From the IMG/VR virus record IMGVR_UViG_2740892212_000023: a stretch of 28,031 bases of DNA; one strand, written 5' to 3'. The DNA comes from a virus (taxonomy: Duplodnaviria; Heunggongvirae; Uroviricota; Caudoviricetes). Positions 1-28,031 of this stretch are shown here, one piece after another. The position numbers were made by a program, and so were the translations under genes. The notes beneath the pieces were generated by a model. That model was not told the origin of the DNA. It saw only the letters and a program-made list of their open reading frames with translations, and ran no database searches. Numbering within the stretch: position 1 is the first letter of the stretch; every line of letters starts with the position of its first letter.

Positions 1-213
1 ACCGCAGCATTAAAGCAGCAGGATGTTGTTCCTAACCTTGCCGGGAATGGCTTTGTGGTAATAGGCCAGTCAACCAGCAGGATGCGTGTAGGCGAATTTG
101 CGGAGCTATTAGAGCTTATACAGGCATTCGGTACAGAGCGTGGCGTTAAGTGGTCAGACGAATCGAGACTGGCTCTGGAGTGGAAAGCGAGATGGGGAGA
201 TCGGGCTGCATGA
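1..213 (+). CDS. ninB: NinB-like recombination protein, C-terminal fragment (5' end lies outside the window)
   Basis: Frame 1 is open from position 1 to TGA at 211-213 (…[27 protein letters not shown]). Position and sequence resemble the C-terminus of lambda NinB as I recall it. Its stop overlaps the next gene's ATG. Confidence 0.45.
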   Translation, partial: TAALKQQDVVPNLAGNGFVVIGQSTSRMRVGEFAELLELIQAFGTERGVKWSDESRLALEWKARWGDRAA

Positions 214-737
214 CTATCAAATCAAATACGCCAGCACACGACAAGGACTGCTGGCAAACGCCGCTTTGGCTTTTTGATGCACTGGATATTGAGTTTGGAT
301 TCTGGCTGGATTCGGCAGCGAGCGACAAAAATGCTCTGTGCGCTCACTGGCTAACTGAGGCCGACGACGCGCTCAATTCTGAGTGGGTAAGCCACGGTGC
401 AATCTGGAATAACCCACCGTACAGCAATATCAGGCCGTGGGTGGAAAAAGCCGCTGAGCAGTGCATACAACAGCGACAGACGGTAGTTATGCTTGTGCCA
501 GAGGATATGTCAGTCGGATGGTTCAGCAAGGCTCTGGAGAGTGTCGACGAAGTTCGTATTATCACTGATGGACGGATTAATTTTATCGAGCCATCGACAG
601 GGCTGGAGAAGAAGGGGAACAGCAAAGGTTCCATGCTGCTGATTTGGCGACCGTTCATCAGTCCTCGACGGATGTTTACTACCGTATCCAAAGCGGCATT
701 GATGGCGATCGGGCAGGGCGTCAGGAAGGCGGCATGA
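210..737 (+). CDS. Phage DNA N6-adenine methyltransferase (Dam-type)
   Basis: ORF 150..737; ATG at 210 overlaps the upstream stop (ATGA). Contains the methyltransferase motif IV NPPY (…[11 protein letters not shown]…) and the N-terminal DKDCWQTP segment typical of small phage Dam enzymes. GTG 150 and ATG 192 are alternative starts. Confidence 0.75.
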
Positions 738-916
738 GACGACAGCGACGAAGTATCACCGACATCATCTGCGAAAACTGCAAATACCTTCCAACGAAAC
801 GCTCCAGAAATAAACGCAAGCCAATCCCAAAAGAATCTGACGTAAAAACCTTCAATTACACGGCTCACCTGTGGGATATCCGGTGGCTTAGAGAACGTGC
901 GAGGAAAACAAGGTGA
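734..916 (+). CDS. ninE: NinE protein
   Basis: 60-aa product [60 protein letters not shown] closely matches lambda NinE from memory. ATG at 734 overlaps the Dam stop (ATGA). Confidence 0.8.
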
Positions 917-1083
917 TTGACCCAAATCGAAGTTACGAACAAGAAAGCGTCGAGCGAGCTTTAACGTGCGCTAACTGCGGTCAGAAGCTGCATGTGCTGG
1001 AAGTTCACGTGTGTGAGCACTGCTGCGCAGAACTGATGAGCGATCCGAATAGCTCAATGTACGAGGAAGAAGACGATGAGTGA
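913..1083 (+). CDS. ninF: NinF protein (GTG start, below the ORF-track size cutoff)
   Basis: Hand translation from GTG 913: [56 protein letters not shown], resembling lambda NinF. The start overlaps the ninE stop. Confidence 0.6.
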
Positions 1084-1288
1084 TTACCTGAAATGGTATC
1101 TCTGCCACCGCTGGTTAATTAAGTTTGCTGTAAAAGACTGGATGACAGCGGATGCCAACAAGCTTAAGCAAAGAAAAGACTATTACTACGCCAGAATGAA
1201 GGAAAACTACTGCTCAATTCGCACTCGCATATTTATTAAAAAAGACCTTCAGTCAATTCTTCAATTGCGAGGGAAGGTAAATGGCTAA
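1076..1288 (+). CDS. Hypothetical nin-region protein (70 aa)
   Basis: ORF 1076..1288, overlapping the neighbouring genes at both ends in the tightly packed nin operon. No recognisable motif. Confidence 0.45.
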   Translation: MSDYLKWYLCHRWLIKFAVKDWMTADANKLKQRKDYYYARMKENYCSIRTRIFIKKDLQSILQLRGKVNG

Positions 1289-1571
1289 CCTACGCAAAGA
1301 AGCGCGCGGCAGAGAATGCCAGGTACGTATTTACGGCGTATGCAATGGCAATCCTGAAACTACAGTTCTGGCACATTACCGGATGGCTGGAATTTGCGGA
1401 ACTGGAATGAAACCTGACGACCTGATCGGTGCATGGGCTTGTAGTGACTGCCACGCGGAGATCGACCGACGCACAAGGATTCTCGACAACAAAGACGCCA
1501 GACTTTACCACCTCGAAGGCGTGATCAGGACGCAGGCGGTATTGCTGAAGGAGGGGAAGATTAAGCCATGA
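1281..1571 (+). CDS. YbcO-like protein (DUF1364-type, putative nuclease)
   Basis: 96-aa product MANLRKEARGRECQVRIYGVCNGNPETTVLAHYR…CSDCHAEIDRR resembles E. coli DLP12 YbcO, with Cys/His-rich motifs. Sits directly upstream of rusA as in DLP12. Confidence 0.7.
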   Translation: MANLRKEARGRECQVRIYGVCNGNPETTVLAHYRMAGICGTGMKPDDLIGAWACSDCHAEIDRRTRILDNKDARLYHLEGVIRTQAVLLKEGKIKP

Positions 1572-1930
1572 ACGAATATCAGTTTGTGCTTCCATACCCG
1601 CCGTCGGTGAATACCTACTGGCGAAGACGGGGAAGCCAATACTACATCAGCGATAAAGGCCAGAAATACCGAAAAGACGTTCAGCAAATCATCCGCCAAC
1701 TTAAGTTAGACATTTTCACCAAATCACGACTCCGCATCAAAGTCATCGCAGACGTTCCAGACTCCCGCCGCCGCGACCTCGATAACATCCTGAAAGGTTT
1801 ACTCGACTCCCTTATCCACGCCGGATTTGCGGAAGACGACGAGCAACTCGATGACATTCGCGTAATTCGTGGTGTGAAAGTACCAGGCGGAAGGCTTGGA
1901 ATAAAAATCACCGAACTGGAGAACGCATGA
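1568..1930 (+). CDS. rusA: Crossover junction endodeoxyribonuclease RusA (Holliday junction resolvase)
   Basis: 120-aa product with the RusA hallmarks (LPYPPSVNTYW…, PDSRRRDLDN…, GGRLGIKITEL), co-linear with E. coli RusA. Translationally coupled to the upstream gene. Confidence 0.9.
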   Translation: MNEYQFVLPYPPSVNTYWRRRGSQYYISDKGQKYRKDVQQIIRQLKLDIFTKSRLRIKVIADVPDSRRRDLDNILKGLLDSLIHAGFAEDDEQLDDIRVIRGVKVPGGRLGIKITELENA

Positions 1931-2115
1931 ACGCCACAATTCAAACGATACCAGAGCTTCTTATCCAGACACGAGGCAATCAGACCGAAGTGGCGAGGAT
2001 GCTTTCCTGTGCAAGAGGAACAGTGCTCAAGTACAACCGAGACAGCAAAGGCGAGCGTCACGTAATAGTTAACGGCGTCCTGATGGTCAAACAGGGCAAG
2101 AGGGGAAGACGATGA
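1927..2115 (+). CDS. ninH: NinH protein
   Basis: 62-aa product …TIPELLIQTRGNQTEVARMLSCARGTVLKYNRD… resembles lambda NinH (helix-turn-helix-like). Confidence 0.75.
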   Translation: MNATIQTIPELLIQTRGNQTEVARMLSCARGTVLKYNRDSKGERHVIVNGVLMVKQGKRGRR

Positions 2116-2735
2116 GACTCGAAAGCGTAGCTAAATTTCATTCGCCAAAAAGCCCGATGATGAGCGACTCACCACGGGCTACGGCTTCTGACTCTCTTTC
2201 CGGTACTGATGTGATGGCTGCTATGGGGATGGCGCAATCACAAGCCGGATTCGGAATGGCTGCATTCTGCGGTAAGCATGAACTCAGCCAGAACGACAAA
2301 CAAAAGGCTATCAACTATCTGATGCAATTTGCACACAAGGTATCGGGGAAATACCGTGGTGTGGCAAAGCTTGAAGGAAATACTAAGGCAAAGGTACTGC
2401 AAGTGCTCGCAACATTCGCTTATGCGGATTATTGCCGTAGTGCCGCGACGCCGGGCGCAAGATGCAGAGATTGCCACGGTACAGGTCGGGCGGTTGATAT
2501 TGCCAAAACAGAGCAGTGGGGGAGAGTTGTTGAGAAAGAGTGCGGAAGATGCAAAGGTGTCGGCTATTCAAGAATGCCAGCAAGCGCCGCATATCGCGCT
2601 GTAACGATGCTAATCCCAAACCTTACTCAACCCACCTGGTCACGCACTGTTAAGCCTCTGTATGACGCTCTGGTGGTGCAATGCCACAAAGAAGAGTCAA
2701 TCGCAGACAACATTTTGAATGCGGTCACACGTTAG
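2112..2735 (+). CDS. Q: Late-gene antiterminator Q (lambda-type)
   Basis: 207-aa product that I recognise as essentially identical to lambda Q (MRLESVAKFHSPKSPMMSDSP…CRDCHGTGRAVD…CGRCKGVGYS…). Followed by the lambda pR' promoter sequence. Confidence 0.95.
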   Translation: MRLESVAKFHSPKSPMMSDSPRATASDSLSGTDVMAAMGMAQSQAGFGMAAFCGKHELSQNDKQKAINYLMQFAHKVSGKYRGVAKLEGNTKAKVLQVLATFAYADYCRSAATPGARCRDCHGTGRAVDIAKTEQWGRVVEKECGRCKGVGYSRMPASAAYRAVTMLIPNLTQPTWSRTVKPLYDALVVQCHKEESIADNILNAVTR

Positions 2736-2777
2736 CAGCATGATTGCCACGGATGGCAACATATTAACGGCATGATA

Positions 2778-2818
2778 TTGACTTATTGAATAAAATTGGG
2801 TAAATTTGACTCAAGAAT
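2778..2818 (+). promoter_or_regulatory. Late promoter pR' with qut-like initial transcribed region
   Basis: -35 TTGACT (2778-2783), 17-bp spacer, -10 TAAATT (2801-2806), matching lambda pR' as I recall it. The predicted +1 to +6 segment is AAGAAT (lambda: AACGAT), so a -10-like pause element is retained although the downstream sequence is new. Confidence 0.75.
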
Positions 2819-2877
2819 GGCAGATTTATATCCGTTCACATTCTTTCAGTTTTTACCCACCTCATCTTTAAGTTCTA

Positions 2878-2990
2878 AGCGCACTGACATGCGCATCATA
2901 AACTCGAGAGCACATAGGAATAGAGCCTGAGAAATATCGCTTTTGGCGACTTCTCTCGTGGTGATATTTCTATGTCAGCAGGCTCTAATA
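2878..2990 (+). repeat. Copy A of a duplicated ~110-nt leader element with conserved interleaved inverted repeats
   Basis: Shares the blocks AGCGCA…GCGCAT…CGAGAGC…GAGCCTGAGAAAT…GGCGAC.TCTCTCG…TTTCT.TG…CAGGCTC with 5518-5624. Lies directly upstream of the HNH gene start. Confidence 0.65.
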
Positions 2991-3006
2991 TCTATGTGGT
3001 TCGCCT

Positions 3007-3497
3007 ATGTTAAAACGTGAAGATGCATTGAGACTTTTTAATTACAATCCAGATACTGGAATTCTTACATGGAAGAATCCACCTCGGTCTTCTAGATTTA
3101 TCTATGGCGCTGTTGCTGGCTATAAACAAATGGATATCTGCAGGTAAAACTTTATGGAATGCGGCTATATGTCCATAGAATTGCATGGCTGATGGTTTAC
3201 AATGATTGGCCAACCGATGTGATTGACTATATTAATGGTGATAGGTCTGATAACCGGATAGCCAATCTTCGTGTTGTTACTAACACTCAAAACTCATGGA
3301 ACAGCAAGATGAGGAAAAACAATTCATCTGGTGTGAAGGGGGTGACTTTTAATTCTGCTGCAAACAAGTGGGTTGGAAGAATTAGGGTCAATGGTAAAAG
3401 GATTCATGTAGGGTGTTTTGACGATATCGAGGAGGCGAGAAAGGCAATGGAAAATGCCAGGATAAAATATCATGGTGAATTCTCCAGTATGGGATAG
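3007..3497 (+). pseudogene. HNH (HNH_3-type) homing endonuclease with C-terminal AP2 domain, interrupted by an apparent -1 frameshift
   Basis: N-terminal part in frame 1 (3007..3147: MLKREDALRLFNYNPDTGILTWKN…AVAGYKQMDICR*). The remainder is in frame 3 from 3126 (TNGYLQVKLYGMRLYVHRIAWLMVYNDWP…IDYINGDRSDNRIANLR…GVKGVTF…KWVGRIRVNGKRIHVGCFDDIEEA…YHGEF, to 3497). The frames switch inside the A-run at 3128-3130. The HNH signature reads DYINGD where the family normally has DHINGD. Confidence 0.7.
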
Positions 3498-3628
3498 ATG
3501 GGTTAATTCGCTCGTTGTGGTAGTGAGATGAAAAGAGGCGGCGCTTACTACCGATTCCGCCTAGTTGGTCACTTCGACGTATCGTCTGGAACTCCAACCA
3601 TCGCAGGCTGAGAGGTCTGTAAAATGCA

Positions 3629-3689
3629 ATCCCGAAACAGTTCGCAGGTAATAGTTAGAGCCTGCATAACGGTTTCGGGATTTTTTATT
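3629..3689 (+). terminator. tR'-like intrinsic terminator (end of the lambda 6S-RNA-homologous segment 3501-3689)
   Basis: Sequence 3501-3689 matches the lambda 6S RNA body from memory. Hairpin ATCCCGAAAC…GGTTTCGGGA followed by a T-run (3681-3689). Confidence 0.75.
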
Positions 3690-3690
3690 T

Positions 3691-3765
3691 GGGTCAGTCG
3701 TATAAAGGTCATTACGGAAGGCTGTTAACCTTCTTATCGTGGTTCGAGTCCACGCTGTCCCGCCA
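3691..3765 (+). tRNA. Candidate tRNA-Asn (anticodon GTT), possibly degenerate
   Basis: Hand-folded cloverleaf: acceptor GGGTCAG/CTGTCCC (one T·T mismatch), anticodon stem GAAGG/CCTTC with loop CTGTTAA, T-arm CGTGG-TTCGAGT-CCACG, discriminator G and encoded CCA. The D-stem is weak. Confidence 0.45.
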
Positions 3766-3770
3766 AATAT

Positions 3771-3846
3771 GCTGGTTTAGCTCCAATGGTAGAGCAGTCG
3801 CCTTGTAAGCGAATGGGTAGCGGTTCAAGTCCGTTAACCAGCACCA
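3771..3846 (+). tRNA. Candidate tRNA-Thr (anticodon TGT)
   Basis: Hand-folded cloverleaf: perfect 7-bp acceptor GCTGGTT/AACCAGC, D-arm GCTC-CAATGGTA-GAGC, anticodon loop CTTGTAA, T-arm AGCGG-TTCAAGT-CCGTT, discriminator A and encoded CCA. Confidence 0.65.
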
Positions 3847-4088
3847 TAACTGAGCCGTAGCCACTGGCTATCCTGAACTCATCAGTGATAGTTACGCTGC
3901 GGCCTTCTACACATGATCTTCGTGAAAGCGGGTGGCAGGAGGCTGCGCTAACAACCTCCTGCCGTTTTGCCCGTGCATATCGGTCACGAACAAATCTGAT
4001 TACTAAACACAGTAGCCTGGATTTGTTCTATCAGTAATCGACCTTATTCCTAATTAAATAGAGCAAATCCCCTTATTGGGGGTAAGAC

Positions 4089-4412
4089 ATGAAGATGCCA
4101 GAAAAACATGACCTGTTAGCCGCCATTCTCGCGGCAAAGGAACAAGGCATCGGGGCAATCCTTGCGTTTGCAATGGCGTACCTTCGCGGCAGGTATAATG
4201 GCGGTGCGTTTACAAAAACAGTAATCGACGCAACGATGTGCGCCATTATCGCCTGGTTCATTCGTGACCTTCTCGACTTCGCCGGACTAAGTAGCAATCT
4301 TGCTTATATAACGAGCGTGTTTATCGGCTACATCGGTACTGACTCGATTGGTTCGCTTATCAAACGCTTCGCTGCTAAAAAAGCCGGAGTAGAAGATGGT
4401 GGAAATCAATAA
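4089..4412 (+). CDS. S: Holin S (class I, lambda-type, with dual-start motif MKMPEK)
   Basis: 107-aa product that I recognise as essentially identical to lambda S. The Met1-Lys2-Met3 dual-start arrangement for antiholin/holin is preserved. Confidence 0.95.
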
Positions 4413-4872
4413 TCAACGTAAGGCGTTCCTCGATATGCTGGCGTGGTCAGAGGGAACTGATAACGGACGTCAGAAAACCAGAAATCATGGTTATGACGTC
4501 ATTGTTGGCGGAGAGCTATTCACTGATTACTCCGATCACCCTCGCAAACTTGTCACGCTAAACCCAAAACTCAAATCAACAGCCGCCGGACGTTACCAGC
4601 TTCTTTCCCGTTGGTGGGATGCCTATCGTAAGCAGCTTGGCCTGAAAGACTTCTCTCCGAAAAGCCAGGACGCTGTGGCATTGCAGCAGATTAAAGAACG
4701 TGGCGCTTTACCGATGATTGATCGTGGTGATATTCGTCAGGCTATCGACCGTTGCAGCAATATCTGGGCTTCGTTGCCGGGCGCTGGTTACGGTCAGTTC
4801 GAGCATAAGGCTGACAGCCTGATTGCAAAATTCAAAGAAGCGGGCGGAAAGGTCAGAGAGATTGAGGTATGA
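4396..4872 (+). CDS. R: Endolysin R (lambda-type lytic transglycosylase)
   Basis: 158-aa product matching lambda R from memory ([26 protein letters not shown]…). Overlaps the S stop. Confidence 0.95.
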
Positions 4873-5306
4873 GCAGAGTAACCGCGATTATCTCCGCTCT
4901 GGTTATCTGCATCATCGTCGGCCTGTCATGGGCTGTTAATCATTACCGTGATAACGCCATTGCCTACAAAGAGCAGCGCGATAAAGCCACATCCACAATC
5001 GCTGACATGCAGAAGCGTCAACGTGATGTAGCAGAACTCGACGCAAGATATACAAAGGAACTTGCTGATGCTAACGCGACTATCGAAAGTCTCCGTGCTG
5101 ATGTTTCTGCTGGGCGTAAGCGCCTGCAAGTCGCCGCCATCTGTGCAAAGTCAACGACCGGAGCCAGCAGCATGGGCGATGGAGAAAGCCCAAGACTTAC
5201 AGCAGATGCTGAACTCAATTATTACCGTCTCCGAAGTGGAATCGACAGGATAACCGCGCAGGTTAACTACCTGCAGGAATACATCAGGACGCAATGCCTT
5301 CGATGA
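4869..5306 (+). CDS. Rz: Spanin Rz (i-spanin); N-terminus lambda-like, remainder divergent
   Basis: 145 aa. The first ~30 residues ([17 protein letters not shown]…NHYRDNAI) match lambda Rz, after which the sequence diverges. N-terminal TM helix plus coiled-coil character. Confidence 0.85.
5062..5253 (+). CDS. Rz1: Spanin Rz1 (o-spanin lipoprotein) embedded in the +1 frame of Rz
   Basis: ORF wholly inside Rz in another frame. Signal-peptide-like N-terminus with lipobox-like LGVSAC and a Pro-rich mature region. The exact start is uncertain. Confidence 0.65.
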
Positions 5307-5479
5307 TAGCGATAATTTTACTCATCATCCTTCACATCTGGCTCTGTAGACAGGGTGGTGATCACTTCTGGAGTAAATCCAGATTAAACATCTCATTGCT
5401 GATGCTTGATATTGAGCATCTGGCGCGCGGTAAGGGGCTGCGTTGAGATAAGAGCCAGTCATCACAAACACCAGGATTT

Positions 5480-5505
5480 AGCCCCGCATTCGCGGGGCTT
5501 TTTAT
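5480..5505 (+). terminator. Rho-independent terminator downstream of the lysis cassette
   Basis: Hairpin AGCCCCGC-ATTC-GCGGGGCT followed by TTTTTAT. Confidence 0.7.
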
Positions 5506-5517
5506 ATCTTAATTTCA

Positions 5518-5624
5518 CAGCGCATCTCACGCGCATATTAACGAGAGCCTTTCAGTAAGCGAGCCTGAGAAATGCCGTTATAGGTGGCGACCTCTCTCGG
5601 GCGGCTTTTCTGTGAGACAGGCTC
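5518..5624 (+). repeat. Copy B of the duplicated leader element, upstream of rha
   Basis: Same conserved blocks in the same order as 2878-2990, lying between the post-lysis terminator and the rha start codon. Confidence 0.65.
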
Positions 5625-5647
5625 ACTTTCTAAAAGGTAAAGACGCT

Positions 5648-6166
5648 ATGAATCATCAATTGGCTAATCTCGATTTCCGGGACATGGTGGTTGTTTCTGG
5701 TGATCGCGTGATCACAACCTCCCGCAAGGTAGCAGCTTACTTCGACAAGCAGCATCACCACATCATTCAGAAAATCGAAAAGCTAGACTGTTCGGATGAA
5801 TTTCTAACCAGCAACTTTTCGCGGGTTACCTATGAACACAAGGGTAATCAGTATGTTGAATATGAAATTTCCAAAGACGGCGCGATGTACATCATCATGT
5901 CGTTTACCGGAAAAAAAGCTGCCGCCATCAAAGAGGCGTTTATCAAAGCATTTAATTGGATGCGTGACAGGCTGATGGAGATGGCTCACTCATACCAAAG
6001 AGAGCACAACGAGTTAATGCTGGAGTTCATGAAGGAAAAGGATGTTGCCAGTATGTCAGGACGCTTGCTGAACCGCTGGGGCAGGATCAAAAAACCGCAA
6101 CTCATAGCAAGAATCGAAAGGCTTGAGCAGCAGGCGCAAATATCGATCCCCGGACTGCCAAAGTGA
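5648..6166 (+). CDS. rha: Phage regulatory protein Rha (P22 orf201-like)
   Basis: Rha-family N-terminal motif (…VVVSGDRVITTSRKVAAYFDKQHHHIIQKIEKL…). ATG 5648 is preceded by AAAGG; the ORF track's GTG 5612 extension is probably not translated. Same position as rha in P22. Confidence 0.8.
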   Translation: MNHQLANLDFRDMVVVSGDRVITTSRKVAAYFDKQHHHIIQKIEKLDCSDEFLTSNFSRVTYEHKGNQYVEYEISKDGAMYIIMSFTGKKAAAIKEAFIKAFNWMRDRLMEMAHSYQREHNELMLEFMKEKDVASMSGRLLNRWGRIKKPQLIARIERLEQQAQISIPGLPK

Positions 6167-6280
6167 CCATTCCAAAGCCCATCTACGGGTGATTCCTTAC
6201 AGAGTGGCTTTGATAATGGCTTATACCCTACACGGGATAACTTAACTGATATCCCTTTTAACGGATAAACGGAGCCAACA

Positions 6281-6523
6281 ATGGCAGAGATTATTCCCAT
6301 GACTGAAGAACAGAAATTCCAGTTAGAGATTTACAAACTGGTCATGAACCAGAACGCAGCCGCAGAAGAAGCATTTCAGTTCATTGGCACTGACGAGCTG
6401 AAGCTTGAGCTATTCAAAATTCACTTCCAGTCAGGCGGCGCTAATTCAGATATCACGACCCGCACTATCGAAGCGGTACGTAAATCGAAGGAAGCGTTAG
6501 ACCTGTTCACCACCGGAGCATAA
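6281..6523 (+). CDS. Hypothetical protein (P22 orf80-like, 80 aa)
   Basis: 80-aa ORF between rha and the terminase small subunit, the position of orf80 in P22. Acidic, helical-looking, no motif. Confidence 0.55.
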   Translation: MAEIIPMTEEQKFQLEIYKLVMNQNAAAEEAFQFIGTDELKLELFKIHFQSGGANSDITTRTIEAVRKSKEALDLFTTGA

Positions 6524-6602
6524 TCATGGCAACTCAAGGTTTCGACAACCCATCCAAATTCCGCGATGAATGGGATAAGCAAGCAGAAGGGAAATAATCA
6601 AT

Positions 6603-7091
6603 ATGGCAGCACCAAAGGGCAACCGATTTTGGGAGGCCCGCAGTAGTCATGGGCGAAACCCTAAATTCGAATCGCCTGAGGCGCTGTGGGCTGCTTGTTG
6701 TGAATACTTCGAGTGGGTGGAAGCTAACCCGCTATGGGAGATGAAGGCGTTCTCGTATCAGGGGGAAGTGATACAAGAGCCTATCGCCAAGATGCGAGCG
6801 ATGACCATCACCGGCCTCACTCTGTTCATTGATGTGACGCTTGAAACATGGCGCACATATCGCCTGCGAGAAGATTTATCTGAAGTCGTTACGCGAGCAG
6901 AACAGGTCATCTACGACCAGAAATTCTCTGGCGCAGCCGCTGACCTTCTCAACGCTAACATCATCGCCCGTGATTTGGGCCTCAAAGAGCAGTCGCAAGT
7001 TGAAGACGTGACACCTGATAAGGGAGATCGCGATAAGCGACGCTCTCGTATCAAGGAGCTATTCAACCGTGGAACTGGACGCGATTCTTGA
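6603..7091 (+). CDS. Terminase small subunit (P22 gp3-type)
   Basis: 162-aa product that I recognise as very close to P22 gp3 ([29 protein letters not shown]…). Contains the candidate pac site. Confidence 0.9.
6870..6891 (+). other. Candidate P22-type pac site (headful packaging initiation) inside the small-terminase gene
   Basis: GAAGATTTATCTGAAGTCGTTA matches the 22-bp P22 pac sequence as I recall it, at the expected position within gene 3. Confidence 0.65.
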
Positions 7092-8565
7092 TAACCTGAG
7101 CGACGAAGAGCAAATAGAATTGCTCGAGCTACTCGAAGAAGAAGAGAACTACCGGAACACACACCTGCTATATGAATTTACGCCATACAGCAAACAGCGT
7201 GAGTTCATCGACGCCGGGCATGACTATCCAGAGCGCTGTTTTATGGCTGGTAACCAGCTTGGTAAGTCATTTACTGGGGCTGCTGAAGTCGCGTTTCACC
7301 TTACCGGGCGTTATCCGGGCACAAAAGGCTATCCTGCTGATGGTAAATATGGCGGAGAGTGGAAAGGTAAGCGTTTCTATGAGCCTGTTGTCTTCTGGAT
7401 TGGTGGCGAGACAAACGAGACTGTAACCAAAACGACTCAACGCATCCTGTGCGGTCGTATCGAAGAGAATGACGAGCCTGGCTACGGTTCCATACCGAAA
7501 GAGGACATCATTAGCTGGAAGAAGTCTCCTTTCTTTCCGAACCTTGTTGATCATCTTCTGGTTAAGCATCACACGGCTGATGGCGTTGAAGATGGCATTT
7601 CAATCTGCTACTTCAAACCATACTCGCAAGGCCGCGCTCGCTGGCAGGGTGACACAATCCACGGCGTGTGGTTTGATGAAGAGCCACCATACAGCATTTA
7701 TGGCGAAGGGCTTACCCGTACCAACAAATACGGGCAATTCTCGATTCTGACGTTTACCCCGCTGATGGGGATGTCTGACGTTGTTACCAAGTTCCTGAAG
7801 AATCCCAGCAAGTCTCAGAAAGTGGTCAACATGACCATCTATGACGCTGAGCACTACACCGACGAGCAGAAAGAGCAAATCATCGCATCCTATCCTGAGC
7901 ATGAGAGAGAGGCGCGTGCTCGCGGTATTCCTACGATGGGTAGCGGTCGAATCTTCCAGATACCGGAAGAGACGATTAAGTGTCAGCCGTTCGAGTGTCC
8001 TGATCACTTCTACGTCATCAATGCAATGGACTTCGGATGGGATCACCCACAGGCACACATCCAGCTTTGGTGGGATAAAGACGAGGACGTGATTTATCTT
8101 TCTCGCGTCTGGAAGGCCAAACAGAAGAAGGCGACAGAGGCATGGAGTGCTGTTAAAGCATGGAGCAAAAACACCCCTACGGCTTGGCCTCATGACGGGC
8201 ATCAGCACGAAAAGGGAGGTGGCGCTCAGCTCAAGGAACAATACGCCGACGCTGGGTTCGACATGTTGCCAGATCATGCAACATGGCCTGATGGAGGTAA
8301 TGCGGTCGAACCCGGGATAGCAGAGATACGCGACATGATGCTCGACGGTCGTTTCAAGGTATTTAACACCTGCGAGCCATTCTTTGAAGAGTTTCGCCTG
8401 TATCACCGTGATGAGAACGGGAAGATCGTAAAGCTAAATGACGACATCCTTTCTGCTGTTCGCTATGGCTACATGATGAGGCGTTTTGCAATACAGATGC
8501 GAGACATCAAAGATCCTAAAGAGATTGATTACTCAAGCTACAACATACCTTGCGGAGTTGGATGA
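7069..8565 (+). CDS. Terminase large subunit (P22 gp2-type)
   Basis: 498-aa product with the N-terminus [37 protein letters not shown]… as in P22 gp2. Overlaps the terminase small subunit by 23 nt. Confidence 0.95.
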
Positions 8566-10766
8566 TGGCTGATGATAGAAAGATGACTGACTGGCATCGC
8601 AAGGTGCTGTGCAACTTTGATAATGCCTGGTCAGCAACGCAGGATATGCGTGAGCAGATTATTGAGGCTCAACGTTTCGTCCGGGTATCCGGCGCACAGT
8701 GGGAAGGCAGCACAAACGCTGGTTACTCATTTGATGAAGGCAGGTTTGAGCATTACCCGCGCTTTGAACTGAATAAGATTGCCCGTGAATGTGATCGCAT
8801 CATTGGCGAGTATCGACAGAATCGCATCAGCGTTAAATTCAGGCCGAAGGACGATAAGGCATCGGAAGCGTTAGCCGAAAAGATGAATGGTAAATTCCGC
8901 GCTGACTATCAGGAGACATCCGGTGGCGAAGCGTGTGATAACGCATTTGATGATGCTGTAACGGGCGGATTCGGTTGTTTCCGCATGTGTGCCGATTACG
9001 AAGATGAAATGGATCCGAGTAACGAGCAGCGACGCATCAGCCTTCTTCCTGTTTACGACCCAGCGACATGCGTCTTCTTCGATCAGGACAGCAAGCAATA
9101 TGACCGCTCTGATGCTATGTGGGCTATGGAAATGTTCTCCATGACGCCCAAAGCGTTCGAGGCTGAATACCCTGATTCCATCGCGGCAAGCCTTTCCCGT
9201 GATGACACTGGTACTCAGTATGACTGGTCAACGCCTGACGCCATCTATGTTGGACGCTACTACGAAGTTCGCATAGAGAAGGTGAAGCTCACGGCGTGGC
9301 GCAACCCTGTTAGCGGAGAAACGGCAATCTATGATGAAGAGCAAATCAAAGATATTGTCGACGAGCTGACCGATGGTGCATTCGAACTGATTGGCGAGCG
9401 GACAGTGAAGAAACGCCGCGTTTATTGCGGACTTCTGTCTGGCGCTGAATGGCTGGAAGAACCGAAGCGTATTCCGGGCGAACATATTCCTCTCATCCCG
9501 GTATATGGGCGTCGCTCATTTGTTGATAATCAGGAGCGAATCGAAGGCCACGCAGCAAAAGCGATGGATGCGCAGCGTCTTGAGAACCTGATGGTTTCCA
9601 TGATTGCAGATAACGCTACTCAGGCTGGCGGTGATGGCATTCCTGTAGTTGATGTTGACATGATTCCTGGTCCTCTAGCCAATCATTGGGCGGAGCGCAA
9701 CAAAAAGCGCCCGGCGTTCCTGCCGATGGTCAGTCTGAAAAACAAAAACGGAGATATTACTGCGCAGGCTCAGGTCAGCAGTTATACGCCTCCGACACAA
9801 ATGCCTCCAGCTCTTGCCGGGCTATTGCAGTACACCGGAACGGCTATTCAGCAAATTACAGGTGCGTCGCAGCTTGAGAACATGCCGAGCAACGTCGCCA
9901 CCGATACCGTTGATAGCATCTTTAACCGGATGGATACGCAGTCCTATATCTACATGGACAACATGGCTAAATCCATGCGCCGTGCTGGCGTCGTGTGGCT
10001 TTCTATGGCTCGTGAAGTCTATGGCAGCGATACGCCAATGCGCATCGTTAATGAGGACGGCAGCGATGACGTGGCGCTGATGACTGGTGAAGTGGTTGAC
10101 CGTCAGACAGGGCAGGTTATCGCGCTTAACGACCTTTCGCAGGGTAACTATGAAGTGACTGTCGATGTCGGTCAGTCGTTCGCTACTCGCCGTGATGCAA
10201 CGGTTAAGTTGTTACTTTCCATGCTGGCACTTATCCCGCCAGGAACGCCGAAGCATGACCTTGTATCGTCGATGATTCTCGACAATATGGACGGCGAAGG
10301 GATGGACGACCTTAAAGAATACAACCGAAATCAGTTGCTTCTGTCTGGAGTTATCAAGCCGAGAACGCCAGAAGAGCAGCAAATGGTTGAGCAGGCGAAA
10401 CAACAACAGGCCAGTCAGCCAGATCCGGCTATGGTTGCAGCGCAAGGTCAGCTTCTTGCTGGTCAGGCTGAATTGCAGAAAGCGCAGAACGAACAGGCAG
10501 CCATTCAGGTTAAAGCATTCCAGGCACAGACTGATGCTCAGGTTGCAGCGGCAAATGTTGTGAAAATCCTCGCATCTGCCGATAGTCAGCAGAAATCTGA
10601 TATCCGCGAGGCTCTGAAACTGCTCGGACAGTTCCAGCAACAGCAAGGAGACAATGCCCGTGCTGATGCAGAGCTTGTCCTGAAAAGTCAGGCACAGGGC
10701 CATGCGCAGCGCATGGACATCAGCAGCATCCTGCAAAAATCAACTCAGCAACAACCACAGCAGTAA
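8562..10766 (+). CDS. Portal protein (P22 gp1 family, divergent)
   Basis: About 734 aa from ATG 8562, overlapping the terminase stop (ATG 8565 is an alternative; the ORF track starts at TTG 8550). Q/A-rich helical C-terminal region typical of P22-like portals (…PEEQQMVEQAKQQQASQPDPAMVAAQGQLLAGQAELQKAQNEQ…). Confidence 0.85.
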   Translation: MMADDRKMTDWHRKVLCNFDNAWSATQDMREQIIEAQRFVRVSGAQWEGSTNAGYSFDEGRFEHYPRFELNKIARECDRIIGEYRQNRISVKFRPKDDKASEALAEKMNGKFRADYQETSGGEACDNAFDDAVTGGFGCFRMCADYEDEMDPSNEQRRISLLPVYDPATCVFFDQDSKQYDRSDAMWAMEMFSMTPKAFEAEYPDSIAASLSRDDTGTQYDWSTPDAIYVGRYYEVRIEKVKLTAWRNPVSGETAIYDEEQIKDIVDELTDGAFELIGERTVKKRRVYCGLLSGAEWLEEPKRIPGEHIPLIPVYGRRSFVDNQERIEGHAAKAMDAQRLENLMVSMIADNATQAGGDGIPVVDVDMIPGPLANHWAERNKKRPAFLPMVSLKNKNGDITAQAQVSSYTPPTQMPPALAGLLQYTGTAIQQITGASQLENMPSNVATDTVDSIFNRMDTQSYIYMDNMAKSMRRAGVVWLSMAREVYGSDTPMRIVNEDGSDDVALMTGEVVDRQTGQVIALNDLSQGNYEVTVDVGQSFATRRDATVKLLLSMLALIPPGTPKHDLVSSMILDNMDGEGMDDLKEYNRNQLLLSGVIKPRTPEEQQMVEQAKQQQASQPDPAMVAAQGQLLAGQAELQKAQNEQAAIQVKAFQAQTDAQVAAANVVKILASADSQQKSDIREALKLLGQFQQQQGDNARADAELVLKSQAQGHAQRMDISSILQKSTQQQPQQ

Positions 10767-10856
10767 TTAACCCATAACGTGCAATGGCTGTCTTTATGAG
10801 GCCTGGCACCCTATTGCCTTCCGATGGGCTGAACATCGAGTAAACAGGGGTAACAA

Positions 10857-11750
10857 ATGGACCAGATGGCAGAAAACACACCAGAAGTTGAAATCGAAAC
10901 CGACGCGTCAGAGCAGATTCCTGATGATGTCGAACTGGCTGAAGAAGTCGAAACAGAAGAAGGCAGTGAGTCCTCCGGCAATGATGCAGAGGAAGCTACT
11001 GAAACTGATGACGACGAATCAGAACAGGAATTCTACTTTGGTGACGAAAAGCTGGATTCGCCAACCAGCGAAGATGGCGCAGAGCATGGACTGGTAAAAC
11101 ACCTGCGCAAGACGATTAAAGAGAAAGACCGCGAGCTGAAAGAGCTGATGCGTCAGTCTCAGAAACCCGTCGAGCAGCAGCCGGTAATCACTCAACCACC
11201 GCGAATTCCAAAACTGGATGATGAGGACATCGGTTTCGATGAAGAAATCTATCAGCAACGCATGGCTAAGTGGGCAGAGGATAACGGCAAGTACCAGCAA
11301 CAGGAGATGGCTCGCAAGCAGAAGGAGCAGGAGCTTCAGGCTGCCTATCAAGAGCGATTATCCAAATATCAGCAACGTGTTAAGGCTCTCAAAGTTCCTG
11401 GCTATCAGGAAGCTGAGCAGGCCGTACTCGAGGAAATCCCCATCGAGACACAAAACGCGATCCTGTTTGAGTCAGAGAAGCCGGAAATCGTTGTTCTGGC
11501 ACTCGGTCGCAACGCTGAACTGCGCAAGCAACTGGCAGAAGCTACCAACCCCGTAGCAATTGGTCGTCTGCTGGAACGTATCGAATCGAAGGCCAGAATC
11601 ATGCCAAAAGCAAAAACCACGGCAGCCACAACCCCGACAGTTAAGGGGAGCAACGGCGCAGTAATCAACAACCTCGACAAACTGAAAGCCAGGGCGCTGG
11701 AAACTGGTGACTGGACGCCGTATTTCGCCGCTAAAAAGGCAAAAAAATAA
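10857..11750 (+). CDS. Scaffolding protein (P22 gp8-like)
   Basis: 297 aa, highly acidic N-terminus, helical charged body, basic C-terminal tail. Located between portal and coat. Confidence 0.8.
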   Translation: MDQMAENTPEVEIETDASEQIPDDVELAEEVETEEGSESSGNDAEEATETDDDESEQEFYFGDEKLDSPTSEDGAEHGLVKHLRKTIKEKDRELKELMRQSQKPVEQQPVITQPPRIPKLDDEDIGFDEEIYQQRMAKWAEDNGKYQQQEMARKQKEQELQAAYQERLSKYQQRVKALKVPGYQEAEQAVLEEIPIETQNAILFESEKPEIVVLALGRNAELRKQLAEATNPVAIGRLLERIESKARIMPKAKTTAATTPTVKGSNGAVINNLDKLKARALETGDWTPYFAAKKAKK

Positions 11751-11768
11751 CCTATCGGAGCATTAAGC

Positions 11769-13022
11769 ATGGCTAACCAATTAGCAAAAGACCTTGAAAT
11801 CATGTTCGAAAACTACGTTGAAGGCTTTGAGGCCGCCTGCGTAGTTTCCCGTAACGCTAAAAAATTCCGTCCCGGTGATACTGCAATGCAGCGAGCAGGC
11901 GATGTTCTGTATCGTCCGCAGCATTACCACATGAACATTGAGGAAGGCCTCGATCTCAGCAGCAAAACGCCAACAGCACTGGTTCAGCGCCTTGTTCCTT
12001 CAGTGTTCAAGGAGCCGAAAAACATTCTGTACACTCTGGATGCGCGTGAAATGCGTGACCCGGAACATAAAACTGAAGCTGGTCGCGCCGCAGGTATGCG
12101 CCTTGCTGCACAGATTGACTCTGACCTGATTTCCATGGTCACGCAGCGTGCTACTAACGTGATCACAATGGCTGACTCAACCACTGGTTCACAGGGCCGT
12201 GATTTGTGGAACTGTGCGGCAGGTATTGATGCCACCATGACGGCGATTGGTGTACCACAGGGTATCAACCGCCGCTCTTTCTGGAACCCCTTCAACTACA
12301 AAGACCTTGCTGGCGAGCTTGGTCACCGTGCCTATGCTCAGGGCGCAACCCTGACAGCATACGAAAAAGCGCAGATCCCTCCGGTTGCGTCCTTCGATAG
12401 CTACAAGACCGATATTTCCGGTCGTGTTCCGAAGGGTACAGCAACTTCCATTACGCTGGCAGCAGCACCTGCGCACAAGGTTGAAGCGAAAGATGCTAAC
12501 GATATGCCAGTGGATAACCGACAGGGGACTATTACGGTATCTGCATCTGGGTTGCAGGTTGGCGATGCGTTCACCATTGCTGGCGTGAATTCTGTACACC
12601 AGATCACCAAAGACACCACCGGGCAGCCGCAGGTATTCCGCGTTCTGGCAGTAAGCGGAACGACAGTAACTATCTCCCCGAAAATTCTGCCGCCTGACAA
12701 CGCAGATGTCGCCAGCCGTCCATATGCAAACGTTGATGCTAACGCGGCAAATGGTGCAGCAATTACCATTCTCAACAAGAATGCCGCACCGGCTAACCTG
12801 TTCTGGGCTGATGGTTCTGTTGAGCTGATGTACGGCAAACTGGCGTTCCCGACTGGTCAGGGTCCACAGGTAATGACAGCAACCACCGAGCAGGGCGCTA
12901 CGCTGATCATGTCTTACGCCTTCGACCACATCAAAGGCGTAACCACTGCTCGTTTCACCACTCTGTACGGTTGCTCTGTACTTGTTCCTGAATATACGGG
13001 CATCGTTATTGCCGGGCAGTAA
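11769..13022 (+). CDS. Major capsid (coat) protein (P22 gp5 family)
   Basis: 417 aa, immediately after the scaffold gene, size and position of the P22-like coat protein. Followed by a GC hairpin and T-run at 13030-13050. Confidence 0.85.
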   Translation: MANQLAKDLEIMFENYVEGFEAACVVSRNAKKFRPGDTAMQRAGDVLYRPQHYHMNIEEGLDLSSKTPTALVQRLVPSVFKEPKNILYTLDAREMRDPEHKTEAGRAAGMRLAAQIDSDLISMVTQRATNVITMADSTTGSQGRDLWNCAAGIDATMTAIGVPQGINRRSFWNPFNYKDLAGELGHRAYAQGATLTAYEKAQIPPVASFDSYKTDISGRVPKGTATSITLAAAPAHKVEAKDANDMPVDNRQGTITVSASGLQVGDAFTIAGVNSVHQITKDTTGQPQVFRVLAVSGTTVTISPKILPPDNADVASRPYANVDANAANGAAITILNKNAAPANLFWADGSVELMYGKLAFPTGQGPQVMTATTEQGATLIMSYAFDHIKGVTTARFTTLYGCSVLVPEYTGIVIAGQ

Positions 13023-13063
13023 TTTTGGTGGGGCTTCGGCCCCATTTTTATTGGGAGAAGACA

Positions 13064-13252
13064 ATGGCACGAACAATGCTCTATAAGCCTGGCAACATGA
13101 TCACCTGTGGTCAGTTTGCTGTCGATTACATCATTGTTGATGACGAAGAAGTTAAATCTCACCTGAAAAAAGGCTGGGTAAAAACTCCTGAAGAAACCGC
13201 AGCGAAGCAAAAAGTGGCTAAGGCGGAAGAAGATGGCGAAAACGAAGGGTGA
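13064..13252 (+). CDS. Small hypothetical protein
   Basis: ATG 13064 preceded by GGGAGAAG, within ORF 13025..13252. Overlaps the start of the gp4-like gene. No motif. Confidence 0.4.
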   Translation: MARTMLYKPGNMITCGQFAVDYIIVDDEEVKSHLKKGWVKTPEETAAKQKVAKAEEDGENEG

Positions 13253-13694
13253 TCTCGTTCTAAAGGCTTTACGAAAAGCCGGGCTGTATTCCAATGCCAC
13301 GTTGACAGATGCTGACCCTCAGGCAATTGAAGATGCCATTAATGACCTCGAAGACATGATGGCAGCATGGCAGACTAAAGGTATCGAGCTTGGGTATCAG
13401 TTTGCTGATACAGAAAACGGCATCATGCCGTTACCGGACGATGATTCAGGTATCCCTGCATGGGCAAATGATGGCGTCGCTTTGAAACTCGCTGTGCAAG
13501 TGTGCATGGATAACGTCATTCAGCCTTCAGACGCTCTCCTTACCGCTGCTGACAGTGCATATCAGACAATCTGTATCGCTTTAACCAAAATACCACCACT
13601 TGAGCGGCGAAATGACATGCCTCGCGGTAGTGGTAACAAAAGCGCGTTTACGTGGAATCGGTTTTACATCGAGAAAGATGATCCGAGTACGTGA
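13233..13694 (+). CDS. Head completion / tail accessory protein (P22 gp4-like)
   Basis: 153 aa, N-terminus KTKGDLVLKALRKAGLYSNATLTDADPQAIEDAINDLEDMMAAW resembling P22 gp4. Confidence 0.75.
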   Translation: MAKTKGDLVLKALRKAGLYSNATLTDADPQAIEDAINDLEDMMAAWQTKGIELGYQFADTENGIMPLPDDDSGIPAWANDGVALKLAVQVCMDNVIQPSDALLTAADSAYQTICIALTKIPPLERRNDMPRGSGNKSAFTWNRFYIEKDDPST

Positions 13695-13703
13695 GGTGAA
13701 TAA

Positions 13704-15122
13704 ATGCCGATTCAGCAACTTCCGCTTATGAAAGGCGTCGGCAAAGACTTCCGAAACGCCGACTATATCGACTATCTGCCAGTGAATATGTTGGCTACAC
13801 CCAAAGAAATCCTGAACAGCAGCGGATATCTTCGCTCATTCCCGGGCATTGCCAAACGTTCTGATGTGAACGGTGTATCTCGAGGCGTCGAGTACAACAT
13901 GGCGCAGAATGCTGTTTATCGTGTGTGTGGTGGCAAGCTGTATAAAGGAGAAAGTGAAGTCGGTGATGTTTCCGGAAGTGGTCGCGTATCAATGGCGCAT
14001 GGTCGGACATCTCAGGCTGTAGGCGTTAATGGTCAACTGGTCGAATACCGCTATGATGGCACGGTTAAAACCGTCTCAAACTGGCCTACAGACAGCGGAT
14101 TCACGCAGTATGAATTAGGTTCAGTCCGCGACATTACACGCTTACGTGGGCGTTATGCGTGGTCAAAAGACGGCACTGATTCATGGTTTATCACTGACCT
14201 TGAAGACGAATCGCATCCTGACCGATACAGCGCACAATATCGTGCTGAGTCTCAGCCTGACGGCATCATTGGCATCGGAACATGGCGAGACTTCATCGTC
14301 TGCTTTGGTTCATCGACGATTGAATATTTCTCCCTGACTGGTGCAACCACCGTTGGTGCCGCTTTGTATGTTGCACAACCATCGCTGATGGTGCAGAAAG
14401 GTATTGCCGGAACCTATTGCAAAACGCCATTCGCTGATTCCTATGCGTTCATCAGCAATCCGGCAACAGGTGCTCCGTCTGTATACATCATCGGCTCCGG
14501 TCAGGTATCACCAATCGCCAGCGCGAGCATTGAGAAAATACTACGCTCCTACACTGCTGATGAACTGGCTGAAGGCGTGATGGAATCGCTGCGGTTTGAT
14601 GCGCATGAGTTGCTGATTATCCATCTTCCGCGCCATGTTCTCGTACACGACGCATCTTCAAGCGCCAATGGTCCGCAATGGTGTGTATTGAAAACAGGCC
14701 TGTATGACGATGTGTACCGCGCTATCGACTTCATTTACGAAGGCAATCAGATAACGTGCGGCGATAAGCTGGAATCGGTGATCGGGAAATTGCAGTTCGA
14801 TATCAGCAGCCAGTACGACAAGCAACAGGAACACCTGCTGTTTACTCCGTTGTTCAAAGCGGATAACGCCAGATGCTTTGATCTGGAGGTGGAATCATCG
14901 ACTGGTGTTGCGCAGTATGCTGACCGCCTGTTCCTCTCTGCAACCACTGACGGCATCAATTACGGTCGTGAGCAGATGATTGAGCAGAATGAACCGTTCG
15001 TTTACGACAAACGCGTTTTGTGGAAGCGAGTTGGGCGCATCAGGAAAAATGTCGGCTTCAAATTGCGCGTTATCACTAAGTCACCTGTCACTCTGTCAGG
15101 CTGCCAGATAAGGATTGAGTAA
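13704..15122 (+). CDS. Tail accessory/hub protein (P22 gp10-like)
   Basis: 472 aa, same length and near co-linear sequence with P22 gp10 as recalled ([49 protein letters not shown]…). Confidence 0.9.
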
Positions 15123-15970
15123 TGGCTGATTCGAATCTCAATGTGCCGGTAATCATTCAGGCTACACGGCTGGACACATCAGTCCTTCCACGCAATATCT
15201 TCTCGCAGTCGTATCTGCTTTACGTTATCGCACAGGGTACTGATGTTGGTAACGTGGCGAACAAAGCCAACGAGGCCGGACAGGGTGCTTATGACGCACA
15301 AGTCAGGAACGATGAGCAGGATGTTATTCTCGCTGACCATGAGCAGCGAATTTCTGCTGCGGAAGCAACGCTTGTTAATCATGAGGAGCGAATCAGCCAG
15401 GCAGAATCAACTCTTCAGGAACATGAAACACGAATCGCCCAGAATGAAAGCGATATTGCGTCGCTTGATACCAGAGTTCAGTCGCTGGAATCGCAGGTTT
15501 CAGACCATGAAACGCGCATCGATGCTCTGGAGTATGCCACTACTCGCAAGAAGTCGGAGGTTGTTTACTCTGGCGTATCAGTAACCATCCCGACAGCGCC
15601 TACTAACCTTGTTAGCCTGCTGAAAACGCTCGCGCCGTCATCCGGAACGTTGGCACCATTCTTCGACACCGTTAACAACAAGATGGTTGTGTTCAACGAG
15701 AACAAAACCTTGTTCTTCAAGCTGTCGATTGTCGGGACGTGGCCCAGCGGAACCGCAAACAGGTCAATGCAGCTAACCTTTTCCGGCTCTGTTCCTGACA
15801 CACTGGTAAGCAGTCGCAACTCGGCGACAACGACCGATAACATCCTGTTAGCTACGTTTTTCAGCGTGGATAAAGACGGCTTTCTTGCCGCAAATGGCAG
15901 TACGTTAACCATCCAGTCAAATGGTGCGGCGTTTACTGCCACAACCATCAAGATAATCGCGGAGCAGTAA
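15122..15970 (+). CDS. Tail needle protein (P22 gp26 family) with a C-terminal knob domain
   Basis: P22 gp26-like N-terminus ([43 protein letters not shown]…) and heptad-repeat coiled coil ([40 protein letters not shown]…). 282 aa versus 233 in P22, with a non-P22 C-terminal domain like the Sf6 needle knob. Confidence 0.85.
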
Positions 15971-16425
15971 TGATTCAGTTCAAACCAACGCGAAACATCG
16001 ACCTGATCGAAGCAGTCGGAAATCACCCTGACATTATTGCCGGGAGCAACAACGGTGATGGATACGACTACAAACCTGATTGCCGTTACTTTGAGGTGAA
16101 CGTGCACGGGCAGTTCGGCGGCATTGTTTACTATCAGGAGATTCAGCCGCTTACATTCGATTGCCACGCCATGTACCTGCCAGAGATTCGCGGATTCAGC
16201 AAGGAAATCGGGCTGGCGTTCTGGCGATACATTCTGACTAACACCACCGTTCAGTGCGTCACATCGTTCGCTGCACGCAAATTCCGCCACGGGCAGATGT
16301 ACTGCGCAATGATTGGCCTTAAGCGTGTAGGAACCATCAAGAAATACTTCAAAGGCGTGGATGACGTGACGTTTTACAGCGCCACACGCGAAGAACTAAT
16401 CGACTTCCTGAATCACGGGAGATAG
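15970..16425 (+). CDS. Virion/head assembly protein (P22 gp14-like)
   Basis: 151-aa ORF in the gp14 position between the needle and ejection-protein genes. Confidence 0.55.
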   Translation: MIQFKPTRNIDLIEAVGNHPDIIAGSNNGDGYDYKPDCRYFEVNVHGQFGGIVYYQEIQPLTFDCHAMYLPEIRGFSKEIGLAFWRYILTNTTVQCVTSFAARKFRHGQMYCAMIGLKRVGTIKKYFKGVDDVTFYSATREELIDFLNHGR

Positions 16426-16427
16426 CC

Positions 16428-17123
16428 ATGTTATATGCATTTAAGCTAGGCAGAAAACTGCGTGGCGAGGAACCTTATTGCCCTGAAAAAGGCGGGAAAG
16501 GTGGCAGCTCTGATAAAAGCGCAAAGTATGCAGCAGAAGCCCAGAAGTATGCCGCAGACCTGCAAAATCAGCAGTTCAACACCATCATGAACAACCTGAA
16601 GCCGTTTACTCCTCTGGCTGATAAGTATGTCGGCAGCCTCGAGAACTTATCGTCTCTGGAAGGGCAAGGTCAGGCACTTAATCAGTATTACAACTCTCAG
16701 CAGTACAAAGATCTTGCTGGTCAGGCTCGCTATCAGAGTCTGGCTGCAGCGGAAGCAACAGGTGGATTGGGTTCGACTGCAACCGGTAATCAGTTAGCAA
16801 CAATCGCACCAACGCTTGGTCAGCAATGGCTATCTGGTCAGATGAACAACTACCAGAATCTGGCAAATATTGGTCTTGGCGCACTGCAAGGTCAGGCAAA
16901 CGCCGGGCAGACATATGCCAACAACATGAGTCAGATTTCGCAGCAAAGTGCGGCTCTTGCAGCGGCAAATGCCAACAGACCATCAGCAATGCAATCTGCT
17001 ATTGGCGGAGGTGCGTCTGGTGCTATTGCTGGGGCTGGACTTGCGAAATTAATTGGTTCATCAACTCCGTGGGGTGCTGGTATCGGTGCTGGTATCGGTC
17101 TGCTTGGTTCACTGCTTTATTAA
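16428..17123 (+). CDS. Ejection (internal virion) protein, P22 gp7-like
   Basis: 231 aa, MLYAF.LGRKLRGEEP…KGGKGGSS…AKYAAEAQKYAADLQ… as in P22 gp7, with a Gly/Ala-rich C-terminus. Confidence 0.8.
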   Translation: MLYAFKLGRKLRGEEPYCPEKGGKGGSSDKSAKYAAEAQKYAADLQNQQFNTIMNNLKPFTPLADKYVGSLENLSSLEGQGQALNQYYNSQQYKDLAGQARYQSLAAAEATGGLGSTATGNQLATIAPTLGQQWLSGQMNNYQNLANIGLGALQGQANAGQTYANNMSQISQQSAALAAANANRPSAMQSAIGGGASGAIAGAGLAKLIGSSTPWGAGIGAGIGLLGSLLY

Positions 17124-17133
17124 GGGGTAATCA

Positions 17134-18483
17134 ATGGCTACGTGGCAACAGGGTATTAATTCTGGTGGTTTTCTGGCTGGCATCGGTACGCAAAATGAGA
17201 ATGCGCCAAAGGCAAGCGACATTAACGCAACGCTTGGTCTGATCCGCGAAAACAATGAACTGGCTCGCTCAGGTGCAAATAACGTTGGCCTGACCGCGTT
17301 ACGTGGTCTGGCTGGAGTTGCTGATATTTACAATCAGGAACAGCAACAGAAAGCTATTAGTGCGTTCAATAAGGTTCACGCTGATGCATGGGCTTCTGGT
17401 GATCCATCGGGACTATTTAAGTTTGCCCAGGAAAATCCAGCGTTTGTTGCACAGGCACAACAGGCGTTTTCTGGTCTTAATGAGCAGCAACGCAACGATA
17501 TGGGCGATTTAGCCATGAGGGCTAACGTCGCTCTTTCTCAGGGACCGGAAGCCTACAGTAAATTCATTACTGACAACAAGGACAGGTTAAATCGCGTTGG
17601 TGCTAATGCTGACTGGATGATTCAGACAGGTATCCAGAATCCAGAGCAGCTATCACACATGCTGACTACGATGTCTCTCGGTGCGCTTGGGCCAGAAAAG
17701 GCGTTTGCTGTTCAGGACAAGATGGTTGGTCGCCAGCAGGAGCAGCAAAGAATTAACGAAACCATTCGCAATAATGACATGACGAATGCGAGGGCTATTA
17801 GGGGGCAGGATCTTTCCTATAAGGCTCAAATGGCAAGACTGAATCACGACAAGTATGTGTTTAAGCAGTCACAGGCGGCCCTTGAAAGAGCAGGACAACT
17901 TCAGGATATGGATGTTTTGTCTCTTAACTCACAGATAGCAGCGACGGGAATTGATCCTCTAACCGGTAAAGCTGCAACGTCAGCCAGAATGTCTCAGGCT
18001 AAGAGATGGCTTGATGGCAACAATAATTACAACAATGCGTTGATTACTGGTGAGCGAGGGATAGAGAAAATAGATTCTTTGCTTGGTAAGAAGGAGCTTG
18101 AAGGTATCGGTCGCTTCGAAGGAAGAAATATAGATGGCTTCACAAGTGCTGAAGGGCTTGCAAACCGTAATGCGATAGAAGAATTAAAGTCGGGTGCGTT
18201 TGTCCAGAACGTGCAGACTATGCGAGGTATGGGTAGCCTCTCCAATGCTGAAGGCCAAAAACTGGAAAACCTGATCGCGAAACTCGATATAACACAGCCT
18301 GAAGAGGTCGTCAGAAAACAGTTATCTGAAATCCGATCGCAATATTCTGTATTTCAAAAGGTTGCAGCAAGGGAGGCTGAATCAATGGGATATAGTTCAT
18401 CAGGTTATGACACATATGTTAGTGAGCGAAAATCAGGAAGCGACAGCAATAAGTCCGGTTTCTCGTCTTTATGGGGTGATTAA
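17134..18483 (+). CDS. Ejection protein, P22 gp20-like
   Basis: 449 aa, in the gp20 position and of similar size. Confidence 0.75.
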
Positions 18484-20651
18484 TGGCTAAAGCATGGAAA
18501 GATGTTATCGCTTCTCCACAGTATCAGGCGTTAACTGAAGAACAGAAAGCACAGGCTCAAGCGCAATATTTTGATGAGGTTGTTGCCCCTAAGGCTGGTG
18601 ACAAATGGGCTGAAGCAAGAGATCAGTTTTATGCAGCATACCCTCCACCTCAGCAGCAGAAAGAAGAACCATCATTGATGCAACAAGCTGGTGATTGGCT
18701 CACAGGTGGTCAAAGTGCAGGGCAAATTGCAGAACAGGCTGGTCGTGGTCTGGTAAACATACCATTTGACGTATTACAGGGTGGCGCAAGTCTGATTAAT
18801 GCAATCAGTCAGGGGCTTGGTGGGCCAAAAGTATTGGATGATGTCTATCGTCCAGTCGATCGACCGACAGACCATTACGCGCAAGCCGGTGAAACAATTG
18901 GCGGGTATCTCCTGCCAATTGGTACAGCGGCAAAAGCTGCTGGAGCGCCAGCAAAGCTCGCTGGAGATATCGGTTCCGCAGGAAACATGATTACAGGTTC
19001 TCTTGCTGATGCTGCAAATCAGGAGGGCGACTTTGCACAAAATGCTGCCATTAACGGTGGTATAAATATTGGTGCTCAGGGGATACTTTCTGGGGCTGGA
19101 AGGATCTTAACCTCTAAATCACCTCAAGTTCTTGGTGGCGGGGCAATAAATTCCGCTGCTGATGTTTCGAAAATGGCAAAGTCTGGTACAGGAAGAGAGA
19201 TTATTGCCAGACAGTCAGCTAATGTGTCAGACGAAATAGCAAAAGCAGCAGATACTGCTGGAATAGATATCAACGCATTAACTCCTGGCATGAGATCAGG
19301 TAGTCGTGGTCTTGCTCAGGCGGAGGGGATTCTGGCGTCAAAGCCCGGAATTACACAGGATGCACACACCAAAGCATTCAGTGAAATAGAGTCGAAATTT
19401 AACTCAGCATTGGATGAGTTTGGGGCTGAAGCAGGAACTGCATCAGAAAAAAGTGCAGCCATAAAACAAAGGGTTTTGGCAAGTATTGATAAAATGAAAA
19501 ATTCAGAAAAGGCCGCATGGGATAGCGTCCGCTCCACGATGCCTGACGCAAAGGCCAGAATGTCAAACCTGAACGCTACAATTCAGGGTGATATTTTGGC
19601 CGGCATGCCGCTAACTCCTGAGATGAAACAATTCGCATCTGCTTATGCTAAAACTAGTAAAAAAGGAATCACGTTTGATGCCATGAAGGCATGGCGAAGT
19701 AAACTTGCTGACGCAGAGCAGAAGTATATAAGGTCTGGTGAGGCAAATACGGCAAGGCGCATGGCTGAGCTTCGTGATGCAGCAACGGAAGATATGCGCA
19801 TAATGGCTCAAAATGGCGGTTTTCTTGATGACTGGCAAAAAGCTAATGATCTGTCAAAAGCAAGATTTACAGCACAAGAACAGGCTGAAGCAGCGTTTGG
19901 TAGAGACCTTGCAACTGATCAGTTGGTAACTAATGGCTCTAAGGCGTTGCAGGGTTCAGCAAAAAGTGGAACAGGTCAGTTCCATAAAATAATAAGCGCC
20001 CTACCTGAGTCGGAACGCGCGCCAGCAATTGCATCAATATTACAAGATGCGGTATCGCAAGGGGTACGCGGAGGTAAGTCTGAAGAGGCTGGAATTAAGC
20101 ATATCGCGACTATTCTTACCCCACAAAACGTGAAGGCAATTAGTCGATATTCTCCAGAGCTTGGTAGGATTGCCAGGGGGTTTGGAGAACTTGCAAGAGC
20201 AGCAACAAAGCCACTTCGATATGTTGAACAAACAGGGCGCTCTATGCCAGCCATTAGCACTCTTGAGAATGGCCTTCATCCAGTTTTAGAGAGCGTATTG
20301 TCTGGCGCTTTTCCAACCGCTGGCGCTATCGCAGGGTTCTCTGGAGGAGGTGTTATTGGAGCAATAGTGGGTGGCGCTGCAGGTGGAGCAATTGATGCAA
20401 TAGCAAAAGGATCGATAGCGAAATTATCCGCAACCAGAAGTGGTCGTTACGCTATTGAAAAGGCTGTTCAAGAGGCGACAAAGGCAGTTAAAGTTGGGGC
20501 AAGTGATGGCGCATTAGCGGCGGCGGAACGCAGATTTATGGCAAATAAGGCCGCCGTAAAAGCAATTCGCGATGCACTAGGAAACGAAGAGTTCCAGCGT
20601 TTGTCGAGGGCTGGGATTGTGGCATCGCTAAGCGGAATGGCACAGGATTGA
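18483..20651 (+). CDS. Ejection protein, P22 gp16-like (longer than P22 gp16)
   Basis: 722 aa, in the gp16 position. Gly/Ala-rich C-terminal segment. Confidence 0.75.
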
Positions 20652-20668
20652 GGTGACGCCATGGATGG

Positions 20669-21118
20669 CTATTTTTTAAGGTAATAATCATCAAAATCGC
20701 AAGAAGCGGATATCACAGAACTTGAATCCATAGAAAAAGACAGGGTTTCGCATGCCTTTCCGGCCTGATGATATGCATGGATATCACCGGATACATATCC
20801 TCCTGTAGAAAACAACGATTTTTCACCGTTTTTTTCTACAAGAATGTGCTTATCTGAATCATTAATAAACCAAATGGAAATAGAGTGACTTTCGCCAAGG
20901 TCTGTTCTATTGAACACCTTAGGTTGGGTACCCTTGACAGCATTTTCGGCTCGCATAATCAGTTCAGCGCTTTTTTTGCTATTTTTTTGTTCTGTATAGA
21001 TTTTGTCTGCCACAAAATAAACAATGGCAATGGCTAACAAAGATAGGGAAATCAGCAATGCCTTTTTAATCAATTTTTTGGCATCCCTGTAAATCTCAAC
21101 TGATAATTTTTCACTCAC
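20669..21118 (-). CDS. Small membrane-anchored protein of unknown function (sieA-position moron)
   Basis: Minus-strand ORF 20669..21193. Likely start is GTG 21118 preceded by AAGGAGG; ATG 21193 is the alternative. One N-terminal TM helix (ALLISLSLLAIAIVYFVA) then a ~110-aa extracytoplasmic domain. AT-rich compared with the structural genes. Confidence 0.5.
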   Translation of the reverse strand: MSEKLSVEIYRDAKKLIKKALLISLSLLAIAIVYFVADKIYTEQKNSKKSAELIMRAENAVKGTQPKVFNRTDLGESHSISIWFINDSDKHILVEKNGEKSLFSTGGYVSGDIHAYHQAGKACETLSFSMDSSSVISASCDFDDYYLKK

Positions 21119-21183
21119 ACCAACCTCCTTAGTTTTGTGCAGGATACCAGATGATAATGTGTAGTTGGAGTAGCGCGGTTGTA

Positions 21184-21277
21184 ATGCAAGCATTTTGTTT
21201 TGGTTTTATGCTTGCTTGTATGTGTGTACAGTGCATATAATGCAAGCATACATCACAATAAAGGTGCTTGCATTATG
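21184..21277 (+). promoter_or_regulatory. Promoter with four copies of a 10-bp palindromic operator-like motif ATGCWWGCAT
   Basis: Motif at 21184-21193, 21208-21215 (partial), 21240-21249 and 21265-21273. -35 TTGCTT (21212-21217), 18-bp spacer, consensus -10 TATAAT (21236-21241). The copies overlap the -35, the -10/+1, the RBS/start of the downstream gene and the alternative start of the divergent gene. Confidence 0.55.
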
Positions 21278-22267
21278 ACTGAAAAGAAAAGTGGCGAAGG
21301 GAAAGCTAAGGGCGGTATCGCTCGCGCAAAGTCGCTGACTAAAGAGCAGCGTTCTGAAATAGCAAAGAAAGCAGCGGCTGCAAGATGGAAGGATAAACCA
21401 TTAATTGCTACGCATAAGGGATCGTTCCAGCATGAATTCGGGATTGATGTTGAGTGCTATGTGTTAAATGATGATAACAAAACTGCCGTTATTAGCCAGA
21501 GAGGCATGGGAGAAGCGATTGGTCTTGGCGAAGGTGGCAGCAGGTTGCCAAAGTTTATTCAGGGGAAAACTATTTCTCAGTATATCGGGCATGAATTAAG
21601 GGCAAAACTTGAAAATCCTCTTATTTTTCAATACAAACAGGCGGGCACGAACACTCCAGCTAATCCTGTAATACATGGCTACGATGTAACAATATTAATT
21701 GATTTATGTCGAGCAATCTCTAATGCTAAAGCTGAAGGTAAGTTGCTTTCCAGTCAGGAAGGGATTGCTAAGCAAGCCAGAATCATTATTGATGCATCAG
21801 CCAAGGCGGGCATTCAGGGGCTTGTTTATGCTTTGGCAGGGTATGACAGAACAAAAGAAGAGGTAATTCAAGCATATAAGCGATATGTTGCTGAAGAGGC
21901 TCGTGAGTATGAAAGAGAGTTCACCCCTGAACTTTATGAGCATTGGTATCGTCTGTATGGTATAGACAAACCAGTTAGAGGGCGACCATGGGCGTTTAAA
22001 TATCTTACGATAGATCACATTTATTACCCATTAGCCAGAAGTGAAGGAAAGGTATTTAATTTAGCAAAAACGTCAAAAGAAGAAAAAGGCAGCAAAAACG
22101 ATAAAATACACCAGTTTTTATCAGAGGTTGGAGTTAAGGCTCTTAGAACCCAAATAGGTAAGGTTACTGGTATTGCAATGGTTTCTGATACTCGAGAAGA
22201 GTATGAGAAATACATAGATGAAAAGGTTATTGGACAAAGAACCATAGACTTAAAAGATAAAGAATAA
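21275..22267 (+). CDS. Conserved phage protein with a basic N-terminus (…GGIARAKSLTKEQRSEIAKKAAAARW…); I attribute it to the P63C-domain family from memory
   Basis: ATG 21275 within ORF 21200..22267, giving 330 aa. The N-terminal motif and the following ATHKGSFQHEFGIDVECYVLNDDNKTAVISQRGM block resemble P63C-family proteins. Function unknown. AT-rich. Confidence 0.6.
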   Translation: MTEKKSGEGKAKGGIARAKSLTKEQRSEIAKKAAAARWKDKPLIATHKGSFQHEFGIDVECYVLNDDNKTAVISQRGMGEAIGLGEGGSRLPKFIQGKTISQYIGHELRAKLENPLIFQYKQAGTNTPANPVIHGYDVTILIDLCRAISNAKAEGKLLSSQEGIAKQARIIIDASAKAGIQGLVYALAGYDRTKEEVIQAYKRYVAEEAREYEREFTPELYEHWYRLYGIDKPVRGRPWAFKYLTIDHIYYPLARSEGKVFNLAKTSKEEKGSKNDKIHQFLSEVGVKALRTQIGKVTGIAMVSDTREEYEKYIDEKVIGQRTIDLKDKE

Positions 22268-22273
22268 GAAAAT

Positions 22274-22296
22274 CCCACCGTCAGGTGGGTTTTTTA
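22274..22296. terminator. Bidirectional intrinsic terminator between convergent genes
   Basis: Hairpin CCCAC-CGTCAG-GTGGG with a T-run on the + strand (22290-22296) and an A-run upstream that gives a T-run on the - strand. Confidence 0.6.
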
Positions 22297-22320
22297 TAAG
22301 GAGTAATCATGATTTACCCA

Positions 22321-22857
22321 TCAAACAACCCACCAGTTTGCCTGATTGGATGCCAGCCTTGCAGTTTTTATGGAATTAATTATGCCATGCTCAAGAGCCT
22401 TGTTAGCATCCAAAATGGTCGAGTCTGCTATCAGGGATGCCCACCTAATATGGGTTCCGATGTCGATATTGAACGTCTCAACGAAGCGATCAAGATCGTT
22501 ATCGAGGCATTTCCCGTACTCTCTCAATCTGGCATGGTCGGCGGCTGGGGAGGCAAAGCACCATAATAGAGGATGTAACAGGAATCTTGATAATGGGTTT
22601 GCGAAACGTTCTGAGCCAGCCAGGAAAACGATATTAGCTATGGATTCAACATTGCTTATGTTGTGAGTTCTAACGGTAACAGGGAGTGACTTAAGAAAGT
22701 TATACGCAGTAAAGCCAGCGGCAGTTTCCCCTCCCTGACTTGATATATGGATATTTAATTCAGTTGCGCCTTGAGATAATGCGGTGAGACAGTGGTTCTG
22801 AAGTTGCCCAACAGTGGCAGTGTTAACGGGGCATAAGAAATGAATTGTGTGCAGCAT
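22321..22857 (-). CDS. ClpP-family (S14-like) serine peptidase homologue, 178 aa
   Basis: Co-linear with the ClpP core: …NIHISSQGGETAAGFTAYNFLKSL…ISNVESIANIVFLAGSERFANPLSRFLLHP…DANKALEHGIINSI (ClpP: …YINSPGGVITAGMSIYDTM…[32 protein letters not shown]…SAPEAVEYGLVDSI). Candidate Ser, His and Asp triad positions are conserved. Its start overlaps the stop of the upstream Mnt-like gene. Confidence 0.7.
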   Translation of the reverse strand: MLHTIHFLCPVNTATVGQLQNHCLTALSQGATELNIHISSQGGETAAGFTAYNFLKSLPVTVRTHNISNVESIANIVFLAGSERFANPLSRFLLHPLLWCFASPAADHARLREYGKCLDNDLDRFVETFNIDIGTHIRWASLIADSTILDANKALEHGIINSIKTARLASNQANWWVV

Positions 22858-23105
22858 TATTTTTCATCCTTAGCATACATGGTCTTTAGCGTCTCAAGCA
22901 GCGCCTCTTTGAATTTGTCAGCTTCTTGCTGAGCAAATGACTCAACTGACTTTGGCGACCTATCTTCATCAATCGCGGCTTGCAAAATCATGACGATCTC
23001 GGAGTTAACAGAGCGACCATTTTTTGATGCTCTGACAGCAAGAGCCTCGCGTAAAGATTCAGGGATTCTTACCGTAGTTGGAGAAATTGACACACCCTTT
23101 GCCAT
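22857..23105 (-). CDS. mnt: Mnt-like ribbon-helix-helix repressor
   Basis: 82 aa from ATG 23105 (MAKGVSISPTTVRIPESLREALAVRASKNGRSVNSEIVMILQAAID…), compared with P22 Mnt …FRMPMEVREKLKFRAEANGRSMNSELLQIVQDAL…. Divergent from the arc/ant genes as in the P22 immI region. Confidence 0.75.
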   Translation of the reverse strand: MAKGVSISPTTVRIPESLREALAVRASKNGRSVNSEIVMILQAAIDEDRSPKSVESFAQQEADKFKEALLETLKTMYAKDEK

Positions 23106-23128
23106 ATCACACCTTTGGTATTCAATTT

Positions 23129-23219
23129 GATAGCAAAGTGTATGCAAAAAAATTTTGACTAGATATACTCACTTTGCTATCTTTTGTATTCGAAAAGAGT
23201 TGTTTGTGTGGAGGGTAAC
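23129..23219. promoter_or_regulatory. Divergent immI-like promoter/operator region
   Basis: Perfect 12-bp inverted repeat GATAGCAAAGTG (23129-23140) and CACTTTGCTATC (23170-23181). Between and after them: -35-like TTGACT (23155-23160), 17-bp spacer, -10-like TATCTT (23178-23183), then GGAGGG RBS before ATG 23220. Confidence 0.5.
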
Positions 23220-23391
23220 ATGGAGAAAGAAATAAGTAAGATTTTGGTAAGGATGCCGCAGTCGTTAAAGGATGCCGCAGTCGTTAAAGGATGCTATAGG
23301 TAGCAGGGCAAAGGAAGAGTGCAGGTCGTTTAACTCAGAGGTTATCAAGCGCCTGATAGACAGCTTGAAGAGAGAGGGGGTAATGGTATGA
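23220..23391 (+). pseudogene. arc: arc homologue (ribbon-helix-helix) disrupted by a 19-bp tandem duplication
   Basis: As it stands the frame is MEKEISKILVRMPQSLKDAAVVKGCYR* (stop at 23301). Removing one 19-bp unit restores MEKEISKILVRMPQSLKDAIGSRAKEECRSFNSEVIKRLIDSLKREGVMV, Arc-like (P22 Arc …RWPREVLDLVRKVAEENGRSVNSEIYQRVMESFKKEG…), ending in an ATGA overlap with the next ORF. Confidence 0.7.
23252..23294 (+). repeat. Tandem direct repeat, 2 × 19 bp (GATGCCGCAGTCGTTAAAG) plus a 5-bp partial third copy
   Basis: Units at 23252-23270 and 23271-23289, then GATGC at 23290-23294. The period is not a multiple of 3. Confidence 0.9.
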
Positions 23392-23591
23392 GTAAAGAAT
23401 GTTGTTTCTGCGGCATTAGCGAATCAGACGCTGATCAAACATACATTTACTCTAAAGAAACAGGTCGGATGCTGTGTAGTGACTGCGTGTTGGACATCAT
23501 AAGATACAAGCATCTTGGATGTTCTGCCAGCATTAGCAATATAGGTGAAGTATATGAAGGGAAAGATATAACTGATAGAGCAGAAAGTTGA
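23388..23591 (+). CDS. Small Cys-rich protein (putative zinc ribbon), 67 aa
   Basis: Two CxxC pairs (CCFCG…CSDC). ATG 23388 overlaps the stop of the reconstructed arc frame. P22 has no gene between arc and ant. Confidence 0.45.
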   Translation: MSKECCFCGISESDADQTYIYSKETGRMLCSDCVLDIIRYKHLGCSASISNIGEVYEGKDITDRAES

Positions 23592-23653
23592 AGCCCCAAC
23601 TGCGGTAACAGTCAGGGCTTCGGTATCAACAAATCGTCTTAGGAAATATTGAC

Positions 23654-24532
23654 ATGAAAAGTATAGCAAAGGCACAAAACGATTTCACCATCTTCAAATT
23701 CGGCGACAGTGAAATCCGCGTCATCAACAAGTGCGGTGAGCCGTGGTTTGTAGCTAAAGATGTTTGTGATGCTTTAGCTTTGACTAACTCACGCAAGGCG
23801 CTTACTGCACTTGATGACGATGAAAAGGGAGTAACTTTAAGTTACACCCTTGGTGGTGAGCAGAATCTAAGCATTGTGAGCGAATCAGGTATGTATACAT
23901 TGGTTCTGCGCTGCCGCGATGCAGTCAATAAAGGTTCAGTCCCGCACAAATTCCGCAAGTGGGTAACAGCAGAAGTTCTGCCTTCAATTCGCAAACATGG
24001 CGAGTATGTTAAAGGAAAGAAAACCACTGTTGAGGAAAGAACACCGCTACGCGATGCAGTAAACATGCTGGTAGGAAAGAAAGGACTTCGCTATGACGAT
24101 GCATACAATATGGTTCATCAGCGTTTTGGTATTGACAGCATTGATGAACTTTCAATTGAACAAATCCCGCAAGCTGTAGAGTACATCCACAGGGTAGTGC
24201 TTGAAGGTGAGTTCATCGGCAAACAAGAGAAGAAAACCAACGAGCTTTCTGCAAAAGAAGCAAACAGCCTTGTATGGTTATGGGATTATGCCAACCGCTC
24301 ACAGGCATTATTCCGCGAACTGTATCTGGCATTAAAACAAATTCAATCGAACTATTCCGGCAGATGCTACGACTACGGTTATGAGTTCTCGTATGTTATC
24401 GGAATGGCGAGAGATGTTTTAATCAACCATACACGAGATGTTGATATTAATGAGCCAGACGGACCAACGAATCTTTCCGCATGGATGAGACTTAAGAATA
24501 AAGAATTACCTCCTTCAGTACATAACTACTGA
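23654..24532 (+). CDS. ant: Antirepressor Ant (Bro-N-type N-terminal domain)
   Basis: 292 aa with …[32 protein letters not shown]…[16 protein letters not shown]…[18 protein letters not shown]…, the Bro-N/Ant signature, in the P22 ant position. Confidence 0.85.
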
Positions 24533-24550
24533 CAGATAACCAACGCAACG

Positions 24551-24576
24551 ACCCAGCTTCGGCTGGGTTTTTTTAT
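24551..24576 (+). terminator. Rho-independent terminator after ant
   Basis: Hairpin ACCCAGC-TTCG-GCTGGGT followed by a T-run. Confidence 0.7.
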
Positions 24577-24632
24577 GCCCAAAATTCACCGTAGCCATGC
24601 TGCGGCGATTCATTGTATCTGGAGCAAATTAA

Positions 24633-26795
24633 ATGACAGACATTACAGCCAATGTTGTAGTGAGTATGCCTTCGCAACTCTTCACTATGGCGAGTTCTTT
24701 TAAAGCTGTTGCCAATGGAAAAATTTATATCGGTAAAATTGACACTGACCCGGTAAATCCTGAAAACCAGATTCAGGTTTATGTGGAGAACGAAGACGGC
24801 TCTCACGTTCCTGTTTCGCAACCAATCATCATTAACGCTGCTGGATACCCGGTATATAACGGGCAGATTGCAAAGTTCGTAACTGTGCAAGGCCATTCTA
24901 TGGCTGTTTATGACGCATATGGTGCACAGCAGTTCTATTTTCCTAATGTGTTGAAGTATGAGCCGGATCAATTAAGGTTGGAGCTTGAATCATCTGGTGG
25001 AGCAGGATTGATAGGTGGTGTTTCGAAGCCTATTACTTTTTTTGGTGCTATTGGTGATGGATTAACAAACAATACGCAGGCATTTAACGATGCAGAGATA
25101 TCGGAATTCAATGACATATACATTCCTGATGGTATTTATAATGTAAATAATATTAACTTAAATAAGAGATATTGGGGGCCTGGCATAGTAGTGATTAATT
25201 ACCAGACTAAATATTCTGGCTCTGGTGTTAACGACATGACCGTGTCAGGAATATACAATGGACAGCAAGATCTAAATGCAATTGTAAGAATAAAAGAAGC
25301 TTCAAATCCTGATAAGCTTGAATTCAGTACAGATAATGGAGTTACATGGCGTGACACGATAGACGTGTACAACCCAATCGATGACAGTGTATCTCAGCAA
25401 CCAATCGTAATACTTGCAGGTGGGGTGGATTTTTTCGTAAGTGGATTGAAGATAAACTTTTCTTCAACCACTGGACATACAGTAAATGACTCATGGTCAT
25501 TTTTCATTCCTTCCAATCCATCAGTAATAAACACAGGAAGTGGCAGCATCGTTAAATCAGGAAGCGTTATTTTTAATGTTAGCGGAAACAATGATACTAA
25601 TACTTCCGCTGGAAAAGACTCATTAGGCGGTGGAAACGTAGGAGCTAACAATACCGCATATGGGTGGAAGAGTTTGCACTCAAACACTACAGGATACGCA
25701 AATACCGCGTCTGGGATTCAGTCTATGGAAAACAATAAGACTGGTAAAAACAATTGTGCATACGGTGCTGATTCTCTAAGAGCTAACGTATCTGGTTCTG
25801 ATAACGTAGCGGTTGGGGTTTTTGCGTTATGTGCAAACACAACAGGCTACGGTAATACTGGTATTGGTAATGATACTAACAGGTATAACAAAACAGGATT
25901 TGGGAATACTGCGGCAGGTGTGCAGGCCTTGTATCACAACAGTGCTGGTAATGAGAACACCGCTTTTGGTGAATATGCGTTACGTGGCGGTAATTCCAGT
26001 TTTCCTACGGGGGTGTCTATCCAGTATTGTGTTGCGGTAGGGGCTAAGTCGGGTTTCAACGCGTTAGGTAATAATAATACAGCTATAGGTTACGAGGCGC
26101 TATATTCTGCATCAGGATCTGATAATGTTGGTATTGGATTCGATGCAGGGTTTAAAGTAACGGCTGGATCTTTCAATGTATTTTTAGGTTCTAATTCTGG
26201 TAACGTGTCAGAGCAGGCTACAGATGTGACAAACTGCGTCCTTCTCGGAGATAATACAAAATCAACCGGAAGTAACGCAGTAGCTATCGGTAGTGGGGTA
26301 ATTGCCGCTCAGAATACTGTAGCTATAGGTAATAGTGAGCATGAATTATTCTTTCATTATGGGAAAATTACACCACAAATTGATAATGCTTTTGATATTG
26401 GTGGGCCGGATGCGAGATATAAAACAATATATGCAACTACAGGAATGATAAATACATCAAATGAAATGTTGAAAACAAAACTAACAGACATTGATGTTGC
26501 TGAAAAAAAAGCTGCACTAGAAATAAAAGATAATATTAAAAAGTTTAAGATGCTGGATTCTGTTGAGGTAAAGGGATTTGATGGTGCTAGGTGGCATTTT
26601 GGTGTTGGAGCTCAAACTGTTGGTAATATAATGAGGAAGCACGGACTTGATCCTAGTAAGTATGGGTTTTGGTGTCACGATAAAACGCATCGCGAACACA
26701 TGACTGGAAATATAGATATCTTTTGTGAAAGTTATGGTATAAGATATGACGAACTTGCAATGTTTATATTGGCATCAATATCTTTATGTGAATAA
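24633..26795 (+). CDS. Tailspike protein: P22 gp9-type head-binding N-terminus, G/N/T-rich repeat receptor-binding region, C-terminal S74-like intramolecular chaperone
   Basis: The N-terminal ~115 aa resemble the P22 gp9 head-binding domain ([11 protein letters not shown]…[33 protein letters not shown]…). The central region carries about 15-aa repeats of the form N(T/N)A.G…AL…N..G. The C-terminus begins SNEMLK (Ser-x4-Lys spacing as in S74 autoproteolytic chaperone domains). AT-rich after about 24950. Confidence 0.85.
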
Positions 26796-26865
26796 ACTTT
26801 GTAAATGAAGTGAATTGCAAATCCTTGTACTTGATTGCAAGGCTTTGTGCTCTTCGATAATGGTT

Positions 26866-26885
26866 AAGGTGGATCACTCCACCTT
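26866..26885. terminator. Hairpin at the convergent tailspike/integrase junction
   Basis: AAGGTGGA-TCAC-TCCACCTT followed by TTT on the + strand. Overlaps the 3' end of int. Confidence 0.4.
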
Positions 26886-28031
26886 TTCATCAAGCCAGTC
26901 CGTCCACCATTGCATCATTTCTCTGCGCTTATCGAGATACTGAGCATGGTTGTAAATCCCGCGCACAGATCCGCCGTTGGCATGTGCCAGTTGCACTTCA
27001 ATAGCATCAGCAGGCCATTCGTGCTCGTTCATAATCGTGCTGAATTCATGCCTGAATCCGTGACCGCTTTCCAGACCCTCATAGCCGATTTGTTTGATCA
27101 CAAGTAGCACCGCGTTCTCGCAGATTGGCTTCTTCTTATCGTTGCGCCCGGCAAAAACAAACTCTGATACTGGTTTAGTGATGGAGCTTAGCGTAGTGAG
27201 AAGTTCAACCACCTGGTCTGACATAGGAACAACATGAATCTTGCGGCCCTTCATCACACTGGCGTCGATAGTGATAATCCTGTTTTCAAAATCGACGTTC
27301 TTCCATTGCATGGAGCGAAGCTCTTTCGTTCTTAGGGCTGTGTAGCGTAAAACTTTGGTCGCAATGAGCGATATGATGCTTCCTGAAAATGTTGCCAGTG
27401 CTTTGTTGAATGCAGGGATCTGGTCTGCTGGGAGAAACGGGAAGTTCTTCTTGCGGTATCCCTTCATGGCGTCAGCAAGGTCAGGTGCCGGGTTATATTT
27501 AGCCCTACCAGTGACAATAGCGTAACGGAAAACCTCGCCGCATCTTCTGCGGGCTTTGTTGGCTCGCTCCATTGCACCGCGATCTTCAAATCTGCGGATT
27601 ACTTCCAGCAGTTGCATCGGCTCAATATCCTGAATTTCAAGGCCGCCGATGATAGGTAAAATGTCGTCATCAAACATTTTTGCAAGTTCAGTTGCATAGC
27701 CTACTGACCAGACTTGCTTCTTGTGCTCGTACCATTCCTTGTAAATCGCACTAAAGGAATTGTTGTTAGACGAAGCCTTTTTCGCTTTTACCGGATCGAT
27801 GCCAACCGAGATGTCTTTCCTCGCGGTCCATGCTTTATCTCTTGCCTCCTGCAAAGTCATTAGCGGATATTTTCCTACGGTCAGGATTTTCTCCTTACCG
27901 TCAATCTTGTAGCGAAGCTGCCATACCTTTTTCCCTGACACAGGGACATAAAGGTACAGGCCATTACTATCGAGTAGGCGGTATGGTTTTTCTTTCGGCT
28001 TTGCTGCTTCAATCTGCTTAACGGTGAGCAT
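26874..28031 (-). CDS. int: Tyrosine site-specific integrase (P4-like N-terminal arm-binding region)
   Basis: 385 aa; the ATG is the last three bases of the window. N-terminus MLTVKQIEAAKPKEKPYRLLDSNGLYLYV…GKKVWQLRYKIDGKEKILTVGKYP…, C-terminal catalytic motifs …GHGFRHEF… and …RGIYNHAQYLDKR…. Confidence 0.9.
   Translation of the reverse strand: MLTVKQIEAAKPKEKPYRLLDSNGLYLYVPVSGKKVWQLRYKIDGKEKILTVGKYPLMTLQEARDKAWTARKDISVGIDPVKAKKASSNNNSFSAIYKEWYEHKKQVWSVGYATELAKMFDDDILPIIGGLEIQDIEPMQLLEVIRRFEDRGAMERANKARRRCGEVFRYAIVTGRAKYNPAPDLADAMKGYRKKNFPFLPADQIPAFNKALATFSGSIISLIATKVLRYTALRTKELRSMQWKNVDFENRIITIDASVMKGRKIHVVPMSDQVVELLTTLSSITKPVSEFVFAGRNDKKKPICENAVLLVIKQIGYEGLESGHGFRHEFSTIMNEHEWPADAIEVQLAHANGGSVRGIYNHAQYLDKRREMMQWWTDWLDEKVE

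Follow-up and report, generated by a model that had tools for sequence, protein, structure and literature searches.

What is a nuclease-like gene doing at the very start of a lambdoid late transcript, between the promoter pR' and the 6S/tR' segment? The question is raised by the window analyzed here, a 28,031-nt stretch of viral DNA (IMG/VR record IMGVR_UViG_2740892212_000023), for which a preliminary description had proposed, from the letters alone, that about 690 bp containing an HNH-AP2 gene, extra relative to lambda, lies in this interval. Alignment to lambda (NC_001416) and HK446, together with Pfam matches, bears this out and sets the size of the extra DNA at 682 nt in the window; intact copies of the block are 683 nt long. 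The window is colinear or identical with both phages through Q and pR' as far as TCAA, with A2814 at +2; the 3' end of Q has ~98–99% nucleotide identity to lambda Q, and 2736–2814, including the promoter hexamers and the Q-binding element, is identical to lambda. The block replaces the single C that lambda has at +3, and colinearity with lambda is regained from G3497 (+4) onward (GATGGGTTAATTCGC). The break and the resumption of colinearity stand as proposed, with the exact ends moved from about +3 and 3501 to +2 and 3497; likewise the string taken to be the 6S body, ATGGGTTAATTCGC, is present and starts at 3498 rather than 3501. The right junction in this alignment, which had been suggested as a check, is sharp, and the left junction lies somewhere within sequence common to lambda.

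The block is a three-part module. An alternative initial transcribed region comes first, followed by a conserved RNA element with a pseudoknot and then by an ORF (Table 1). The hairpin at the 5' end of the module (2813–2845) folds with -6.2 kcal/mol and a z-score of -1.7, and relatives of the FDA943 type have a 46-nt GC hairpin inserted at the 3' end of the alternative initial transcribed region. We considered a terminator downstream of +1 and ahead of the ORF, and rejected it: the 5' hairpin is too weak, and a simple terminator scan, which also misses tR' with its long loop, finds none. Beyond the block, tR' is intact (hairpin 3628–3682, U-run 3683–3688; fold -27.6 kcal/mol, z -5.9), and the tRNA-Asn/tRNA-Thr pair that follows it is also present in HK446, mEp506 and Kapi1, all of which are without the block. 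Accessory genes of the lambdoid Q-to-lysis region (morons such as stx and tRNA genes) lie downstream of tR'. The block is similar to these in being accessory DNA in the Q-to-S interval that depends on late transcription, but differs from them in lying upstream of tR', from +3 of the transcript.

Table 1. Features of the late-leader region, and the second RNA element, in the window.
Feature	Position	Strand	Basis or remark
Q antiterminator gene, lambda type, 207 aa	2112..2735	+	ORF; Pfam Antiterm 192 bits
Late promoter pR' with Q-binding element between hexamers	2778..2806	+	Identical to lambda; promoter-like site in scan
+1 (A2813, by lambda homology) and sigma70-dependent pause inducer AAGAAT, +1..+6	2813..2818	+	Lambda: AACGAT
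Extra block	2815..3496	+	Alignments; extra relative to lambda/HK446
Alternative initial transcribed region, weak 5' hairpin	2815..2878	+	Diverged homologous versions in L008, L009, L010
Structured RNA element, copy 1, ~110 nt	2879..2987	+	Repeats, fold z-scores, covariation
P1 hairpin of copy 1	2879-2894	+	
Pseudoknot strands of copy 1	CGAGAG 2905-2910 with CTCTCG 2953-2958	+	
P2 of copy 1	TAGAGCCTG 2921-2929 with CAGGCTCTA 2979-2987	+	
P3 of copy 1	AGAAATATCGC 2930-2940 with GTGATATTTCT 2961-2971	+	
HNH_3 + AP2 endonuclease pseudogene	3007..3497	+	ORF list, alignment, Pfam
Lambda-type 6S RNA body from +4, then terminator tR'	3497..3688	+	Alignment; inverted repeat I3
tRNA-Asn(GTT) 3691-3765 and tRNA-Thr(TGT) 3771-3846, directly after tR'	3691..3846	+	ARAGORN; Rfam tRNA
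Second, diverged copy of RNA element	5520..5624	+	After terminator 5480-5505, before Rha-like gene (ATG 5648)

The coding part of the module matches HNH_3 (cutoff 24.8; intact orthologue 61.4 bits, window fragment 58.3 bits) and, marginally, AP2 (PF00847; 33.8 and 34.3 bits, cutoff 33.3). It belongs to protein family phrog_99 (E 1e-76), and its PADLOC match is labelled 'homing endonuclease'. Intact orthologues are 163 aa long (WP_227913765.1, WP_000919140.1), and all intact relatives conserve the DH..N..N motif. By its domain matches the protein resembles HNH_3 homing and nicking endonucleases such as I-HmuI (PDB 1U3E) and the HNH-AP2 proteins (PF13392 plus PF00847; phrog_99), although solved structures are matched in sequence only marginally (1u3e, E 0.66; plant AP2 7wq5, E 0.003). 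Unlike enzymes of the I-HmuI type, the window copy is a pseudogene. Its reading frame is split in two (3007–3147, 46 aa; 3159–3497, 112 aa) by a 1-nt deletion in a run that is A3 here (3124–3126) and A4 in intact copies, and the catalytic His codon is TAT (Tyr; 3228–3230), giving the motif IDYING in place of the IDHING of all other full-length copies and all diverged relatives. Because of the frameshift and the His-to-Tyr change, no endonuclease is made in the window. The ORF is preceded by a weak Shine-Dalgarno sequence (GUGG), and its stop codon TAG (3495–3497) overlaps the junction with lambda +4. The split of the ORF had been overlooked in the preliminary description.

The ORF is separate, not fused to a host protein, and is not carried by an intron or intein. 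Rfam searches of 2000–5000 in the window gave neither a group I or group II intron nor any further family, and interpretation of the block as a group I intron or ribozyme was rejected, there being no Rfam match and no structured RNA 3' of the ORF. Some phages also have HNH proteins in their packaging machinery (Kala et al. 2014, in the citation given by PMC12315714), and a DNA-packaging accessory factor of the HK97 gp74 type, found next to terminase genes, might be proposed here too. The present gene is not beside terminase genes, its AP2 domain is typical of homing endonucleases, and it is missing in 99% of otherwise similar prophages and inactivated in several; we rejected a packaging role on position and dispensability, and consider it effectively refuted.

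The RNA element preceding the ORF is well supported as a structure. Its fold z-scores are -3.85 and -4.15, and covariation analysis gave 95% of cells paired and five pairs with compensatory change, which none of 500 shuffles equalled. The pseudoknot helix occurs as eight different sequences at the same position; it was tested alignment-free because both MAFFT (on HNH- and Rha-linked copies) and covariance-model alignment misregister the strands. The second copy in the window is matched at 5516–5648 by covariance model R1, derived from the HNH-linked copies (62.8 bits, E 4.5e-12), and the Rha-like gene 3' of it is phrog_518. The Rha-linked variant is present in 952 of 5426 E. coli genomes (~18%) and in 156 phage records, and the element is also found upstream of Rha, KilA-N and 80-aa ORF genes. 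In permissive scans neither copy (2879–2987, 5520–5624) gave anything near Rfam 15 gathering scores. The palindromic pattern TAGAGCCTG-N35-60-CAGGCTCTA was of no use as a probe of metagenomes, as all 120 loci recovered were chance matches without similarity to the element. The HK022 put RNA is a cis-acting leader that modifies RNA polymerase, with two stem-loops in the early operons. In general outline, put is also a structured RNA near terminators in lambdoid transcripts, whereas the element described here combines a hairpin with a pseudoknotted double stem and immediately precedes start codons. A literature search, with most subscription journals outside its reach, found no report of this element or of an HNH gene in a pR' leader.

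The search for the same cassette elsewhere, also suggested beforehand, was productive. Among 5426 complete E. coli genomes, 16 have an intact block and gene at the same site, as do 11 of the 17 IMG/VR contigs in which the block is at this site; chance or an assembly artefact is thereby excluded. Relatives were also found behind other Q types (see below). This Q-pR' region is present in 1465 E. coli genomes, of which 16 (1.1%) have the block, always at one site, and 1449 do not. The block is absent from all 169 phage records matching this region and from INPHARED (50,697 sequenced phage records), and since it is known only from prophages and IMG/VR contigs its carriers could be defective. Carriers fall into two kinds by downstream flank (tRNA pair or lambda-like) and into at least three by upstream nin region. 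The block is thus a rare but recurrent variant.

Decay of the block is also recurrent. The frameshift and Tyr lesions of the window are present in L016 and L026, and a 327-nt in-frame deletion is found in L012 and L019. HNH-less scars, in which the 5' half of the RNA element is fused to the 3' arm of tR' at the repeated TAGAGCCTG, were recovered from three E. coli genomes and seven IMG/VR contigs. A search of IMG/VR with the 16-mer GCGCACTGACATGCGC gave mostly unrelated GC-rich matches, along with seven new relevant loci, all FDA943-type scars. The locus shows the cycle of invasion, decay and loss that characterizes a free-standing homing endonuclease gene (HEG).

These distributions bear on the possibility that the arrangement of alternative leader, element, HNH gene and 6S body is the older state, and that the lambda leader arose from it by deletion, with no insertion having occurred. 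Short similar strings do flank the block (AAGAATGG at 2813–2820 and ATAGATGG at 3494–3501), short-repeat deletions do happen here, as in the TAGAGCCTG scars, and the arrangement is old, since L008 has the same part order at 85% protein identity with a diverged 6S body. However, IMG/VR contains no copy of AAGAATGGGTTAATTCGC, the product that such a deletion should leave, the CG of lambda at +3/+4 fits neither repeat copy, and the great majority of E. coli genomes with the region lack the block, as noted above. Furthermore, an HEG-less leader of the 6S type, beginning AACGATGGGTTA, stands behind an unrelated Q/promoter type in SI8, which makes the 6S-type leader old and widespread in its own right. 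We regard derivation of the lambda leader by deletion as improbable.

Relatives of the HNH-AP2 protein at 85, 74, 65 and 61% identity are encoded directly downstream of Q genes of different types; for a further relative, at 57%, the upstream gene is cut by the contig end and is called Q by similarity alone. Homologous modules stand behind Q genes of other types in L009, L010 and L173, and similarity in Q does not go along with similarity in HNH: between the window and L173 it is 32% in Q and 61% in HNH, and between L173 and L174 it is 64% in Q and 53% in HNH. No record places P0008 (Citrobacter youngae, 112 aa) in a genomic context. Phage Dewey has a 40%-identical HNH-AP2 protein at the other site of the element, with its own diverged copy of the element. 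L008 and L010 show a tag-like reading frame, but ARAGORN detects no tmRNA in either.

It is possible, although in our estimation rather unlikely, that the module is simply one of two alleles of a mosaic late leader, swapped by ordinary homologous recombination at the conserved promoter, and that its HNH-AP2 protein is beneficial and not self-propagating; it may, for example, cut superinfecting phages or regulate through DNA binding by AP2. The left boundary in shared sequence is as expected for promoter recombination, and in the L009/SI8 pair it falls directly 3' of the -10. The gene is under purifying selection in the intact lineages (dN/dS 0.08 between lineages), it keeps its place behind Q in four or five Q types, a lysogen-active promoter suits a lysogen-expressed exclusion function, and the RNA element also precedes accessory genes that do not encode nucleases. 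Set against this are the very low frequency of the block among lambda-type pR' loci and its repeated, independent inactivation or loss (frameshift plus His-to-Tyr, in-frame deletion, scars), which argues against a sustained benefit. Moreover, the protein family is annotated as homing endonucleases, and the relative that occupies another site of the element, together with a diverged element copy of its own, is a classic signature of intronless homing.

We favor, with moderate confidence, the interpretation that the block descends from a selfish HNH-AP2 homing-endonuclease cassette of the free-standing kind and is now in decay. The seg and mob genes of T4 are free-standing HEGs of this sort, which spread by 'intronless homing'. 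In common with these, the cassette is a small nuclease ORF between conserved sequences and outside an intron or intein, it is sporadic at one site among close relatives with decayed and deleted copies, and at the presumed target the allele with the nuclease differs in sequence. It differs in that the nuclease is of the HNH-AP2 type and not the GIY-YIG or HNH type of T4, and in its residence in the late-promoter initial transcribed region of a temperate lambdoid prophage, rather than between structural or metabolic genes.

How might such a cassette work? It lies in an alternative late-leader module between tR' and an always-active pR'. In the account given by PMC7547250, pR' is always active in lysogens and its short transcript (lambda 6S, StxS) ends at tR'. 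Given this activity and no credible terminator before the ORF, an intact ORF should be expressed from pR', and would be transcribed without Q on a short transcript lengthened from ~194 to ~877 nt. Compared with 6S and StxS as that source presents them, the promoter and terminator are the same, the 6S body is intact from +4, and the predicted end without Q is tR'; the predicted RNA differs in its length (~876 nt against ~194 nt), its 5' end, its structured element and, where the gene is intact, a translatable ORF. Such expression is not general in the family, because in the Xenorhabdus relatives a terminator precedes the element and the HNH gene. During lytic growth an intact ORF would be the first on the Q-antiterminated late transcript. 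The preliminary description had the late operon reading through a homing-endonuclease gene; the transcript must indeed read through the block, but the gene that it crosses in the window is the pseudogene.

The nuclease would then cut HEG-less leaders of the 6S type at about +3/+4, and recombinational repair would copy the cassette into the cut leader, the HEG-bearing allele (AAGAATGGCAGA) being immune to cutting. The putative target is AACGATGGGTTA, the first 12 nt of HEG-less leaders of two Q types, and is our guess from the position of the junction and from conservation. In IMG/VR the GA/CG difference at +3/+4 segregates completely with the block, with no recombinant patterns. No co-conversion tract was seen, the flank polymorphisms being common to HEG-plus and HEG-less phages, and common homologous exchange among lambdoid mosaics could carry the module from phage to phage with no nuclease activity; it is the distribution and the decay that suggest homing. 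The HEG-plus genomes H45 and H46 each have a second lambda-type Q-pR' place, and if these are HEG-less and uncut, constitutive target cleavage is unlikely. In the window, function has been lost by the frameshift and the His-to-Tyr change, leaving a 682-nt passenger.

What does the block do to Q loading? The pR' sequence (-35 TTGACT, 2778–2783; -10 TAAATT, 2801–2806) is annotated PR'/Qut in HK phage records, and relative to the lambda qut (PMC9191641) the -35, Q-binding element and -10 are identical. As the preliminary description noted, +1 to +6 reads AAGAAT and preserves a -10-like pause inducer, with the key A(+2) and T(+6) kept and GA replacing the CG of lambda at +3/+4. Further downstream, the lambda GGG at +7 to +9 is GGC. 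The pause site at +14 to +17 reads T T A T where lambda has T T C G, so that T+14 of the lambda consensus T+14 N Y+16 G+17 (PMC9191641) is kept and Y+16 G+17 are replaced by A T. The suggestion that qut is altered thus holds for its downstream part; by this comparison the Q-loading signals appear to be kept and the pause-site YG lost. It had also been supposed that the inserted DNA begins so as to preserve the pause element, and the inducer is indeed kept; this is not the simple insertion of an ORF, as AANNNT at +1 to +6 is native to the late-leader module and is also present behind other Q types (L009, L010, L173).

A more far-reaching proposal, which we find attractive but doubtful, is that the core of the block is a widespread undescribed pseudoknotted leader RNA of accessory genes in lambdoid late regions, present in Stx2a phages among others, and is associated with a phrog_99 HNH-AP2 homing lineage specialized on element and late-leader DNA, whose pR' copy would be expressed in lysogens and would cut and convert HEG-less lambdoid phages at the start of the late transcript. 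The RNA element, although a by-product, is the larger value of this work: it is unannotated, has no Rfam family, and immediately precedes Rha, KilA-N or HNH genes in hundreds of phages, some of them Stx-converting. The window also provides a natural qut variant, with a better -10-like element and the pause-site YG lost, that is usable for testing the demands of Q loading on the initial transcribed region. Should the always-on pR' express intact copies, a lysogen would produce a site-specific nuclease directed against competing lambdoid phages, and homing and exclusion could both be reached by this simple route. The best-studied and most conserved regulatory stretch of lambda, the start at which Q loads, tolerates a 0.7-kb passenger and may itself be a target for one.

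The window comes from a lambdoid (pro)phage, and alignment with lambda and HK446 confirms, with small corrections, the preliminary description of extra HNH-bearing DNA between pR' and the 6S/tR' body. Identity with both phages runs through TCAA and ends at A2814, which is +2 if the numbering follows the lambda start site; colinearity is regained at G3497 (GATGGGTTAATTCGC), where the body of the 6S RNA continues from +4. This block, 2815-3496, is 682 nt long and stands in place of a single lambda C at +3. Its size had been put at about 690 bp, and the return to the 6S body, although correctly recognized, at position 3501, whereas ATGGGTTAATTCGC begins at 3498. Downstream of tR' the order is tRNA-Asn, tRNA-Thr and then the lysis genes S, R and Rz. 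The tRNA pair stands in place of ~300 nt of lambda sequence, and the same pair is found in HK446, mEp506 and Kapi1, all without the HNH block.

Features of the late region and of the two copies of the structured RNA element
Feature	Coordinates	Remarks
Q gene, lambda type	2112-2735	ORF, Pfam Antiterm
Late promoter pR'	-35 TTGACT 2778-2783; -10 TAAATT 2801-2806	3' of Q
RNA element, copy 1	2879-2987	P1 + P2 + P3 + pseudoknot helix
tR' terminator, intact	hairpin 3628-3682 + U-run	fold -27.6 kcal/mol; 3' end of 6S body
tRNA-Asn(GTT) + tRNA-Thr(TGT)	3691-3846	start 3 nt past tR' U-run
RNA element, copy 2, diverged	5520-5624	upstream terminator 5480-5505; Rha-like gene start 5648

Domain searches identify the block's product as an HNH_3 + AP2 protein, a kind already known as the phage free-standing HNH-AP2 homing-type endonuclease. 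The feature itself is real, and the coding sequence reported earlier is present, but it is not a working gene. Intact copies encode 163 aa (WP_227913765.1, WP_000919140.1), whereas in the window the frame is broken into ORFs of 46 and 112 aa. Alignment with three E. coli prophages carrying the same block reveals an A4 run short of one A (3124-3126) and a C-to-T change that converts the catalytic His of IDHING to Tyr (TAT, 3228-3230). These lesions are not read errors, because both are shared by the IMG/VR contigs L016 and L026 and because the 112-aa protein has its own cluster (P0005, 12 members); the gene in the window is dead. The site of the cassette is unusual and, as far as we could find, unreported, in that our literature search found no report of an HNH gene in a pR' leader.

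Contigs were located for relatives of the nuclease with 85, 74, 65, 61 and 57% identity, and the RNA element precedes HNH in all five. Four lie directly downstream of Q genes of different types (207, 254, 273 and 276 aa), with Q identities to lambda of 32-38%. Beside the 57% relative, on L174, the upstream gene is cut by the contig end and has no domain call, but its product shares 64% identity with L173 Q. L173 (from X. bovienii) and L174 (assembled from reads), both termed Xenorhabdus-like here, each have a short leader and a terminator, followed by the element and HNH. In L173 the HNH gene overlaps a tRNA-Phe at its 3' end. The HNH proteins of L173 and L174 share 53% identity against the 64% for Q, while those of the window and L173 share 61% against 32% for Q; since these similarities disagree in rank, the two genes have partly separate histories. 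With a dN/dS of 0.08 in the sole non-saturated pair, the nuclease is under strong purifying selection. The element is nearly invariant beside HNH, with a 23-mer identical in the E. coli and Xenorhabdus copies, and in X. beddingii the same element lies ahead of other genes. A tmRNA-tag-like frame (ANDDQFLAVA* / ANEEVYLAVA*) is present 3' of HNH in two relatives (L008 ~1690-1740, L010 ~3775-3810), where Rfam matches to tmRNA were weak and below threshold and ARAGORN called none.

Salmonella phage SI8 provides a nuclease-less allele of the Q/promoter type found in L009, with a lambda-like 6S leader (start AACGATGGGTTAC) directly 3' of the promoter. The module of alternative leader, element and HNH replaces the 6S body in L009, and in the window it precedes a 6S body missing only its first three bases. 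The L009/SI8 and window/lambda comparisons thus present the same choice in two unrelated Q backgrounds, a 6S-type leader or the module. In IMG/VR, neither an AAGAAT leader fused directly to a 6S body nor an AACGAT leader fused to the alternative leader was found.

The block is absent from all 50,697 phage genome records searched, including 169 that match its flanks. Among 5426 complete E. coli genomes the Q-pR' region is present in 1465 and the block in 16, always at the same site; the tRNA pair lies downstream in five of these and lambda-like sequence in 11, and the upstream nin regions also differ. IMG/VR contains 17 further copies: 11 intact, two with the window's lesions, two with a 327-nt in-frame deletion removing the HNH domain, and two cut by contig ends.

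The block is a composite; RMDEC465 and FDA943-type prophages have its first 115 nt without the HNH gene, and there the block start runs up to TAGAGCCTG and is then joined to the tR' 3' arm. As TAGAGCCTG occurs twice in the window, within the element (2921-2929) and in the tR' loop (3656-3664), these HNH-less leaders look like deletions between the repeats; what they lack is the HNH gene together with half of the structured element and the greater part of the 6S body. The FDA943-type leaders (L007 3060-3110; L038, L039, L040, L046, L047, L049, L051) also have a 46-nt insertion with a GC-rich hairpin and, after it, a U-rich run (CTCCCCGCCCTGTCGGGCGAGGGTTTACGGCGTTTTTCG); the insertion lies immediately 5' of the element and exactly where Xenorhabdus-type leaders place their terminator.

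The Q-binding element and promoter are the same as in lambda. The pause inducer AAGAAT is nearer the -10 consensus than lambda AACGAT; T+14 of the pause consensus is retained, its Y+16 G+17 (PMC9191641) are lost, and +7 to +9 read GGC versus GGG. A -10-like pause element is therefore kept, as previously described, but it is not a product of the insertion point: homologous leaders behind other Q types also start AANNNT (AATGCT), so the inducer is native to the module. Q loading is expected still to work, since many late regions that are otherwise intact have kept the module.

In lysogens pR' is active, with the transcript normally ending at tR' (PMC7547250). A terminator scan and folding found no credible terminator between +1 and the ORF, so intact copies should be transcribed without Q, presumably within an RNA of ~877 nt; during lytic growth an intact HNH would be the first ORF of the late transcript. 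The inferred cleavage target of the nuclease is the conserved AACGATGGGTTA of HEG-less 6S-type leaders, and the sharp right-hand junction in the window, at lambda +4, may be the trace of that cut. Repair would use Q-side homology and an illegitimate join on the opposite side. Spread by ordinary recombination alone, with the module kept for some benefit, is a less likely but plausible alternative, weakened by a module frequency of 1% and by its repeated decay. Phage Dewey (L183, PQ850600.1, 920-1640) has a 40%-identical HNH-AP2 gene of the same PHROG at the other element site, flanked by Rz and a KilA/Rha-like gene. A diverged element of its own (P2 GAACCTTG/CAAGGTTC, pseudoknot CCAAGAA/TTCTTGG) lies ahead of it, and its ORF runs into the resident Rha-type element and stops within that element's 3' end, the pattern that would be expected of a homing gene carrying a cleavage-resistant version of its target. 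In two block-bearing E. coli genomes (NZ_OZ040950.1 and NZ_CP196291.1) the lambda-type Q-pR' query also matches at a second place; an intact block-less leader there would bear directly on nuclease activity in lysogens.

In the RNA element, P1 is a small hairpin, and P2 (TAGAGCCTG/CAGGCTCTA) and P3 (AGAAATATCGC/GTGATATTTCT) are two stacked stems. A third helix pairs CGAGAG (2905-2910) with CTCTCG (2953-2958) and, because the latter sits in the P3 loop, is a pseudoknot. Across nine sequences representing six lineages, 95% of cells are paired and five pairs show compensatory change, a score matched by none of 500 shuffles; sliding the 3' partners by 1-3 columns lowers pairing to at most 52%. Each of the 21 distinct copies has its longest perfect duplex of 5' linker with P3 loop at the same place, 6-7 bp in length, and eight different sequences are represented (including CGAGAG/CTCTCG, TCATGA/TCATGA, CCAAGAG/CTCTTGG and CCCCGAG/CTCGGGG). 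Single-sequence folding (2875-2995, 5516-5635) favours a rival nested fold that competes with this covariation-supported one, re-using the U-rich 3' strand of P3, which pairs with (C)AUAGGAAUA or CAGAAAG upstream. By inspection one Klebsiella copy does not support the nested fold, which may be an alternative conformation (a switch) or may simply arise from A/U-rich repeats. The partial similarity of the tR' loop to the 5' half of the element points to a possible distant relationship between the element and the 3' end of 6S RNA. The loop (TTAGAGCCTGC, 3655-3665) is also perfectly complementary over 11 nt to the outer-stem 3' arm (GCAGGCTCTAA, 2978-2988).

A covariance model built from HNH-linked copies only, with the pseudoknot left out, found the second copy at 5516-5648 (62.8 bits, E 4.5e-12). 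This Rha-linked variant occurs in 156 phage records, including HK620, 73 Stx2a phages and phages of Salmonella, Klebsiella, Enterobacter, Providencia and Actinobacillus, and in 952 of the 5426 complete E. coli genomes, always unannotated; Rfam scans matched no family to either copy. The element usually lies 3' of an intrinsic terminator and ends 15-25 nt ahead of a start codon, and the genes just 3' of the Rha-linked variant are usually Rha, KilA-N or antirepressor-like. This unannotated pseudoknotted RNA, with two copies in the same genome, is the most interesting product of the analysis, and our best guess is that it acts in cis on the accessory gene downstream, through translation, processing or stability.

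Follow-up and report, generated by a model that had tools for sequence, protein, structure and literature searches.

A widespread pseudoknotted leader RNA that probably buries the ribosome site of accessory genes in lambdoid phage late operons

The stretch of caudoviral DNA analysed here (the window; 28,031 nt, IMG/VR record IMGVR_UViG_2740892212_000023) carries two similar leader sequences, one ahead of an HNH endonuclease-like gene (copy A) and one ahead of rha (copy B), which raises the question of what a repeated leader does in front of such genes. An earlier note had described the two leaders as homologous and roughly three-quarters identical by eye, and had called for a formal pairwise alignment. 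When this was run, 89 of 107 ungapped columns were identical (72% with gap columns counted) and the similarity was far above chance, the local alignment score of 57 comparing with a mean of 15.2 (sd 2.3, maximum 27) over 1000 dinucleotide shuffles and with a maximum of 26 for 1356 other segments from both strands of the same 28 kb. The four blocks of the two interleaved inverted repeats lie in copy A exactly where the note had placed them (CGAGAG, 2905–2910; CTCTCG, 2953–2958; GAGCCTG, 2923–2929; CAGGCTC, 2979–2985), and the same blocks, in that order, occupy 5542–5547, 5594–5599, 5561–5567 and 5618–5624 in copy B. A scan of the window with covariance model R1, built from relatives, identified exactly two copies, at 5517–5656 (141 bits) and 2876–3017 (92 bits), with the next match at E = 0.63. 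The element of about 110 nt first proposed is real but was drawn too short; its true span runs from a GC hairpin, P0, through the start codon, giving limits of 2879–3009 for copy A and 5520–5650 for copy B, or about 130 nt (Table 1).

Table 1. Positions of both leader copies, their pairing strands and neighbouring features within the window
Feature	Positions	Strand	Sequence or remark	Support
Copy A leader RNA	2879–3009	+	P0 hairpin to ATG of HNH pseudogene	R1 91.8 bits, E 7e-21 (match 2876–3017)
Copy A P0 hairpin	2879–2894	+	GCGCA / TGCGC, loop CTGACA	
Copy A Pb 5' strand	2884–2890	+	CUGACAU, the P0 loop bases	
Copy A Pa 5' strand	2905–2910	+	CGAGAG, first repeat of the earlier note	
Copy A P1 5' strand	2911–2918	+	CACAUAGG, anti-SD position, partner 2991–2998	
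Copy A P2 and P3 5' strands	2921–2938	+	P2 UAGAGCCUG (holds GAGCCTG of the earlier note), P3 AGAAAUAUC	
Copy A apical strand of Pc	2945–2949	+	GGCGA, complementary to spacer UCGCC 3001–3005	
Copy A Pa 3' strand	2953–2958	+	CTCTCG, in apical loop	
Copy A P3 3' strand	2963–2971	+	GAUAUUUCU	
Copy A bulge, Pb 3' strand	2972–2978	+	AUGUCAG, 7 nt, perfect complement of P0 loop CUGACAU (7 bp)	
Copy A P2 then P1 3' strands	2979–2998	+	P2 CAGGCUCUA, P1 UCUAUGUG at SD-equivalent position	
Copy A spacer and start codon	3001–3009	+	UCGCC (Pc 3' strand, 3001–3005), ATG 3007–3009	
Copy B leader RNA	5520–5650	+	P0 hairpin to rha ATG	R1 141 bits, E 2.8e-33 (match 5517–5656)
Copy B P0 hairpin	5520–5534	+	GCGC / GCGC, loop AUCUCAC	
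Copy B Pb 5' strand	5525–5530	+	UCUCAC	
Copy B Pa 5' strand	5542–5547	+	CGAGAG	
Copy B P1 5' strand	5548–5559	+	CCUUUCAGUAAG, anti-SD CCUU at 5' end	
Copy B P2 and P3 5' strands	5561–5577	+	P2 GAGCCUG, P3 AGAAAUGCCG	
Copy B P4 hairpin	5582–5593	+	AGGU-GGCG-ACCU	
Copy B P4 loop (Pc)	5585–5589	+	UGGCG, able to pair with CGCUA 5644–5648 (one G·U)	
Copy B Pa 3' strand	5594–5599	+	CUCUCG, immediately 3' of P4	
Copy B P3 3' strand	5602–5611	+	CGGCUUUUCU	
Copy B bulge, Pb 3' strand	5612–5617	+	GUGAGA, complement of P0 loop UCUCAC (6 bp)	
Copy B P2 then P1 3' strands	5618–5637	+	P2 CAGGCUC, P1 CUUUCUAAAAGG with Shine-Dalgarno AAGG	
Copy B Pc 3' strand and start codon	5644–5650	+	CGCUA (A of AUG included), start codon 5648–5650	
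Late promoter PR', lambda type	2778–2806	+	Downstream of Q (2112–2735)	HK446 annotation 'similar to coliphage lambda PR''
Insertion, 681 bp	2817–3497	+	62-nt lead-in, copy A and HNH-AP2 gene; ends at HNH stop codon	Junctions read
HNH_3 + AP2 homing-endonuclease-like gene	3007–3497	+	Pseudogene here	
Terminator tR', lambda type	3631–3687	+	CCCGAAAC...GUUUCGGG, then U run	
Intrinsic terminator	5480–5504	+	8-bp GC stem and T run, ends lysis cassette, 15 nt 5' of copy B P0	
rha, behind copy B	5648–6166	+	519 nt, as in L209	

The earlier note had also proposed that further copies be collected and a covariance model built to look for compensatory changes. Some 85 relatives were gathered from phages and from genomes of Enterobacterales, and compensatory changes were found in every helix of a common fold consisting of five nested helices (P0, P1, P2, P3 and P4), two cross-pairings (Pa and Pb) and a weaker third (Pc). 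A long hairpin formed by P1, P2 and P3, usually capped by P4, is preceded by the small GC hairpin P0. In Pa, the linker that immediately precedes P1 is paired with the apical loop that immediately follows P4; in Pb, the P0 loop is paired with a 6–7-nt bulge between P3 and P2; and in many members the spacer and start codon are engaged, as Pc, by either the P4 loop or the apical strand. Both of the originally described repeat pairs are helices of this fold, CGAGAG/CTCTCG corresponding to Pa, which is identical in sequence in the two copies of this virus, and GAGCCTG/CAGGCTC to P2.

Among 85 members, 95.8% of cells in the nested helices are paired, compared with 84.9% after shuffling and 38–47% when the partners were slid, with 30 of 34 pairs altered on both sides and a covariation score of 0.327 (against 0.134) that none of 500 shuffles reached, while for Pa, Pb and P4 together the corresponding values are 86.5%, 67.4% and 36–48%, with all 17 pairs altered on both sides and a score of 0.492 (against 0.205; 0/500 shuffles); as these counts derive from model-fitted alignments of related sequences, the shuffle controls overstate their significance, a concern that the slid and alignment-free controls lessen but do not remove. 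An alignment-free test and model-guided alignments (A4 and A5) were used because Pa and Pb were misaligned between subtypes in the MAFFT alignment (A2). With its own rather than permuted partners, Pa formed 6.76 versus 4.93 contiguous pairs and Pb 6.52 versus 4.49 (0/1000 permutations in each case), the two occurring in 32 and 26 distinct duplex versions respectively. For Pc the values were 5.37 and 4.53 (0/2000), and the clearest compensations were UGUCGGU/ACCGAUG versus UGUCGGA/UCCGAUG and GUACUUUU/AAAAGUAC versus GUGCUUU/AAAGUAC; some subtypes, the Xenorhabdus A-like leaders for example, have this pairing in short form (5 bp) or lack it. The Pa and Pb types recombine independently, the first copy of another phage (L121) combining a type B Pb with a type E Pa.

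Within the helices, G·U combinations occupy 130 cells and A·C only 13, and the covariance model scored the plus strand of the two copies at 141 and 92 bits compared with 27 and 21 bits for the minus strand. Both asymmetries identify the element as an RNA of the plus, or mRNA, strand. They are unexpected for a site in double-stranded DNA and, together with compensatory changes that preserve pairing and not sequence, make it very improbable that the conserved unit is a DNA-level element, whether a promoter with a palindromic operator, a recombination or homing site at a cassette edge, or the two-site protein operator offered as an alternative in the earlier note, which the excess of G·U over A·C disfavours. 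What such an element would explain is that the leader forms the conserved left edge of a slot with changing cargo, the type B sequence being the same at 100% identity whether rha or a GIY-YIG-like gene follows, and that copy A lies within a precise 681-bp insertion. A TTYCAY box and an AT-rich stretch also flank P0 in some members. Only 23 of the 82 contexts contain a −35-like box, and no sigma-70-like promoter was predicted within 2878–3006 or 5518–5650.

The Shine-Dalgarno sequence (SD) lies inside the 3' strand of P1 at a constant distance of 8–10 nt from the AUG. A structured cis-regulatory RNA leader, the first choice of the earlier note, is therefore favoured, with both repeats being covarying helices, on the mRNA strand, and with SD and start codon both paired. 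Judged from this anatomy, we hold it reasonably probable that the family comprises sense-strand mRNA leaders whose compact pseudoknotted fold buries the SD and AUG and keeps translation of the following gene low. The role as a translation block is suggested by the placement of the SD in P1 and of the start codon in Pc; Pa would hold the anti-SD strand beside the anti-start loop, so that both signals would be buried. Such a leader would also be a compact natural part for silencing translation.

Pairing of the SD within P1 is present in copy B and weak in copy A (GUGG). The earlier remark that no SD precedes the HNH ATG was fair for copy A, where only GUGG is found, but the homologous position is a clear AAGG or AGGA in nearly all relatives. 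At this position copy A has changed along with its pairing partner, CACAU/AUGUG replacing CCUUU/AAAGG. Its canonical P4 stem has been lost, as indicated by non-canonical marks at P4 in the R1 match, and Pc takes the form GGCGA/UCGCC. An HNH_3/AP2 gene does follow copy A, as had been noted, but it is a pseudogene, with 1 nt deleted from an A run near 3124 and Tyr in place of His in the DHIN motif. With P4 lost, a weak SD and a dead gene behind it, copy A may by now be non-functional. A leader peptide was considered and rejected, as the sole internal ATG of copy B opens a frame of 3 codons that is absent from relatives.

About 80% of the leader bases are paired and almost every position is variable; the P4 loop GGCG and the one or two G residues after Pa are the only positions conserved without a nested partner. 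The connections between helices are short (Pa–P1, 0 nt; P4–Pa, 0 nt; Pa–P3, 1–2 nt) and the stacks of P1 on P2 (~20 bp) and P3 on Pa (~17–18 bp) match in length, which suggests one compact fold with two stacks lying side by side, an arrangement reasoned from connectivity. An extended coaxial rod of P1, P2 and P3 that coexists with Pa was ruled out by distance, since ~29 bp would have to be spanned by a 0-nt linker. Of the pseudoknot and the alternative conformations between which the earlier note had left the choice, the former is supported: the pairings share no nucleotides, and a single pseudoknotted fold is therefore more economical than two alternative ones.

The absence of shared nucleotides also bears on whether the leader is a regulated switch, which would toggle between burying the SD and AUG (closed) and exposing them (open) on a trigger such as a protein or small molecule, a temperature change, RNase processing or a trans RNA as in IsrK (see below). 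Known switches rely on pairings that exclude one another. Conserved unpaired positions are few and nearly all helix positions vary, which argues against a small-molecule pocket, and there is neither a terminator nor any expression platform besides the ribosome site itself. No candidate effector is known. We regard a switch as unlikely on this evidence, but several features point towards it. The architecture is much more elaborate than a hairpin that merely masks a ribosome site, and P1 is of marginal stability, with conserved mismatches and a duplex energy in copy B of only about −5 kcal/mol. Pairing in trans is conceivable, Pa being identical in the two copies of this virus and Pb in the two L121 copies, and IsrK provides a precedent for alternative leader folds ahead of an antirepressor gene. 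A citing paper reports that host IHF regulates rha, and older genetics is reported to tie rha toxicity to loss of IHF. A plain hairpin would suffice to hide an SD, and the three additional long-range pairings suggest specific recognition or sensing. It is conceivable, if not likely, that the leader is a responsive RNA device of a new class, in which three pseudoknot pairings would cage the ribosome site until a specific signal opened or cut them, so timing antirepressor-like, nuclease and anti-defence genes in lambdoid and P22-like phages across Enterobacterales. The signal might be a factor from host or phage (with IHF as one candidate), a metabolite or a partner RNA. If the fold does answer a signal, it would represent a new riboregulator class in very tractable model phages.

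The translation block preferred here was considered against gene context. The leader sits 3' of the lysis genes and 5' of the terminase genes, with an intrinsic terminator no more than 70 nt upstream in 58 of 82 family contexts. Several copies occur per phage, each ahead of a single, changeable gene, and the genes that follow encode antirepressor-like proteins (Rha, KilA-N and ANT), HNH and GIY-YIG-like nucleases and an Acb2-like protein. Copy A, with its 62-nt lead-in and the HNH gene, forms a 681-bp insertion flanked by ATGG microhomology (2817–2820 and 3498–3501) inside a lambda-type PR'/6S/tR' unit; the site is empty in HK446, mEp506, phiv205-1 and Kapi1. As a consequence tR' now lies ~870 nt from PR', compared with ~190 nt without the insertion. 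The suggestion in the earlier note of a mobile gene cassette holds in part, in that copy A came with the HNH gene and the leader precedes many unrelated genes.

Taken with the fold, this context suggests that the leader most likely acts as a portable cis-acting block to translation on read-through late transcripts. Most copies being just behind an intrinsic terminator, the leader would be transcribed only as late-operon read-through, and in cis it would keep translation low for a changeable accessory or selfish cargo gene. It travels with its cargo, copy A having arrived with the HNH gene in a constitutively transcribed PR'–tR' unit, where translational silencing would matter most. This provides a testable account of how lambdoid phages may silence potentially harmful cargo on read-through late transcripts, and would account for the harmless swapping and insertion of such genes, even into the PR'–tR' control unit.

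The same position, in a long operon controlled by antitermination and right behind a terminator, could also suit a transcription attenuator or antiterminator of the late operon, acting like put RNA or a leader terminator, and the type B leader has a short U-rich run after the P3 3' strand. This run is not conserved, being replaced by GAUAUUUCU and CUGGUUUCCU in other types, and no terminator-like hairpin with a U tract was found inside either copy, the only one predicted being that upstream of copy B (5480–5499), which is complete before the leader is made. The attenuator version of the earlier proposal thus lacks a conserved terminator in the leader. In addition, Q-modified polymerase already passes terminators in lambda. 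Attenuation is accordingly the least credible of the explanations considered.

Several known systems resemble the leader in part. The alpha-operon (S4) leader of E. coli is a pseudoknotted translational operator. Pseudoknots at or beside the ribosome site likewise decide initiation by the 30S subunit in other mRNA leaders, for example that of T4 gene 32 (PMC3014915). The alpha-operon/S4, rpsO/S15 and T4 gene 32 operators are each bound by their own product, whereas here the cargo proteins differ, making autoregulation by the product unlikely, and no Rfam operator family matched the leader. In the immI operon (c4-icd-ant) of phages P1 and P7, c4 is a leader RNA processed to an antisense RNA of ~77 nt, whose loops pair with the region of the downstream ribosome site. 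The present leader resembles c4 as an RNA element in the leader of an antirepressor operon and differs in that its pairings fall within one continuous fold; Rfam C4 gave no match to E = 10. The put element of HK022 consists of two stem-loops just 3' of an early promoter that render RNA polymerase resistant to termination. The leader differs from put in its position, in the late operon after the lysis genes, and in its architecture.

In T4, mRNA structures bury the ribosome sites of e, soc, 49 and I-TevI, and of the free-standing homing endonuclease genes mobE and segB (PMC3014915). The likeness extends to the cargo, in that buried sites precede nuclease genes whose expression would be costly (PMC3014915), and HNH or GIY-YIG-like genes follow copy A and several relatives. 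The structural hallmark of the T4 type, base pairing of the SD and/or AUG in read-through RNA, is found here by prediction and covariation, P1 holding the SD and Pc covering the AUG. In T4 the structures are simple hairpins, and a late promoter that lies within the hairpin provides relief, while the present leader has five nested helices with two to three pseudoknot pairings and no predicted internal sigma-70-like promoter, and the same leader serves many unrelated cargo genes.

The IsrK leader of Gifsy-1 (isrK-orf45-anrP) adopts an RNA fold that keeps the message translationally silent (PMC4825925). It too is a structured leader beside the late antiterminator gene Q and ahead of an antirepressor-like gene. 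Homology was rejected, as Rfam IsrK has no match in the 28 kb and a scan of the complete Gifsy-1 record with model R2 gave no match to E = 1. IsrK uses two alternative folds, a short terminated trans-acting isoform and an upstream ORF, none of which was seen here; the leader contains no internal terminator that would yield such an isoform and no conserved small ORF that could be coupled.

Copy B matches 157 phage records and 641 of 5426 complete E. coli genomes (about 12%). Copy A gave no match to the phage collection by blastn, and leaders of its type were found by pattern scans only, in IMG/VR loci L021, L046 and L118 and in Xenorhabdus and Photorhabdus genomes. Members thus occur in phages of gut and insect bacteria, and include leaders of Stx-converting phages and the rha leaders of P22 (58–80 bits with the covariance models) and of a phi80-type prophage. 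An Rfam 15 scan of the 28 kb returned a sar RNA and two tRNAs and nothing else; permissive scans of both copies to E = 10 gave only chance matches far below threshold, no family (C4 RF01695, IsrK RF01394, Alpha_RBS, hammerhead, twister, pistol and hatchet included) scoring near its gathering threshold, and eight relatives, among them P22, the phi80-type prophage, an Stx phage and Xenorhabdus loci, gave no Rfam match. The leader family is therefore widespread, ~130 nt long and uncatalogued, with no Rfam entry, an RNA overlooked in textbook phages (P22, phi80-type prophage, Stx-converting) despite covarying helices and two or three long-range pairings. A literature search for an earlier description of the leader yielded P22F only, and a search with an 11-mer gave unrelated primers.

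P22F is a stable 89-nt P22 RNA seen during infection, in infected cells and in vesicles; the 2026 description presents it only as a cluster of reads, supported by RT-PCR, and ascribes to it 'no known function' (PMC13397905). Its accumulation, and its location inside the P22 member, would fit an element for RNA processing or stability, or else a trans-acting sRNA, in which a self-cleaving or RNase-recognised knot cuts the late transcript or leaves a stable sRNA. The pseudoknotted fold recalls small ribozymes, and the occurrence of multiple copies per phage before single changeable genes recalls the hammerhead ribozymes of prophages, which flank single accessory genes of inconstant identity in long phage transcripts (PMC3088659). 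The leader differs in having no hammerhead core, no conserved unpaired core and no match to an Rfam ribozyme family to E = 10. The P22F ends do not fall at a defined junction and could merely mark a nuclease-resistant core, and the conserved pairing of SD and AUG is not required of a pure processing signal. This reading is accordingly improbable. A hammerhead-like 'CUGAGAA' was also considered and rejected, as it lies within P2/P3 and has no model match.

The published description of P22F contained no structure, family or link to the leaders of other phages, and its placement inside the leader family now provides a structural context for this small RNA. P22F maps inside the P22 rha leader with ends that fall within P1 and after the SD; as these ends cut through P1, P22F is probably a fragment of the leader. 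Its position within the P22 member is direct evidence for a stable RNA, made up of the core of such a leader, in infected cells.

The leader found before both the HNH-like ORF (copy A, 2879-3009, + strand) and rha (copy B, 5520-5650, + strand) is an uncatalogued, widespread and heavily covarying RNA with two to three pseudoknot pairings. Local alignment of the two copies gave 89 identities over 107 ungapped columns. Its score was 57, against 15.2 ± 2.3 (maximum 27) in 1000 dinucleotide shuffles, and no other segment of the 28 kb scored above 26 on either strand. The four hexamer and heptamer repeats described in the earlier note lie exactly where it placed them and recur in copy B, with its two interleaved pairs corresponding to helices Pa and P2. 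The observation stands and proves to be larger in extent than the note described. A covariance model built from relatives found copies A and B as its sole matches in the window, which is the late region of a P22-like phage with lambda-type late control. The position of sar next to ant confirms a P22-type immI region.

Features of the window, segments of copy B in 5' to 3' order, and pairings of the P22 leader
Feature	Coordinates (nt)	Sequence	Remarks
Q	2112-2735		
PR'	2778-2806		
HNH-like ORF, start ATG	3007		Copy A upstream
HNH_3+AP2 homing-endonuclease-like gene	3007-3497		Pseudogene in the window
tR' terminator	3631-3687		Lambda-type
Two tRNA genes	3691-3762, 3771-3843		Directly 3' of tR'
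Terminator	5480-5499		After Q, PR', two tRNAs and lysis genes; before rha, terminase, portal, scaffold and coat genes
rha, start ATG	5648		Copy B upstream
sar antisense RNA	23586-23652 (−)		Rfam 74.5 bits; adjoins ant gene
Copy B P0		GCGC-AUCUCAC-GCGC	Then A-rich linker
Copy B Pa 5' strand		CGAGAG	After A-rich linker
Copy B P1 5' strand		CCUUUCAGUAAG	After Pa 5' strand
Copy B P2 5' strand		GAGCCUG	After P1 5' strand
Copy B P3 5' strand		AGAAAUGCCG	After P2 5' strand
Copy B P4		AGGU-GGCG-ACCU	After P3 5' strand
Copy B Pa 3' strand		CUCUCG	After P4; then GG
Copy B P3 3' strand		CGGCUUUUCU	After GG
Copy B bulge		GUGAGA	Between P3 and P2 3' strands
Copy B P2 3' strand		CAGGCUC	After bulge
Copy B P1 3' strand		CUUUCUAAAAGG	Contains Shine-Dalgarno (SD); then 10-nt spacer, AUG
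P22 leader Pb		CCGCA/UGCGG	P0 loop/bulge
P22 leader Pa		CCACCGA/UCGGUGG	
P22 leader P2		GCCUUUG/CAAAGGU	
P22 leader P3		AGGAUACCAG/CUGGUUUCCU	

Besides the nested helices P0 to P4, three long-range cross-pairings were identified. Side-by-side comparison of subtypes showed that the bulge between P3 and P2 is complementary to the P0 loop in every subtype (Pb), with versions UCUCAC/GUGAGA, CUGACAU/AUGUCAG, CUGACGU/ACGUCAG, CUAGCAU/AUGCUAG, UUCACC/GGUGAA, UUCGUAC/GUACGAA, UAGCAC/GUGCUA and UUCUCC/GGAGAA. Both strands of Pa likewise co-vary between subtypes (CGAGAG/CUCUCG, CAUGAG/CUCAUG, CACGAG/CUCGUG, CCCGAG/CUCGGG, CCAAGAG/CUCUUGG, CGCAGA/UCUGCG, CACAGAA/UUCUGUG, CCACCGA/UCGGUGG, CGUCGA/UCGACG and CAUCGA/UCGAUG). 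The third, Pc, joins the SD-AUG spacer, often with the AUG itself, to the P4 loop, or to the apical strand in subtypes that have no P4. Versions include AUGGUGU/ACACCAU(G) and GCGUAGUU/AACUACGC, and compensation is seen in GUACUUUU/AAAAGUAC versus GUGCUUU/AAAGUAC and in UGUCGGU/ACCGAUG versus UGUCGGA/UCCGAUG. The pairing is UGGCG/CGCCA in P22, UGCGG/CCGCA in the C-type, GGCGA/UCGCC in copy A and UGGCG/CGCUA in copy B, and is short or missing in some subtypes. Pc is supported, but more weakly than the other pairings.

In the 85-member alignment of the nested-helix model R1, 95.8% of cells were paired, against 84.9% after shuffling and 38-47% with slid partners. Both-side changes occurred in 30 of 34 pairs, and the covariation score of 0.327 (versus 0.134) was reached in 0/500 shuffles. 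For model R2, comprising Pb, Pa and P4, the paired fraction was 86.5% (67.4% shuffled, 36-48% slid), all 17 pairs showed both-side changes, and the score was 0.492 versus 0.205 (0/500 shuffles). Because these alignments are fitted to their models, an alignment-free test was added, in which the longest complementary run between a leader's own two segments was compared with that for permuted partners. Own partners exceeded permuted ones for Pb (6.52 versus 4.49, 0/1000 permutations, 26 distinct duplex versions), Pa (6.76 versus 4.93, 0/1000, 32 versions) and Pc (5.37 versus 4.53, 0/2000). The first copy in the Stx phage Lyz12581Vzw combines the Pb of type B with the Pa of type E and P2/P3 of P22 type; Pa and Pb types thus recombine independently, and each pairing is supported separately. 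The nested helices contain 130 G·U cells versus 13 A·C cells, and the model scores are 141 and 92 bits on the + strand versus 27 and 21 on the − strand. It is thus the sense RNA that functions, and a double-stranded DNA site is disfavoured since such asymmetry would not be expected from one.

The earlier note had suggested alternative conformations or a pseudoknot. No nucleotide is claimed by two pairings among Pa, Pb, Pc and the nested helices, so nothing compels reading them as alternatives; the pairings are compatible and we infer a compact pseudoknotted fold, whereas mutually exclusive folds are unforced. P4 connects to Pa through 0 nt, Pa to P3 through 1-2 nt and Pa to P1 through 0 nt. 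A straight P1-P2-P3 rod coexisting with Pa was rejected, because the 5' strand of Pa directly adjoins P1 while its partner would be ~29 bp away. The leader would instead form two side-by-side stacks, P1+P2 (~20 bp) and P3+Pa (~17-18 bp), joined at one end by the P2/P3/Pb junction and at the other by the Pa/P1/P4 junction. This arrangement would place the 3' tail leaving P1 beside the P4 loop, the adjacency that Pc needs, and Pc thereby independently supports the compact fold. Pa would act as a clamp that keeps the anti-SD strand, which directly follows the Pa 5' strand, next to the anti-start loop (P4), which directly precedes the Pa 3' strand.

No family in Rfam 15 matches either copy or eight relatives. 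The closest biological analogue is Gifsy-1 isrK, whose leader adopts alternative folds before orf45-anrP (PMC4825925); comparison with that locus showed that the two are not homologous. P22F, reported in 2026, is an RT-PCR-confirmed 89-nt RNA of 'no known function' whose end lies 6 nt short of the rha ATG of P22 (PMC13397905). With the covariance models the rha leader of P22 reaches 58-80 bits, and it has all the pairings in different sequences, so P22F is probably a fragment of a family member. According to literature citing the primary work, IHF regulates rha and, in hosts defective for IHF, Rha prevents phages from growing.

In the phage collection 157 records match copy B, at sites preceding genes annotated as Rha, KilA-N, GIY-YIG nuclease or 'DNA-binding'; so do 641/5426 complete E. 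coli genomes, with an RNA annotation in none. The NEB10-beta prophage carries it at 100% identity before rha; as the DH10B lineage carries phi80 lacZΔM15, this locus is presumably the late region of phi80. Among phages, copy A gave zero blastn matches. Pattern scans of IMG/VR and of a one-genome-per-species collection recovered A-like leaders and many other subtypes, in Escherichia, Salmonella, Klebsiella, Enterobacter, Hafnia, Yersinia, Serratia, Pantoea, Rahnella, Pectobacterium, Proteus, Providencia, Morganella, Photorhabdus, Arsenophonus and Xenorhabdus, the last with many copies per genome. Among annotated loci the location is constant, between lysis and terminase genes or just 3' of Q. 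In the genome scan (L126-L203), X. stockiae had at least five loci and X. bakwenae three on one chromosome. Xenorhabdus loci are frequently on very short contigs, which suggests a repeated, assembly-breaking element that includes the leader together with its antirepressor-like cargo.

The proteins downstream of 174 instances fell into 11 clusters. Rha is by far the commonest cargo, alongside KilA-N with or without ORF11CD3, ANT/KilAC, HNH_3+AP2, HNH_3+HTH, T5orf172/MUG113 (annotated GIY-YIG nuclease by the source records), an Acb2/Tad1-like protein and proteins without a Pfam match. Acb2/Tad1 is an anti-CBASS/anti-Thoeris sponge family, and its match after a leader indicates that the slot can hold anti-defence genes; in Xenorhabdus beddingii the cargo of the leader at L166 1144-1285 is an 80-aa protein matching the hairpin domain of this family (E 4e-14). 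HK106 carries, before its GIY-YIG-like gene, a type B leader identical to that found before rha. Two copies, each with its own gene, occur in the window phage, the NEB10-beta prophage and Lyz12581Vzw, where they precede 'antirepressor' and rha, and tandem slots each with their own leader seem common. The second leaders are more diverged in the prophage (L209 5092-5214, without P4, before a 242-aa hypothetical gene) and in Lyz12581Vzw (L121 1647-1789, before 'antirepressor', between lysozyme and Rz-like genes). In Klebsiella phage RothC an insertion with Q/tRNA-Ile/tRNA-Arg on one side and the holin gene on the other carries a P22-type leader (L205 1453-1601) followed by a 'homing endonuclease' gene. 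It is a cassette of the same type as copy A plus HNH, but has another leader subtype.

The stretch 2700-3900 aligns to HK446, mEp506, phiv205-1 and Kapi1 as two blocks that adjoin each other in those genomes, the window having 681 extra bases (2817-3497) with ATGG microhomology at the flanks and a right end exactly at the HNH stop codon. The insertion lies a few bases past the PR' start and ~140 bases before the tR' start. Homologues of the two tRNAs in mEp506 and Kapi1 are annotated tRNA-Thr and tRNA-Asn. In lambda, PR' is constitutive, its transcripts end at tR' unless Q acts, and a -10-like hexamer brings about the promoter-proximal pause on which Q loading depends. At the left junction (2813-2821) the early transcribed sequence is AAGAAUGG versus AACGAUGG in HK446 (L211 ~410-425), and from sequence the pause-inducing hexamer seems kept despite the insertion. 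Given a constitutive PR', the leader-HNH unit would be transcribed all the time, which, if true, would give a block on translation particular value at this site. Relative to the IMG/VR locus L118, where the gene is intact (163 aa), the window HNH gene has His replaced by Tyr in its DHIN motif and has lost 1 nt from an A run near 3124, which splits it into ORFs 3007-3147 and 3159-3497; in the relative L021, 320 bp are deleted internally. In all three the leader is intact.

The SD, inside P1, always lies 8-10 nt from the AUG and, as the AUG region is part of Pc, all of the translation initiation region is predicted to be paired. An intrinsic terminator lies ≤70 nt upstream in 58 of 82 distinct contexts and no promoter is predicted inside the leader, which is thus probably made by read-through of the antiterminated late operon. 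With moderate confidence, the leader may be read as a cis-acting translational silencer or insulator of the following gene. The closest working precedent is in the T4 group, where the SD and/or AUG of e, soc, 49 and I-TevI are sequestered in read-through transcripts, and structures are shown or implicated in lowering translation initiation of the free-standing endonuclease genes mobE and segB (PMC3014915). A structure burying the ribosome site is of a known kind; the architecture, breadth and independence from cargo are new. The main rival, though less likely, is a regulated switch, for which the extra complexity of this leader leaves room. The most likely role of the leader is that of a portable silencer of translation for accessory and selfish genes carried in the late operons of lambdoid and P22-like phages.

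Decayed leaders were also seen. One in Brenneria (L192 2277-2412) has a recombination break in place of P0 and the 5' strands of Pa and P1, and one in Pantoea (L179 4508-4649) has neither P0, nor the 5' strand of Pa, nor a start codon. A TTTCAC/TTYCAY box occurs in the 20 nt upstream of P0 in 23/82 contexts (for example window 5514-5519 and P22 L204 1452-1457), often directly 5' of P0, and in type B resembles the P0 loop (UCUCAC). In those Stx2a phages where P0 is lost (L122), UUUCAU could serve as a substitute partner of the bulge GUGAGA.

Follow-up and report, generated by a model that had tools for sequence, protein, structure and literature searches.

Among the closest described systems to the gene considered here are the HNH (HNN) homing endonucleases of the I-HmuI and I-BasI type found in Bacillus phages (PDB 1U3E). 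Residues D74, H75 and N96 are catalytic in I-HmuI (PMC12724721). The I-HmuI gene resides in a group I intron and its product has a C-terminal helix-turn-helix domain; the gene described here, by contrast, is free-standing and codes for a C-terminal AP2 domain. Relative to I-HmuI, the copy analysed here also lacks the catalytic histidine and a continuous reading frame. The same two-domain architecture is present in the free-standing HNN-AP2 genes of the Xanthomonas phages Xp10, OP1 and Xop411 (PHROG 99), which share the conserved boxes HRLAW, WP, DH, DNR, NLR and N with our gene (46% identity to Xop411 by tblastn; phrog_99 match with E = 1e-76). In Xanthomonas phages this class occurs as intact, truncated and degenerate copies, for which a model of gain followed by degeneration has been proposed (PMC2248197). 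Those genes are scattered in lytic genomes, whereas the present lineage is fixed directly after the antiterminator gene Q in temperate lambdoid and P22-like prophages. A further comparison is with the terminase-assisting HNH proteins of the HK97 gp74 type, which are likewise small phage HNH proteins. Genes of that type adjoin the terminase of cos phages and are required for packaging, whilst 3.1 kb, including the lysis cassette, separate our gene from the small terminase gene downstream, and the phage has a small terminase of the P22 gp3 type (GP3_package, ORF 6603–7091). P22 packages its DNA by a headful mechanism. Assignment to the gp74-like group was rejected, as lysis genes intervene and the gene is missing from the close relatives E212, CUS-3 and HK620.

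The window, by which we mean the whole stretch of DNA analysed (28,031 nucleotides), has the gene and domain content of a P22-like prophage (CUS-3/P22-like) with a late control region of the lambda type. The control side runs Dam, ninE, ninF, RusA, ninH and the Q antiterminator (207 aa; 2112–2735), and downstream of these genes lie two tRNAs, lambda-like S, R and Rz, and then P22-type terminase, portal and coat genes; a tailspike with P22 head-binding and endosialidase domains and an integrase are also present. The HNH_3 + AP2 gene is situated between Q and the tRNAs. The ninE (734–916) and ninF (913–1083) genes are intact and not pseudogenes, despite being uncalled in the gene calls of the source assembly (L003), and the Q, lysis and virion/morphogenesis ORFs are similar in length to the ones in phage E212. 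Since the neighbouring late-region genes are intact, the decay described below is specific to the accessory HNH-AP2 gene and is not a symptom of general prophage decay. Two further features of the prophage can be recorded. The tailspike (24633–26795) carries P22 head-binding, endosialidase and S74 chaperone domains and is CUS-3-like, which suggests a K1-capsule host, and on the minus strand a ClpP-like protease ORF (22321–22857) adjoins an Arc-like repressor ORF (22857–23147).

The HNH_3 + AP2 gene (3007–3497, plus strand) is split across two reading frames, as the original prediction had claimed from the letters. Translation from the ATG at 3007 gives MLKRE...AVAGYKQMDICR and terminates at a TAA at 3145–3147 after 46 codons; this N-terminal fragment (3007–3147, plus strand) consists of 40 native codons, six out-of-frame codons (QMDICR) and the stop. 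The homologous reading continues in a second frame, which is closed by a TAA at 3123–3125, is open from 3126, reads TNGYLQVKLYGMRLYVHRIAWL...VIDYINGDRSDNRIANLR... and stops at 3495–3497; between 3126 and 3497 it contains ...TNGYLQVKLYGMRLYVHRIAWLMVYNDWPTDVIDYINGDRSDNRIANLR.... The first ATG in this shifted frame, at 3159 (Met52), begins a 112-aa ORF that holds the HNH motif and the AP2 domain. Pfam matches in the downstream frame are HNH_3 (PF13392) at 57–58 bits against a cut-off of 24.8, with the HNN-type beta-beta-alpha-metal nuclease motif at 3168–3296 on the plus strand, and AP2 at 34.3 bits against a cut-off of 33.3, with the DNA-binding domain at 3327–3476 on the same strand. The 46-aa N-terminal piece gave no Pfam match.

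Alignment with intact E. coli alleles reveals one missing base and one substitution in the window gene and nothing else; these two lesions are the sole differences from the closest intact haplotypes (GF131, EC187792 and L091) over the whole of the 682-bp cassette that carries the gene. The missing A that had been predicted is thus a genuine single-base deletion, although the run to which it was ascribed, at 3128–3130, is the wrong one. Where the intact alleles read GGCTATAAAACAAATGG (also quoted as TATAAAACAAATGG) the window reads GGCTATAAACAAATGG, which assigns the lost A to the run at 3124–3126 on the plus strand, still within the range of 3118–3135 first indicated. This run has three A residues in the window and four in all intact alleles examined, and spans codons K40/T41 of the intact protein (...AGYKTNGYLQ...). 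The deletion leaves the full-length frame without everything past residue 40, and the window copy therefore does not have the continuous ORF with an N-terminal DNA-contact domain expected of an HNH_3 / I-HmuI-like endonuclease.

A frame change within an A-rich stretch (AAACAAA) invites the thought that the full-length protein might be restored by programmed recoding, either by a –1 ribosomal frameshift or by transcriptional slippage. The zero frame (UAU AAA CAA AUG), however, lacks a slippery heptamer of the form X XXY YYZ, and transcriptional slippage would need a much longer A-run. All relatives use one continuous frame, and any recoded product would still carry the tyrosine described below. 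Lacking a slippery site and having relatives with a single frame, the gene was set aside as a candidate programmed frameshift gene, and we give recoding practically no chance of being the explanation.

The substitution is a C>T at 3228, by which, in alignment with the intact alleles, the CAT codon for His75 becomes TAT for tyrosine (3228–3230, plus strand); the DYINGD motif noted earlier in place of DHINGD is accounted for by this change. The family profile matches I-HmuI (1U3E) with E = 2e-5, and D74-H75...N87...N96 align with the I-HmuI residues of the same numbers. His75 is histidine in 120 of 120 representatives recovered in a search with the intact protein, and in 185 of 185 homologue cluster representatives once a further search, started from the Tyr allele, had been added. 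Histidine is thus the residue to be expected at this position, as had been supposed, and no homologue that tolerates tyrosine emerged from the family alignment despite the Tyr-seeded search. In place of the catalytic Asp-His dyad, equivalent to D74-H75 of I-HmuI, the window has D-Y. The asparagine residues N87 and N96, in columns that are invariant or nearly so in the family, are kept in the window motif NRIANLRVVTNTQNSWN, the HNH_3 profile is matched above its curated threshold, and both the beta-beta-alpha-metal fold and the AP2 profile with its three-stranded sheet plus helix are recognisable. Replacement of the motif histidine abolishes cleavage by HNH nucleases, as in Cas9 H840A and colicin E9 H103A. 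By this analogy the Tyr75 protein would be inactive and the window copy a dead derivative of the HNH_3 / I-HmuI-like family. Either lesion alone should abolish or cripple cleavage, and the two together would leave no route to an active nuclease.

The allele with three A residues and TAT is found in eight loci (L003–L008, L094 and L095) from separate assemblies or runs, one of which is the window's own sequence. Their sources are the assembly GCA_001592595.1, five Logan (SRA-run) assemblies and two IMG/VR contigs, and the two lesions occur together in every case (8/8 loci). The NCBI and SRA-run carriers were found using the exact 112-aa Tyr-bearing product, and the IMG/VR contigs by an exact DNA scan, which returned the window and one contig 99.27% identical to it over 4 kb. 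GCA_001592595.1 is 100% identical to positions 1–9497 of the window, and the differences that set L004, L005 and L095 apart from the window are confined to the lysis genes, downstream of 4093. The carriers have a block of about 2.9 kb in common, without differences, and should be read as independent samples of one allele, not as independent mutational events. Judged from these comparisons, the allele is one heritable haplotype, resident in prophages that recombined afterwards. The IMG/VR scans for the A3 and the TAT patterns gave the same two contigs and no single-lesion allele, a metagenome scan for the A3 pattern gave no match, and the full-length Tyr75 protein, sought in three haplotype backgrounds, is absent from a collection of 15 billion proteins, data of a kind that cannot reveal an allele with the frameshift only.

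These data bear directly on a sequencing or assembly artefact, which had been offered as an alternative and under which the true genome would have AAAA, an intact ORF and possibly CAT. Single-base indels in homopolymers are a common class of error, but the run in question is just three to four bases long. Recurrence of the identical double-lesion allele in an NCBI assembly, five SRA-run assemblies and two IMG/VR contigs, some of them with diverged lysis genes, makes such an error very unlikely, and errors would not be expected to produce complete linkage of a substitution and an indel.

Intact copies of the gene are readily found. A search of 5426 complete E. coli genomes recovered the region from 16, at 98.2–99.5% identity; in each, the match exceeds the query by one base and covers an annotated HNH endonuclease. 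Six of these, checked base by base (GF131, GPEC1240, EC187792, P393-F10, CH4794 and GPEC1405), encode a continuous 163-aa protein, either WP_227913765.1 or WP_000919140.1. Every intact allele examined and complete in its locus has the A4 run, CAT and a 163-aa ORF, and the 13 IMG/VR contigs with the A4 run are likewise intact wherever the locus contains the whole gene. A set of 21 intact coding sequences, representing 13 haplotypes, segregates at 13 synonymous and 8 non-synonymous sites, giving a pN/pS of 0.17 (binomial p = 6e-5), with no change at a family-invariant residue. This ratio indicates that the intact gene is constrained; on the sequence evidence it is under purifying selection, and the window copy appears as a rare broken allele.

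Shorter gene calls need some care in this family. A 112-aa form with histidine (P0122, in the cluster of P0001) is present in about 1400 index blocks of assemblies, and in all eight E. coli loci examined it reflects the choice of an internal start codon (Met52) within a gene that is intact at 163 aa. Neither truncation nor frameshift can therefore be read from a 112-aa call. Proteins of 112 aa from Citrobacter (P0008) and Xenorhabdus (P0011) were considered as independent truncations and set aside, since the E. coli 112-aa His calls are start choices. Some sources name the 112-aa call a ‘Fis family transcriptional regulator’, which is an annotation artefact. A single-protein scan of genome contigs detected no relatives; an alignment-based contig scan, biased by its DHING pattern, detected distant relatives only (48% identity or less, in unrelated bacteria), and these were left out of the residue statistics for that reason. 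PADLOC returned a generic homing-endonuclease model only and NCBIfam returned no match, an outcome that does not support a role in a known defence system.

The open 112-aa ORF of the window, with its intact AP2 domain, raises the question, already posed as the other alternative, of whether the Tyr75 fragment, retaining an HNH fold joined to AP2, has been kept or domesticated as a nuclease-dead, sequence-specific DNA binder, whether in regulation or in protection of the target site. Re-initiation is conceivable, as the ATG of the 112-aa ORF lies 11 nt past the upstream stop, and gene callers often pick the same ATG even in intact genes (P0122). Tyr75 is, in addition, a precise catalytic knockout of a sort unlikely to arise at random (by our estimate, about 8 of 1467 possible coding substitutions). 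Against this, no good Shine-Dalgarno sequence stands at the normal distance before the ATG at 3159, and the fragment is without the N-terminal beta-sheet domain, which aligns with I-HmuI residues 18–55. The Tyr75 allele is found in no other lineage and is rare, young and without the further variation by which selection could be gauged. We consider a retained role improbable, and return to the reading of the window copy as a broken gene.

The position of the gene is defined by comparison with lambda. Alignment with lambda (J02459) and phage E212 shows that the window is identical to lambda from the end of Q through the late promoter pR' to ...GACTCAA at 2814. The promoter, identified by promoter scan and alignment, is of the lambda type (2778–2806, plus strand) with a –35 element TTGACT, a 17-nt spacer and a –10 element TAAATT. 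There follows a cassette of 682 bp, comprising a leader and the HNH-AP2 gene (2815–3496, plus strand), that is absent from lambda and E212, both of which have a single C in its place (lambda ...GACTCAA|C|GATGGGTTAATTCG); the empty site in the lambda pR'-6S interval lies around TTGACTCAACGATGGGTTAATTCG. On the 3' side of the insert, lambda sequence resumes at GATGGGTTAATTCG... and continues through the 6S region to the tR' hairpin (3631–3688). The retained 6S-RNA segment and tR' together occupy 3497–3690 on the plus strand, as judged by alignment with lambda and RNA folding, and the stem of tR' is formed by CCCGAAAC (3631–3638) with GGTTTCGGG (3671–3679), followed by a U-run to 3688. The HNH-AP2 gene thus comes first after pR', with tR' on its downstream side. 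One consequence of the arrangement is that the lambda 6S RNA sequence forms the 3' untranslated region of the HNH transcript. A tRNA-Asn(GTT) (3691–3765) and a tRNA-Thr(TGT) (3771–3846) lie directly 3' of tR', where lambda has unrelated sequence before S. This tRNA pair is variable among cassette carriers, being present for example in EC187792 and L086 and absent for example from GF131, and the two tRNAs were the sole Rfam matches in window positions 2600–4100 at E ≤ 1.

In lambda, the hexamer AACGAT just past the start site induces a sigma-70-dependent pause that Q requires. The window has AAGAAT instead, which is still –10-like, and Q loading is probably kept despite the change. A search of 50,697 phage records returned neither the cassette nor its leader. 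The 16 complete E. coli genomes with the cassette compare with 316 that have a lambda-type 6S segment but no cassette, so that the element is polymorphic for presence and absence at one precise site. A second lambda-type 6S copy was seen in none of the 16 complete carrier genomes, but with only about one expected by chance this count is uninformative. Our literature search on HNH genes at lambdoid late promoters found nothing relevant.

A fourth state of the site is provided by three complete E. coli genomes in which the match to the leader is confined to its first 54 nt. The one examined, FDAARGOS_943 (L115 1308–1660), keeps pR' and these 54 nt, followed by the end of tR', and has neither the HNH gene nor the 6S segment. 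A 9-bp direct repeat, TAGAGCCTG, at 2921–2929 and 3656–3664 on the plus strand of the window coincides with the endpoints of this deletion. FDAARGOS_943 also has a GC-rich hairpin insert of 46 nt upstream. Together with the window allele, the 54-nt remnants show that degenerate and deleted copies exist in populations, and the same site can be found empty (lambda, E212), intact, inactivated by point mutations (window) or deleted to a remnant (FDAARGOS_943). The life cycle of a homing-endonuclease gene is said, in the model of Goddard and Burt, to pass through invasion, fixation, degeneration and loss. The likeness here is that all stages occur at one locus; the difference is that the fixed position is explicable by linkage to Q and pR' without homing. 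The suggestion that the gene is a decaying selfish element thus finds support in an intact gene under purifying selection, empty sites, deletion remnants and two disabling lesions.

The HNH-AP2 gene is also found at the same place in more distant relatives. P0002, P0003, P0004 and P0006 (85, 74, 65 and 61% protein identity), located in Logan contigs or a Xenorhabdus bovienii assembly, are encoded directly 3' of a Q-family gene, and all relatives lie before lysis genes where the contig extends far enough. The Q (Antiterm) proteins of L109, L110/L111 and L113 have 254, 273 and 276 aa, compared with 207 aa in the window. For P0002 (L112) the preceding ORF of 193 aa is cut by the end of the contig, and the terminal part of this ORF aligns with that of the window's Q; P0007 (57% identity; L114) is preceded by a cut ORF of no assigned family.

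These relatives share a leader of about 120 nt (window 2879–2998; L109, L110, L112, L113 and L114) that is more conserved than the protein, for which identities range from 57 to 98%, and the 135-nt leader of the window is 100% identical in 15 of the 16 complete E. coli carriers. A small hairpin or palindrome, GCGCA-N6-TGCGC (2879–2894, plus strand), supported by a consensus fold and pair counts, occupies the 5' end of this conserved stretch. A long hairpin (2911–2998, plus strand) follows, in which a Shine-Dalgarno-like sequence, GGUGAU (2960–2965), is paired and an ATG at 2972 falls in an internal loop. The single-sequence fold of the long hairpin has a z-score of –3.06; across the six homologous loci 97.3% of cells are paired and four pairs have changed on both sides, and in this six-sequence alignment none of 500 shuffles reaches the observed covariation score, with slid controls only 32–56% paired. 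From six sequences, this is suggestive of a covarying leader structure. The ATG at 2972 opens a predicted upstream ORF of 13 codons (MSAGSNIYVVRLC*; 2972–3013, plus strand) whose stop overlaps the HNH start codon. At the P0004 locus (L110) the corresponding ATG shares the reading frame of the HNH gene and gives P0004 an N-terminal extension. No intrinsic terminator was found in the window leader; the conserved leader of L113 and L114 is preceded by a hairpin that resembles a terminator and has a U-run. Hairpins that occlude the ribosome binding site restrain homing-endonuclease genes of T4, and the window hairpin resembles these. The leader may thus act as a translational gate for a toxic nuclease.

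Taken further, these observations would fit an HNN-AP2 lineage that has specialised to the start of the lambdoid late operon, with the leader gating a toxic nuclease and the pR'/qut region of competitors without the cassette as its target, for homing or exclusion. We put this forward tentatively, and think it rather less probable than not. If the leader is a gate, translation would take place only in a particular transcript or processing state, and if the lineage is specialised in this way, the two precise hits in the window would reflect selection against nuclease activity in the lysogen.

A related question is whether the two-hit inactivation was adaptive, a variant of the decay explanation in which the nuclease was harmful to the lysogen or phage, its loss was selected, and the second lesion cleared residual activity or a harmful dead DNA-binding protein. 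In lambda, the interval between pR' and tR' is transcribed without Q, so the gene, lying in that interval, may be transcribed in lysogens. Both of the two changes in 682 bp are disabling, whilst changes among intact alleles are mostly synonymous; the frameshift by itself leaves an ORF with the whole HNH motif, and His75 would be altered by only about 0.5% of random single coding substitutions. On the other hand, this is a post hoc argument from two mutations, and a sequence of H75Y first and a neutral indel second requires no selection. Intact alleles persist in many lysogens, and the conserved leader hairpin probably holds translation low anyway. We regard the adaptive reading, including the part that it assigns to the second lesion, as unlikely, if a good deal less so than a retained role for the fragment.

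In conclusion, the window copy is very probably a real, young pseudogene of single origin, derived from a free-standing HNN-AP2 endonuclease and belonging to a known kind. The intact 163-aa gene is part of a 682-bp accessory cassette between pR' and tR' in a CUS-3/P22-like prophage, and the window lineage acquired two mutations on one haplotype. Loss of an A from the A4 run at codons 40/41 ends the full-length frame after 46 residues, and C>T at 3228 converts His75 of the D-H dyad to tyrosine, in either order and from whatever cause. The outcome would be the specific decay of a dispensable selfish gene, corresponding to the degeneration stage of the homing-endonuclease life cycle, if the intact gene does function in homing, as its family would suggest. 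Annotation should accordingly mark the locus as a pseudogene and not as a 112-aa ‘HNH endonuclease’ or ‘Fis family regulator’. As a pseudogene it is one more decayed homing-endonuclease gene and of little weight. The occurrence of four states of a selfish gene at one site in the leader of the lambda late promoter provides a compact natural series for study of this life cycle in temperate phages, and the conserved, structured leader offers a small lead on how prophages may control a resident nuclease.

Follow-up and report, generated by a model that had tools for sequence, protein, structure and literature searches.

A phage 21/Sf6-type tRNA-Asn and tRNA-Thr cassette at the start of the late operon of a P22-like Escherichia coli phage, and its relation to phage tRNAs that resist P2 OLD

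Two adjacent tRNA genes, tRNA-Asn (anticodon GUU; 3691..3765, plus strand) and tRNA-Thr (anticodon UGU; 3771..3846, plus strand), lie between the late terminator tR' and the holin gene in the DNA analysed here, a 28,031-nucleotide stretch of a tailed phage genome (IMG/VR record IMGVR_UViG_2740892212_000023), hereafter the window. We consider it likely that both are genuine, functional tRNA genes that form a phage 21/Sf6-type cassette at the 5' end of the late operon. In the explanation that we favour, and to which the same degree of confidence applies, the genes would be expressed late in a Q-dependent manner and their products would replace host tRNAs cut by tRNases, an activity demonstrated in trans for the Thr molecule and predicted for the Asn member. 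As a sequence feature the pair is already known, since it represents a long-annotated phage 21/Sf6-type late-operon cassette.

Exactly two tRNA genes were called by ARAGORN in the 28-kb window, both on the plus strand, and the pair recovered in this way and with Rfam bore out the original prediction in identity, coordinates and placement, directly behind tR' and ahead of the holin gene. tRNA-Asn is 75 nt long, with G73 and the anticodon stem GAAGG/CCUUC, whilst tRNA-Thr is 76 nt long, with A73, the acceptor pairs G1-C72 and C2-G71 and an anticodon stem, GUCGC/GCGAA, that carries a G27-A43 mismatch. The CCA ends that had been read from the sequence are encoded in both genes, and a 5-nt spacer (AATAT; 3766..3770, plus strand) separates them. 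A tRNA predictor had been proposed as the check on the two candidates; ARAGORN called both, and both aligned full-length to Rfam RF00005 (model positions 1-71), at 55.3 bits (E=1.5e-9) for tRNA-Asn and 61.5 bits (E=3e-11) for tRNA-Thr, above the gathering threshold of 29 bits. Chance cloverleaves were ruled out by these Rfam E-values of 1e-9 to 1e-11, and a 25-nt tRNA-Thr probe, with 0 matches expected, had a single match in the window, which likewise argues against a chance cloverleaf.

The window derives from a P22-like (Lederbergvirus-type) E. coli phage or prophage related to E212, CUS-3, HK620 and Kapi1. Based on Pfam and Rfam searches, its order runs from a Dam methylase through the nin genes, Q, the late leader, the two tRNAs and an S/R/Rz lysis cassette to the small (gp3) and large terminase subunits, the P22 portal and coat, an immI region with an ant-like gene and a sar RNA (23586-23652), the tailspike and, at the window end, a minus-strand integrase. 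Q (2112..2735, plus strand; 207 aa; Pfam Antiterm PF03589, 1.3e-57) is a lambda-type late antiterminator whose 3' end, together with the sequence downstream of it, is identical to lambda. On the other side of the cassette, 242 nt separate the end of tRNA-Thr from S (4089..4412, plus strand; Pfam Phage_holin_3_1, 2.4e-30), the holin/antiholin gene and first protein-coding gene of the late operon, which has the same start as lambda S. The absence of a toxin gene from this interval, as originally described, was borne out, since neither a toxin gene nor any other ORF was found at 3847-4088, a lambda-like non-coding stretch that is nearly identical to lambda upstream of S; alignment with lambda, Sf6 and mEp506 places the lambda-homologous untranslated region upstream of S at 3848..4088 (plus strand). 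Within it, a conserved terminator-like hairpin was read from the sequence at 3934-3963, followed by GTTTTG, and the equivalent position in phage L holds an annotated terminator. Phages of the 933W type carry the tRNA genes ileZ-argN-argO between Q and stx/S, expressed through Q antitermination. The window tRNAs occupy the same slot as those of the Stx phages, the Q-to-S 'moron' region of the lambdoid late operon, but whereas the Stx phages have rare-codon Ile and Arg tRNAs followed by stx, the window has Asn and Thr tRNAs and no toxin gene.

Lambda itself had been described as having non-coding sequence between tR' and S. No tRNA-like signal was detected there, the lambda locus yielding no tRNA by ARAGORN and no tRNA-like Rfam match down to E=10, and these null results also ruled out the lambda filler as a decayed tRNA pair. 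The two phages do not differ by a pure insertion, however, as roughly 160 bp of the window (3688-3847) without a lambda counterpart stand in place of approximately 165 bp of unrelated lambda sequence. Identity to lambda resumes at AACTGAGCC (3848) and runs on into S (4089). The cassette is thus a substitution for lambda sequence rather than a pure insertion into the lambda spacer. In Sf6, the same cassette is found behind a phage-21-type Q/pR'/qut/tR' module, the join lying exactly at the terminator T-run.

Both window tRNAs match their counterparts in phage 21 (AJ237660) and Sf6 (AF547987) at 100% identity, and the likeness extends to the order Asn-Thr, the length of the 5-nt spacer and the place between tR' and the holin gene; the sole difference from phage 21 and Sf6 in 156 bp is spacer T3768, which is C there. 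The Sf6 record labels the pair tRNA-Asn and tRNA-Thr, 'similar to phage 21' (annotation of Casjens et al. 2004), and the pair is also annotated in the records of mEp506, Kapi1, SfI, SPN9CC, Oslo and others. The phage L genome paper describes tRNA genes at this location in some P22-like phages, citing the Asn and Thr genes of Sf6 (PMC8022706). By blastn, the full pair was detected in approximately 410 of 5,426 complete E. coli genomes (~8%), where it is annotated by PGAP, and its sequence is at least 97% conserved across phages of Escherichia, Shigella and Salmonella. An origin of the pair as copies of host tRNA genes was rejected, given that blastn of the pair against the 5,426 genomes misses the chromosomal asn and thr genes; identity to the K-12 host genes is 63% (asnT) and 72% (thrU).

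To place the pair among viral sequences, we used 120 IMG/VR contig segments sharing the Asn D-arm (20 gave no ARAGORN call and were left out). Asn-Thr was found in 80/120 segments, with others carrying Asn-Gly(UCC), Asn-Phe-Thr-Arg(UCU) and similar sets. The commonest allele of both genes is that of the window, the Asn allele occurring in 70 of about 100 viral contigs. Upstream of the cassette, the contigs had a phage-21-type tR' (~68), a lambda-type tR' as in the window (~11) or, for the rest, another context; among named phages, a lambda-type tR' precedes the cassette in mEp506 and HK446 as it does in the window, and a phage-21-type tR' precedes it in Sf6, as in most viral contigs. The window differs from phage 21 and Sf6 in that its cassette, like those of mEp506 and HK446, follows a lambda-type Q/pR'/6S/tR' module rather than a phage-21-type one, and in that it has an extra 682-bp decayed HNH insert in the leader. 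HK446, which figures in the functional literature considered below, has a whole region 99.8% identical to the window and a Thr(UGU) gene 100% identical to the window tRNA-Thr.

Mismatches in the acceptor and D stems of tRNA-Asn had led to the suggestion that this gene may be a pseudo-tRNA. Both mismatches exist, the acceptor stem having U4-U69 and the D stem U13-U22, but the suggestion fares poorly, as they are fixed in the lineage, U4-U69 being present in 13/14 and U13-U22 in 14/14 distinct variants of tRNA-Asn, the window carries the commonest allele, and other pairs co-vary. Double compensatory changes were found at pairs 6-66, 7-65 and 28-42 of tRNA-Asn, with 90% of cells paired, and at pairs 3-70, 5-68 and 6-67 of tRNA-Thr, with 94% of cells paired; the covariation score was reached by 0/500 shuffles for tRNA-Asn and likewise for tRNA-Thr, and slid-partner controls dropped to 22-52% paired for both. 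Covariation was used because the single-sequence fold z-scores (-1.7) were uninformative alone. Among the variants of tRNA-Thr, the G27-A43 mismatch was present in 18/18 and C2-G71 was invariant in 18/18. Positions U8, A14, G18G19, U33, G53-U54-U55-C56, A58 and C61 and the 3' CCA are present in both genes. The identity set of AsnRS comprises the anticodon G34-U35-U36 and discriminator G73, and that of ThrRS comprises G1-C72 and C2-G71 together with G35-U36. Consistent with these sets, tRNA-Asn has the anticodon loop CUGUUAA and G73, the latter kept in 13/14 variants, and tRNA-Thr has the acceptor stem GCUGGUU/AACCAGC, anticodon UGU and A73.

These results bear directly on a non-decoding role, in which the cloverleaves, Asn especially, would be pseudo-tRNAs, RNase P processing signals or decaying remnants. 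The two tRNA-Asn mismatches with a 4-nt variable loop, the modest z-scores of -1.7 and a related lineage (ST64T and phage L), in which the second tRNA is 72 nt long, has an abnormal anticodon loop and is rejected by ARAGORN, would all fit such a relic. Yet fixation of the mismatches alongside covarying pairs, conservation of at least 97% across the phages of three host genera and an intact anticodon loop, T-loop, G18G19, U8, A14, G73 and CCA all speak against it, and the Thr member has been shown in the literature, by plasmid expression, to serve as a decoding tRNA replacement. We therefore regard a relic as very improbable.

The function of the Thr member is best understood in relation to P2 OLD, the nuclease that brings about classic P2-lambda interference. 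OLD kills by cutting host tRNA-Thr(UGU), and its slower substrates include Lys(UUU), Asn(GUU) and Val(UAC) (Govande et al., NAR 2025, PMC12445682). The same study found that phage Thr(UGU) tRNAs rescue OLD toxicity and that 'tRNA-Thr21 ... also protected against P2-OLD'; tRNA-Thr21 was uncleaved without ATP and nearly fully resistant at site 1, a resistance ascribed to a shorter anticodon stem plus C28U/G42A (PMC12445682). The OLD motif was defined as paired CNG at nt 28-30 and 40-42 of the anticodon stem, and resistance needs a shortened stem, with the 27-43 pair lost, together with the CNG change, CNG loss alone having given no protection in the tRNA-ThrU context (PMC12445682). In a preprint of July 2026, HK446 Thr(UGU) was described as 'strong counter-defense' that rescued HK97, HK542 and Bas34 on OLD+ cells, on which E. 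coli Thr(UGU) had no effect, whilst viral Thr(UGU) alone rescued neither lambda nor the toxicity in recB-deleted cells (bioRxiv 10.64898/2026.07.10.737580). The Thr rescue experiments of both studies used plasmid expression in trans (PMC12445682, bioRxiv 10.64898/2026.07.10.737580).

Judged by its sequence, the window tRNA-Thr and the tested molecules, 'tRNA-Thr21' and HK446 Thr(UGU), are one and the same. It carries U28/A42 and the G27-A43 mismatch, with no CNG on either strand (UCG/CGA); the host thrU anticodon stem is ACUGA/UCAGU, with CUG/CAG. Both features tied to OLD resistance, an altered CNG and a shortened stem (18/18 variants), are therefore found in the window tRNA-Thr, and it shares them with the OLD-resistant phage Thr(UGU) tRNAs (tRNA-Thr21, HK446 and T4/Bas32/Bas33). 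Whereas those tRNAs were tested from plasmids in trans, the window gene stands in its native late-operon place. In the cell, tRNA-Thr would resist the Toprim tRNase OLD of prophage P2, as the identical phage 21/HK446 sequence does in trans, and would replace the destroyed host tRNA and restore ACA decoding. HK446 also encodes a protein OLD inhibitor, Oad2 (bioRxiv 10.64898/2026.07.10.737580). The corresponding oad2 gene would lie in the early region, outside the window.

The genomic position of the cassette points to expression from the late promoter. A promoter scan placed pR' directly after Q (2778..2806, plus strand; TTGACT, 17-nt spacer, TAAATT), with a sequence identical to lambda pR' at 44553-44580, and we take its +1 to lie near 2813, by reference to the lambda 6S RNA start. 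The rest of the lambda-type 6S leader, which ends in tR', occupies 3497..3690 (plus strand) and is near-identical to lambda 44590-44781. The tR' hairpin (3628-3682; -26.9 kcal/mol, z=-6.08) was matched in stability by 0/200 shuffles, and its U-run (3681-3686) ends approximately 4 nt before G1 of tRNA-Asn. A separate promoter for the tRNAs found no support, as the 4 sites from a sigma-70 scan compare with a chance expectation of 3.4 and none of them lies at 3497-3690. Because the genes stand directly behind tR', their expression would be late, through Q read-through: transcription from pR' would reach them mainly when Q-modified RNA polymerase passes tR', placing them at the front of the late transcript in the late lytic phase. 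Host RNase P and 3' trimming enzymes would then release the tRNAs, as in general tRNA biology, with CCA already encoded.

The leader to be transcribed ahead of the tRNAs is lengthened by an insert of 682 bp (2815..3496, plus strand), which lies within the pR' initial transcribed/qut region at about +3 and holds a decayed homing-endonuclease gene (Pfam HNH_3, 6e-16; AP2, 3e-8). E. coli GF131 holds an intact copy of 163 aa, against which the window gene has lost 1 bp near 3123 and has undergone a His-to-Tyr change at 3228 (DHINGD to DYINGD); comparison of the two copies indicates that these changes have inactivated the HNH endonuclease gene in the window. Intact copies occupy this same position in 16-19 E. 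coli chromosomes. Alignment showed that lambda, mEp506 and HK446 do not carry the insert, and it had no megablast match in the phage collection, matches being confined to those 16-19 E. coli chromosomes. It opens with AAGAAT where lambda has AACGAT, so that a -10-like element is retained. Located at about +3, the insert alters the pause/qut region and might affect Q loading.

An alternative is that the tRNAs only top up the pool for ACA and AAC/AAU during late synthesis, their nuclease resistance being incidental. Codon usage had been put forward as a check on the tRNA genes, with AAC/AAU and ACA expected to be enriched, and this was confirmed for ACA (2.7-fold) and AAU (1.7-fold) but not for AAC. 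In the window ORFs, ACA accounts for 14.6 per 1000 codons and 27% of Thr codons, compared with 5.4 per 1000 and 10% in 42 K-12 genes, and total Asn reaches 48.9 compared with 37.7 per 1000. AAC furthermore makes up 17/20 Asn codons of the coat gene, the phage L paper argues likewise from a coat with AAC at 24/25 Asn codons (PMC8022706), and the Arg(UCU) and Gly(UCC) genes of other cassettes in the family correspond to AGA and GGA, two strongly enriched codons. However, ACA ranks only sixth in enrichment, after AGG (9.7x), AGA (8.3x), AUA (4.3x), GGA and UCA, and none of these five codons is served by the window cassette, whilst the Asn codons show no more than the 1.7-fold rise in AAU. Extra E. 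coli tRNA-Thr(UGU) gives no rescue from OLD and the phage versions do, which means that the sequence differences matter functionally, and simple supply offers no reason for the conserved G27-A43 mismatch or for the missing CNG and U39. We think it unlikely that codon supply is the whole explanation; its contribution is probable for Thr and weak for Asn. Given that the phage uses ACA 2.7-fold more often than host genes do, a moderate gain in codon supply could coexist with the anti-defence role and probably adds to it.

The neighbouring tRNA-Asn shows anticodon-stem changes that invite a similar interpretation. [quoted passage not shown] The main AriB target is tRNA-Lys(UUU), and bypass of B185 PARIS requires a resistant form of it; T5 tRNA-Lys resists via changes at positions 39 and 41, and the T5 Lys, Thr and Asn variants jointly neutralise PARIS (PMC12409363). 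Host asnT has the stem GCGGA/UCCGU, with paired CGG/CCG, and U36-A-A-U39-C40^C41 (^ marking the AriB cut), and window tRNA-Asn has GAAGG/CCUUC, with AAG/CUU and hence no CNG, and A-A-C39-C40^U41. The changes at 39 and 41 thus affect the two positions that confer AriB resistance on T5 tRNA-Lys, in a numbering validated by its reproduction of the published A39/C41 of T5 tRNA-Lys. At the same site, window tRNA-Thr reads UAAG-C^G compared with UAAU-C^A in the host, so both window tRNAs have the substitutions of U39 and position 41 that mark T5-type AriB evasion; T5 Thr and Asn are also without U39. The window pair therefore shares with the PARIS-resistant set of T5 (PMC11464382, PMC12409363) the Thr(UGU) and Asn(GUU) specificities, the loss of U39 and a difference at position 41, but identity to the T5 tRNAs is only ~62-66%, and T5 has approximately 24 tRNAs with their own promoters, whereas the window phage has two, behind a terminator.

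A further parallel comes from ~100-kb E. coli plasmids, probably phage-plasmids, on which Asn(GUU) and Thr(UGU) genes likewise stand side by side, Asn first, and have both lost U39 (C39 and G39). Their clusters differ from the window cassette in that identity is ~77%, the Thr member keeps a paired CUG/CAG and a fully paired stem, a tRNA-Ser gene follows the pair and the remaining context is another. A related tRNA-Thr is also present in P1, P7 and D6.

Taken as a sign of nuclease resistance, the anticodon-stem changes in tRNA-Asn are suggestive, not proof. They fall short because the stem is unshortened, G27-C43 being paired in 13/14 variants and G-U in the other, because a Klebsiella phage, Mulock, has an Asn allele in which paired CNG motifs have reappeared, and because tRNA-Lys(UUU) is not among the window tRNAs, ARAGORN having called only Asn and Thr. 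For this last reason, the cassette alone could not defeat B185 PARIS. With these points weighed, we propose tentatively, and at somewhat less than even confidence, that tRNA-Asn may be a nuclease-resistant decoy or replacement, and that the Asn-Thr pair may form a minimal Q-gated counter-defence module against OLD-family Toprim tRNases. Its part would resemble that of tRNA-Thr, with the phage molecule standing in for host tRNA-Asn(GUU), a secondary substrate of P2 OLD and AriB. The preprint refers to Thr as the 'single' tRNA of HK446 and leaves Asn unmentioned (bioRxiv 10.64898/2026.07.10.737580); the HK446 records hold no tRNA annotation, and the adjacent Asn therefore appears to have been overlooked. 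An eLife 2023 survey of phage tRNA anticodon-loop mutations (PMC10264068) makes no mention of Asn, Thr or temperate phages.

[quoted passage not shown] In the present case, the prophage of E. coli APEC O2-211, which matches the tailspike-integrase junction of the window at 100% and has the same IntS-type integrase, adjoins an intact tRNA-Arg gene beside yfdC rather than a Thr(UGU) or Asn gene, and no tRNA fragment adjoins int in the window. The same cassette also occurs in phages with different integration modules and, behind tR' in a Q-dependent late operon, should be largely silent in a lysogen. Compensation for integration is thus largely refuted for this phage type, and we rate it the least probable of the explanations considered. 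An attP or integration remnant was rejected as the origin of the tRNA genes, there being no tRNA signal beside int and the matching prophage lying at a tRNA-Arg gene.

As a sequence feature, the cassette is ordinary, with an identical pair annotated for two decades (phage 21, Sf6) and present in hundreds of E. coli prophages, and its identification here serves annotation rather than discovery. The work of 2025-2026 changes its meaning, because the same tRNA-Thr lets lambdoid phages withstand the OLD nuclease of P2-lambda interference, so that the Thr member is now known as a functional element as well as a sequence feature. To this the window adds a neighbouring tRNA-Asn with apparently analogous anticodon-stem changes, and a phage type to which the idea of compensation for integration, put forward for HK446, does not apply. 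The remaining interest lies in the tRNA-Asn partner and in the pair as a minimal counter to OLD-family tRNases. If this proposal is true, the targets would be P2 Old and PARIS AriB, carried by P2 prophages and P4 satellites, with which lambdoid phages naturally compete inside the cell, and it would explain why ~8% of E. coli genomes have Asn and Thr specificities, rather than those for the rarest codons, fixed at this site.

At its right-hand end the window encodes an IntS-type integrase (26877-28031, minus strand), and the junction between this gene and the tailspike gene is matched at 100% by a prophage in the chromosome of E. coli APEC O2-211 (2695-4088 of the compared locus). In that prophage the integrase gene borders the argW locus, an intact tRNA-Arg gene next to yfdC. 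APEC O2-211, or a strain very close to it, may be where the window comes from. Further upstream, a P22 sar antisense RNA (23586-23652, minus strand; Rfam RF00262, 74.5 bits) adjoins an antirepressor-like gene (23654-24532, plus strand) with Bro-N and P22_AR_C domains, and together these form an immI-type secondary immunity region. The intervening tailspike (24633-26795) carries a P22-type head-binding domain ahead of endosialidase-like catalytic and chaperone domains, the latter two recognized through weak Pfam matches, in the same layout as the tailspike of the K1-capsule phage CUS-3. This protein is unusually rich in Asn, which accounts for 72 of its 720 codons, 44 of them AAU.

Two elements flank the tRNA genes within the late transcription unit. 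The first is a 682-bp insert (2815-3496) carrying an HNH_3 and AP2 homing-endonuclease gene, located at approximately +3 of pR', a late promoter of the lambda type, within the sigma-dependent pause/qut region. The insert begins with AAGAAT, where lambda has AACGAT, and a -10-like pause element is therefore kept. In the window the endonuclease gene is a pseudogene: an A-run near 3123 has lost 1 bp, and DHINGD has become DYINGD at 3228. Between 16 and 19 E. coli chromosomes have an intact 163-aa version at the identical position, whereas the insert was absent from every phage of the collection searched. The second element (3934-3969), between the tRNA genes and the holin gene S, consists of a hairpin rich in G+C (GGCAGGAGG...CCTCCTGCC) and a GTTTTG behind it. 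It is kept in lambda and Sf6, and phage L has an annotated terminator at the homologous position. This hairpin would constitute a second terminator-like element for the Q-modified polymerase to pass.

The Asn-Thr pair is also carried by phage HK446 at 100% identity, and the GenBank and RefSeq records of that phage (JQ086372 and NC_019714) are without tRNA annotation. This accords with a recent description of the phage in which Thr(UGU) is its 'single' tRNA and the neighbouring tRNA-Asn goes unmentioned (bioRxiv 10.64898/2026.07.10.737580). Salmonella phage L (681-752 of the compared locus), ST64T and ST160 have a 72-nt second tRNA annotated as tRNA-Leu(UAA); in the ST64T/phage L lineage its acceptor stem is Thr-like (GCUGGUU/AAUCAGC, A73), its anticodon arm is rebuilt with an abnormal, short loop, its Rfam score is 42 bits and ARAGORN made no call. 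This molecule may have arisen from the Thr gene by remodelling of the anticodon arm, or it may be a copy in decay. In the tRNA-Asn allele of Klebsiella phage Mulock (601-675 of the compared locus), C28-G42 stands in place of A28-U42, a compensatory change that restores the paired CNG motifs (CAG/CUG) preferred by P2-OLD, the tRNA-cutting nuclease of prophage P2, and loss of CNG is therefore not universal in this tRNA-Asn lineage.

Among the viral contigs compared (L010-L129), the Asn-first cassette is modular: 80 have Asn-Thr, six have Asn-Gly(UCC) and four have Asn-Phe-Thr-Arg(UCU), with or without Gly, and further arrangements also occur. Because Gly(UCC) is reported to be among the preferred P2-OLD targets (bioRxiv 10.64898/2026.07.10.737580), and Arg(UCU) and Gly(UCC) read AGA and GGA, both strongly enriched in the window phage, these extra members fit both resistance to OLD-family tRNases and codon supply.

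Follow-up and report, generated by a model that had tools for sequence, protein, structure and literature searches.

A conserved pseudoknotted RNA leader in front of exchangeable cassette genes in phage late operons

The window (the whole stretch of 28,031 nt that was analysed) is the late region of an E. coli prophage of the P22-like type (Lederbergvirus; HK620/CUS-3-like) and carries two copies of an RNA leader of ~ 130 nt that folds into five or six helices, namely P0, S4, S2, S3, S1 and likely PK2. Copy B precedes the rha gene while copy A precedes an HNH endonuclease gene. Given that the Shine-Dalgarno (SD) sequence lies inside S4 and the AUG inside PK2, both are base-paired. We consider it probable that the leader is a cis-acting element of the late mRNA which controls, and probably represses, the translation of whatever gene occupies a swappable cassette slot.

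A preliminary description of this DNA had reported two interleaved inverted repeats upstream of rha, CGAGAG with CTCTCG and GAGCCTG with CAGGCTC. Both are found at the claimed sites, where they correspond to the arms of S1 and S2 in copy B (Table 1), and their location between the post-lysis terminator and the rha ATG is borne out. Two short repeats alone could be due to chance, but these are not, since they are conserved with compensatory changes in relatives. The span assigned to the element, 5518-5624, was too short, as the fold extends from 5520 to the end of the AUG at 5650 and contains three or four helices beyond the two first noticed, including those that pair the SD sequence and the start codon. 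The proposed second copy is real, with matching arm pairs for S1 and S2 in copy A. On the covariance model, copy B scores 135 bits (E = 4e-32) and copy A 70 bits (E = 5e-16), although both copies belong to the seed alignment of the model and these scores hence express consistency, not independent detection; the rest of the 28 kb window gives no score above 20 bits. Plain pairwise alignment of copy A with copy B reaches only 78% identity per column and is partly misregistered, and blastn of copy A against phages returned no match. Copy A is indeed too diverged for blastn and is tied to copy B via the covariance model only. A structure-aware alignment reproduces the similarity on the HNH side, and the element is not specific to rha, so that neither of the two doubts raised at the outset, a spurious HNH-side similarity and ordinary conserved sequence upstream of rha, holds.

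Table 1. Features of the window and helices of the two leader copies (helices as 5' arm / 3' arm, positions of the window)
Feature	Position	Strand	Sequence or remark
Q	2112-2735		lambda-type
Late promoter PR'	2778-2806	+	
Copy A + HNH cassette insert	~2817-3498		3' of PR', 5' of lambda-like 6S/tR' sequence
Copy A leader	2879-3009	+	covariance model 70 bits
P0, copy A	2879-83 / 2890-94		
S1, copy A	2905-10 / 2953-58		
S4, copy A	2911-17 / 2992-98		CACAUAG / CUAUGUG
S2, copy A	2923-29 / 2979-85		
S3, copy A	2930-39 / 2962-71		AGAAAUAUCG / UGAUAUUUCU
Bulge, copy A	2972-78		
PK2 (likely), copy A	2945-49 / 3001-05		GGCGA / UCGCC, perfect 5 bp
AUG, copy A	3007-09		
HNH_3+AP2 endonuclease gene	3007-3497	+	client gene of copy A; frameshifted
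tRNA-Asn(GTT), tRNA-Thr(TGT)	3691-3765, 3771-3846		late leader, 3' of tR'
Lysis genes	4089-5446		
Intrinsic terminator	5480-5505 (hairpin 5480-5499)	+	AGCCCCGC-ATTC-GCGGGGCT plus T-run; terminator scan
Copy B leader	5520-5650	+	between terminator and rha
P0 hairpin, copy B	5520-23 / 5531-34	+	GCGC / GCGC, 7-nt loop
S1 pseudoknot, copy B	5542-5547 / 5594-5599	+	CGAGAG / CUCUCG; apical loop to 6 nt directly 5' of S4
S4, copy B	5548-5555 / 5630-5637	+	anti-SD CCUUUCAG / CUAAAAGG; minimum-energy folds, double changes
S2, copy B	5561-5567 / 5618-5624	+	GAGCCUG / CAGGCUC
S3, copy B	5568-5577 / 5602-5611	+	AGAAAUGCCG / CGGCUUUUCU; one U.U mismatch
Apical loop, copy B	5578-5601	+	houses PK2 arm, S1 3' arm and invariant GG 5600-5601
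Optional mini-hairpin	5583-5592	+	GGU-GGCG-ACC, inside apical loop
Bulge, copy B	5612-5617	+	GUGAGA, 6 nt, conserved, between S3 and S2; consensus G-U/G-G-N-G/A-A (alignments)
PK2 (likely), copy B	5584-5589 / 5644-5649	+	GUGGCG / CGCUAU; 3' arm overlaps rha AUG 5648-5650
rha ORF	5648-6166	+	172 aa; Phage_pRha + ORF11CD3; client gene of copy B
DUF2560, then terminase genes			3' of rha

The segments of the leader follow one another in the order S1a-S4a-S2a-S3a-PK2a-S1b-S3b-S2b-S4b-PK2b, hence S1 and PK2 both cross the S4/S2/S3 hairpin. The nested helices were recovered unguided by RNAalifold and by single-sequence folding; indeed, the minimum-energy folds of the two copies independently give P0, S4, S2 and S3, with z = -2.8 for copy B and -4.3 for copy A. 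Because S1a and S4a are contiguous, S1 is able to stack coaxially on S4, and in such a model the two can form a single helix of ~ 14 bp lying beside the S2/S3 arm of ~ 17 bp. The joints of this stacked model would be a 5x5 internal loop at one end and the GG at the other, with PK2 emerging at the nick.

The structured leader announced by the preliminary description is strongly supported, given that every helix covaries and that the interleaved repeats form a true pseudoknot. Over 46 distinct sequences, 85.4% of the cells are paired compared to 76.5% in shuffles and 24-50% in controls with slid partners, and changes on both sides are seen in 28 of 35 pairs. None of 500 shuffles reaches any of these measures, these counts not being probabilities since the sequences are related. 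Compensatory changes were observed in all helices across ~ 45 distinct relatives. P0 is paired in 100% of cases with double changes in three of its four pairs (GCGU/ACGC, GUGC/GCAC, UGCA/UGCA and GCGCC/GGCGC), S2 is 94% paired with compensatory changes in six of seven pairs, and S3 is 88% paired with compensatory changes in eight of ten.

For S1, counts over fixed columns of MAFFT and model alignments gave only 56-60% of pairing; as the register of S1 shifts by 1 nt between classes, they were replaced by an analysis of each sequence separately. In this analysis a perfect helix of 5-7 bp is present in all 34 representatives with at least nine different arm sequences, each with its exact complement (CGAGAG, CCCGAG, CUCAGAA, CACAGAA, CCAAGAA, CACAGAG, UCAGAA, GAAAG and ACCCGAG), and further copies show the arms CGCAGAG, CCACCGA, CAAGAG and CCUAGAG. 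The geometry of S1 is constant as well, with 0 nt separating it from S4 in 32 of the 34 and two nucleotides, the invariant GG, separating it from S3.

S4 is 82-99% paired with double changes in seven of its eight pairs, and its variants include CCUUUCAG/CUAAAAGG of copy B, CUACAG/CUAUAG, UCUUAG/CUAAGG and CUUUG/CAAAG. The pattern used for the IMG/VR search fixed both S4 arms and most relatives were fetched by that pattern, so that the S4 covariation rests on few sequences (copy A, L006, L053:68, L079:341, L021:2651, L029:2185 and P22), all found by blast or by the covariance model. A C.A mismatch in S4 (5553.5632) is kept in 40 of the 46 distinct sequences, a standard pair being present in four and C.U in two; it could serve to weaken the helix at this point or act as a C.A+ wobble that responds to pH.

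PK2 is likely a second pseudoknot. When the loop of each sequence was compared with its own spacer, the mean best helix was 5.45 bp, against 3.85 +/- 0.13 for shuffled spacers (~ 12 SD above shuffles) and 4.24 across classes. Matched variants are GGCGA:UCGCC in copy A, UGGCG:CGCCA in P22, GUCGGU:ACCGAU, GUCGGA:UCCGAU, AUCGGUG:CACUGAU and CAUCGCU:AGCGAUG. Furthermore, a swap of U-A to A-U distinguishes UCGG(U):(A)CCGA from UCGG(A):(U)CCGA with counts of 9:0 and 1:9 (Fisher p = 1e-4, counted among distinct sequences and uncorrected for phylogeny). The pairing is weak or absent in L005, L081, L018, L104:567 and L029:2185. Both S1 and PK2 pair a loop with a strand outside the hairpin and do so with compensatory changes, as expected of pseudoknots of the HLout or H-type.

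Setting aside the conserved C.A of S4, G.U-type pairs outnumber A.C-type pairs by 30 to 6. This excess identifies the RNA of the + strand as the folded molecule; the covariance model gives 20 bits on the reverse strand compared to 135 bits on the forward one.

With regard to the start region, the 3' arm of S4 holds the Shine-Dalgarno sequence AAGG of rha in copy B, and AAGG or AGGA is found in this arm 7-12 nt 5' of the ATG in every class. An anti-SD further 5' thus pairs with the SD, and covariation maintains this helix, as in SD-sequestering leaders. In P22 (L250, NC_002371; leader 2003-2147), rha is annotated with 201 aa from a GTG at locus position 2076, record position 39575, inside the apical loop of the leader. 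Both the alignment of the leader and the N-terminus MNELIANHDFDFRQLV favour the ATG at locus position 2146 (record ~ 39645) as the true start. Several other records of phages show 'hypothetical proteins' that span the leader.

A scan for sigma-70 promoters found none within or near either copy, and no -10 box is preserved from class to class between P0 and S1. An intrinsic terminator lies at most ~ 20 nt 5' of P0 in 78 of 90 distinct contexts. It is homologous across most relatives (GCCTCGC-loop-GCGGGGC and T6, followed by TATATCTG; corresponding positions in L001-L129), and terminator and leader seem to travel as one module. A reading as a moron with its own promoter was rejected since there is no sigma-70 promoter and no conserved -10, and since the terminator is upstream and not downstream. 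Given this strong upstream terminator and the lack of a promoter, copy B should be reached only by a terminator-resistant, Q-modified polymerase reading through it in late transcription. Copy A, ~ 70 nt 3' of the PR' start and 5' of tR', would be transcribed from PR' itself.

Relatives of copy B were matched by blastn in 159 phage records, among them HK620, phi80, HK106, HK639, CUS-3, epsilon34, SPN3UB and Stx1a/Stx2a phages as well as phages of Klebsiella, Enterobacter, Hafnia, Citrobacter and Providencia. Copies are present in 955 of 5426 complete E. coli genomes (~ 18%, roughly one in six), including the phi80 remnant of DH5alpha, and none of these genome copies carries an RNA annotation. 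The pattern scan of IMG/VR supplied 120 more loci, and the covariance model then added more diverged copies in some IMG/VR loci and in P22. A scan of 596 Gb of contigs (17 specified bases, 30-nt variable gap) yielded real loci in only three of 120 cases (L174 from Raoultella, L222 and L239); nearly all of its matches being due to chance, the host range is taken from the searches of phages and of E. coli. Locus L079 contains copies at 341-465 and at 13001-13137, the second ~ 12.5 kb further along the late operon and before a KilA-N gene, so that the leader is not confined to the post-lysis slot.

Homology between relatives ends at the ATG, and leaders that are often 99-100% identical precede unrelated ORFs that fall into at least six Pfam families, which supports the earlier suggestion of cassettes sharing a common 5' end. 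The families are Phage_pRha (with or without ORF11CD3), KilA-N (with or without ORF11CD3 or P63C), AntA, P22_AR_N with ORF11CD3, T5orf172/MUG113 (GIY-YIG-like) and HNH_3 with AP2, while two client ORFs have no Pfam family. Clients of the Rha, KilA-N and P22_AR_N types share a C-terminal ORF11CD3 module of ~ 50 aa (...MSGRLLNRWG...IPGLP) that sits behind different N-terminal DNA-binding domains. Tandem units of terminator, leader and ORF occur in L003, L021/L024/L094, L029, L104 and L239.

The HNH genes bring their own leader, as seen for copy A at PR', for L053:68-198 and for Dewey (L009). In Dewey (L009 837-1537) and in L100, an HNH cassette with its own class-2 leader has taken the place of the initial ~ 100 nt in a class-1 leader, and the junction lies at GAGACAGG. 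The HNH ORF ends inside the leader remnant (...GACAGGCTCACTTTCTAA), and the next gene accordingly retains only the SD half of S4. Copy A and its HNH gene are inserted at PR' in 16 of the 5426 complete E. coli genomes. The insert is flanked by TTGACTCAA and GATGGGTTAATTCG, both part of the lambda-type late leader, and the insertion leaves a -10-like AAGAAT where lambda has AACGAT. In the window, the HNH_3+AP2 frame has lost one A (AAAA to AAA) in an A-run right after GGCTAT, near 3124-3126, compared to an intact counterpart of 163 aa in E. coli GF131 (L004 3808-4299), and is thus either a pseudogene or affected by a sequencing error.

The leader forms a long bent S4-S2-S3 hairpin whose apical loop makes two pseudoknots, S1 joining this loop to the 6-7 nt that directly precede the hairpin and PK2, the likely second one, joining it to a stretch of 4-8 nt that runs up to or into the start codon. 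In this way it would set or gate the translation of the next ORF. The default state is most likely repressed, which we infer from one feature, the pairing of both SD and AUG. Furthermore, as the leader is conserved and the ORF behind it is not, the leader also serves as the 5' homology arm of the slot, in which antirepressor-like DNA-binding genes and homing-endonuclease-like genes are exchanged.

The fold is far more elaborate than plain occlusion of the SD needs, which hints at a ligand, a protein or a processing step. It is conceivable, albeit rather unlikely, that the leader is a two-state riboregulator in which a state with S1, with or without PK2, alternates with the SD-sequestering S4 and a signal turns the cassette on. 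Candidates for this signal are metabolites, ions, temperature, RNA-binding proteins, cutting of the 17-bp S2-S3 arm by RNase III and a host state linked to IHF. The invariance of the GG linker and the conservation of the bulge and of the single C.A mismatch in S4 are in favour of such alternation, as is the direct adjacency of the S1 and S4 5' arms, which could make them sterically exclusive. However, the 0-nt junction is equally explained by coaxial stacking of S1 on S4, and the few conserved unpaired nucleotides together with an apical loop that varies from 4 to 17 nt among relatives are unlike a small-molecule aptamer. Rha of phi80 and of P22 is reported to block phage growth only in IHF-deficient hosts, and the rha genes of both phages lie behind the leader, a phenotype that would suit a responsive element. 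Inspection by eye of copy B and P22 for the IHF consensus (WATCAANNNNTTR) showed nothing convincing. Somewhat more doubtful is the bolder form of this idea, a signal-responsive, doubly pseudoknotted riboregulator that senses the state of host or phage and switches on the cassette, with a factor tied to IHF, RNase III or a small molecule as candidate signals. If true, such a leader would supply the control that has been lacking from accounts of the long-known Rha/IHF phenotype of phi80 and P22.

We regard it as very improbable that the leader acts on transcription or RNA fate, be it through put-like antitermination, as a barrier to RNases or a processing signal, or as a processed small RNA or protein sponge working in trans. 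It is true that the leader always lies beside a terminator and 5' of ~ 20 kb of late genes, that the intra-operon terminators in the late operons of P22-like phages have no assigned role (phage L genome paper, PMC8022706), and that copy A is located between PR' and tR', where put sites of HK022 would lie. Nevertheless, two of the helices pair the SD and the start codon and covary with the gene-specific spacer, which is unexpected for an element of transcription or stability. Moreover, no terminator separates the leader from the ORF, so that no discrete small RNA is apparent, and Rfam gives no match to put, c4 or other small RNAs. The put RNA of HK022 in particular, which consists of two neighbouring stem-loops shortly after a promoter in a phage without N/Q-type antiterminators, was rejected as its architecture differs from the five or six helices and pseudoknots of the leader, as this phage carries a lambda-type Q and a qut site, and as copy B follows a terminator and does not precede one, nor does it follow a promoter.

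Least probable of all is conservation at the DNA level with an incidental RNA fold, the leader being a recombination or homing joint (a 'boundary sequence', as reportedly proposed for HK620 by Clark et al. in 2001) or the target of the HNH and GIY-YIG-like endonucleases that accompany it. In favour of this reading are the abrupt loss of homology at the ATG, the HNH cassettes that took the place of ~ 100 nt of resident leader in Dewey and L100, and the tandem terminator-leader-ORF arrays. A recombination joint, however, requires identity and not complementarity between arms 50-90 nt apart. Here five or six helices stay paired even though their arm sequences vary from one lineage to another, and the excess of G.U pairs indicates a single transcribed strand. 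Such a role is also compatible with an RNA function and likely its by-product instead of an alternative.

Lambda, P22, phi80, HK620 and the Stx phages have been heavily studied, and yet their late operons contain a fold of ~ 130 nt that is unannotated. The leader provides a testable control point for the poorly understood Rha, KilA-N, AntA, P22_AR_N, T5orf172 and HNH genes and suggests a function for orphan intra-operon terminators. Since the leader is conserved and also serves as a homology arm, it becomes clear why the slot forms a sharp joint of the mosaic. Start-codon annotation is corrected, for instance that of P22 rha, and a double pseudoknot enclosing SD and AUG is attractive for work on RNA structure and for synthetic gating of translation.

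At gathering thresholds, Rfam 15 detects only sar and the two tRNAs in the whole window, and when E up to 10 was allowed both copies gave chance-level matches of at most 20 bits compared to gathering scores of 40-90. In the literature no description of the leader was found, including Weinberg 2017 and the genome papers of epsilon34 and phage L. Self-cleaving ribozymes (twister, pistol, hatchet, hammerhead and HDV-like) were rejected as no covariance model matched, while a group I intron fragment, a tRNA-like element and a pac or cos site were dismissed for want of model matches and because of the wrong context.

Like the morons and boundary sequences of lambdoid mosaics, the leader marks a variable, non-essential slot of the late operon with a conserved flank where modules recombine. 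In contrast, classical morons are preceded by a promoter of their own and followed by a terminator, whereas here the terminator is upstream, no promoter was found and the flank is a covarying RNA. With c4 of P1/P7 and sar of P22 the leader shares a problem, the tight post-transcriptional control of antirepressor-type genes, but those two RNAs, antisense or processed, pair between molecules while the leader is an intramolecular fold; c4 is a processed RNA of ~ 77 nt with loops complementary to duplicated a/b boxes at the ribosome-binding site of its target. The C4 and sar models gave no match for the leader at E up to 10 and no duplicated target boxes were seen. The window itself contains a full-length sar antisense RNA (23586-23652, - strand, 74.5 bits) adjoining an ant-like ORF at 23654-24532, so that the same phage also has classical RNA control of an antirepressor.

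In T-even phages, simple hairpins that occlude the ribosome-binding site silence the endonuclease genes I-TevI and mobE on read-through transcripts and are relieved by a late promoter inside the structure. The likeness to the leader consists in a phage endonuclease gene with a paired ribosome-binding site; unlike these hairpins, the leader is a multi-helix pseudoknot, no internal promoter was found and most of its clients are not endonucleases. In the repZ (repA) leader of IncI-alpha/IncB plasmids, a loop GGCG pairs with CGCC or CGCU next to the translation start, and this pseudoknot activates translation under the control of leader-peptide translation and of an antisense RNA. Identical tetranucleotides are found in P22 (UGGCG/CGCCA) and in both copies of the window, but neither a leader peptide nor an antisense RNA is evident at the leader.

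As for riboswitches, the only conserved features outside the helices are the GG linker, the 6-nt bulge and one C.A, and the clients are heterogeneous. The closest parallels in operation are the SD-sequestering pseudoknot leaders (preQ1-II/III and SAM-II, and the HLout type), which likewise act in cis at the 5' end, pair a loop with an outside strand and hold the ribosome-binding site in a helix. The leader differs from preQ1-II/III and SAM-II in that it has no Rfam match and no evident ligand pocket, in that it contains two pseudoknots and a paired architecture of ~ 110 nt, and in that its client genes are unrelated and do not belong to one pathway. It belongs to none of these named systems and is a new family within a known kind of element, one that would work like the known SD-sequestering leaders.

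Follow-up and report, generated by a model that had tools for sequence, protein, structure and literature searches.

Two divergent, AT-rich genes lie beside gp16 in the 28,031-nucleotide stretch of Caudoviricetes DNA analyzed here (IMG/VR record IMGVR_UViG_2740892212_000023, referred to as the window), and they raise the question of whether they form one functional unit or two, and of what each might do for a prophage. The open reading frames occupy 20669-21193 on the minus strand and 21200/21275-22267 on the plus strand, and GC content across 20669-22267 is 0.393, compared with 0.479 in gp16 and 0.474 in the whole window. An AT-rich divergent pair, as a sequence-only reading had described it, is thus confirmed. 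On the side away from gp16, the hairpin CCCACCGTCAGGTGGG (22274-22289) has T-runs on each strand, so the pair is closed, as also proposed, by an intrinsic terminator (22274-22296) that works both ways, ending the plus-strand gene and, on the other strand, an mnt/ClpP-like operon. The same reading had placed the pair between gp16 and mnt; this stands on the gp16 side but not on the mnt side, since a ClpP-like open reading frame (22321-22857, minus strand) intervenes and the pair therefore does not directly adjoin mnt. Its suggestion that the genes sit where P22 carries sieA fits the locus well, which follows directly after gp16 and contains an initiation block identical to that of sieA. The region is the sieA/immI hypervariable hot spot of a P22-like (Lederbergvirus) E. 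coli prophage.

The minus-strand gene (20669-21118), here termed cassette A, encodes a small bitopic inner-membrane protein. Its start is most likely the GTG at 21118-21116, which gives a product of 149 rather than 174 amino acids: this GTG sits 5 nt past AGGAGG, and identical or 85%-identical genes in RefSeq are annotated with the same start. The 174-amino-acid ATG open reading frame was considered and set aside as an upstream extension, given the RefSeq start and the AGGAGG. The expectation of a single-pass membrane product was borne out by one hydrophobic segment (amino acids 20 to 38; Kyte-Doolittle, 2.34) followed by ~110 residues. The N terminus carries a cytoplasmic motif, IYxDxKxxxKK, ahead of the transmembrane (TM) segment at amino acids ~20 to 38, and two conserved cysteines fall within a predicted periplasmic beta domain at amino acids ~65 to 147; an AF2 model (pLDDT 70.6) likewise consists of one long helix and then a beta domain. 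WFIxDTDxH and the two cysteines are conserved in the family alignment (A3), and dN/dS for the gene is 0.13 to 0.35. The family amounts to ~15 clusters among 1.84 billion proteins and, as far as these sequence searches reach, is confined to P22-like elements. The gene was present in 5 of 5,426 complete E. coli genomes, while tblastn against 50,697 phage records gave no match and a family profile (alignment A4) found no relative among GTDB representative genomes. Five placements were examined, one in the window and four in relatives at 64, 31, 26, and 23% identity, and in each the gene adjoins the gene that holds the gp16 position in a P22-like element. One relative shares an operon with mnt, and one family member adjoins an ejection protein carrying an SLT lytic transglycosylase domain.

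Cassette A has its initiation region in common with P22-type sieA. A 34-nt block (21116-21149, minus strand) is 100% identical to the sieA-start region of Salmonella phages As1, As3, and ST-35 and includes a -10-like TATCCT (21146-21141), the Shine-Dalgarno AGGAGG (21129-21124), and the GTG itself. The only sigma-70 promoter candidate for the small gene is a weak one, TCCAAC-17-TATCCT (position weight matrix [PWM] score, 4.26), and we infer the assignment of a promoter within this block from that candidate. Identical blocks head at least 10 unrelated small genes, and the at least 10 unrelated proteins found in the slot are nearly all membrane or secreted proteins. The published LF82/Gally paper contained nothing on this slot. 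The sieA locus of P22-like prophages can thus be recast as a fixed expression socket, the Shine-Dalgarno and GTG block, for many unrelated and mostly envelope proteins.

The plus-strand gene (21275-22267), cassette B, encodes a 330-amino-acid protein that had been read from its sequence as P63C-like with a basic N-terminal motif. Pfam agrees: P63C (PF10546) matches amino acids 202 to 289 at 35.9 bits, against a gathering score of 26.1, and the domain was matched in all 35 aligned homologues. Phrog_2384 matches over the full length (4.5e-103). The basic motif spans amino acids ~10 to 38 and is followed by a predicted Bro-N-like alpha/beta domain (~40 to 155) and a helical P63C region (~160 to 320). 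Following its Pfam description, we take P63C to be one shuffled C-terminal domain of the Bro-N/KilA-N network. The paper that Pfam cites as its origin is reportedly that of Iyer et al. from 2002. PADLOC (E ≤ 0.1) and NCBIfam gave no match for the protein, its profile hit only spurious designed Kelch repeats matching "GLVYALAGYD" among PDB sequences, and literature searches for "P63C" and "P63C domain" returned nothing relevant. Homologues number 2,766 across phyla, the protein is 60 to 70% identical across Proteobacteria, and the family occurs in thousands of prophages; the full-length type is present in 2 of 5,426 complete E. coli genomes. In ST104 and Azotobacter the gene comes after cI, in Enterobacter it is located at one end of a prophage, and in Gordonia and Pseudomonas phages it is close to the integrase; in sister prophages, its slot holds toxin-antitoxin cargo (PanA/Panacea and YafO). 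It occupies moron slots linked to lysogeny, and no other gene traveled with it in the loci compared.

Upstream of the P63C gene lies a putative operator array (21184-21273, plus strand) of four copies of ATGCAAGCAT, at 21184-21193 (+), 21208-21217 (-), 21240-21249 (+), and 21264-21273 (-), whose order, orientation, and spacing recur across taxa. Relative to the ATG, the boxes are at -86, -63, -32, and -8, with box 4 abutting or overlapping the start codon. The array encloses a predicted sigma-70 promoter (21212-21241, plus strand) whose PWM score of 12.06 is the best on either strand of 21100-21300: the -35 element, TTGCTT (21212-21217), lies within box 2, and after an 18-nt spacer the -10 element, TATAAT (21236-21241), overlaps box 3 by the first 2 nt of the box. 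Among 76 unique arrays, 65 have a TAnnnT hexamer in the -10 register, and TTGCAT in box 2 is in register as a -35 element; the spacer is 17 or 18 nt in 48 arrays and 14 nt in 25, the latter class being, in our reading, an artifact of how the search pattern placed box 2. Box density is 24 per kb upstream of P63C genes compared with 0.10 per kb elsewhere in those loci, an enrichment of ~240-fold. When one genome per species was scanned with the DNA motif only, 86 matches were returned where we estimate that chance would give ~4, and a P63C gene adjoins the motif in 51 of the 80 of these loci that were examined, from Proteobacteria, Acidobacteriota, Gordonia, Oscillospiraceae, cyanobacteria, and Dadabacteria. 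In the other 29, no other gene with the N-terminal motif was found; most contain just one inverted repeat, and they look like chance matches or terminator-like hairpins. The four P63C homologues that lack the N-terminal motif are all without the array as well (Fisher p = 2.4e-4), although the counts are an approximate hand tally and three of these four homologues may be one clade, so that the test of co-loss would represent about two events. Where the small membrane protein gene adjoins other cargo (L013 and L014), the array is absent. The array therefore belongs to the P63C gene and travels with it into unrelated contexts and other phyla.

What might bind these boxes? Each 10-mer has internal palindromy (ATGC-NN-GCAT), as sites bound by dimeric proteins do. 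Host factors were ruled out as the cognate proteins, since the hosts span many phyla and only the P63C gene travels with the boxes. Based on this co-inheritance, we infer that the P63C protein binds the boxes itself, and it probably regulates its own gene through boxes that cover its -35 element, -10 element, and start codon. A literature search on ATGCAAGCAT returned nothing relevant. Boxes 3 and 4 also make up an inverted repeat on either side of the Shine-Dalgarno sequence that touches or overlaps the ATG; boxes 1 and 2 could fold into another hairpin, and boxes 2 and 3 are complementary. An RNA leader in which hairpins or alternative 1:2, 2:3, and 3:4 pairings hide the Shine-Dalgarno sequence and start codon, providing translational control or attenuation in place of a DNA operator, might be drawn from these features and from weak matches of Rfam hairpin models to the inverted repeat at 21176-21283, all of them miRNA hairpins far below threshold. 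We nonetheless regard such a leader as highly improbable. Since boxes 2 and 3 contain the conserved -35/-10 pair, transcription is predicted to begin at the end of box 3, which leaves the 5′ arm out of the transcript; box sequence is near-invariant across phyla while spacers vary; deviations from the consensus are uncompensated (166 versus 21), as expected of a protein site and not of an RNA stem; and the palindromy of each box is typical of dimeric-protein sites. As a putative operator, the array, near-invariant around the P63C promoter from E. coli to Acidobacteriota, Gordonia, and Oscillospiraceae, offers the P63C family a first concrete and testable property, namely sequence-specific DNA binding with autoregulation, and a defined DNA probe for P63C biochemistry.

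The sequence-only reading had joined the two genes and the array into one self-contained module and had named synteny across prophages as a check, but each gene was found with other partners and the array follows the P63C gene alone. An identical small gene adjoins PanA/Panacea (PanAT) cargo in a sister prophage, and 85% variants adjoin YafO or a different P63C type. The identical P63C gene adjoins SieA, a 109-amino-acid TM and coiled-coil protein, a 129-amino-acid secreted protein, and a 116-amino-acid multi-TM protein, among others. A co-functional, co-regulated defense module sharing the array is accordingly very unlikely, even though the two genes are divergent neighbors with a 156-bp intergenic region in common, box 1 lies ~15 nt upstream of the putative -35 element of the small gene, and one IMG/VR contig (L024) has the same pairing. 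Besides assorting independently in sister prophages, the two genes differ in distribution (2,766 P63C homologues across phyla versus ~15 small-family clusters confined to P22-like elements), and the array accompanies P63C where no such membrane gene exists, just as the small gene occurs without the array. We lean, with modest confidence, toward two independent back-to-back cassettes, of which A would serve SieA-like exclusion and B would encode an autoregulated, DNA-binding P63C protein with a role in defense.

For the small membrane protein, topology and position make exclusion plausible. SieA sits in the inner membrane and blocks DNA delivery via the gp20/gp16 conduit (Leavitt et al. 2024, PMC10883804), and it is recognized by three (type A) or four predicted TM helices and an FxRYPxEAxxFNK motif (PMC10883804), as well as by a position flanked by homologues of genes 16 and 9. 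The small gene and its four relatives occupy that position; like sieA, the gene lies directly past gene 16 on the opposite strand, is headed by the identical Shine-Dalgarno and GTG block, and encodes a small inner-membrane protein of a P22-like prophage. In contrast to SieA, its product has one TM segment, lacks FxRYPxEAxxFNK, and has its bulk in the periplasm rather than in the membrane or cytoplasm. Homology was not detected: hhalign of the A3 profile against P22-type SieA gave P = 0.16 over 22 columns of the TM segment only, and no SieA was among the homologues retrieved for the protein. The small protein is thus probably an analogue of SieA in superinfection exclusion, unrelated to it in sequence. 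Cassette A would replace sieA in position while using its Shine-Dalgarno and GTG block, and its product, with the N terminus in the cytoplasm and a small, probably disulfide-bonded domain of predicted beta-barrel form in the periplasm, would, when expressed from the prophage, hinder DNA delivery by superinfecting P22-like phages in the periplasm or inner membrane. The target might be the gp7/gp20/gp16 conduit or a virion-borne cell-wall hydrolase. T4 Sp is a precedent for exclusion through inhibition of such a hydrolase, and with T4 Sp, PliC, MliC, PhiA, and ACP the small protein has in common a small beta-barrel-like periplasmic domain, a cysteine pair, and an inner-membrane anchor, all predicted in our case.

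These same likenesses can be turned toward a different role. PliC, MliC, PhiA, and ACP are the best fold matches of the small protein, and they protect against lysozymes in general; MliC/PliC families were absent when 16 family members were searched against Pfam (E ≤ 10), and the family profile found nothing useful among PDB sequences. The fold matches, together with the lack of SieA homology and of any match to a defense model in PADLOC (NCBIfam likewise gave none), leave some room for a lysogenic-conversion or housekeeping envelope protein instead of an exclusion factor. Such a protein might inhibit lysozyme of host or foreign origin, serve in envelope stress or virulence, or assist the phage's own DNA ejection or lysis. 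We consider this unlikely. In five of five placements, down to 23% identity, the gene has P22-like ejection-protein genes as neighbors, the sieA initiation block heads it, and the turnover of unrelated envelope proteins in the slot is typical of an arms-race locus. Since it also opposes the late operon and is co-transcribed with mnt in one relative, it does not belong to the virion or late genes. The proteins of this slot constitute a ready list of exclusion candidates against the known gp16/gp20 conduit.

Our best guess for the P63C protein, by analogy, is a prophage defense resembling that of BstA. Cassette B would stand alone as a single gene with its promoter, four operator boxes, and terminator. 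Its product, a putative sequence-specific DNA binder in which a basic two-helix motif at the N terminus precedes a Bro-N-like domain and the P63C domain, would most likely bind the four ATGCAAGCAT boxes and, by repressing its own gene, hold transcription steady in the lysogen. The payoff would be protection of the prophage from other phages via DNA, as with the KilA-N protein BstA. The BstA-aba system of prophages (Owen et al. 2021, PMC8585504) acts by abortive infection, which its cognate DNA element, aba, suppresses. Both are single proteins of ~310 to 330 amino acids with an N-terminal KilA-N/Bro-N-type DNA-binding domain (predicted in P63C) and a second domain, both are prophage-tied and strongly conserved across Proteobacteria, and in both a DNA element overlaps the gene start, that of P63C being the putative four-box array. 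In ST104-like Salmonella phages, a P63C paralogue (ORF23, 32% identical) lies downstream of cI, in the slot that bstA occupies in BTP1. The N-terminal domains have a VLNDG..(S/T).RG(M/L) motif in common, and hhalign aligned them over 115 columns (P63C 60 to 194, BstA 29 to 153) with P = 0.0024 and a probability of only 12%. The two differ in their C-terminal domains (PF10546 in P63C versus BstA_C, PF26567), and Pfam found only P63C, not PF26567, in the protein. The lack of a PADLOC match extends to BstA, a model for which we assume to be contained in PADLOC-DB v2.0.0. Unlike bstA, which follows the prophage repressor gene and shares its promoter, the P63C gene here has its own predicted promoter in the immI region and is not downstream of the repressor, and whereas aba elements are homologue specific, the P63C box is near-invariant and covers the promoter in the manner of an operator. 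If the BstA-like reading is true, it would represent a widespread prophage defense overlooked by current defense finders.

A stronger form of this proposal, in which cassette B is a cross-phylum, single-gene, BstA-aba-like anti-phage system with a universal DNA element serving as both operator and decoy, seems to us doubtful. As operator, the boxes would keep the protein low in the lysogen; as decoy, they would sense copy number and titrate the protein away once the resident prophage replicates, so that the replication block would spare the prophage that imposes it but not foreign phages. The basic two-helix motif would then be a newly recognized sequence-specific DNA-binding module. Also unlikely is an antirepressor-type regulator like Ant, Roi, or the Gifsy antirepressors, which would bind DNA and/or a repressor and control induction of its own or competing prophages rather than defend against phages. 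Bro-N/KilA-N proteins such as P22 Ant, HK022 Roi, and baculovirus BRO have a similar architecture, an N-terminal alpha/beta domain of DNA-binding type with a variable helical C-terminal domain, and the fold neighbors of P63C are mostly Bro-N proteins, along with antirepressor and "repressor domain" proteins. The gene also has mnt, arc, and ant as neighbors in the immI region, is next to a dinI-like gene in Enterobacter and SEN34, and is part of an early operon in Laribacter. However, Pfam Bro-N (PF02498) matched none of 35 P63C members at E ≤ 1, and hhalign against Ant, the window's own Bro-N protein, gave P = 0.17. The extra basic motif and the conserved four-box operator were not found described for those families, the gene appears to be autoregulated from a promoter of its own and not to be under Mnt/Arc or LexA-type control, and its slots are otherwise filled by Rex-like, toxin-antitoxin, or BstA-type cargo. 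In Laribacter, where the array is absent, placement within the early operon would suit a role in the lytic cycle equally with a lysogenic one.

The window covers the late and immI regions of a P22-like prophage. Its late genes include gp4, gp10, a needle with an Sf6-type knob, gp14, gp7, gp20, and gp16; the last is of the HK620 type and stops at 20651, just before the span from 20669 to 22267. Beyond the span lie a ClpP-like open reading frame (ORF) and mnt on the minus strand, followed in order by arc, a small Cys-rich ORF, and Ant (Bro-N and P22_AR_C domains). The AT-rich pair of divergent genes that a sequence-only reading had placed in this span was recovered as a small gene (20669 to 21118, minus strand; GC content, 0.367) and a P63C gene (21275 to 22267, plus strand; 0.406) around an intergenic region at 0.391, all lower than gp16 (0.479) and the window overall (0.474). 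The bidirectional terminator described in the same reading also stands, since a hairpin at 22274 to 22289 has T-runs on either strand and could terminate transcription both ways. The locus is a real accessory hot spot with two parts. However, the earlier view of these parts as one self-contained two-gene module is not supported, because the genes assort with different partners and the boxes upstream of the P63C gene are missing from loci where the small gene has non-P63C neighbors. In E. coli 20AR0300, an identical small gene neighbors PanA (Panacea)/toxin cargo, and an 85%-identical variant adjoins either a YafO system or a P63C gene of another type; the identical P63C gene adjoins SieA and, elsewhere, various small proteins, including ones of 109, 129, and 116 aa. 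Of 5,426 complete E. coli genomes, 5 have the small gene, 2 have the full-length P63C type, and none has the window's exact combination, which one IMG/VR contig (L024) does carry.

The small-gene ORF would at its longest encode 174 aa from an ATG at 21193. The 34 nucleotides at 21116 to 21149 are 100% identical to DNA at the annotated sieA GTG start of Salmonella P22-like phages, with AGGAGG at 21129 to 21124 and, 5 nt on, a GTG at 21118, the most likely start, from which RefSeq gives 149 aa for both the identical and the 85%-identical genes. The gene is under purifying selection (dN/dS, 0.13 to 0.35). As the sequence alone had suggested, the product is a single-pass membrane protein, with one hydrophobic segment (aa 20 to 38) preceded by a Lys/Arg-rich N terminus and followed by ~110 residues. 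When 1.84 billion representative proteins were searched exhaustively with a profile, only 15 clusters emerged, all sharing IYxDxKxxxKK ahead of the transmembrane (TM) segment and, toward the C terminus, FxRxDxG, WFIxDTDxH, and two cysteines (AGxxC...SxxCD). The cysteine pair fits an oxidizing, periplasmic location.

The strongest clue to the role of this protein is genomic position. Five placements were examined, one in the window and the others in relatives at 64, 31, 26, and 23% identity, and in each the small gene directly adjoins the gene at the gp16 position of a P22-like element. In the carrier of the 23%-identical relative (L102/L103), the small gene and mnt share a strand and are 20 nt apart, with mnt upstream; this points to cotranscription with mnt, a repressor gene expressed in lysogens. 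The gp16-position ejection protein of that element (5471 to 8155) has 894 aa and an SLT lytic transglycosylase domain. A search of all fetched loci, covering the window at 21116 to 21149 and loci L001 to L095, found the same initiation block (AACTAAGGAGGTTGGT plus GTG) in P22-like prophages as a fixed socket ahead of at least 10 unrelated small proteins. Nearly all are membrane or secreted proteins: SieA, the window's 149-aa family, 109/107-aa TM and coiled-coil proteins, 129- and 99-aa proteins with signal peptides, and 62-, 75-, and 116-aa multi-TM proteins, along with one soluble 140-aa protein. The window's small protein is a new, nonhomologous occupant of the sieA socket. Work on P22 places the target of SieA at the gp16/gp20 conduit (PMC10883804), and an arms race over exclusion would be expected to leave unrelated envelope proteins replacing one another beside rapidly evolving ejection genes. 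Given the position at gp16, the shared socket, the turnover of its occupants, and the action of SieA on gp16/gp20, we lean slightly toward the small protein being a nonhomologous functional analogue of SieA. In two loci (L005 and L095), a premature stop shortens the 109-aa occupant to 27 aa. In Salmonella phage As3 (L002, 2534 to 2899), a 121-aa plus-strand ORF begins only 30 nt from the sieA start, and the 85 bp upstream of sieA containing the putative PsieA would overlap it; this ORF of P22-type phages takes the place of the window's P63C cassette.

The P63C gene starts at an ATG at 21275 and encodes 330 aa, matching Pfam P63C at aa 202 to 289 and phrog_2384. It has 2766 homologues; among the best 120, those from Burkholderia, Ralstonia, Azotobacter, and Laribacter are still 60 to 70% identical, with long residue stretches invariant. 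Ahead of the gene, ATGCAAGCAT or its complement occurs at 21184, 21208, 21240, and 21264 in orientations +, −, +, and −, each 10-mer being itself palindromic (ATGC-NN-GCAT). This array, its order intact and its spacing nearly so, also precedes the P63C genes of other E. coli prophages, a Burkholderia phage, Ralstonia, Azotobacter, and Enterobacter, as well as ORF23 of Salmonella phage ST104, a 32%-identical homologue, and it recurs in most of 80 IMG/VR contigs; the boxes usually start at −86, −63, −32, and −8 relative to the ATG. Boxes number 24 per kb over the 140 nt that precede the P63C gene versus 0.10 per kb elsewhere in those loci. As an independent test, one genome per species was scanned for ATGCAAGCAT-N11-17-ATGCTTGCAT alone, which returned 86 stretches versus an estimated ~4 by chance. 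A P63C gene begins right beside the match in 51 of the 80 stretches fetched, including ones from Acidobacteriota, Gordonia, an Oscillospiraceae MAG, a cyanobacterium, and Dadabacteria. Some matches without P63C lie just upstream of other ORFs, resembling ribbon-helix-helix antitoxins (L144, ~3003; L146, ~213) or SWIM zinc finger proteins (L114, ~72; L126, ~7832); here the same box may serve other cassettes, or the matches may be due to chance.

The array also appears to hold a promoter. A TAnnnT hexamer keeps a single register in 65 of 76 unique oriented arrays, where it overlaps box 3 by the first two bases of that box (TATAAT, 21236 to 21241 in the window), and TTGCAT or a near match occupies the −35 register within box 2. 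Of the 76 arrays, 48 have a spacer of 17 to 18 nt and 25 have one of 14 nt, a group that we read as an artefact of where the search pattern places box 2 in E. coli-type arrays. Between 21100 and 21300, no other sigma-70 match on either strand scores near the window's TTGCTT-18-TATAAT. The palindromic boxes could instead act as an RNA hairpin. However, the predicted transcript starts only at the end of box 3, and of the deviations from the box consensus, 166 lack compensation and 21 have it, both of which argue against that reading and leave the boxes as a predicted operator, with the P63C start codon overlapping the end of box 4.

The simplest candidate for binding this operator is the P63C protein itself, since no other gene travels with the cassette and its hosts span several phyla. 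Neighbors include cI and an endonuclease, ParE/Phd, a DinI-like gene, an Mrr-type restriction enzyme, a YqaJ-type exonuclease with RdgC, and integrases. The four homologues that lack the basic N-terminal motif (three IMG/VR proteins and one Streptococcus satellite protein) all lack the array (Fisher p=2.4e-4, from approximate, hand-tallied counts in which the four cases perhaps represent only two independent losses). Furthermore, in ~64 E. coli genomes the intergenic region and the first 116 to 130 nt of the gene (within 21275 to 21404 of the window), which encode the motif, are ~93 to 99% identical, beyond which the gene switches to a type 52% identical in amino acids. This pattern indicates a recombination joint inside the gene, after ~aa 40, and motif and boxes thus behave as a unit. 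We conclude that the P63C gene very likely forms a negatively autoregulated single-gene cassette, in which the N-terminal motif is probably the element that reads the boxes.

What this cassette does for the prophage can be approached through its placement. Homologues lie between cI and N (the rexAB/bstA slot) in ST104-type phages, after cI in Azotobacter, at the prophage end in Enterobacter, and near the integrase in Gordonia and Pseudomonas phages, and the window's slot is otherwise filled by toxin-antitoxin pairs. Such slots typically house prophage-expressed accessory or defense genes. The closest characterized system is BstA, through which prophages abort infection; the protein has ~307 aa and carries a KilA-N-like domain at its N terminus, and the aba DNA element overlaps its start codon (PMC8585504). 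The N-terminal domains of BstA and P63C share VLNDG..S/T.RGM/L and align at a profile-profile P of 0.0024, but with a probability of only 12%, and the C-terminal domains differ; PADLOC gave no match for the P63C protein. By this analogy, a BstA-like defense role is conceivable, and we propose it tentatively; a role as antirepressor or regulator seems less likely. In Laribacter, the gene sits inside an early operon without boxes, so the family is not tied to lysogenic expression. No description of either the small protein or the P63C cassette was found in the searchable literature, and the latter is an uncharacterized, very widespread, predicted autoregulated DNA-binding cassette.

Three neighbors in immI also merit mention. 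The ClpP-like ORF (178 aa; 22321 to 22857, minus strand; Pfam CLP_protease, 2.2e-11) overlaps the mnt stop at 22857 in an apparent operon, and the Ser-His-Asp triad positions of ClpP seem, by eye, to be kept; it is present in sister prophages L005 and L012 and absent from L015. Between arc and ant, a 67-aa Cys-rich ORF (23388 to 23591, plus strand; CCFC...CSDC, zinc-ribbon-like) had no match in Pfam, and sister prophages carry a 73- to 74-aa hypothetical gene in the same place. Finally, arc (~23221 to 23389, plus strand) contains a perfect 19-bp tandem duplication, AAGGATGCCGCAGTCGTTA, in 2.4 copies at 23249 to 23294, which shifts the frame to an early stop; removal of one copy restores a normal Arc of ~50 aa. 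This prophage thus seems to have lost a working Arc, in which case Mnt alone would control ant.

Follow-up and report, generated by a model that had tools for sequence, protein, structure and literature searches.

A conserved four-site promoter array upstream of transposon-borne P63C-family genes, seen from a P22-like prophage

The P63C gene and its promoter region in the prophage

The DNA analysed here (the window) is a stretch of 28,031 nucleotides from the IMG/VR record IMGVR_UViG_2740892212_000023. It is a segment of a P22-like (Lederbergvirus) prophage with genes for ejection proteins, a small membrane-protein gene at the sieA position, and a P63C-family gene. Past the P63C gene follow a terminator, a ClpP-like gene, a Mnt/Arc-type RHH gene, arc, the sar RNA, ant, the tailspike gene, and the integrase gene. 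The features of interest are collected in Table 1.

Table 1. Features in and around the four-site array, in window coordinates
Feature	Position	Strand	Details
Mosaic module: boundary sequence, array and first ~40 codons	21107..21400		95-98% identity, ~100 E. coli prophages
Small membrane-protein gene, sieA position	20669..21118	-	No family match; likely start GTG 21118
S1	21184..21193	+	ATGCAAGCAT, exact; operator-like, most 5' site; centre about -57 from the predicted transcription start
S2	21208..21217	+	ATGCTTGCTT, 1 mismatch; holds the -35 hexamer
-35 hexamer TTGCTT	21212..21217	+	Inside S2; 3/6 consensus matches; family consensus TTGCAT
-10 hexamer TATAAT (perfect)	21236..21241	+	18 nt from the -35; shares its final two bases with the start of S3
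S3	21240..21249	+	ATGCAAGCAT, exact; about -8 to +2 of the promoter
S4	21264..21273	+	GTGCTTGCAT, 1 mismatch; between Shine-Dalgarno and ATG 21275
P63C-family gene, 330 aa	21275..22267	+	PF10546 at residues 202-289; phrog_2384 over full length
N-terminal basic two-helix domain (N-domain)	21299..21388 (codons 9-38)	+	GKAKGGIARAKSLTKEQRSEIAKKAAAARW; proposed (inferred) reader of S1-S4
Bidirectional terminator-like hairpin	22274..22289		Ends the P63C gene unit

The product of the P63C gene matched PF10546 with 35.9 bits (cutoff 26.1) and phrog_2384 with E = 4.5e-103. We found 2766 relatives of this protein, with an unusually high conservation of 55-70% identity across phyla. AlphaFold models its N-domain as two basic helices, as it does the corresponding segment of a small protein described below. 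Neither the N-domain nor the small protein belongs to a family in Pfam or NCBIfam, and neither had a fold match in the PDB. With the N-domain as a query, which is too short for this purpose, tblastn against phage records matched only phage 611R6. PADLOC assigned none of five flanking proteins to a defence family.

The first view of this locus, a sequence-only reading, had described four copies of ATGCWWGCAT around a consensus promoter. All four copies are indeed present between 21184 and 21273, two exact and two with one mismatch. Their centre-to-centre distances are 24, 32, and 24 bp, and they form two inverted pairs, because the central dinucleotide alternates AA/TT/AA/TT from S1 to S4. The same reading would have given the motif up if its frequency did not exceed expectation. 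Formally this is so across the window, where 7 copies with at most one mismatch stand against 7.07 expected and exact copies are only marginally in excess (2 vs 0.36 expected), but the clustering and conservation of the sites override that count. First-order Markov simulations (n = 2000) never placed four sites within 100 bp and placed three there in 23 cases. A search for further copies, which the earlier reading had suggested, found none in the whole window, including the Pant/Pmnt region, or in the complete 611R6 genome (45.9 kb), nor did the extended 14-mer TAATGCWWGCATTA give more credible sites in either.

The promoter itself fits the word “consensus” only in part. Its -10 is perfect and of sigma-70 type, while the only -35 candidate in the window is a weak hexamer at an 18-nt spacing. 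A simple consensus promoter scan of the window did not pick the promoter up, because the -35 is weak. Transcription is predicted to start near 21248, inside S3, and a Shine-Dalgarno sequence (AAAGG) lies at 21260-21264. As the earlier reading had it, the sites thus cover the -35 (S2), the -10/+1 (S3), and the RBS/start region (S4) of the P63C-like gene, which is the anatomy of a repressed promoter and places repeated specific sites where an operator array would have them; also in agreement, no separate repressor gene adjoins the array.

On the other side of the array, the motif had been placed over an alternative start of the divergent membrane-protein gene. S1 does hold the first ATG of the longest ORF (21193-21191, minus strand), but the true start is more likely the GTG at 21118-21116, 5 nt after AGGAGG (21129-21124), which are the start and RBS annotated for P22 sieA. 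S1 is therefore probably upstream of this gene and not inside it, and we saw no convincing -10 for a leftward promoter that would use S1. A block of about 45 bp at 21110-21156 (CACACCAACCTCCTTAGTTTTGTGCAGGATACCA...) is common to the P22 sieA start region and to many E. coli prophages, which have different genes on both sides of it. It looks like a recombination “boundary sequence” that gives an RBS to whatever gene occupies the sieA position.

Several details of the neighbouring immI region are recorded here in their own right. The ClpP-like serine protease gene (PF00574; 22321-22857, minus strand) is directly downstream of the Mnt/Arc-type RHH gene (22857-23105, minus strand), with a 1-base overlap, and is an unusual passenger for that position. 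The arc-like gene (about 23221-23390) contains a perfect 19-bp tandem duplication at 23249-23294 (AAGGATGCCGCAGTCGTTA, 2.4 copies); neither 611R6 nor another E. coli prophage has it in arc. The duplication shifts the frame and leads to a stop after about 27 codons, which probably leaves this prophage without active Arc. Between a 67-aa zinc-ribbon ORF and ant lies a full-length match to RF00262 (23586-23652, minus strand; 74.5 bits, gathering score 43). The match is to sar RNA, the P22 antisense RNA against ant.

Conservation of the array in E. coli and across phyla

The segment from 21107 to about 21400 is common to about 100 E. coli genomes and phage vB_EcoP-611R6. Since the left neighbour is different or missing in E. 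coli relatives that have the same array, the membrane-protein gene lies outside the conserved module; these relatives also have at least six different Mnt alleles. Identity to the window over the array and about 40 codons falls abruptly to 50-60% beyond about 21395, and we therefore regard the array and the N-terminal coding segment as one mosaic module. Among nine E. coli and phage copies, 18 of 125 intergenic columns vary, with none of the variation in the 40 site positions (P = 5e-4).

Some individual copies show breaks within the gene. The window itself has a sharp mosaic joint at about 21390-21400, at the end of the N-domain. In locus L102 (4073/5299), a 1.2-kb insertion splits the P63C gene exactly at residue 38/39, and in an E. 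coli hit (H31, NZ_CM142774.1) the gene is interrupted by an IS5 element.

For distant relatives, we fetched 80 loci, one genome per species, and analysed the 78 with a usable upstream region. Four sites in the same order and orientation precede the P63C-family gene in 53 of the 78 loci. These come from at least six phyla: Pseudomonadota (Alpha-, Beta-, and Gammaproteobacteria), Desulfobacterota, Bacillota (two MAGs), Abditibacteriota, Acidobacteriota, and Myxococcota. Conservation of the core TGCAAGCA/TGCTTGCA is about 100% at each of the sites across the 53 loci, while the spacers hold less than 0.3 bits. Sites that stay while the intervening DNA drifts are the pattern of an operator array, seen both here and in the E. 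coli copies. An extended palindrome or cruciform over the whole array was not conserved in the distant loci, and in their remaining ~329 kb the motif is essentially absent (2 exact copies vs 1.3 expected).

The promoter is conserved together with the sites. Spacings in the 53 loci are 21-25 bp for S1-S2 (mode 23), 30-33 bp for S2-S3 (mode 31), and 22-25 bp for S3-S4 (mode 24). The S2-S3 mode of 31 puts 17 nt between TTGCAT in S2 and the -10, TAnnAT. Because this TAnnAT lies directly 5' of S3 in the 53 loci, with the 17-nt -35/-10 spacer, transcription is expected to start inside S3 and to give a leader of about 25 nt. The distant loci have AGG before S4, and in 36 of them S4 ends within the start codon, the two sharing the AT. 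The array is a family-wide, cross-phylum control region of a transposon-borne gene, and far more general than one prophage.

Array and N-domain occur together. Six of six family members without the N-domain are also without the array, and clades with altered N-termini have other inverted-repeat motifs at the same promoter position, either TATACTTGCCCGAG or ATGCTTAGCAT with TGTCAAGCA. With the main array motif (ATGCAAGCAT) as operator class A, we refer to the two others as class B (TATACTTGCCCGAG) and class C (ATGCTTAGCAT). An IMG/VR scan for the exact inverted pair returned 40 contigs, and the pair precedes an N-domain-encoding gene in 34 of them. Some of the genes behind the pair encode bodies 27-37% identical to the window protein, with N-domains at 50-80%.

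The variant classes and one exceptional contig have features of their own. Class B (L029, L032, L036, L037, L041, L043, L052, L063, and L074) has TATACTTGCYCGGGCA...CTCGGGCAAGTATA nested around GAAGTCAAG/CTTGACTTC, and class C (L060, L071, and L090) has ATGCTTAGCAT and ATGCTTGACA/TGTCAAGCAT. Viral contig L116 carries a cassette at 8155-8190 of S3, a spacer (GGAGGA), S4, and ATG before an unrelated small RHH-like gene that lacks the N-domain. This is a high-GC contig in which a tyrosine integrase gene follows the RHH-like gene, and the 13 kb examined hold no P63C or N-domain gene.

IS1-family elements and the small “histone H1” protein

About half of the array-bearing loci are IS1-family transposons, composed of a transposase gene, the array, the P63C gene, and a small gene annotated as “histone H1.” Around 28 array-bearing loci have the divergent IS1-family transposase gene (PF03400, NF033558; some with an InsA zinc ribbon). 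In its promoter, the reverse complement of S1 provides the -35 (TTGCAT), followed after 17 nt by CATAAT and, 7 nt on, by a leaderless ATG. The elements are 2.3-3.9 kb long, and in 17 loci they are flanked by perfect inverted repeats of 18-19 bp (GGTAGTGGGTCAGTTTGAA) and by target duplications of 8 bp. These IS1-type elements are active transposons with the P63C gene as cargo. Their termini are GGTAGTGGGTCAGTTTGAA, and the array motif is absent outside the internal array, so the sites are not terminal repeats of the IS1 kind. The window has no transposon terminal repeats, and its unit consists of the array, the P63C gene, and the terminator only.

Examples of such elements are L014 1973-4275 and L016 1125-4287, and others are found in L024, L027, L031, L042, L051, L055, L057, L060, L061, L064, L066, L076, L086, and more. 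They have a single-ORF transposase, come from many phyla, and in the longer forms contain extra cargo beyond the transposase. Some of the transposase genes have an analogous repeat, with CTCAAGCAT over the -10 and ATGCTTGAG before the start codon.

The small gene encodes 72-90 residues and lies downstream of, and convergent with, the P63C gene. Its “histone H1” name is that given by NCBI; the family has no Pfam entry and at least 8000 relatives. About 30 residues at the C-terminus of the small protein share homology with the N-terminus of P63C proteins, at tblastn E values of 1e-5 to 1e-9 and with the common pattern GG.ARA..L..E.R.EIA.KAA..RW. The N-domain is thus separable and is found at the C-terminus of a second family. 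The predicted structure of the small protein has three helices (pLDDT 74) and no PDB match.

The small protein has the pattern MPKRSS..LDLNQLAK.IVD... (for example L014 3975-4208, minus strand, with equivalents in about 28 loci). In an Acidobacteriota clade, nearly the whole small protein is apparently fused to the front of the P63C protein. L035 and L088 carry a separate palindrome (ATGCTTA-TCGC-TAAGCAT) at the small gene, overlapping or adjoining its start codon, and in L026 and L030, ATGCTTGAGCG sits in the spacer of the small-gene promoter. Both sequences are related to the array half-site ATGCTTG.

Reading of the sites, related systems, and significance

We favour the interpretation that S1-S4 are the P63C gene's own cis-regulatory region, an autorepression operator read by the N-domain of its product, and give it a probability of roughly 0.55. 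It has three parts, namely that a protein binds the sites, that the binder is the N-domain, and that the effect is repressive, all of which we infer from comparative sequence evidence. A sigma-70-type promoter would be built into four 10-bp protein-recognition sites with the core TGCAAGCA, which the P63C protein would read through its N-terminal basic two-helix domain of about 40 residues. As the protein accumulates, it would occupy the sites and turn its own promoter off (negative autoregulation). Such a circuit would make the unit a self-contained cassette wherever the gene lands, be it an IS1-family transposon or the immI region of a P22-like prophage.

P63C autorepression is favoured because array and N-domain are inherited together, associated on viral contigs, and absent together, because the array persists without transposon proteins, because the P63C protein is the sole N-domain carrier in the complete 611R6 phage genome, and because the transposon ends are unrelated to the motif. 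Of the binders considered by the sequence-only reading, the comparative evidence therefore points to the P63C-like protein with its basic N-terminus, for which composition and linkage suggest a DNA-binding role. The other two did not hold up: conservation of the array upstream of the P63C family in at least six phyla speaks against a host regulator, and the membrane protein is a neighbour that is different or missing in E. coli relatives with the same array. Some observations count the other way. The co-inheritance of array and N-domain could be simple linkage, because the array and the coding region adjoin. A symmetric dimer would be indifferent to the AA/TT alternation, which fits intrastrand pairing, and the spacing within a pair varies from 21 to 25 bp. 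Contig L116, with the cassette before a gene lacking the N-domain, also counts against this interpretation, as does the lack of a Pfam, NCBIfam, or PDB match for the N-domain. In complete transposons, the small protein carries the domain as well and could be the actual regulator.

This last point leads to a broader alternative, that the reader is another transposon protein, either the small “histone H1” protein or the helix-turn-helix of the IS1-family transposase. The array in the prophage would then be an unregulated relic with a constitutive promoter. We consider this unlikely, although the complete transposons that make up about half of the array-bearing loci encode both proteins, the small protein has the same domain as the P63C N-terminus, and S1 supplies the -35 of the leaderless transposase promoter, which puts the array between two genes of the element. 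Against it, the array persists in 25 distant loci and in about 100 E. coli prophages that have no transposase or small gene, the E. coli sites are free of substitutions while their spacers vary, and the complete 611R6 genome has no second domain carrier. For the transposase in particular, the sites to be expected are the terminal repeats (GGTAGTGGGTCAGTTTGAA), whose sequence has no relation to the motif, and no copy of the motif lies at the element ends. The operator class also tracks the P63C clade and not the transposase type, as forms with and without the zinc finger occur in both classes.

A somewhat more doubtful explanation is insulation by RNA fold-back, in which S3 with S4 (and S1 with S2) would serve as inverted repeats and read-through RNA, having both arms, folds and sequesters S4, the Shine-Dalgarno sequence, and the start codon, while the gene's own transcript, starting in S3, stays open. 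Read-through would here come from the phage late operon, and the device is known from IS10 and IS50. The geometry fits that of such elements, with the 5' arm at the predicted own start, the 3' arm over the RBS, and a structure that is stable only in read-through RNA: positions 21176-21290 fold at -50.2 kcal/mol (z = -7.1) and the S3:S4 hairpin alone at -16.4 kcal/mol, burying the Shine-Dalgarno sequence and start codon, while RNA from 21247 (the native leader) is unstructured. Further points in favour are the AA/TT alternation, by which the arms stay complementary, the analogous CTCAAGCAT/ATGCTTGAG repeat at some transposase genes of the same elements, and the L116 cassette before an unrelated gene.

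A hairpin needs no fixed sequence, yet all four sites keep one and the same 8-bp core in 53 loci. Because it is invariant, the core is uninformative on compensatory change; the variable arm positions pair no more than independence predicts, a G-to-A change in S4 of five loci is uncompensated, and the spacers are not complementary between pairs. For S1 and S2, which precede the promoter, a translational block has no relevance. Rfam covariance models gave only spurious miRNA-model matches to the array, far below gathering scores. Fold-back is thus probably an added benefit, a plausible secondary function, and not the reason for the conservation.

The sites might also serve as operators to which an immunity repressor of the phage binds (the Mnt-like RHH protein, Arc, or the immC repressor), or else a transcription factor of E. 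coli. The array does lie in the immI region, 1.6 kb from the Mnt/Arc-type gene, and such repressors typically have palindromic sites over a promoter. This reading is very improbable, as the array is also found in transposons outside phages and in phyla without such regulators in common, and the identical array stands beside at least six Mnt alleles in E. coli prophages and in loci without any. The lack of further copies in the Pant/Pmnt region, the rest of the window, and the 611R6 genome also argues against it. Cross-phylum and cross-context conservation, together with the variable neighbours, exclude the host factor, the phage repressor, and the membrane protein alike. A separate candidate, a phage-specific divergent promoter of the immunity type, was not supported either, given that Mnt/Arc alleles vary and that the array also exists outside phages in IS1-family transposons. 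Finally, a chance cluster or a recent local duplication without function, which the window-wide count at expectation would suit, is already refuted by the simulations, by the retention of the array in 53 distant loci with randomised spacers, and by substitutions that avoid the sites.

Among known systems, the autorepression proposed for the P63C gene resembles in design the C-protein operators of restriction-modification systems (C.PvuII, C.AhdI), as well as further self-limiting circuits that mobile genes carry. With C proteins, too, a mobile gene unit has its own autoregulatory circuit, repeated palindromic boxes lie in the regulator's own promoter, expression is self-limiting after entry into a new host, and transcripts can be leaderless (here that of the transposase in the same elements). 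C proteins are XRE-type helix-turn-helix dimers with two adjacent operators within about 35 bp, whereas the present array has four 10-bp sites over 90 bp, reaching onto the start codon, and its putative reader is an unclassified two-helix basic domain on a 290-residue body. The P22 immI operators (Mnt/Omnt and Arc/Oarc at Pant/Pmnt) share the neighbourhood, the palindromes over promoter hexamers, and the small accessory module, but the array is unrelated to them in sequence, does not depend on which Mnt/Arc alleles are present, and is also found outside phages. MetJ met-box arrays similarly place several short, near-invariant palindromes (8-10 bp), each presumably bound by a dimer, at one promoter; met boxes are contiguous and in tandem, while the array sites are 21-33 bp apart and alternate in orientation.

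Two comparisons come from transposons. Fold-back in IS10 and IS50 also relies on an inverted repeat whose 5' arm is at or ahead of the element's own start and whose 3' arm covers the RBS, but those repeats are element-specific, with no cross-family invariance, whereas the array is one sequence used four times, conserved across phyla, and free of compensatory changes. Repression by IS1 InsA is a likeness in that the parental elements are of the IS1 family and their transposases have an N-terminal helix-turn-helix, with or without a zinc ribbon. InsA acts at terminal repeats, whereas the array motif is internal and persists without a transposase. In the literature, neither the motif nor the function of the P63C domain is treated in any paper that we found, and the same goes for IS1 elements with P63C cargo; the P63C domain and IS1 cargo had incidental mentions only.

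Taken further, these observations suggest, as a tentative reading slightly less likely than not, that the array and about 40 codons form a portable autoregulatory cassette. Its “KGG...ARW” hairpin may be an unrecognised, sequence-specific DNA-binding domain for the 8-bp core TGCAAGCA, which is invariant in at least six phyla, and would be spread on active IS1-type transposons, one of which would have been captured by P22-like phages, and the sites may double as an RNA fold-back. Under the same tentative reading, this domain would be the basic helical hairpin of the small proteins now annotated as “histone H1,” with their at least 8000 relatives.

If the N-domain is the reader, it would be a new and very widespread DNA-binding domain that comes with its recognition sequence. 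It would also give a first functional handle on the P63C proteins (phrog_2384) and the small “histone H1” proteins, both of no known function, and the immI “moron” gene of P22-like coliphages would turn out to be IS1-family transposon cargo with a host-independent control circuit. A control sequence that is invariant from Acidobacteriota to E. coli is unusual and offers a ready-made promoter/operator pair. Such tight self-control hints that the P63C protein may be harmful when overproduced, which bears on its possible role in exclusion or defence.

Follow-up and report, generated by a model that had tools for sequence, protein, structure and literature searches.

A short ClpP-family peptidase gene joined to mnt in the immunity-I region of a P22-like Escherichia coli prophage

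Which role could a ClpP-family peptidase play beside the maintenance repressor of a temperate phage? The question is raised by the immunity-I (immI) region of a P22-like E. coli prophage, analyzed here within a window of 28,031 nucleotides, for which a first-pass annotation had proposed that the stop of a Mnt homologue overlaps a 178-aa open reading frame (ORF) with likeness to the ClpP core. The arrangement was recovered as described (Table 1): base 22857 is common to the mnt stop and the start of the ClpP-like gene, forming a TAATG junction with an overlap of one base, and the Shine-Dalgarno sequence of the latter is embedded in the closing codons of mnt. A terminator scan detected none between the two genes, and placed a hairpin terminator 32 nt past the stop of the 178-aa ORF; together with the overlap, this renders the suggested co-transcription with mnt structurally plausible. 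The hairpin serves as bidirectional terminator, for the mnt-clpP-like transcript as well as for the convergent P63C-domain gene, and is at the same time the left recombination boundary of the clpP-like cassette.

Table 1. Features of the immI region and the mnt-clpP junction (positions are those of the window)
Feature	Position	Strand	Remarks
Hairpin, GC-rich (CCCACC-GTCA-GGTGGG)	22274..22289		T-rich on both strands; terminator scan
Short ClpP-family serine peptidase gene	22321..22857	-	178 aa plus stop; ATG 22855-22857
mnt homologue	22857..23105	-	82 aa plus stop; ATG 23103-23105, TAA 22857-22859
AAGGA Shine-Dalgarno of the ClpP-like gene	22867..22871	-	Within the last mnt codons (KDEK-stop), 9 nt 5' of the ATG
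Divergent control region	23106..23219		Holds Pant-like promoter; consensus scan
arc homologue	23220..23391	+	Frame shifted by 19-bp tandem duplication
sar antisense RNA	23586..23652	-	Rfam RF00262, 74.5 bits (gathering 43), E 7e-15
ant antirepressor gene	23654..24532	+	Bro-N plus P22_AR_C domains

The identity of the upstream partner as Mnt was corroborated. The protein matches Pfam Arc (E 9.5e-11), and its full-length alignment to P22 Mnt, which extends through the C-terminal coiled-coil part, shows 36% identity (E 7e-14); it is hence predicted to be an Arc/Mnt ribbon-helix-helix (RHH) repressor with a C-terminal coiled-coil region. In the control region, a perfect 12-bp inverted repeat (23129-23140 and 23170-23181), representing candidate operators, brackets a Pant-like promoter with TTGACT at 23155, a spacer of 17 nt and TATCTT ending at 23183; no convincing Pmnt was returned by the consensus promoter scan of this region. 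The duplication that disrupts arc (23251-23288) is private to this window. The set of mnt, arc, sar RNA and ant is located between homologues of a gene-16-type DNA-transfer protein and of the tailspike, congruent with the immI placement assigned earlier, and judging from the sequence this is a genuine and complete P22-type immunity-I module, in which the ClpP gene is a non-canonical passenger. Further along from the ClpP-like gene lie the P63C-domain gene and then a 174-aa membrane-protein ORF; the latter, occupying the SieA position, was considered as a SieA homologue and rejected on comparison.

The assignment of the 178-aa protein to ClpP is well above chance. Pfam PF00574 (CLP_protease) is matched with 44.4 bits against a cutoff of 20.2 (E 2e-11), with residues 24-165 on profile positions 37-180 of 182, and the best solved relative is ClpP1 of Pseudomonas plecoglossicida (PpClpP1; PDB 9UXT, cryo-EM) at E 1.6e-35, with canonical ClpPs in the PDB search being weaker at about 1e-7. 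An AlphaFold (AF2) model built on 40 homologues reached a mean pLDDT of 93.5, and Foldseek superposed it with a TM of 0.93 on 9UXT and of 0.83 on E. coli ClpP (1YG6), the second-best structural match being Listeria 4RYF. Thus, the likeness to the ClpP core claimed from the letters alone is upheld by profile, PDB search and predicted structure, and the protein is predicted to adopt the ClpP alpha/beta head plus handle fold.

The Ser, His and Asp triad that had been put forward fared differently, with two of the three positions retained. Ser72 and His95 do not vary among the 40 family members that were aligned, and correspond in MAFFT with the catalytic Ser97 and His122 of E. coli ClpP. The Asp, on the other hand, does not hold: the column of E. 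coli Asp171 is occupied by Ser145 (HMMER to 9UXT and MAFFT to E. coli ClpP), and by Ser, Ala or Thr in most family members and Pro in PpClpP1, and D144, the Asp of the first-pass proposal, precedes this column by one residue and varies between D, N, Q, K, S, A and T across the family. The profile and structure check consequently confirmed the fold and spoke, through these sequence alignments, against the third triad residue. As the Asp171 column is not Asp and D144 is unconserved, the protein likely belongs to a Ser-His family, as reported for PpClpP1, in which the third catalytic residue was found not to be essential (PMC12900304).

The gate and the ATPase-docking region of canonical ClpP are altered as well. 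The phage protein starts at a point equivalent to about residue 24 of the mature E. coli enzyme, and because of this late start the axial loops, forming the N-terminal gate, and helix A are absent. Furthermore, Y60, Y62 and F82 of E. coli ClpP, which form the aromatic/hydrophobic pocket that docks ClpX, ClpA and ADEP, align to N35, H37 and S57; the phage short ClpP is devoid of the aromatic residues for ClpX/ClpA docking. At the other end, the phage short ClpP displays a conserved C-terminal NWWV motif.

Is this a degenerate copy of the housekeeping peptidase, or a protein type of its own? The gene is under strong purifying selection, with a dN/dS of about 0.08 versus homologues at 80% and 69% identity. 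A profile search of 1.84 billion cluster representatives (50% identity clusters) yielded 281 relatives at E<=1e-30, nearly all of 180-200 aa and with the match beginning within the first few residues, as well as 22,194 ClpP-superfamily matches at E<=1e-3; the former represent a subfamily, 'short ClpP', distinct from the latter. PpClpP1, the characterized member, forms a homotetradecamer with a pore of 42.7 Å and low peptidase activity, binds neither ClpX nor ADEP, and alone leaves casein and GFP-ssrA undegraded, and with canonical ClpP it assembles a stable heterotetradecamer that is more active and that uses ClpX via the canonical ring (PMC12900304). The protein is therefore not an orphan, considering this characterized relative and that RefSeq already names the pair 'ATP-dependent Clp protease proteolytic subunit' and 'Arc family DNA-binding protein'. 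The PpClpP1 paper does not mention phages (PMC12900304), and our literature search found no paper on this gene in phages, on a ClpP gene in an immI region, or on prophage morons of the short ClpP type. While both the protein type and an annotation of the gene thus exist already, its mobile, probably lysogen-expressed setting and its role are undescribed.

The setting of the non-phage relatives hints at the origin. PpClpP1 and its orthologues are chromosomal Pseudomonas genes beside genes of KGG-repeat stress proteins, and PpClpP1 was accordingly rejected as a prophage-borne gene. The Massilia relatives, at about 40% identity, have housekeeping-looking genes just upstream. Judging from these chromosomal settings, what the phages carry resembles a second, physiological ClpP isoform that was captured, and because the Pseudomonas orthologues are chromosomal and adjoin KGG stress-protein genes, the ancestral role appears to have been physiological rather than defensive.

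To place the phage genes, a context survey was conducted of about 150 related loci from genomes and viral contigs, in which we distinguish Clade 1 (members of at least 97% identity, plus one at 80%) and Clade 2 (52-75% identity). In Clade 1, a Mnt-like gene with the identical one-base TAATG overlap is present in 46 out of 46 loci with a callable upstream ORF, and the survey for mnt-linked ClpP-like genes that had been called for hence returned a uniform linkage within this clade. The clade comprises at least six very divergent alleles of the Mnt N-terminal (DNA-binding) part, one of which presumably matches the N-terminus of P22 Mnt. All ClpP-linked Mnt alleles nevertheless end with ETLK(T/K)(M/I)Y(G/A)KD(E/D)K, the stretch that encodes the ribosome-binding site of ClpP. 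Similarity among related loci breaks at the terminator (22254-22306) and in the last third of mnt (22877-22949), and from these positions the mobile cassette can therefore be delimited as 'terminator, clpP, mnt 3' end'. Moreover, the whole clpP-mnt-arc-ant block is also found between the tail genes L and K of the lambdoid phages PhiR12_1, PhiR12_4 and PhiR12_5. Other E. coli prophages combine the same Mnt allele not with the ClpP gene but with an adjoining Panacea-domain gene pair, and in yet other prophages a different small ORF is coupled to mnt.

Clade 2, with hosts among Leclercia, Klebsiella, E. coli, Pantoea, Proteus and Chromobacterium, is organized differently. Its loci contain no RHH gene, and the short ClpP stands alone on the strand antisense to the late operon, usually in the gap that separates the lysis cassette from the terminase genes, a classical moron slot; the Chromobacterium copy is instead located between tail-fibre and lysis genes. 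Across 41 loci examined, the flanking long ORFs are overwhelmingly on the strand opposite to the short ClpP, and from this antisense position expression would be independent of late transcription. Another E. coli prophage clade has, 78 bp upstream of its short ClpP and in the same orientation, a 182-aa gene with an Rx4H motif, and this neighbour produces an Abi_2 match below threshold (14.6 bits vs 25.6). The linkage to mnt is consequently specific to one enterobacterial clade, and not a property of the whole short ClpP family.

With respect to frequency, the mnt and ClpP-like pair was recovered in 146 of 5,426 complete E. coli genomes (about 2.7%), always in the chromosome and in no case on a plasmid. 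The E. coli copies are all prophage-borne, and in Enterobacterales the gene is solely a prophage moron. The protein is encoded by only 6 of 50,697 phage records and P22 itself has ORF59 and sieA, in agreement with the original remark that a stand-alone ClpP lies outside the canonical P22 immI. Two published observations touch on such prophages and are given as leads only: biofilm and adhesion phenotypes have been reported for the whole phiv205-1 prophage, the loss of which lowers biofilm formation, and a related mnt is induced in macrophages, as seen by RNA-seq of the Gally prophage of LF82. The Gally primer sequences (LF82) have no likeness by eye to the present mnt-clpP junction, and the RNA-seq therefore shows lysogen expression of a related mnt only.

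How may these features be combined into a role? The 178-aa ORF is predicted to encode a catalytically competent, N-terminally truncated ClpP paralogue of the PpClpP1 type, which would have been captured as 'ant moron' cargo, joined to the mnt 3' end, and which may be co-expressed in the lysogen with the Mnt maintenance repressor, at the level of transcription as well as of translation. From its position in the mnt operon, the short ClpP should be made whenever Mnt is, i.e. in the lysogen, and lysogens probably make a second, phage-supplied ClpP isoform. By extension from PpClpP1, the protein would form heptameric rings or tetradecamers, with a pore that is wide and has no gate, and would itself be incapable of recruiting an AAA+ unfoldase. 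Enterobacterial hosts possess a single housekeeping ClpP. Extrapolating again from PpClpP1, the phage protein could either form a hybrid tetradecamer with this single host ClpP, changing the output of ClpXP and ClpAP, or act as a weak ATP-independent peptidase, and the net effect would be a lysogenic conversion of host Clp proteolysis. We tentatively favor a model in which the prophage contributes a second ClpP isoform, acting as a partner of the host ClpP or alongside it and thereby altering Clp proteolysis of the lysogen, a reading that we place slightly short of an even chance.

Several points temper this second-isoform model. Hetero-oligomerisation is extrapolated from a homologue of 38-40% identity from another genus, and in Pseudomonas both ClpP partners are chromosomal and co-evolved; the third catalytic residue also differs, being Ser here and Pro in PpClpP1. 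Moreover, the neighbour cargo of the moron slot (exclusion, toxin-antitoxin and Abi-like genes) fits defence equally well, and the fact that the enteric clade is strictly linked to the mnt 3' end could point to a function specific to immI. Both of these latter points lead to alternative readings.

In the first of them, the short ClpP is a superinfection-exclusion or anti-phage effector, where the ATPase-independent, gate-less chamber, made constitutively in the lysogen, would break down proteins of incoming phages, either unfolded or ejected ones or the antirepressor. The location downstream of mnt, where P22 has ORF59 and sieA, is congruent with such a function, as is what other E. coli prophages carry in the same slot, namely a Panacea-domain gene pair or different small genes, and the 182-aa gene with Rx4H motif and weak Abi_2 likeness upstream in another E. 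coli prophage clade. The open pore of PpClpP1, 42.7 Å wide, also speaks for this reading; however, the enzyme has low activity and by itself degrades neither casein nor GFP-ssrA (PMC12900304). PADLOC-DB v2 gave no match for the short ClpP, its neighbours or four homologues, the Abi_2 similarity is sub-threshold (14.6 vs 25.6 bits), and the Pseudomonas orthologues and the Massilia neighbour genes have the appearance of housekeeping or stress functions, not of defence islands. Hence, of the roles that the first-pass annotation had listed, only host proteostasis gains indirect support, whereas exclusion or defence, with no PADLOC match and with hints from the neighbourhood only, has no direct support, and we consider the latter unlikely.

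The second alternative is a post-translational layer of immI, with the peptidase removing leaky Ant (or Arc/Mnt) and thereby stabilising lysogeny. The Clade 1 gene is always fused to the mnt 3' end, and mnt, arc and ant move along with it, lambdoid siphoviruses being among the destinations, which speaks for this reading. Against this, the homologues at 52-75% identity are stand-alone morons far from mnt and ant, the same Mnt allele and indeed P22 immI itself work without a short ClpP, and degradation of the folded 292-aa Ant is unlikely for a protein without an unfoldase-docking surface. Aggregated, these observations render an immI-specific function quite improbable.

A third reading, a type II toxin-antitoxin (TA) system with a ClpP-like toxin and an RHH antitoxin, stems from the order of an RHH gene followed by an overlapping downstream gene, and from a weak FitA-like_RHH Pfam match of the RHH protein. 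However, the RHH protein is a full-length Mnt homologue with tetramerisation tail in a complete immI, it is found without the ClpP gene, and the short ClpP is without any RHH gene in most lineages; a ClpP fold is moreover not known to us from any toxin family. With each partner widely found without the other, we rejected the TA reading as very improbable.

Finally, a head-maturation (prohead) protease, as the gene is annotated in the phiv205-1 GenBank entry and as PHROG 94 (E 7e-21) and NCBIfam NF045542 (49.3 bits) would have it, is of practically negligible probability: the NF045542 score is far under the cutoff of 120, the gene runs opposite to the late-operon strand, in the mnt operon and without a scaffold/capsid-targeting extension, in a Leclercia prophage the 75%-identical copy coexists with a separate 284-aa ClpP-type protease encoded between portal and capsid, and to our knowledge P22-type procapsids mature without a protease. 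On the grounds of strand, sub-threshold score and coexisting second protease, the 'head maturation protease' annotation is ruled out, and a misleading database entry is thereby corrected.

Returning to the second-isoform model, ClpXP and ClpAP control many proteins relevant to phages and virulence, among them replication proteins, repressor fragments, RpoS and SOS factors. With an alternative ClpP ring supplied by phages in about 2.7% of the complete E. coli genomes, prophages would have a simple, unrecognised route to altered proteostasis, with possible effects, if the model is true, on prophage stability, on stress and biofilm phenotypes, and on exclusion of superinfecting phages. Generalized, Enterobacterales temperate phages would deliver a gate-less ClpP isoform, as hybrid with host ClpP or as unfoldase-independent chamber, that reprograms proteolysis of the lysogen, a proposition that we regard as possible and somewhat doubtful. 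It would amount to 'protease-core hijacking', a class of prophage effector not described so far. The recently solved 'short ClpP' class also gains a natural biological setting, and the Mnt operon offers a clean genetic handle on it.

How does the locus compare to known systems? The ClpP-type prohead proteases (NF045542, PHROG 94) share with the phage short ClpP the ClpP fold and the Ser-His catalytic residues, and differ in strand and neighbourhood and by a scaffold/capsid domain that is absent here. P22 immI, or the 'ant moron', is alike in gene order, in orientation between gene 16 and gene 9 and in the sar RNA, and likewise carries cargo downstream of mnt on the lysogen-expressed strand. 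In P22, however, this cargo is ORF59 and sieA, with no ClpP, and ORF59 starts about 100 bp after mnt, whereas the ClpP-like gene that is found here is translationally fused to mnt, and is followed further on in this prophage by the P63C-domain gene and an unrelated 174-aa membrane-protein ORF. Rapid flux has been described for the 'ant moron' region, in an epsilon34 paper that does not mention Clp (PMC2629481).

The closest counterpart is PpClpP1 (9UXT; PMC12900304), which is co-linear with the phage protein over the full length at 38-40% identity and of similar size, about 180 aa. The two have in common the N-terminal truncation, the conserved Ser-His and the non-Asp third position, the latter being Pro in PpClpP1 and Ser145 in the phage protein, which in addition has the C-terminal NWWV. 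They are also separated by genomic setting, PpClpP1 being chromosomal beside KGG genes and the phage gene being prophage cargo in an mnt operon. Systems with two ClpP isoforms are established in Listeria (ClpP1/ClpP2), P. aeruginosa (ClpP1/ClpP2) and M. tuberculosis (ClpP1P2). The phage short ClpP may be analogous to these in that a less active second isoform, without full ATPase docking, pairs its ring with that of the canonical isoform; in those systems, however, both isoforms are host genes, whereas here the second one would be supplied horizontally, by a prophage, to a host with a single clpP.

The arc homologue of the window prophage carries a 19-bp unit (GGATGCCGCAGTCGTTAAA) present twice in tandem, which shifts its frame about 20 codons in, and judged from this sequence Arc is probably inactive. 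The duplication was found in none of the approximately 150 related loci, nine of which hold a single-copy version of the stretch. Loss of Arc should be tolerable only under Mnt repression of Pant. In the divergent mnt/arc control region, a perfect 12-bp inverted repeat has arms GATAGCAAAGTG and CACTTTGCTATC separated by 29 nt. It encloses the -35 element of the predicted Pant-like promoter and reaches into its -10 element; the arms are candidate Mnt/Arc operator half-sites, unusually spaced compared with those of P22.

Overlapping the stop of arc is an ORF whose 67-aa product contains two CxxC pairs; its far end adjoins the sar RNA. P22 has no gene at this position. Two additional cargo genes, a 174-aa ORF and a P63C-domain gene, reside in the same ant moron. 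The former contains a hydrophobic stretch, possibly a single membrane span; no similarity to P22 SieA was found, and Pfam, PHROG and PADLOC searches returned no match.

Features of the window and of related loci.
Feature	Location	Strand	Remark
174-aa ORF	window 20669-21193	-	sieA position
355-aa P63C-domain protein gene	window 21200-22267	+	PHROG 2384
12-bp inverted repeat	window 23129-23140 and 23170-23181		perfect
arc homologue	window 23220-23391		19-bp tandem duplication at 23251-23288
67-aa ORF	window 23388-23591	+	between arc and ant; PHROG 7150
Alternative gene-16-to-mnt cargo	L143 3097-3964; L145 2380-3247		
182-aa gene	L125 7374-7922; also L126, L128-L132		co-oriented with short ClpP

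Other E. coli P22-like prophages hold a Panacea-domain gene and a 139-aa partner between gene 16 and mnt, and in one of this set (L143/L145) a different 69-aa ORF is coupled to the mnt stop; the interval behaves as a cargo hotspot. Elsewhere in E. coli prophages, a 182-aa gene lies 78 bp upstream of a 52%-identical short ClpP. Its product (PHROG 5483) displays an RNKRSH motif (Rx4H, HEPN-like) and a sub-threshold Abi_2 match, and could, on these sequence features, be a partner of the short ClpP or an independent abortive-infection protein.

On Pseudomonas chromosomes (L152-L155), orthologues of PpClpP1, the structurally solved short-ClpP relative, are consistently flanked by genes for KGG-repeat general-stress proteins and a DUF6555 gene, an arrangement that points tentatively to a function in stress or stationary phase; the published PpClpP1 work (PMC12900304) does not discuss such a function.

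Finally, the short ClpP ends in an N-W-W-V motif (residues 174-178 of the protein encoded in the window), near-invariant in the family alignment and forming a terminal beta-strand in the predicted model; canonical ClpP lacks this motif.

Follow-up and report, generated by a model that had tools for sequence, protein, structure and literature searches.

Genetic organisation of the immI region

The window, by which we mean the whole stretch of 28,031 nucleotides that was analysed, carries a P22-type immI module, upstream of which lies a full set of P22-like late and structural genes. The module and its neighbours follow the order mnt, a Pant-like promoter, arc, a 67-aa open reading frame (ORF), sar, ant, tailspike (720 aa) and integrase (385 aa); mnt is on the minus strand, divergent from arc on the plus strand, and ant lies downstream of arc on the same strand. 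Because Ant and the tailspike are exactly the E. coli RefSeq proteins WP_061801482.1 and WP_061801483.1, we take the host to be E. coli. In contigs from sister prophages, discussed below, the integrase gene is followed by yfdC-, mlaA- and fadL-like host genes.

The mnt-like gene (22857–23105, minus strand) is intact and encodes an 82-aa ribbon-helix-helix repressor that matches the Arc family of Pfam (PF03869, E 9.5e-11) and is represented in relatives by WP_001051912.1. A promoter scan places a Pant-like sigma-70 promoter, TTGACT-17-TATCTT with an extended −10 TG, at 23155–23183 on the plus strand, and alignment shows its sequence to be identical in the relatives. The same intergenic region contains a perfect 12-bp inverted repeat, GATAGCAAAGTG at 23129–23140 and CACTTTGCTATC at 23170–23181, with 29 nt between the arms; of these, the right one falls within the Pant-like promoter, in its spacer, and the left one is on the mnt side. 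The arms are candidate half-sites of an Arc/Mnt operator, and to our knowledge they are unlike the operators of P22.

Immediately beyond arc lies the 67-aa ORF (23388–23591, plus strand), which encodes a CxxC...CxxC protein. It has GAGGGGG as a Shine-Dalgarno sequence of its own, and its start codon shares bases with the stop codon of an intact arc in the form ATGA. The first-pass annotation had reported an intact ant downstream of arc, and this holds, with the qualification that the ORF overlapping the arc end is the 67-aa ORF and not ant. The exact 67-aa protein is found on at least 1000 contigs, and a Pfam profile search gave no significant match for it. Its identification as a ClpX-type zinc finger was considered and set aside, since it has no significant Pfam match and only a weak BLASTP relationship (E 0.024); the partner in that BLASTP alignment is a 60-aa ORF, found in relatives at the same position between arc and ant, which itself matches the ClpX C4 zinc finger PF06689 (7.6e-11). 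Across 54 related loci, the slot between arc and ant behaves as a variable cassette, in which the arc stop overlaps, as ATGA or GTGA, the start of a small ORF that may be any of several unrelated kinds, among them a 57-aa ORF as well as the 67-aa and 60-aa forms.

The antisense RNA gene sar is located at the translation start of ant (23586–23652, minus strand), where it is recognised by Rfam RF00262 with 74.5 bits against a gathering score of 43 (E 5e-15). Sar is complementary to the region where ribosomes bind on ant, and its match stops one base short of the start codon, ATG 23654; the promoter scan gives a promoter-like site for it at 23688–23660, inside the 5' end of ant. The ant gene itself (23654–24532, plus strand) begins 263 bp beyond the end of a restored arc and is the next gene after the 67-aa ORF. 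It is intact and encodes a 292-aa antirepressor, WP_061801482.1, with Bro-N and P22_AR_C domains, equal in length to a cluster representative found on 740 contigs. An intrinsic terminator follows at 24550–24569.

On the other side of the module, directly beyond mnt, a gene at 22321–22857 (minus strand) encodes a 178-aa ClpP-like protein (PF00574, E 2e-11). Together with the free ClpX-type zinc-finger ORF that relatives carry nearby, this gene gives a hint that the phage might interfere with host ClpXP or make use of it. The interval from the DNA-ejection genes to the ClpP-like gene contains a gene for a P63C-domain protein (PF10546; 21275–22267, plus strand) and an ORF of 149–174 aa with no recorded domain (20669–21193, minus strand). 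This stretch differs between otherwise similar prophages and thus looks like a moron or accessory-gene slot. A GC-rich hairpin with a T run, AAACCCACCTGACGGTGGGATTT, at 22270–22292 on the minus strand between the P63C gene and the ClpP-like gene is probably an intrinsic terminator; its resemblance to the terminator end of sroH (15.9 bits, gathering score 80) is at chance level.

A tandem duplication in the arc reading frame

The arc gene starts at ATG 23220, 5 nt after a strong Shine-Dalgarno sequence, GGAGGG. Read directly, the frame from this codon (23220–23303, plus strand) gives MEKEISKILVRMPQSLKDAAVVKGCYR, a product of 27 codons ending at TAG 23301–23303; it comprises 19 native codons and then 8 out-of-frame residues, with the stop at codon 28. 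The shift coincides with a tandem repeat on the plus strand at 23249–23294, which Tandem Repeats Finder describes as an array of period 19 with 2.4 copies, 100% matches and a score of 92. A repeat search resolves the array into two exact 19-nt units of AAGGATGCCGCAGTCGTTA, at 23249–23267 and 23268–23286, followed by a partial third copy at 23287–23294. The two exact units are those that had been reported from the sequence at first reading; the partial copy is 8 bp long, AAGGATGC, and not the 5 bp given there. This 8-mer occurs three times in the window, at 23249, 23268 and 23287. The array corresponds to a perfect self-match of 27 positions at an offset of 19, the longest tandem self-match in the 28-kb window, and in 200 shuffled sequences the mean was 10.5 and the maximum 17, which shows that the repeat is not a product of chance. 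Alignment with relatives identifies the extra 19-bp unit as an insertion relative to the common state.

When one unit is deleted, the frame yields a 50-aa product, MEKEISKILVRMPQSLKDAIGSRAKEECRSFNSEVIKRLIDSLKREGVMV, ending at TGA 23389–23391 and therefore in the ATGA overlap with the following ORF, as the first-pass annotation had stated. The restored product is identical to RefSeq WP_000410000.1, an 'Arc family DNA-binding protein'. It matches PF03869 with an E-value of 4.4e-12, residues 8–48 aligning with profile positions 7–47 and so spanning the β-strand, helix A and helix B, and its residues 5–47 align with residues 7–49 of P22 Arc chains in the PDB (E about 1e-4). The assignment of the gene as an arc homologue is thus well founded, as is the proposal that the duplication truncates it to 27 codons and inactivates it.

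The window contains no ORF that could provide a folded Arc dimer, the frame being shifted after codon 19, and the 27-aa product gave no match in a Pfam profile search. By alignment to P22 Arc, residues 6–12 of the present protein correspond to the P22 Arc β-strand, the element that reads the operator. The 27-aa product keeps this strand, but helix B is missing altogether and so is the greater part of helix A. What remains of arc in the original frame is a 39-aa ORF (23272–23391, plus strand) equivalent to Arc residues 12–50, which begins at the duplicated Met12 codon, ATG 23272, covers Arc profile positions 11–47 only, and is without the N-terminal β-strand. Independent initiation at this codon is probably poor, judging from the sequence, because the Shine-Dalgarno-like AAAGG directly adjoins the ATG and the spacing is therefore bad. 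The two fragments thus divide Arc between them, the 27-aa product having the β-strand but no helical dimer core and the 39-aa product the reverse, and we conclude from these reading frames that a functional Arc dimer cannot form and that arc is null for DNA binding. Rescue by ribosomal frameshifting was considered and dropped: the product would gain a 6-aa insertion in helix A, and no slippery motif was seen between the duplication and the stop codon at 23301–23303. The arc copy in the window is a pseudogene of the Arc/Mnt family, and annotations should label it as such.

Within the window a 9-mer, ATGCCGCAG, is present in arc at 23253–23261 and again at 23272–23280, and is the reverse complement of CTGCGGCAT at 23408–23416 in the 67-aa ORF.

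Distribution and origin of the two-unit allele

The first-pass annotation had suggested comparing related prophages at the repeat, and in this comparison all of those examined were found to carry a single unit. Among complete E. coli genomes, each of the 97 that cover the query has one unit, with 142–144 bp aligned out of the 161-bp query. The single 144-bp match, in E. coli HH97, was examined as a possible odd repeat allele and excluded as such, its 2-bp difference lying in the Shine-Dalgarno region of a one-unit gene. The HH97 prophage (NZ_CP116409.1, 1791098–1794241) has an ORF for a 54-aa hypothetical protein in the usual place of mnt, an ant annotated as two ORFs for the N- and C-terminal parts, a truncated tailspike and an intact arc.

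A gapped pattern accepting either the one-unit or the two-unit form was run on IMG/VR, on metagenome contigs and on species-representative genomes. All of its matches, in 33 IMG/VR contigs and 11 metagenome contigs, are 37 bp long, the one-unit length, and neither form was found in the species-representative genome set. A pattern for the two-unit junction was likewise absent from IMG/VR and the species-representative genomes, and the zero-unit form expected from the reciprocal 19-bp deletion was absent from IMG/VR. Three phage records gave alignments exactly 19 bases shorter than the query and so also have one unit.

Searches at the protein level agree. Translation of arc in 54 related loci gave 54 complete ORFs of 50–51 aa with very few substitutions, and the exact intact 50-aa Arc is found on at least 1000 contigs. 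Exact lookups of the ORFs expected from a two-unit allele recovered no such allele; forms of the truncated frame that start further upstream, at TTG or GTG, gave no record, and the 39-aa ATG ORF was found on two contigs, neither of them two-unit, one ending inside arc and the other being a 245-bp contig (NCBI GCA_051339565.1). The latter is an assembly-graph chimera in which arc is joined to the region of the 67-aa ORF at ATGCCGCAG/CTGCGGCAT.

The closest comparisons are with copies that share the rare Ant and tailspike of the window (GCA_001592575.1 and Logan ERR302867, ERR302863 and ERR144894), in which every readable copy has one unit. Contig BBUV01000040.1 of the E. coli draft GCA_001592575.1 aligns with window positions 5122–25989, over 20.8 kb, with 0 mismatches and one 19-bp gap, and Logan contig ERR302867_49 aligns with positions 20614–28031, over 7.4 kb, again with 0 mismatches and one 19-bp gap. 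The duplication is thus the sole difference over the compared stretches, and Pant, ant, sar and mnt are accordingly free of any change that might compensate for it.

These observations are best explained if the two-unit allele is a private and very recent loss-of-function mutation of arc in an otherwise intact P22-like (Lederbergvirus-type) E. coli prophage, a reading to which we give a probability of roughly 0.6. The one-unit gene would have been its ancestor. It contains AAGGATGC twice, 19 bp apart, as does every one-unit relative that was aligned, and this is a standard substrate for replication slippage. A nascent strand on which the second 8-mer had already been copied would re-pair with the first, so that the intervening 19 bp would be copied again; the resulting 19-bp insertion would shift the frame after codon 19 and bring in a stop at codon 28. 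Reversion by slippage between the two units would also be possible. The first-pass annotation had listed, among its options, a recent inactivating mutation in a domesticated prophage. The sister prophages, which differ only by the 19-bp gap, are in keeping with a recent mutation; domestication finds no counterpart in window positions 5122–25989, where no other difference is seen.

The main alternative is an artefact of sequencing, assembly or editing, a possibility also raised at first reading, because no other public sequence that was examined carries two units. The source would then really be one-unit, and the extra 19 bp would have come from read consensus, from a chimeric or amplified template, or from later handling. 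Apart from the gap, the two independent assemblies of the same prophage, the NCBI draft (20.8 kb) and the Logan contig (7.4 kb), agree with the window at every base compared, and both are one-unit. The failure of the ORF lookups to yield the allele, like its absence from every public sequence examined, is what an artefact would predict just as well. That the locus can give rise to assembly-graph artefacts is shown by the 245-bp contig joined at the 9-mer. Against this, the repeated stretch of 27 bp is shorter than the k-mers usual in short-read assemblers, so one-unit reads should not be able to assemble as two units through graph ambiguity. The insertion also has precisely the form that biological slippage at an 8-bp microhomology would give, and typical sequencing errors are substitutions or homopolymer indels rather than clean 19-bp duplications. 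We regard an artefact as a serious but distinctly less probable explanation than recent slippage in the prophage.

The first-pass annotation had further proposed a reversible ON/OFF switch, in which the 19-bp unit would expand and contract by slipped-strand mispairing, toggling Arc and with it antirepressor output and prophage inducibility. A perfect tandem duplication is indeed able to contract by slippage, the site lies within a regulator of an accessory circuit for lysis and lysogeny, and the 8-bp flanking repeat is conserved in all aligned alleles. The two 8-mers, however, sit in different codon phases of arc, encoding V-R-M-P and K-D-A, and protein-level constraint alone therefore explains their conservation. 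The forward event has just 8 bp of homology to draw on and is expected to be uncommon, and one additional copy of a long unit does not resemble the known contingency loci. Across about 145 related loci the searches met with neither a two-unit nor a zero-unit allele, and 54 of 54 arc ORFs are full length. The comparison thus lends no support to the proposal of an evolved switch, and we consider it very improbable. Reversibility is common to all tandem duplications and as such does not speak for an evolved switch.

Selection by the host could also be invoked, an arc-null allele being favoured as an early step in domestication if it blunted lytic development after induction while the benefits borne by the prophage were kept. 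Such crippling would accord with the underproduction of late proteins by P22 arc mutants, as reported by Susskind (1980) in the account of PMC12111858, and the HH97 prophage, which carries the same arc allele in its one-unit form, suggests that immI regions can decay in lysogens. The allele, however, occurs once, with no sign of spread; the compared 20.8 kb are otherwise identical to the sister prophage and show no other decay; and selection is not inferable from one private allele. The likelihood of this explanation is accordingly slight.

Just as improbable, in our estimation, is a more elaborate scheme in which the two-unit allele is a heritable lineage state that leaves the prophage silent but armed. 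Without Arc, induction would abort through runaway Pant and Ant expression, and occasional slippage to one unit would restore a productive phage; alternatively, the 39-aa fragment might poison the Arc of superinfecting relatives by forming inactive heterodimers. If true, the heritable two-unit state would make prophage productivity a matter of stochastic switching, a form of bet-hedging.

Expected phenotype and comparison with known systems

In P22, Mnt is the repressor of the prophage state and keeps arc and ant off. Arc represses Pant and mnt in the lytic cycle, and the antisense RNA Sar prevents ant from being translated (PMC11016777, PMC12111858). A P22 arc mutant overproduces early proteins and underproduces late proteins, according to Susskind (1980) as cited in PMC12111858.

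By analogy, a recent arc mutation would have little effect on the resting lysogen. Mnt would still repress Pant and Sar would still block translation of ant, so that the prophage would be kept; since mnt and sar are intact, a two-unit lysogen should be stable. Once the prophage is induced, or a new host is infected, there would be no Arc to turn Pant off, and runaway expression from Pant and of Ant should follow. If the outcome resembled that in P22, there would be an excess of antirepressor and early proteins, fewer late proteins and a lower phage yield. Loss of Arc should therefore matter mainly in lytic growth, and the physiological significance attached at first reading to an arc defect alongside an intact ant needs this qualification, the Pant repressor of the prophage state being Mnt and both mnt and sar being intact. 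Strong polarity on ant appears unlikely because no more than 85 nt lose their translation and the 67-aa ORF is served by a Shine-Dalgarno sequence of its own. The phenotype proposed here is an extrapolation from P22, from which the present system differs in its distant Arc (E about 1e-4), its operators and the extra ORF between arc and ant.

The region as a whole corresponds closely to the P22 immI region in the order and orientation of its genes, with divergent mnt and arc, ant downstream and then the tailspike. In both, the two repressors are Arc-family ribbon-helix-helix proteins and Ant has a P22_AR_C domain, and the sar of the window, with its Rfam score of 74.5 bits, includes 41 bp that are 100% identical to P22. 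In a module of this type Arc and Mnt bind operators at Pant/Pmnt and Ant inactivates the C2 repressor of the prophage; the window offers a promoter-like site and the 12-bp inverted repeat as candidate signals for such binding. The differences are nevertheless considerable. The Arc of the window has 50 residues and is only distantly similar to P22 Arc, a 67-aa ORF separates arc from ant, mnt is flanked by the ClpP-like and P63C-domain genes, the promoter-operator region has its own 12-bp inverted repeat, and the N-terminus of Ant is Bro-N rather than P22_AR_N. Above all, the arc of the window is frameshifted.

As a mutation, the duplication belongs with the slippage events known at short direct repeats. 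Such duplications and deletions reportedly account for the lacI hotspots of Farabaugh et al. 1978, and Albertini et al. 1982 are said to have described deletions between short repeats. Here too a pre-existing 8-bp repeat, 19 bp apart, bounds the segment, and the result is a perfect tandem copy and a frameshift; the case is mechanistically ordinary and has no feature to distinguish it. Simple-sequence-repeat contingency loci have many copies of 1–7-nt units, with copy number varying widely between strains. The arc duplication resembles them in that a change in repeat number shifts the reading frame and is in principle reversible. In contrast to them, it consists of one extra 19-nt unit and shows no variation in the relatives, which comprise the 97 E. 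coli genomes, 33 IMG/VR contigs, 11 metagenome contigs, 3 phage records and the sister contigs. With a known gene family, a known regulatory module and a known mutational mechanism, represented by one sequence only, the locus introduces no new regulatory principle.

A further parallel is with the P22 arc amber and null mutants of Susskind (1980), as these are cited in PMC11016777 and PMC12111858. In those accounts, as in the window, Arc is lost while Pant and ant are intact, and the shared outcome to be expected is unrestrained Pant activity in lytic growth. The P22 mutants are laboratory point mutants with measured phenotypes, whereas the window carries a natural 19-bp duplication in an E. 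coli prophage and is known from its sequence. If the duplication is real, it provides a natural arc-null P22-like E. coli prophage for which an isogenic wild-type counterpart is already public, and this pair could be used to address how important Arc is for lytic growth in the E. coli Lederbergviruses compared with P22.
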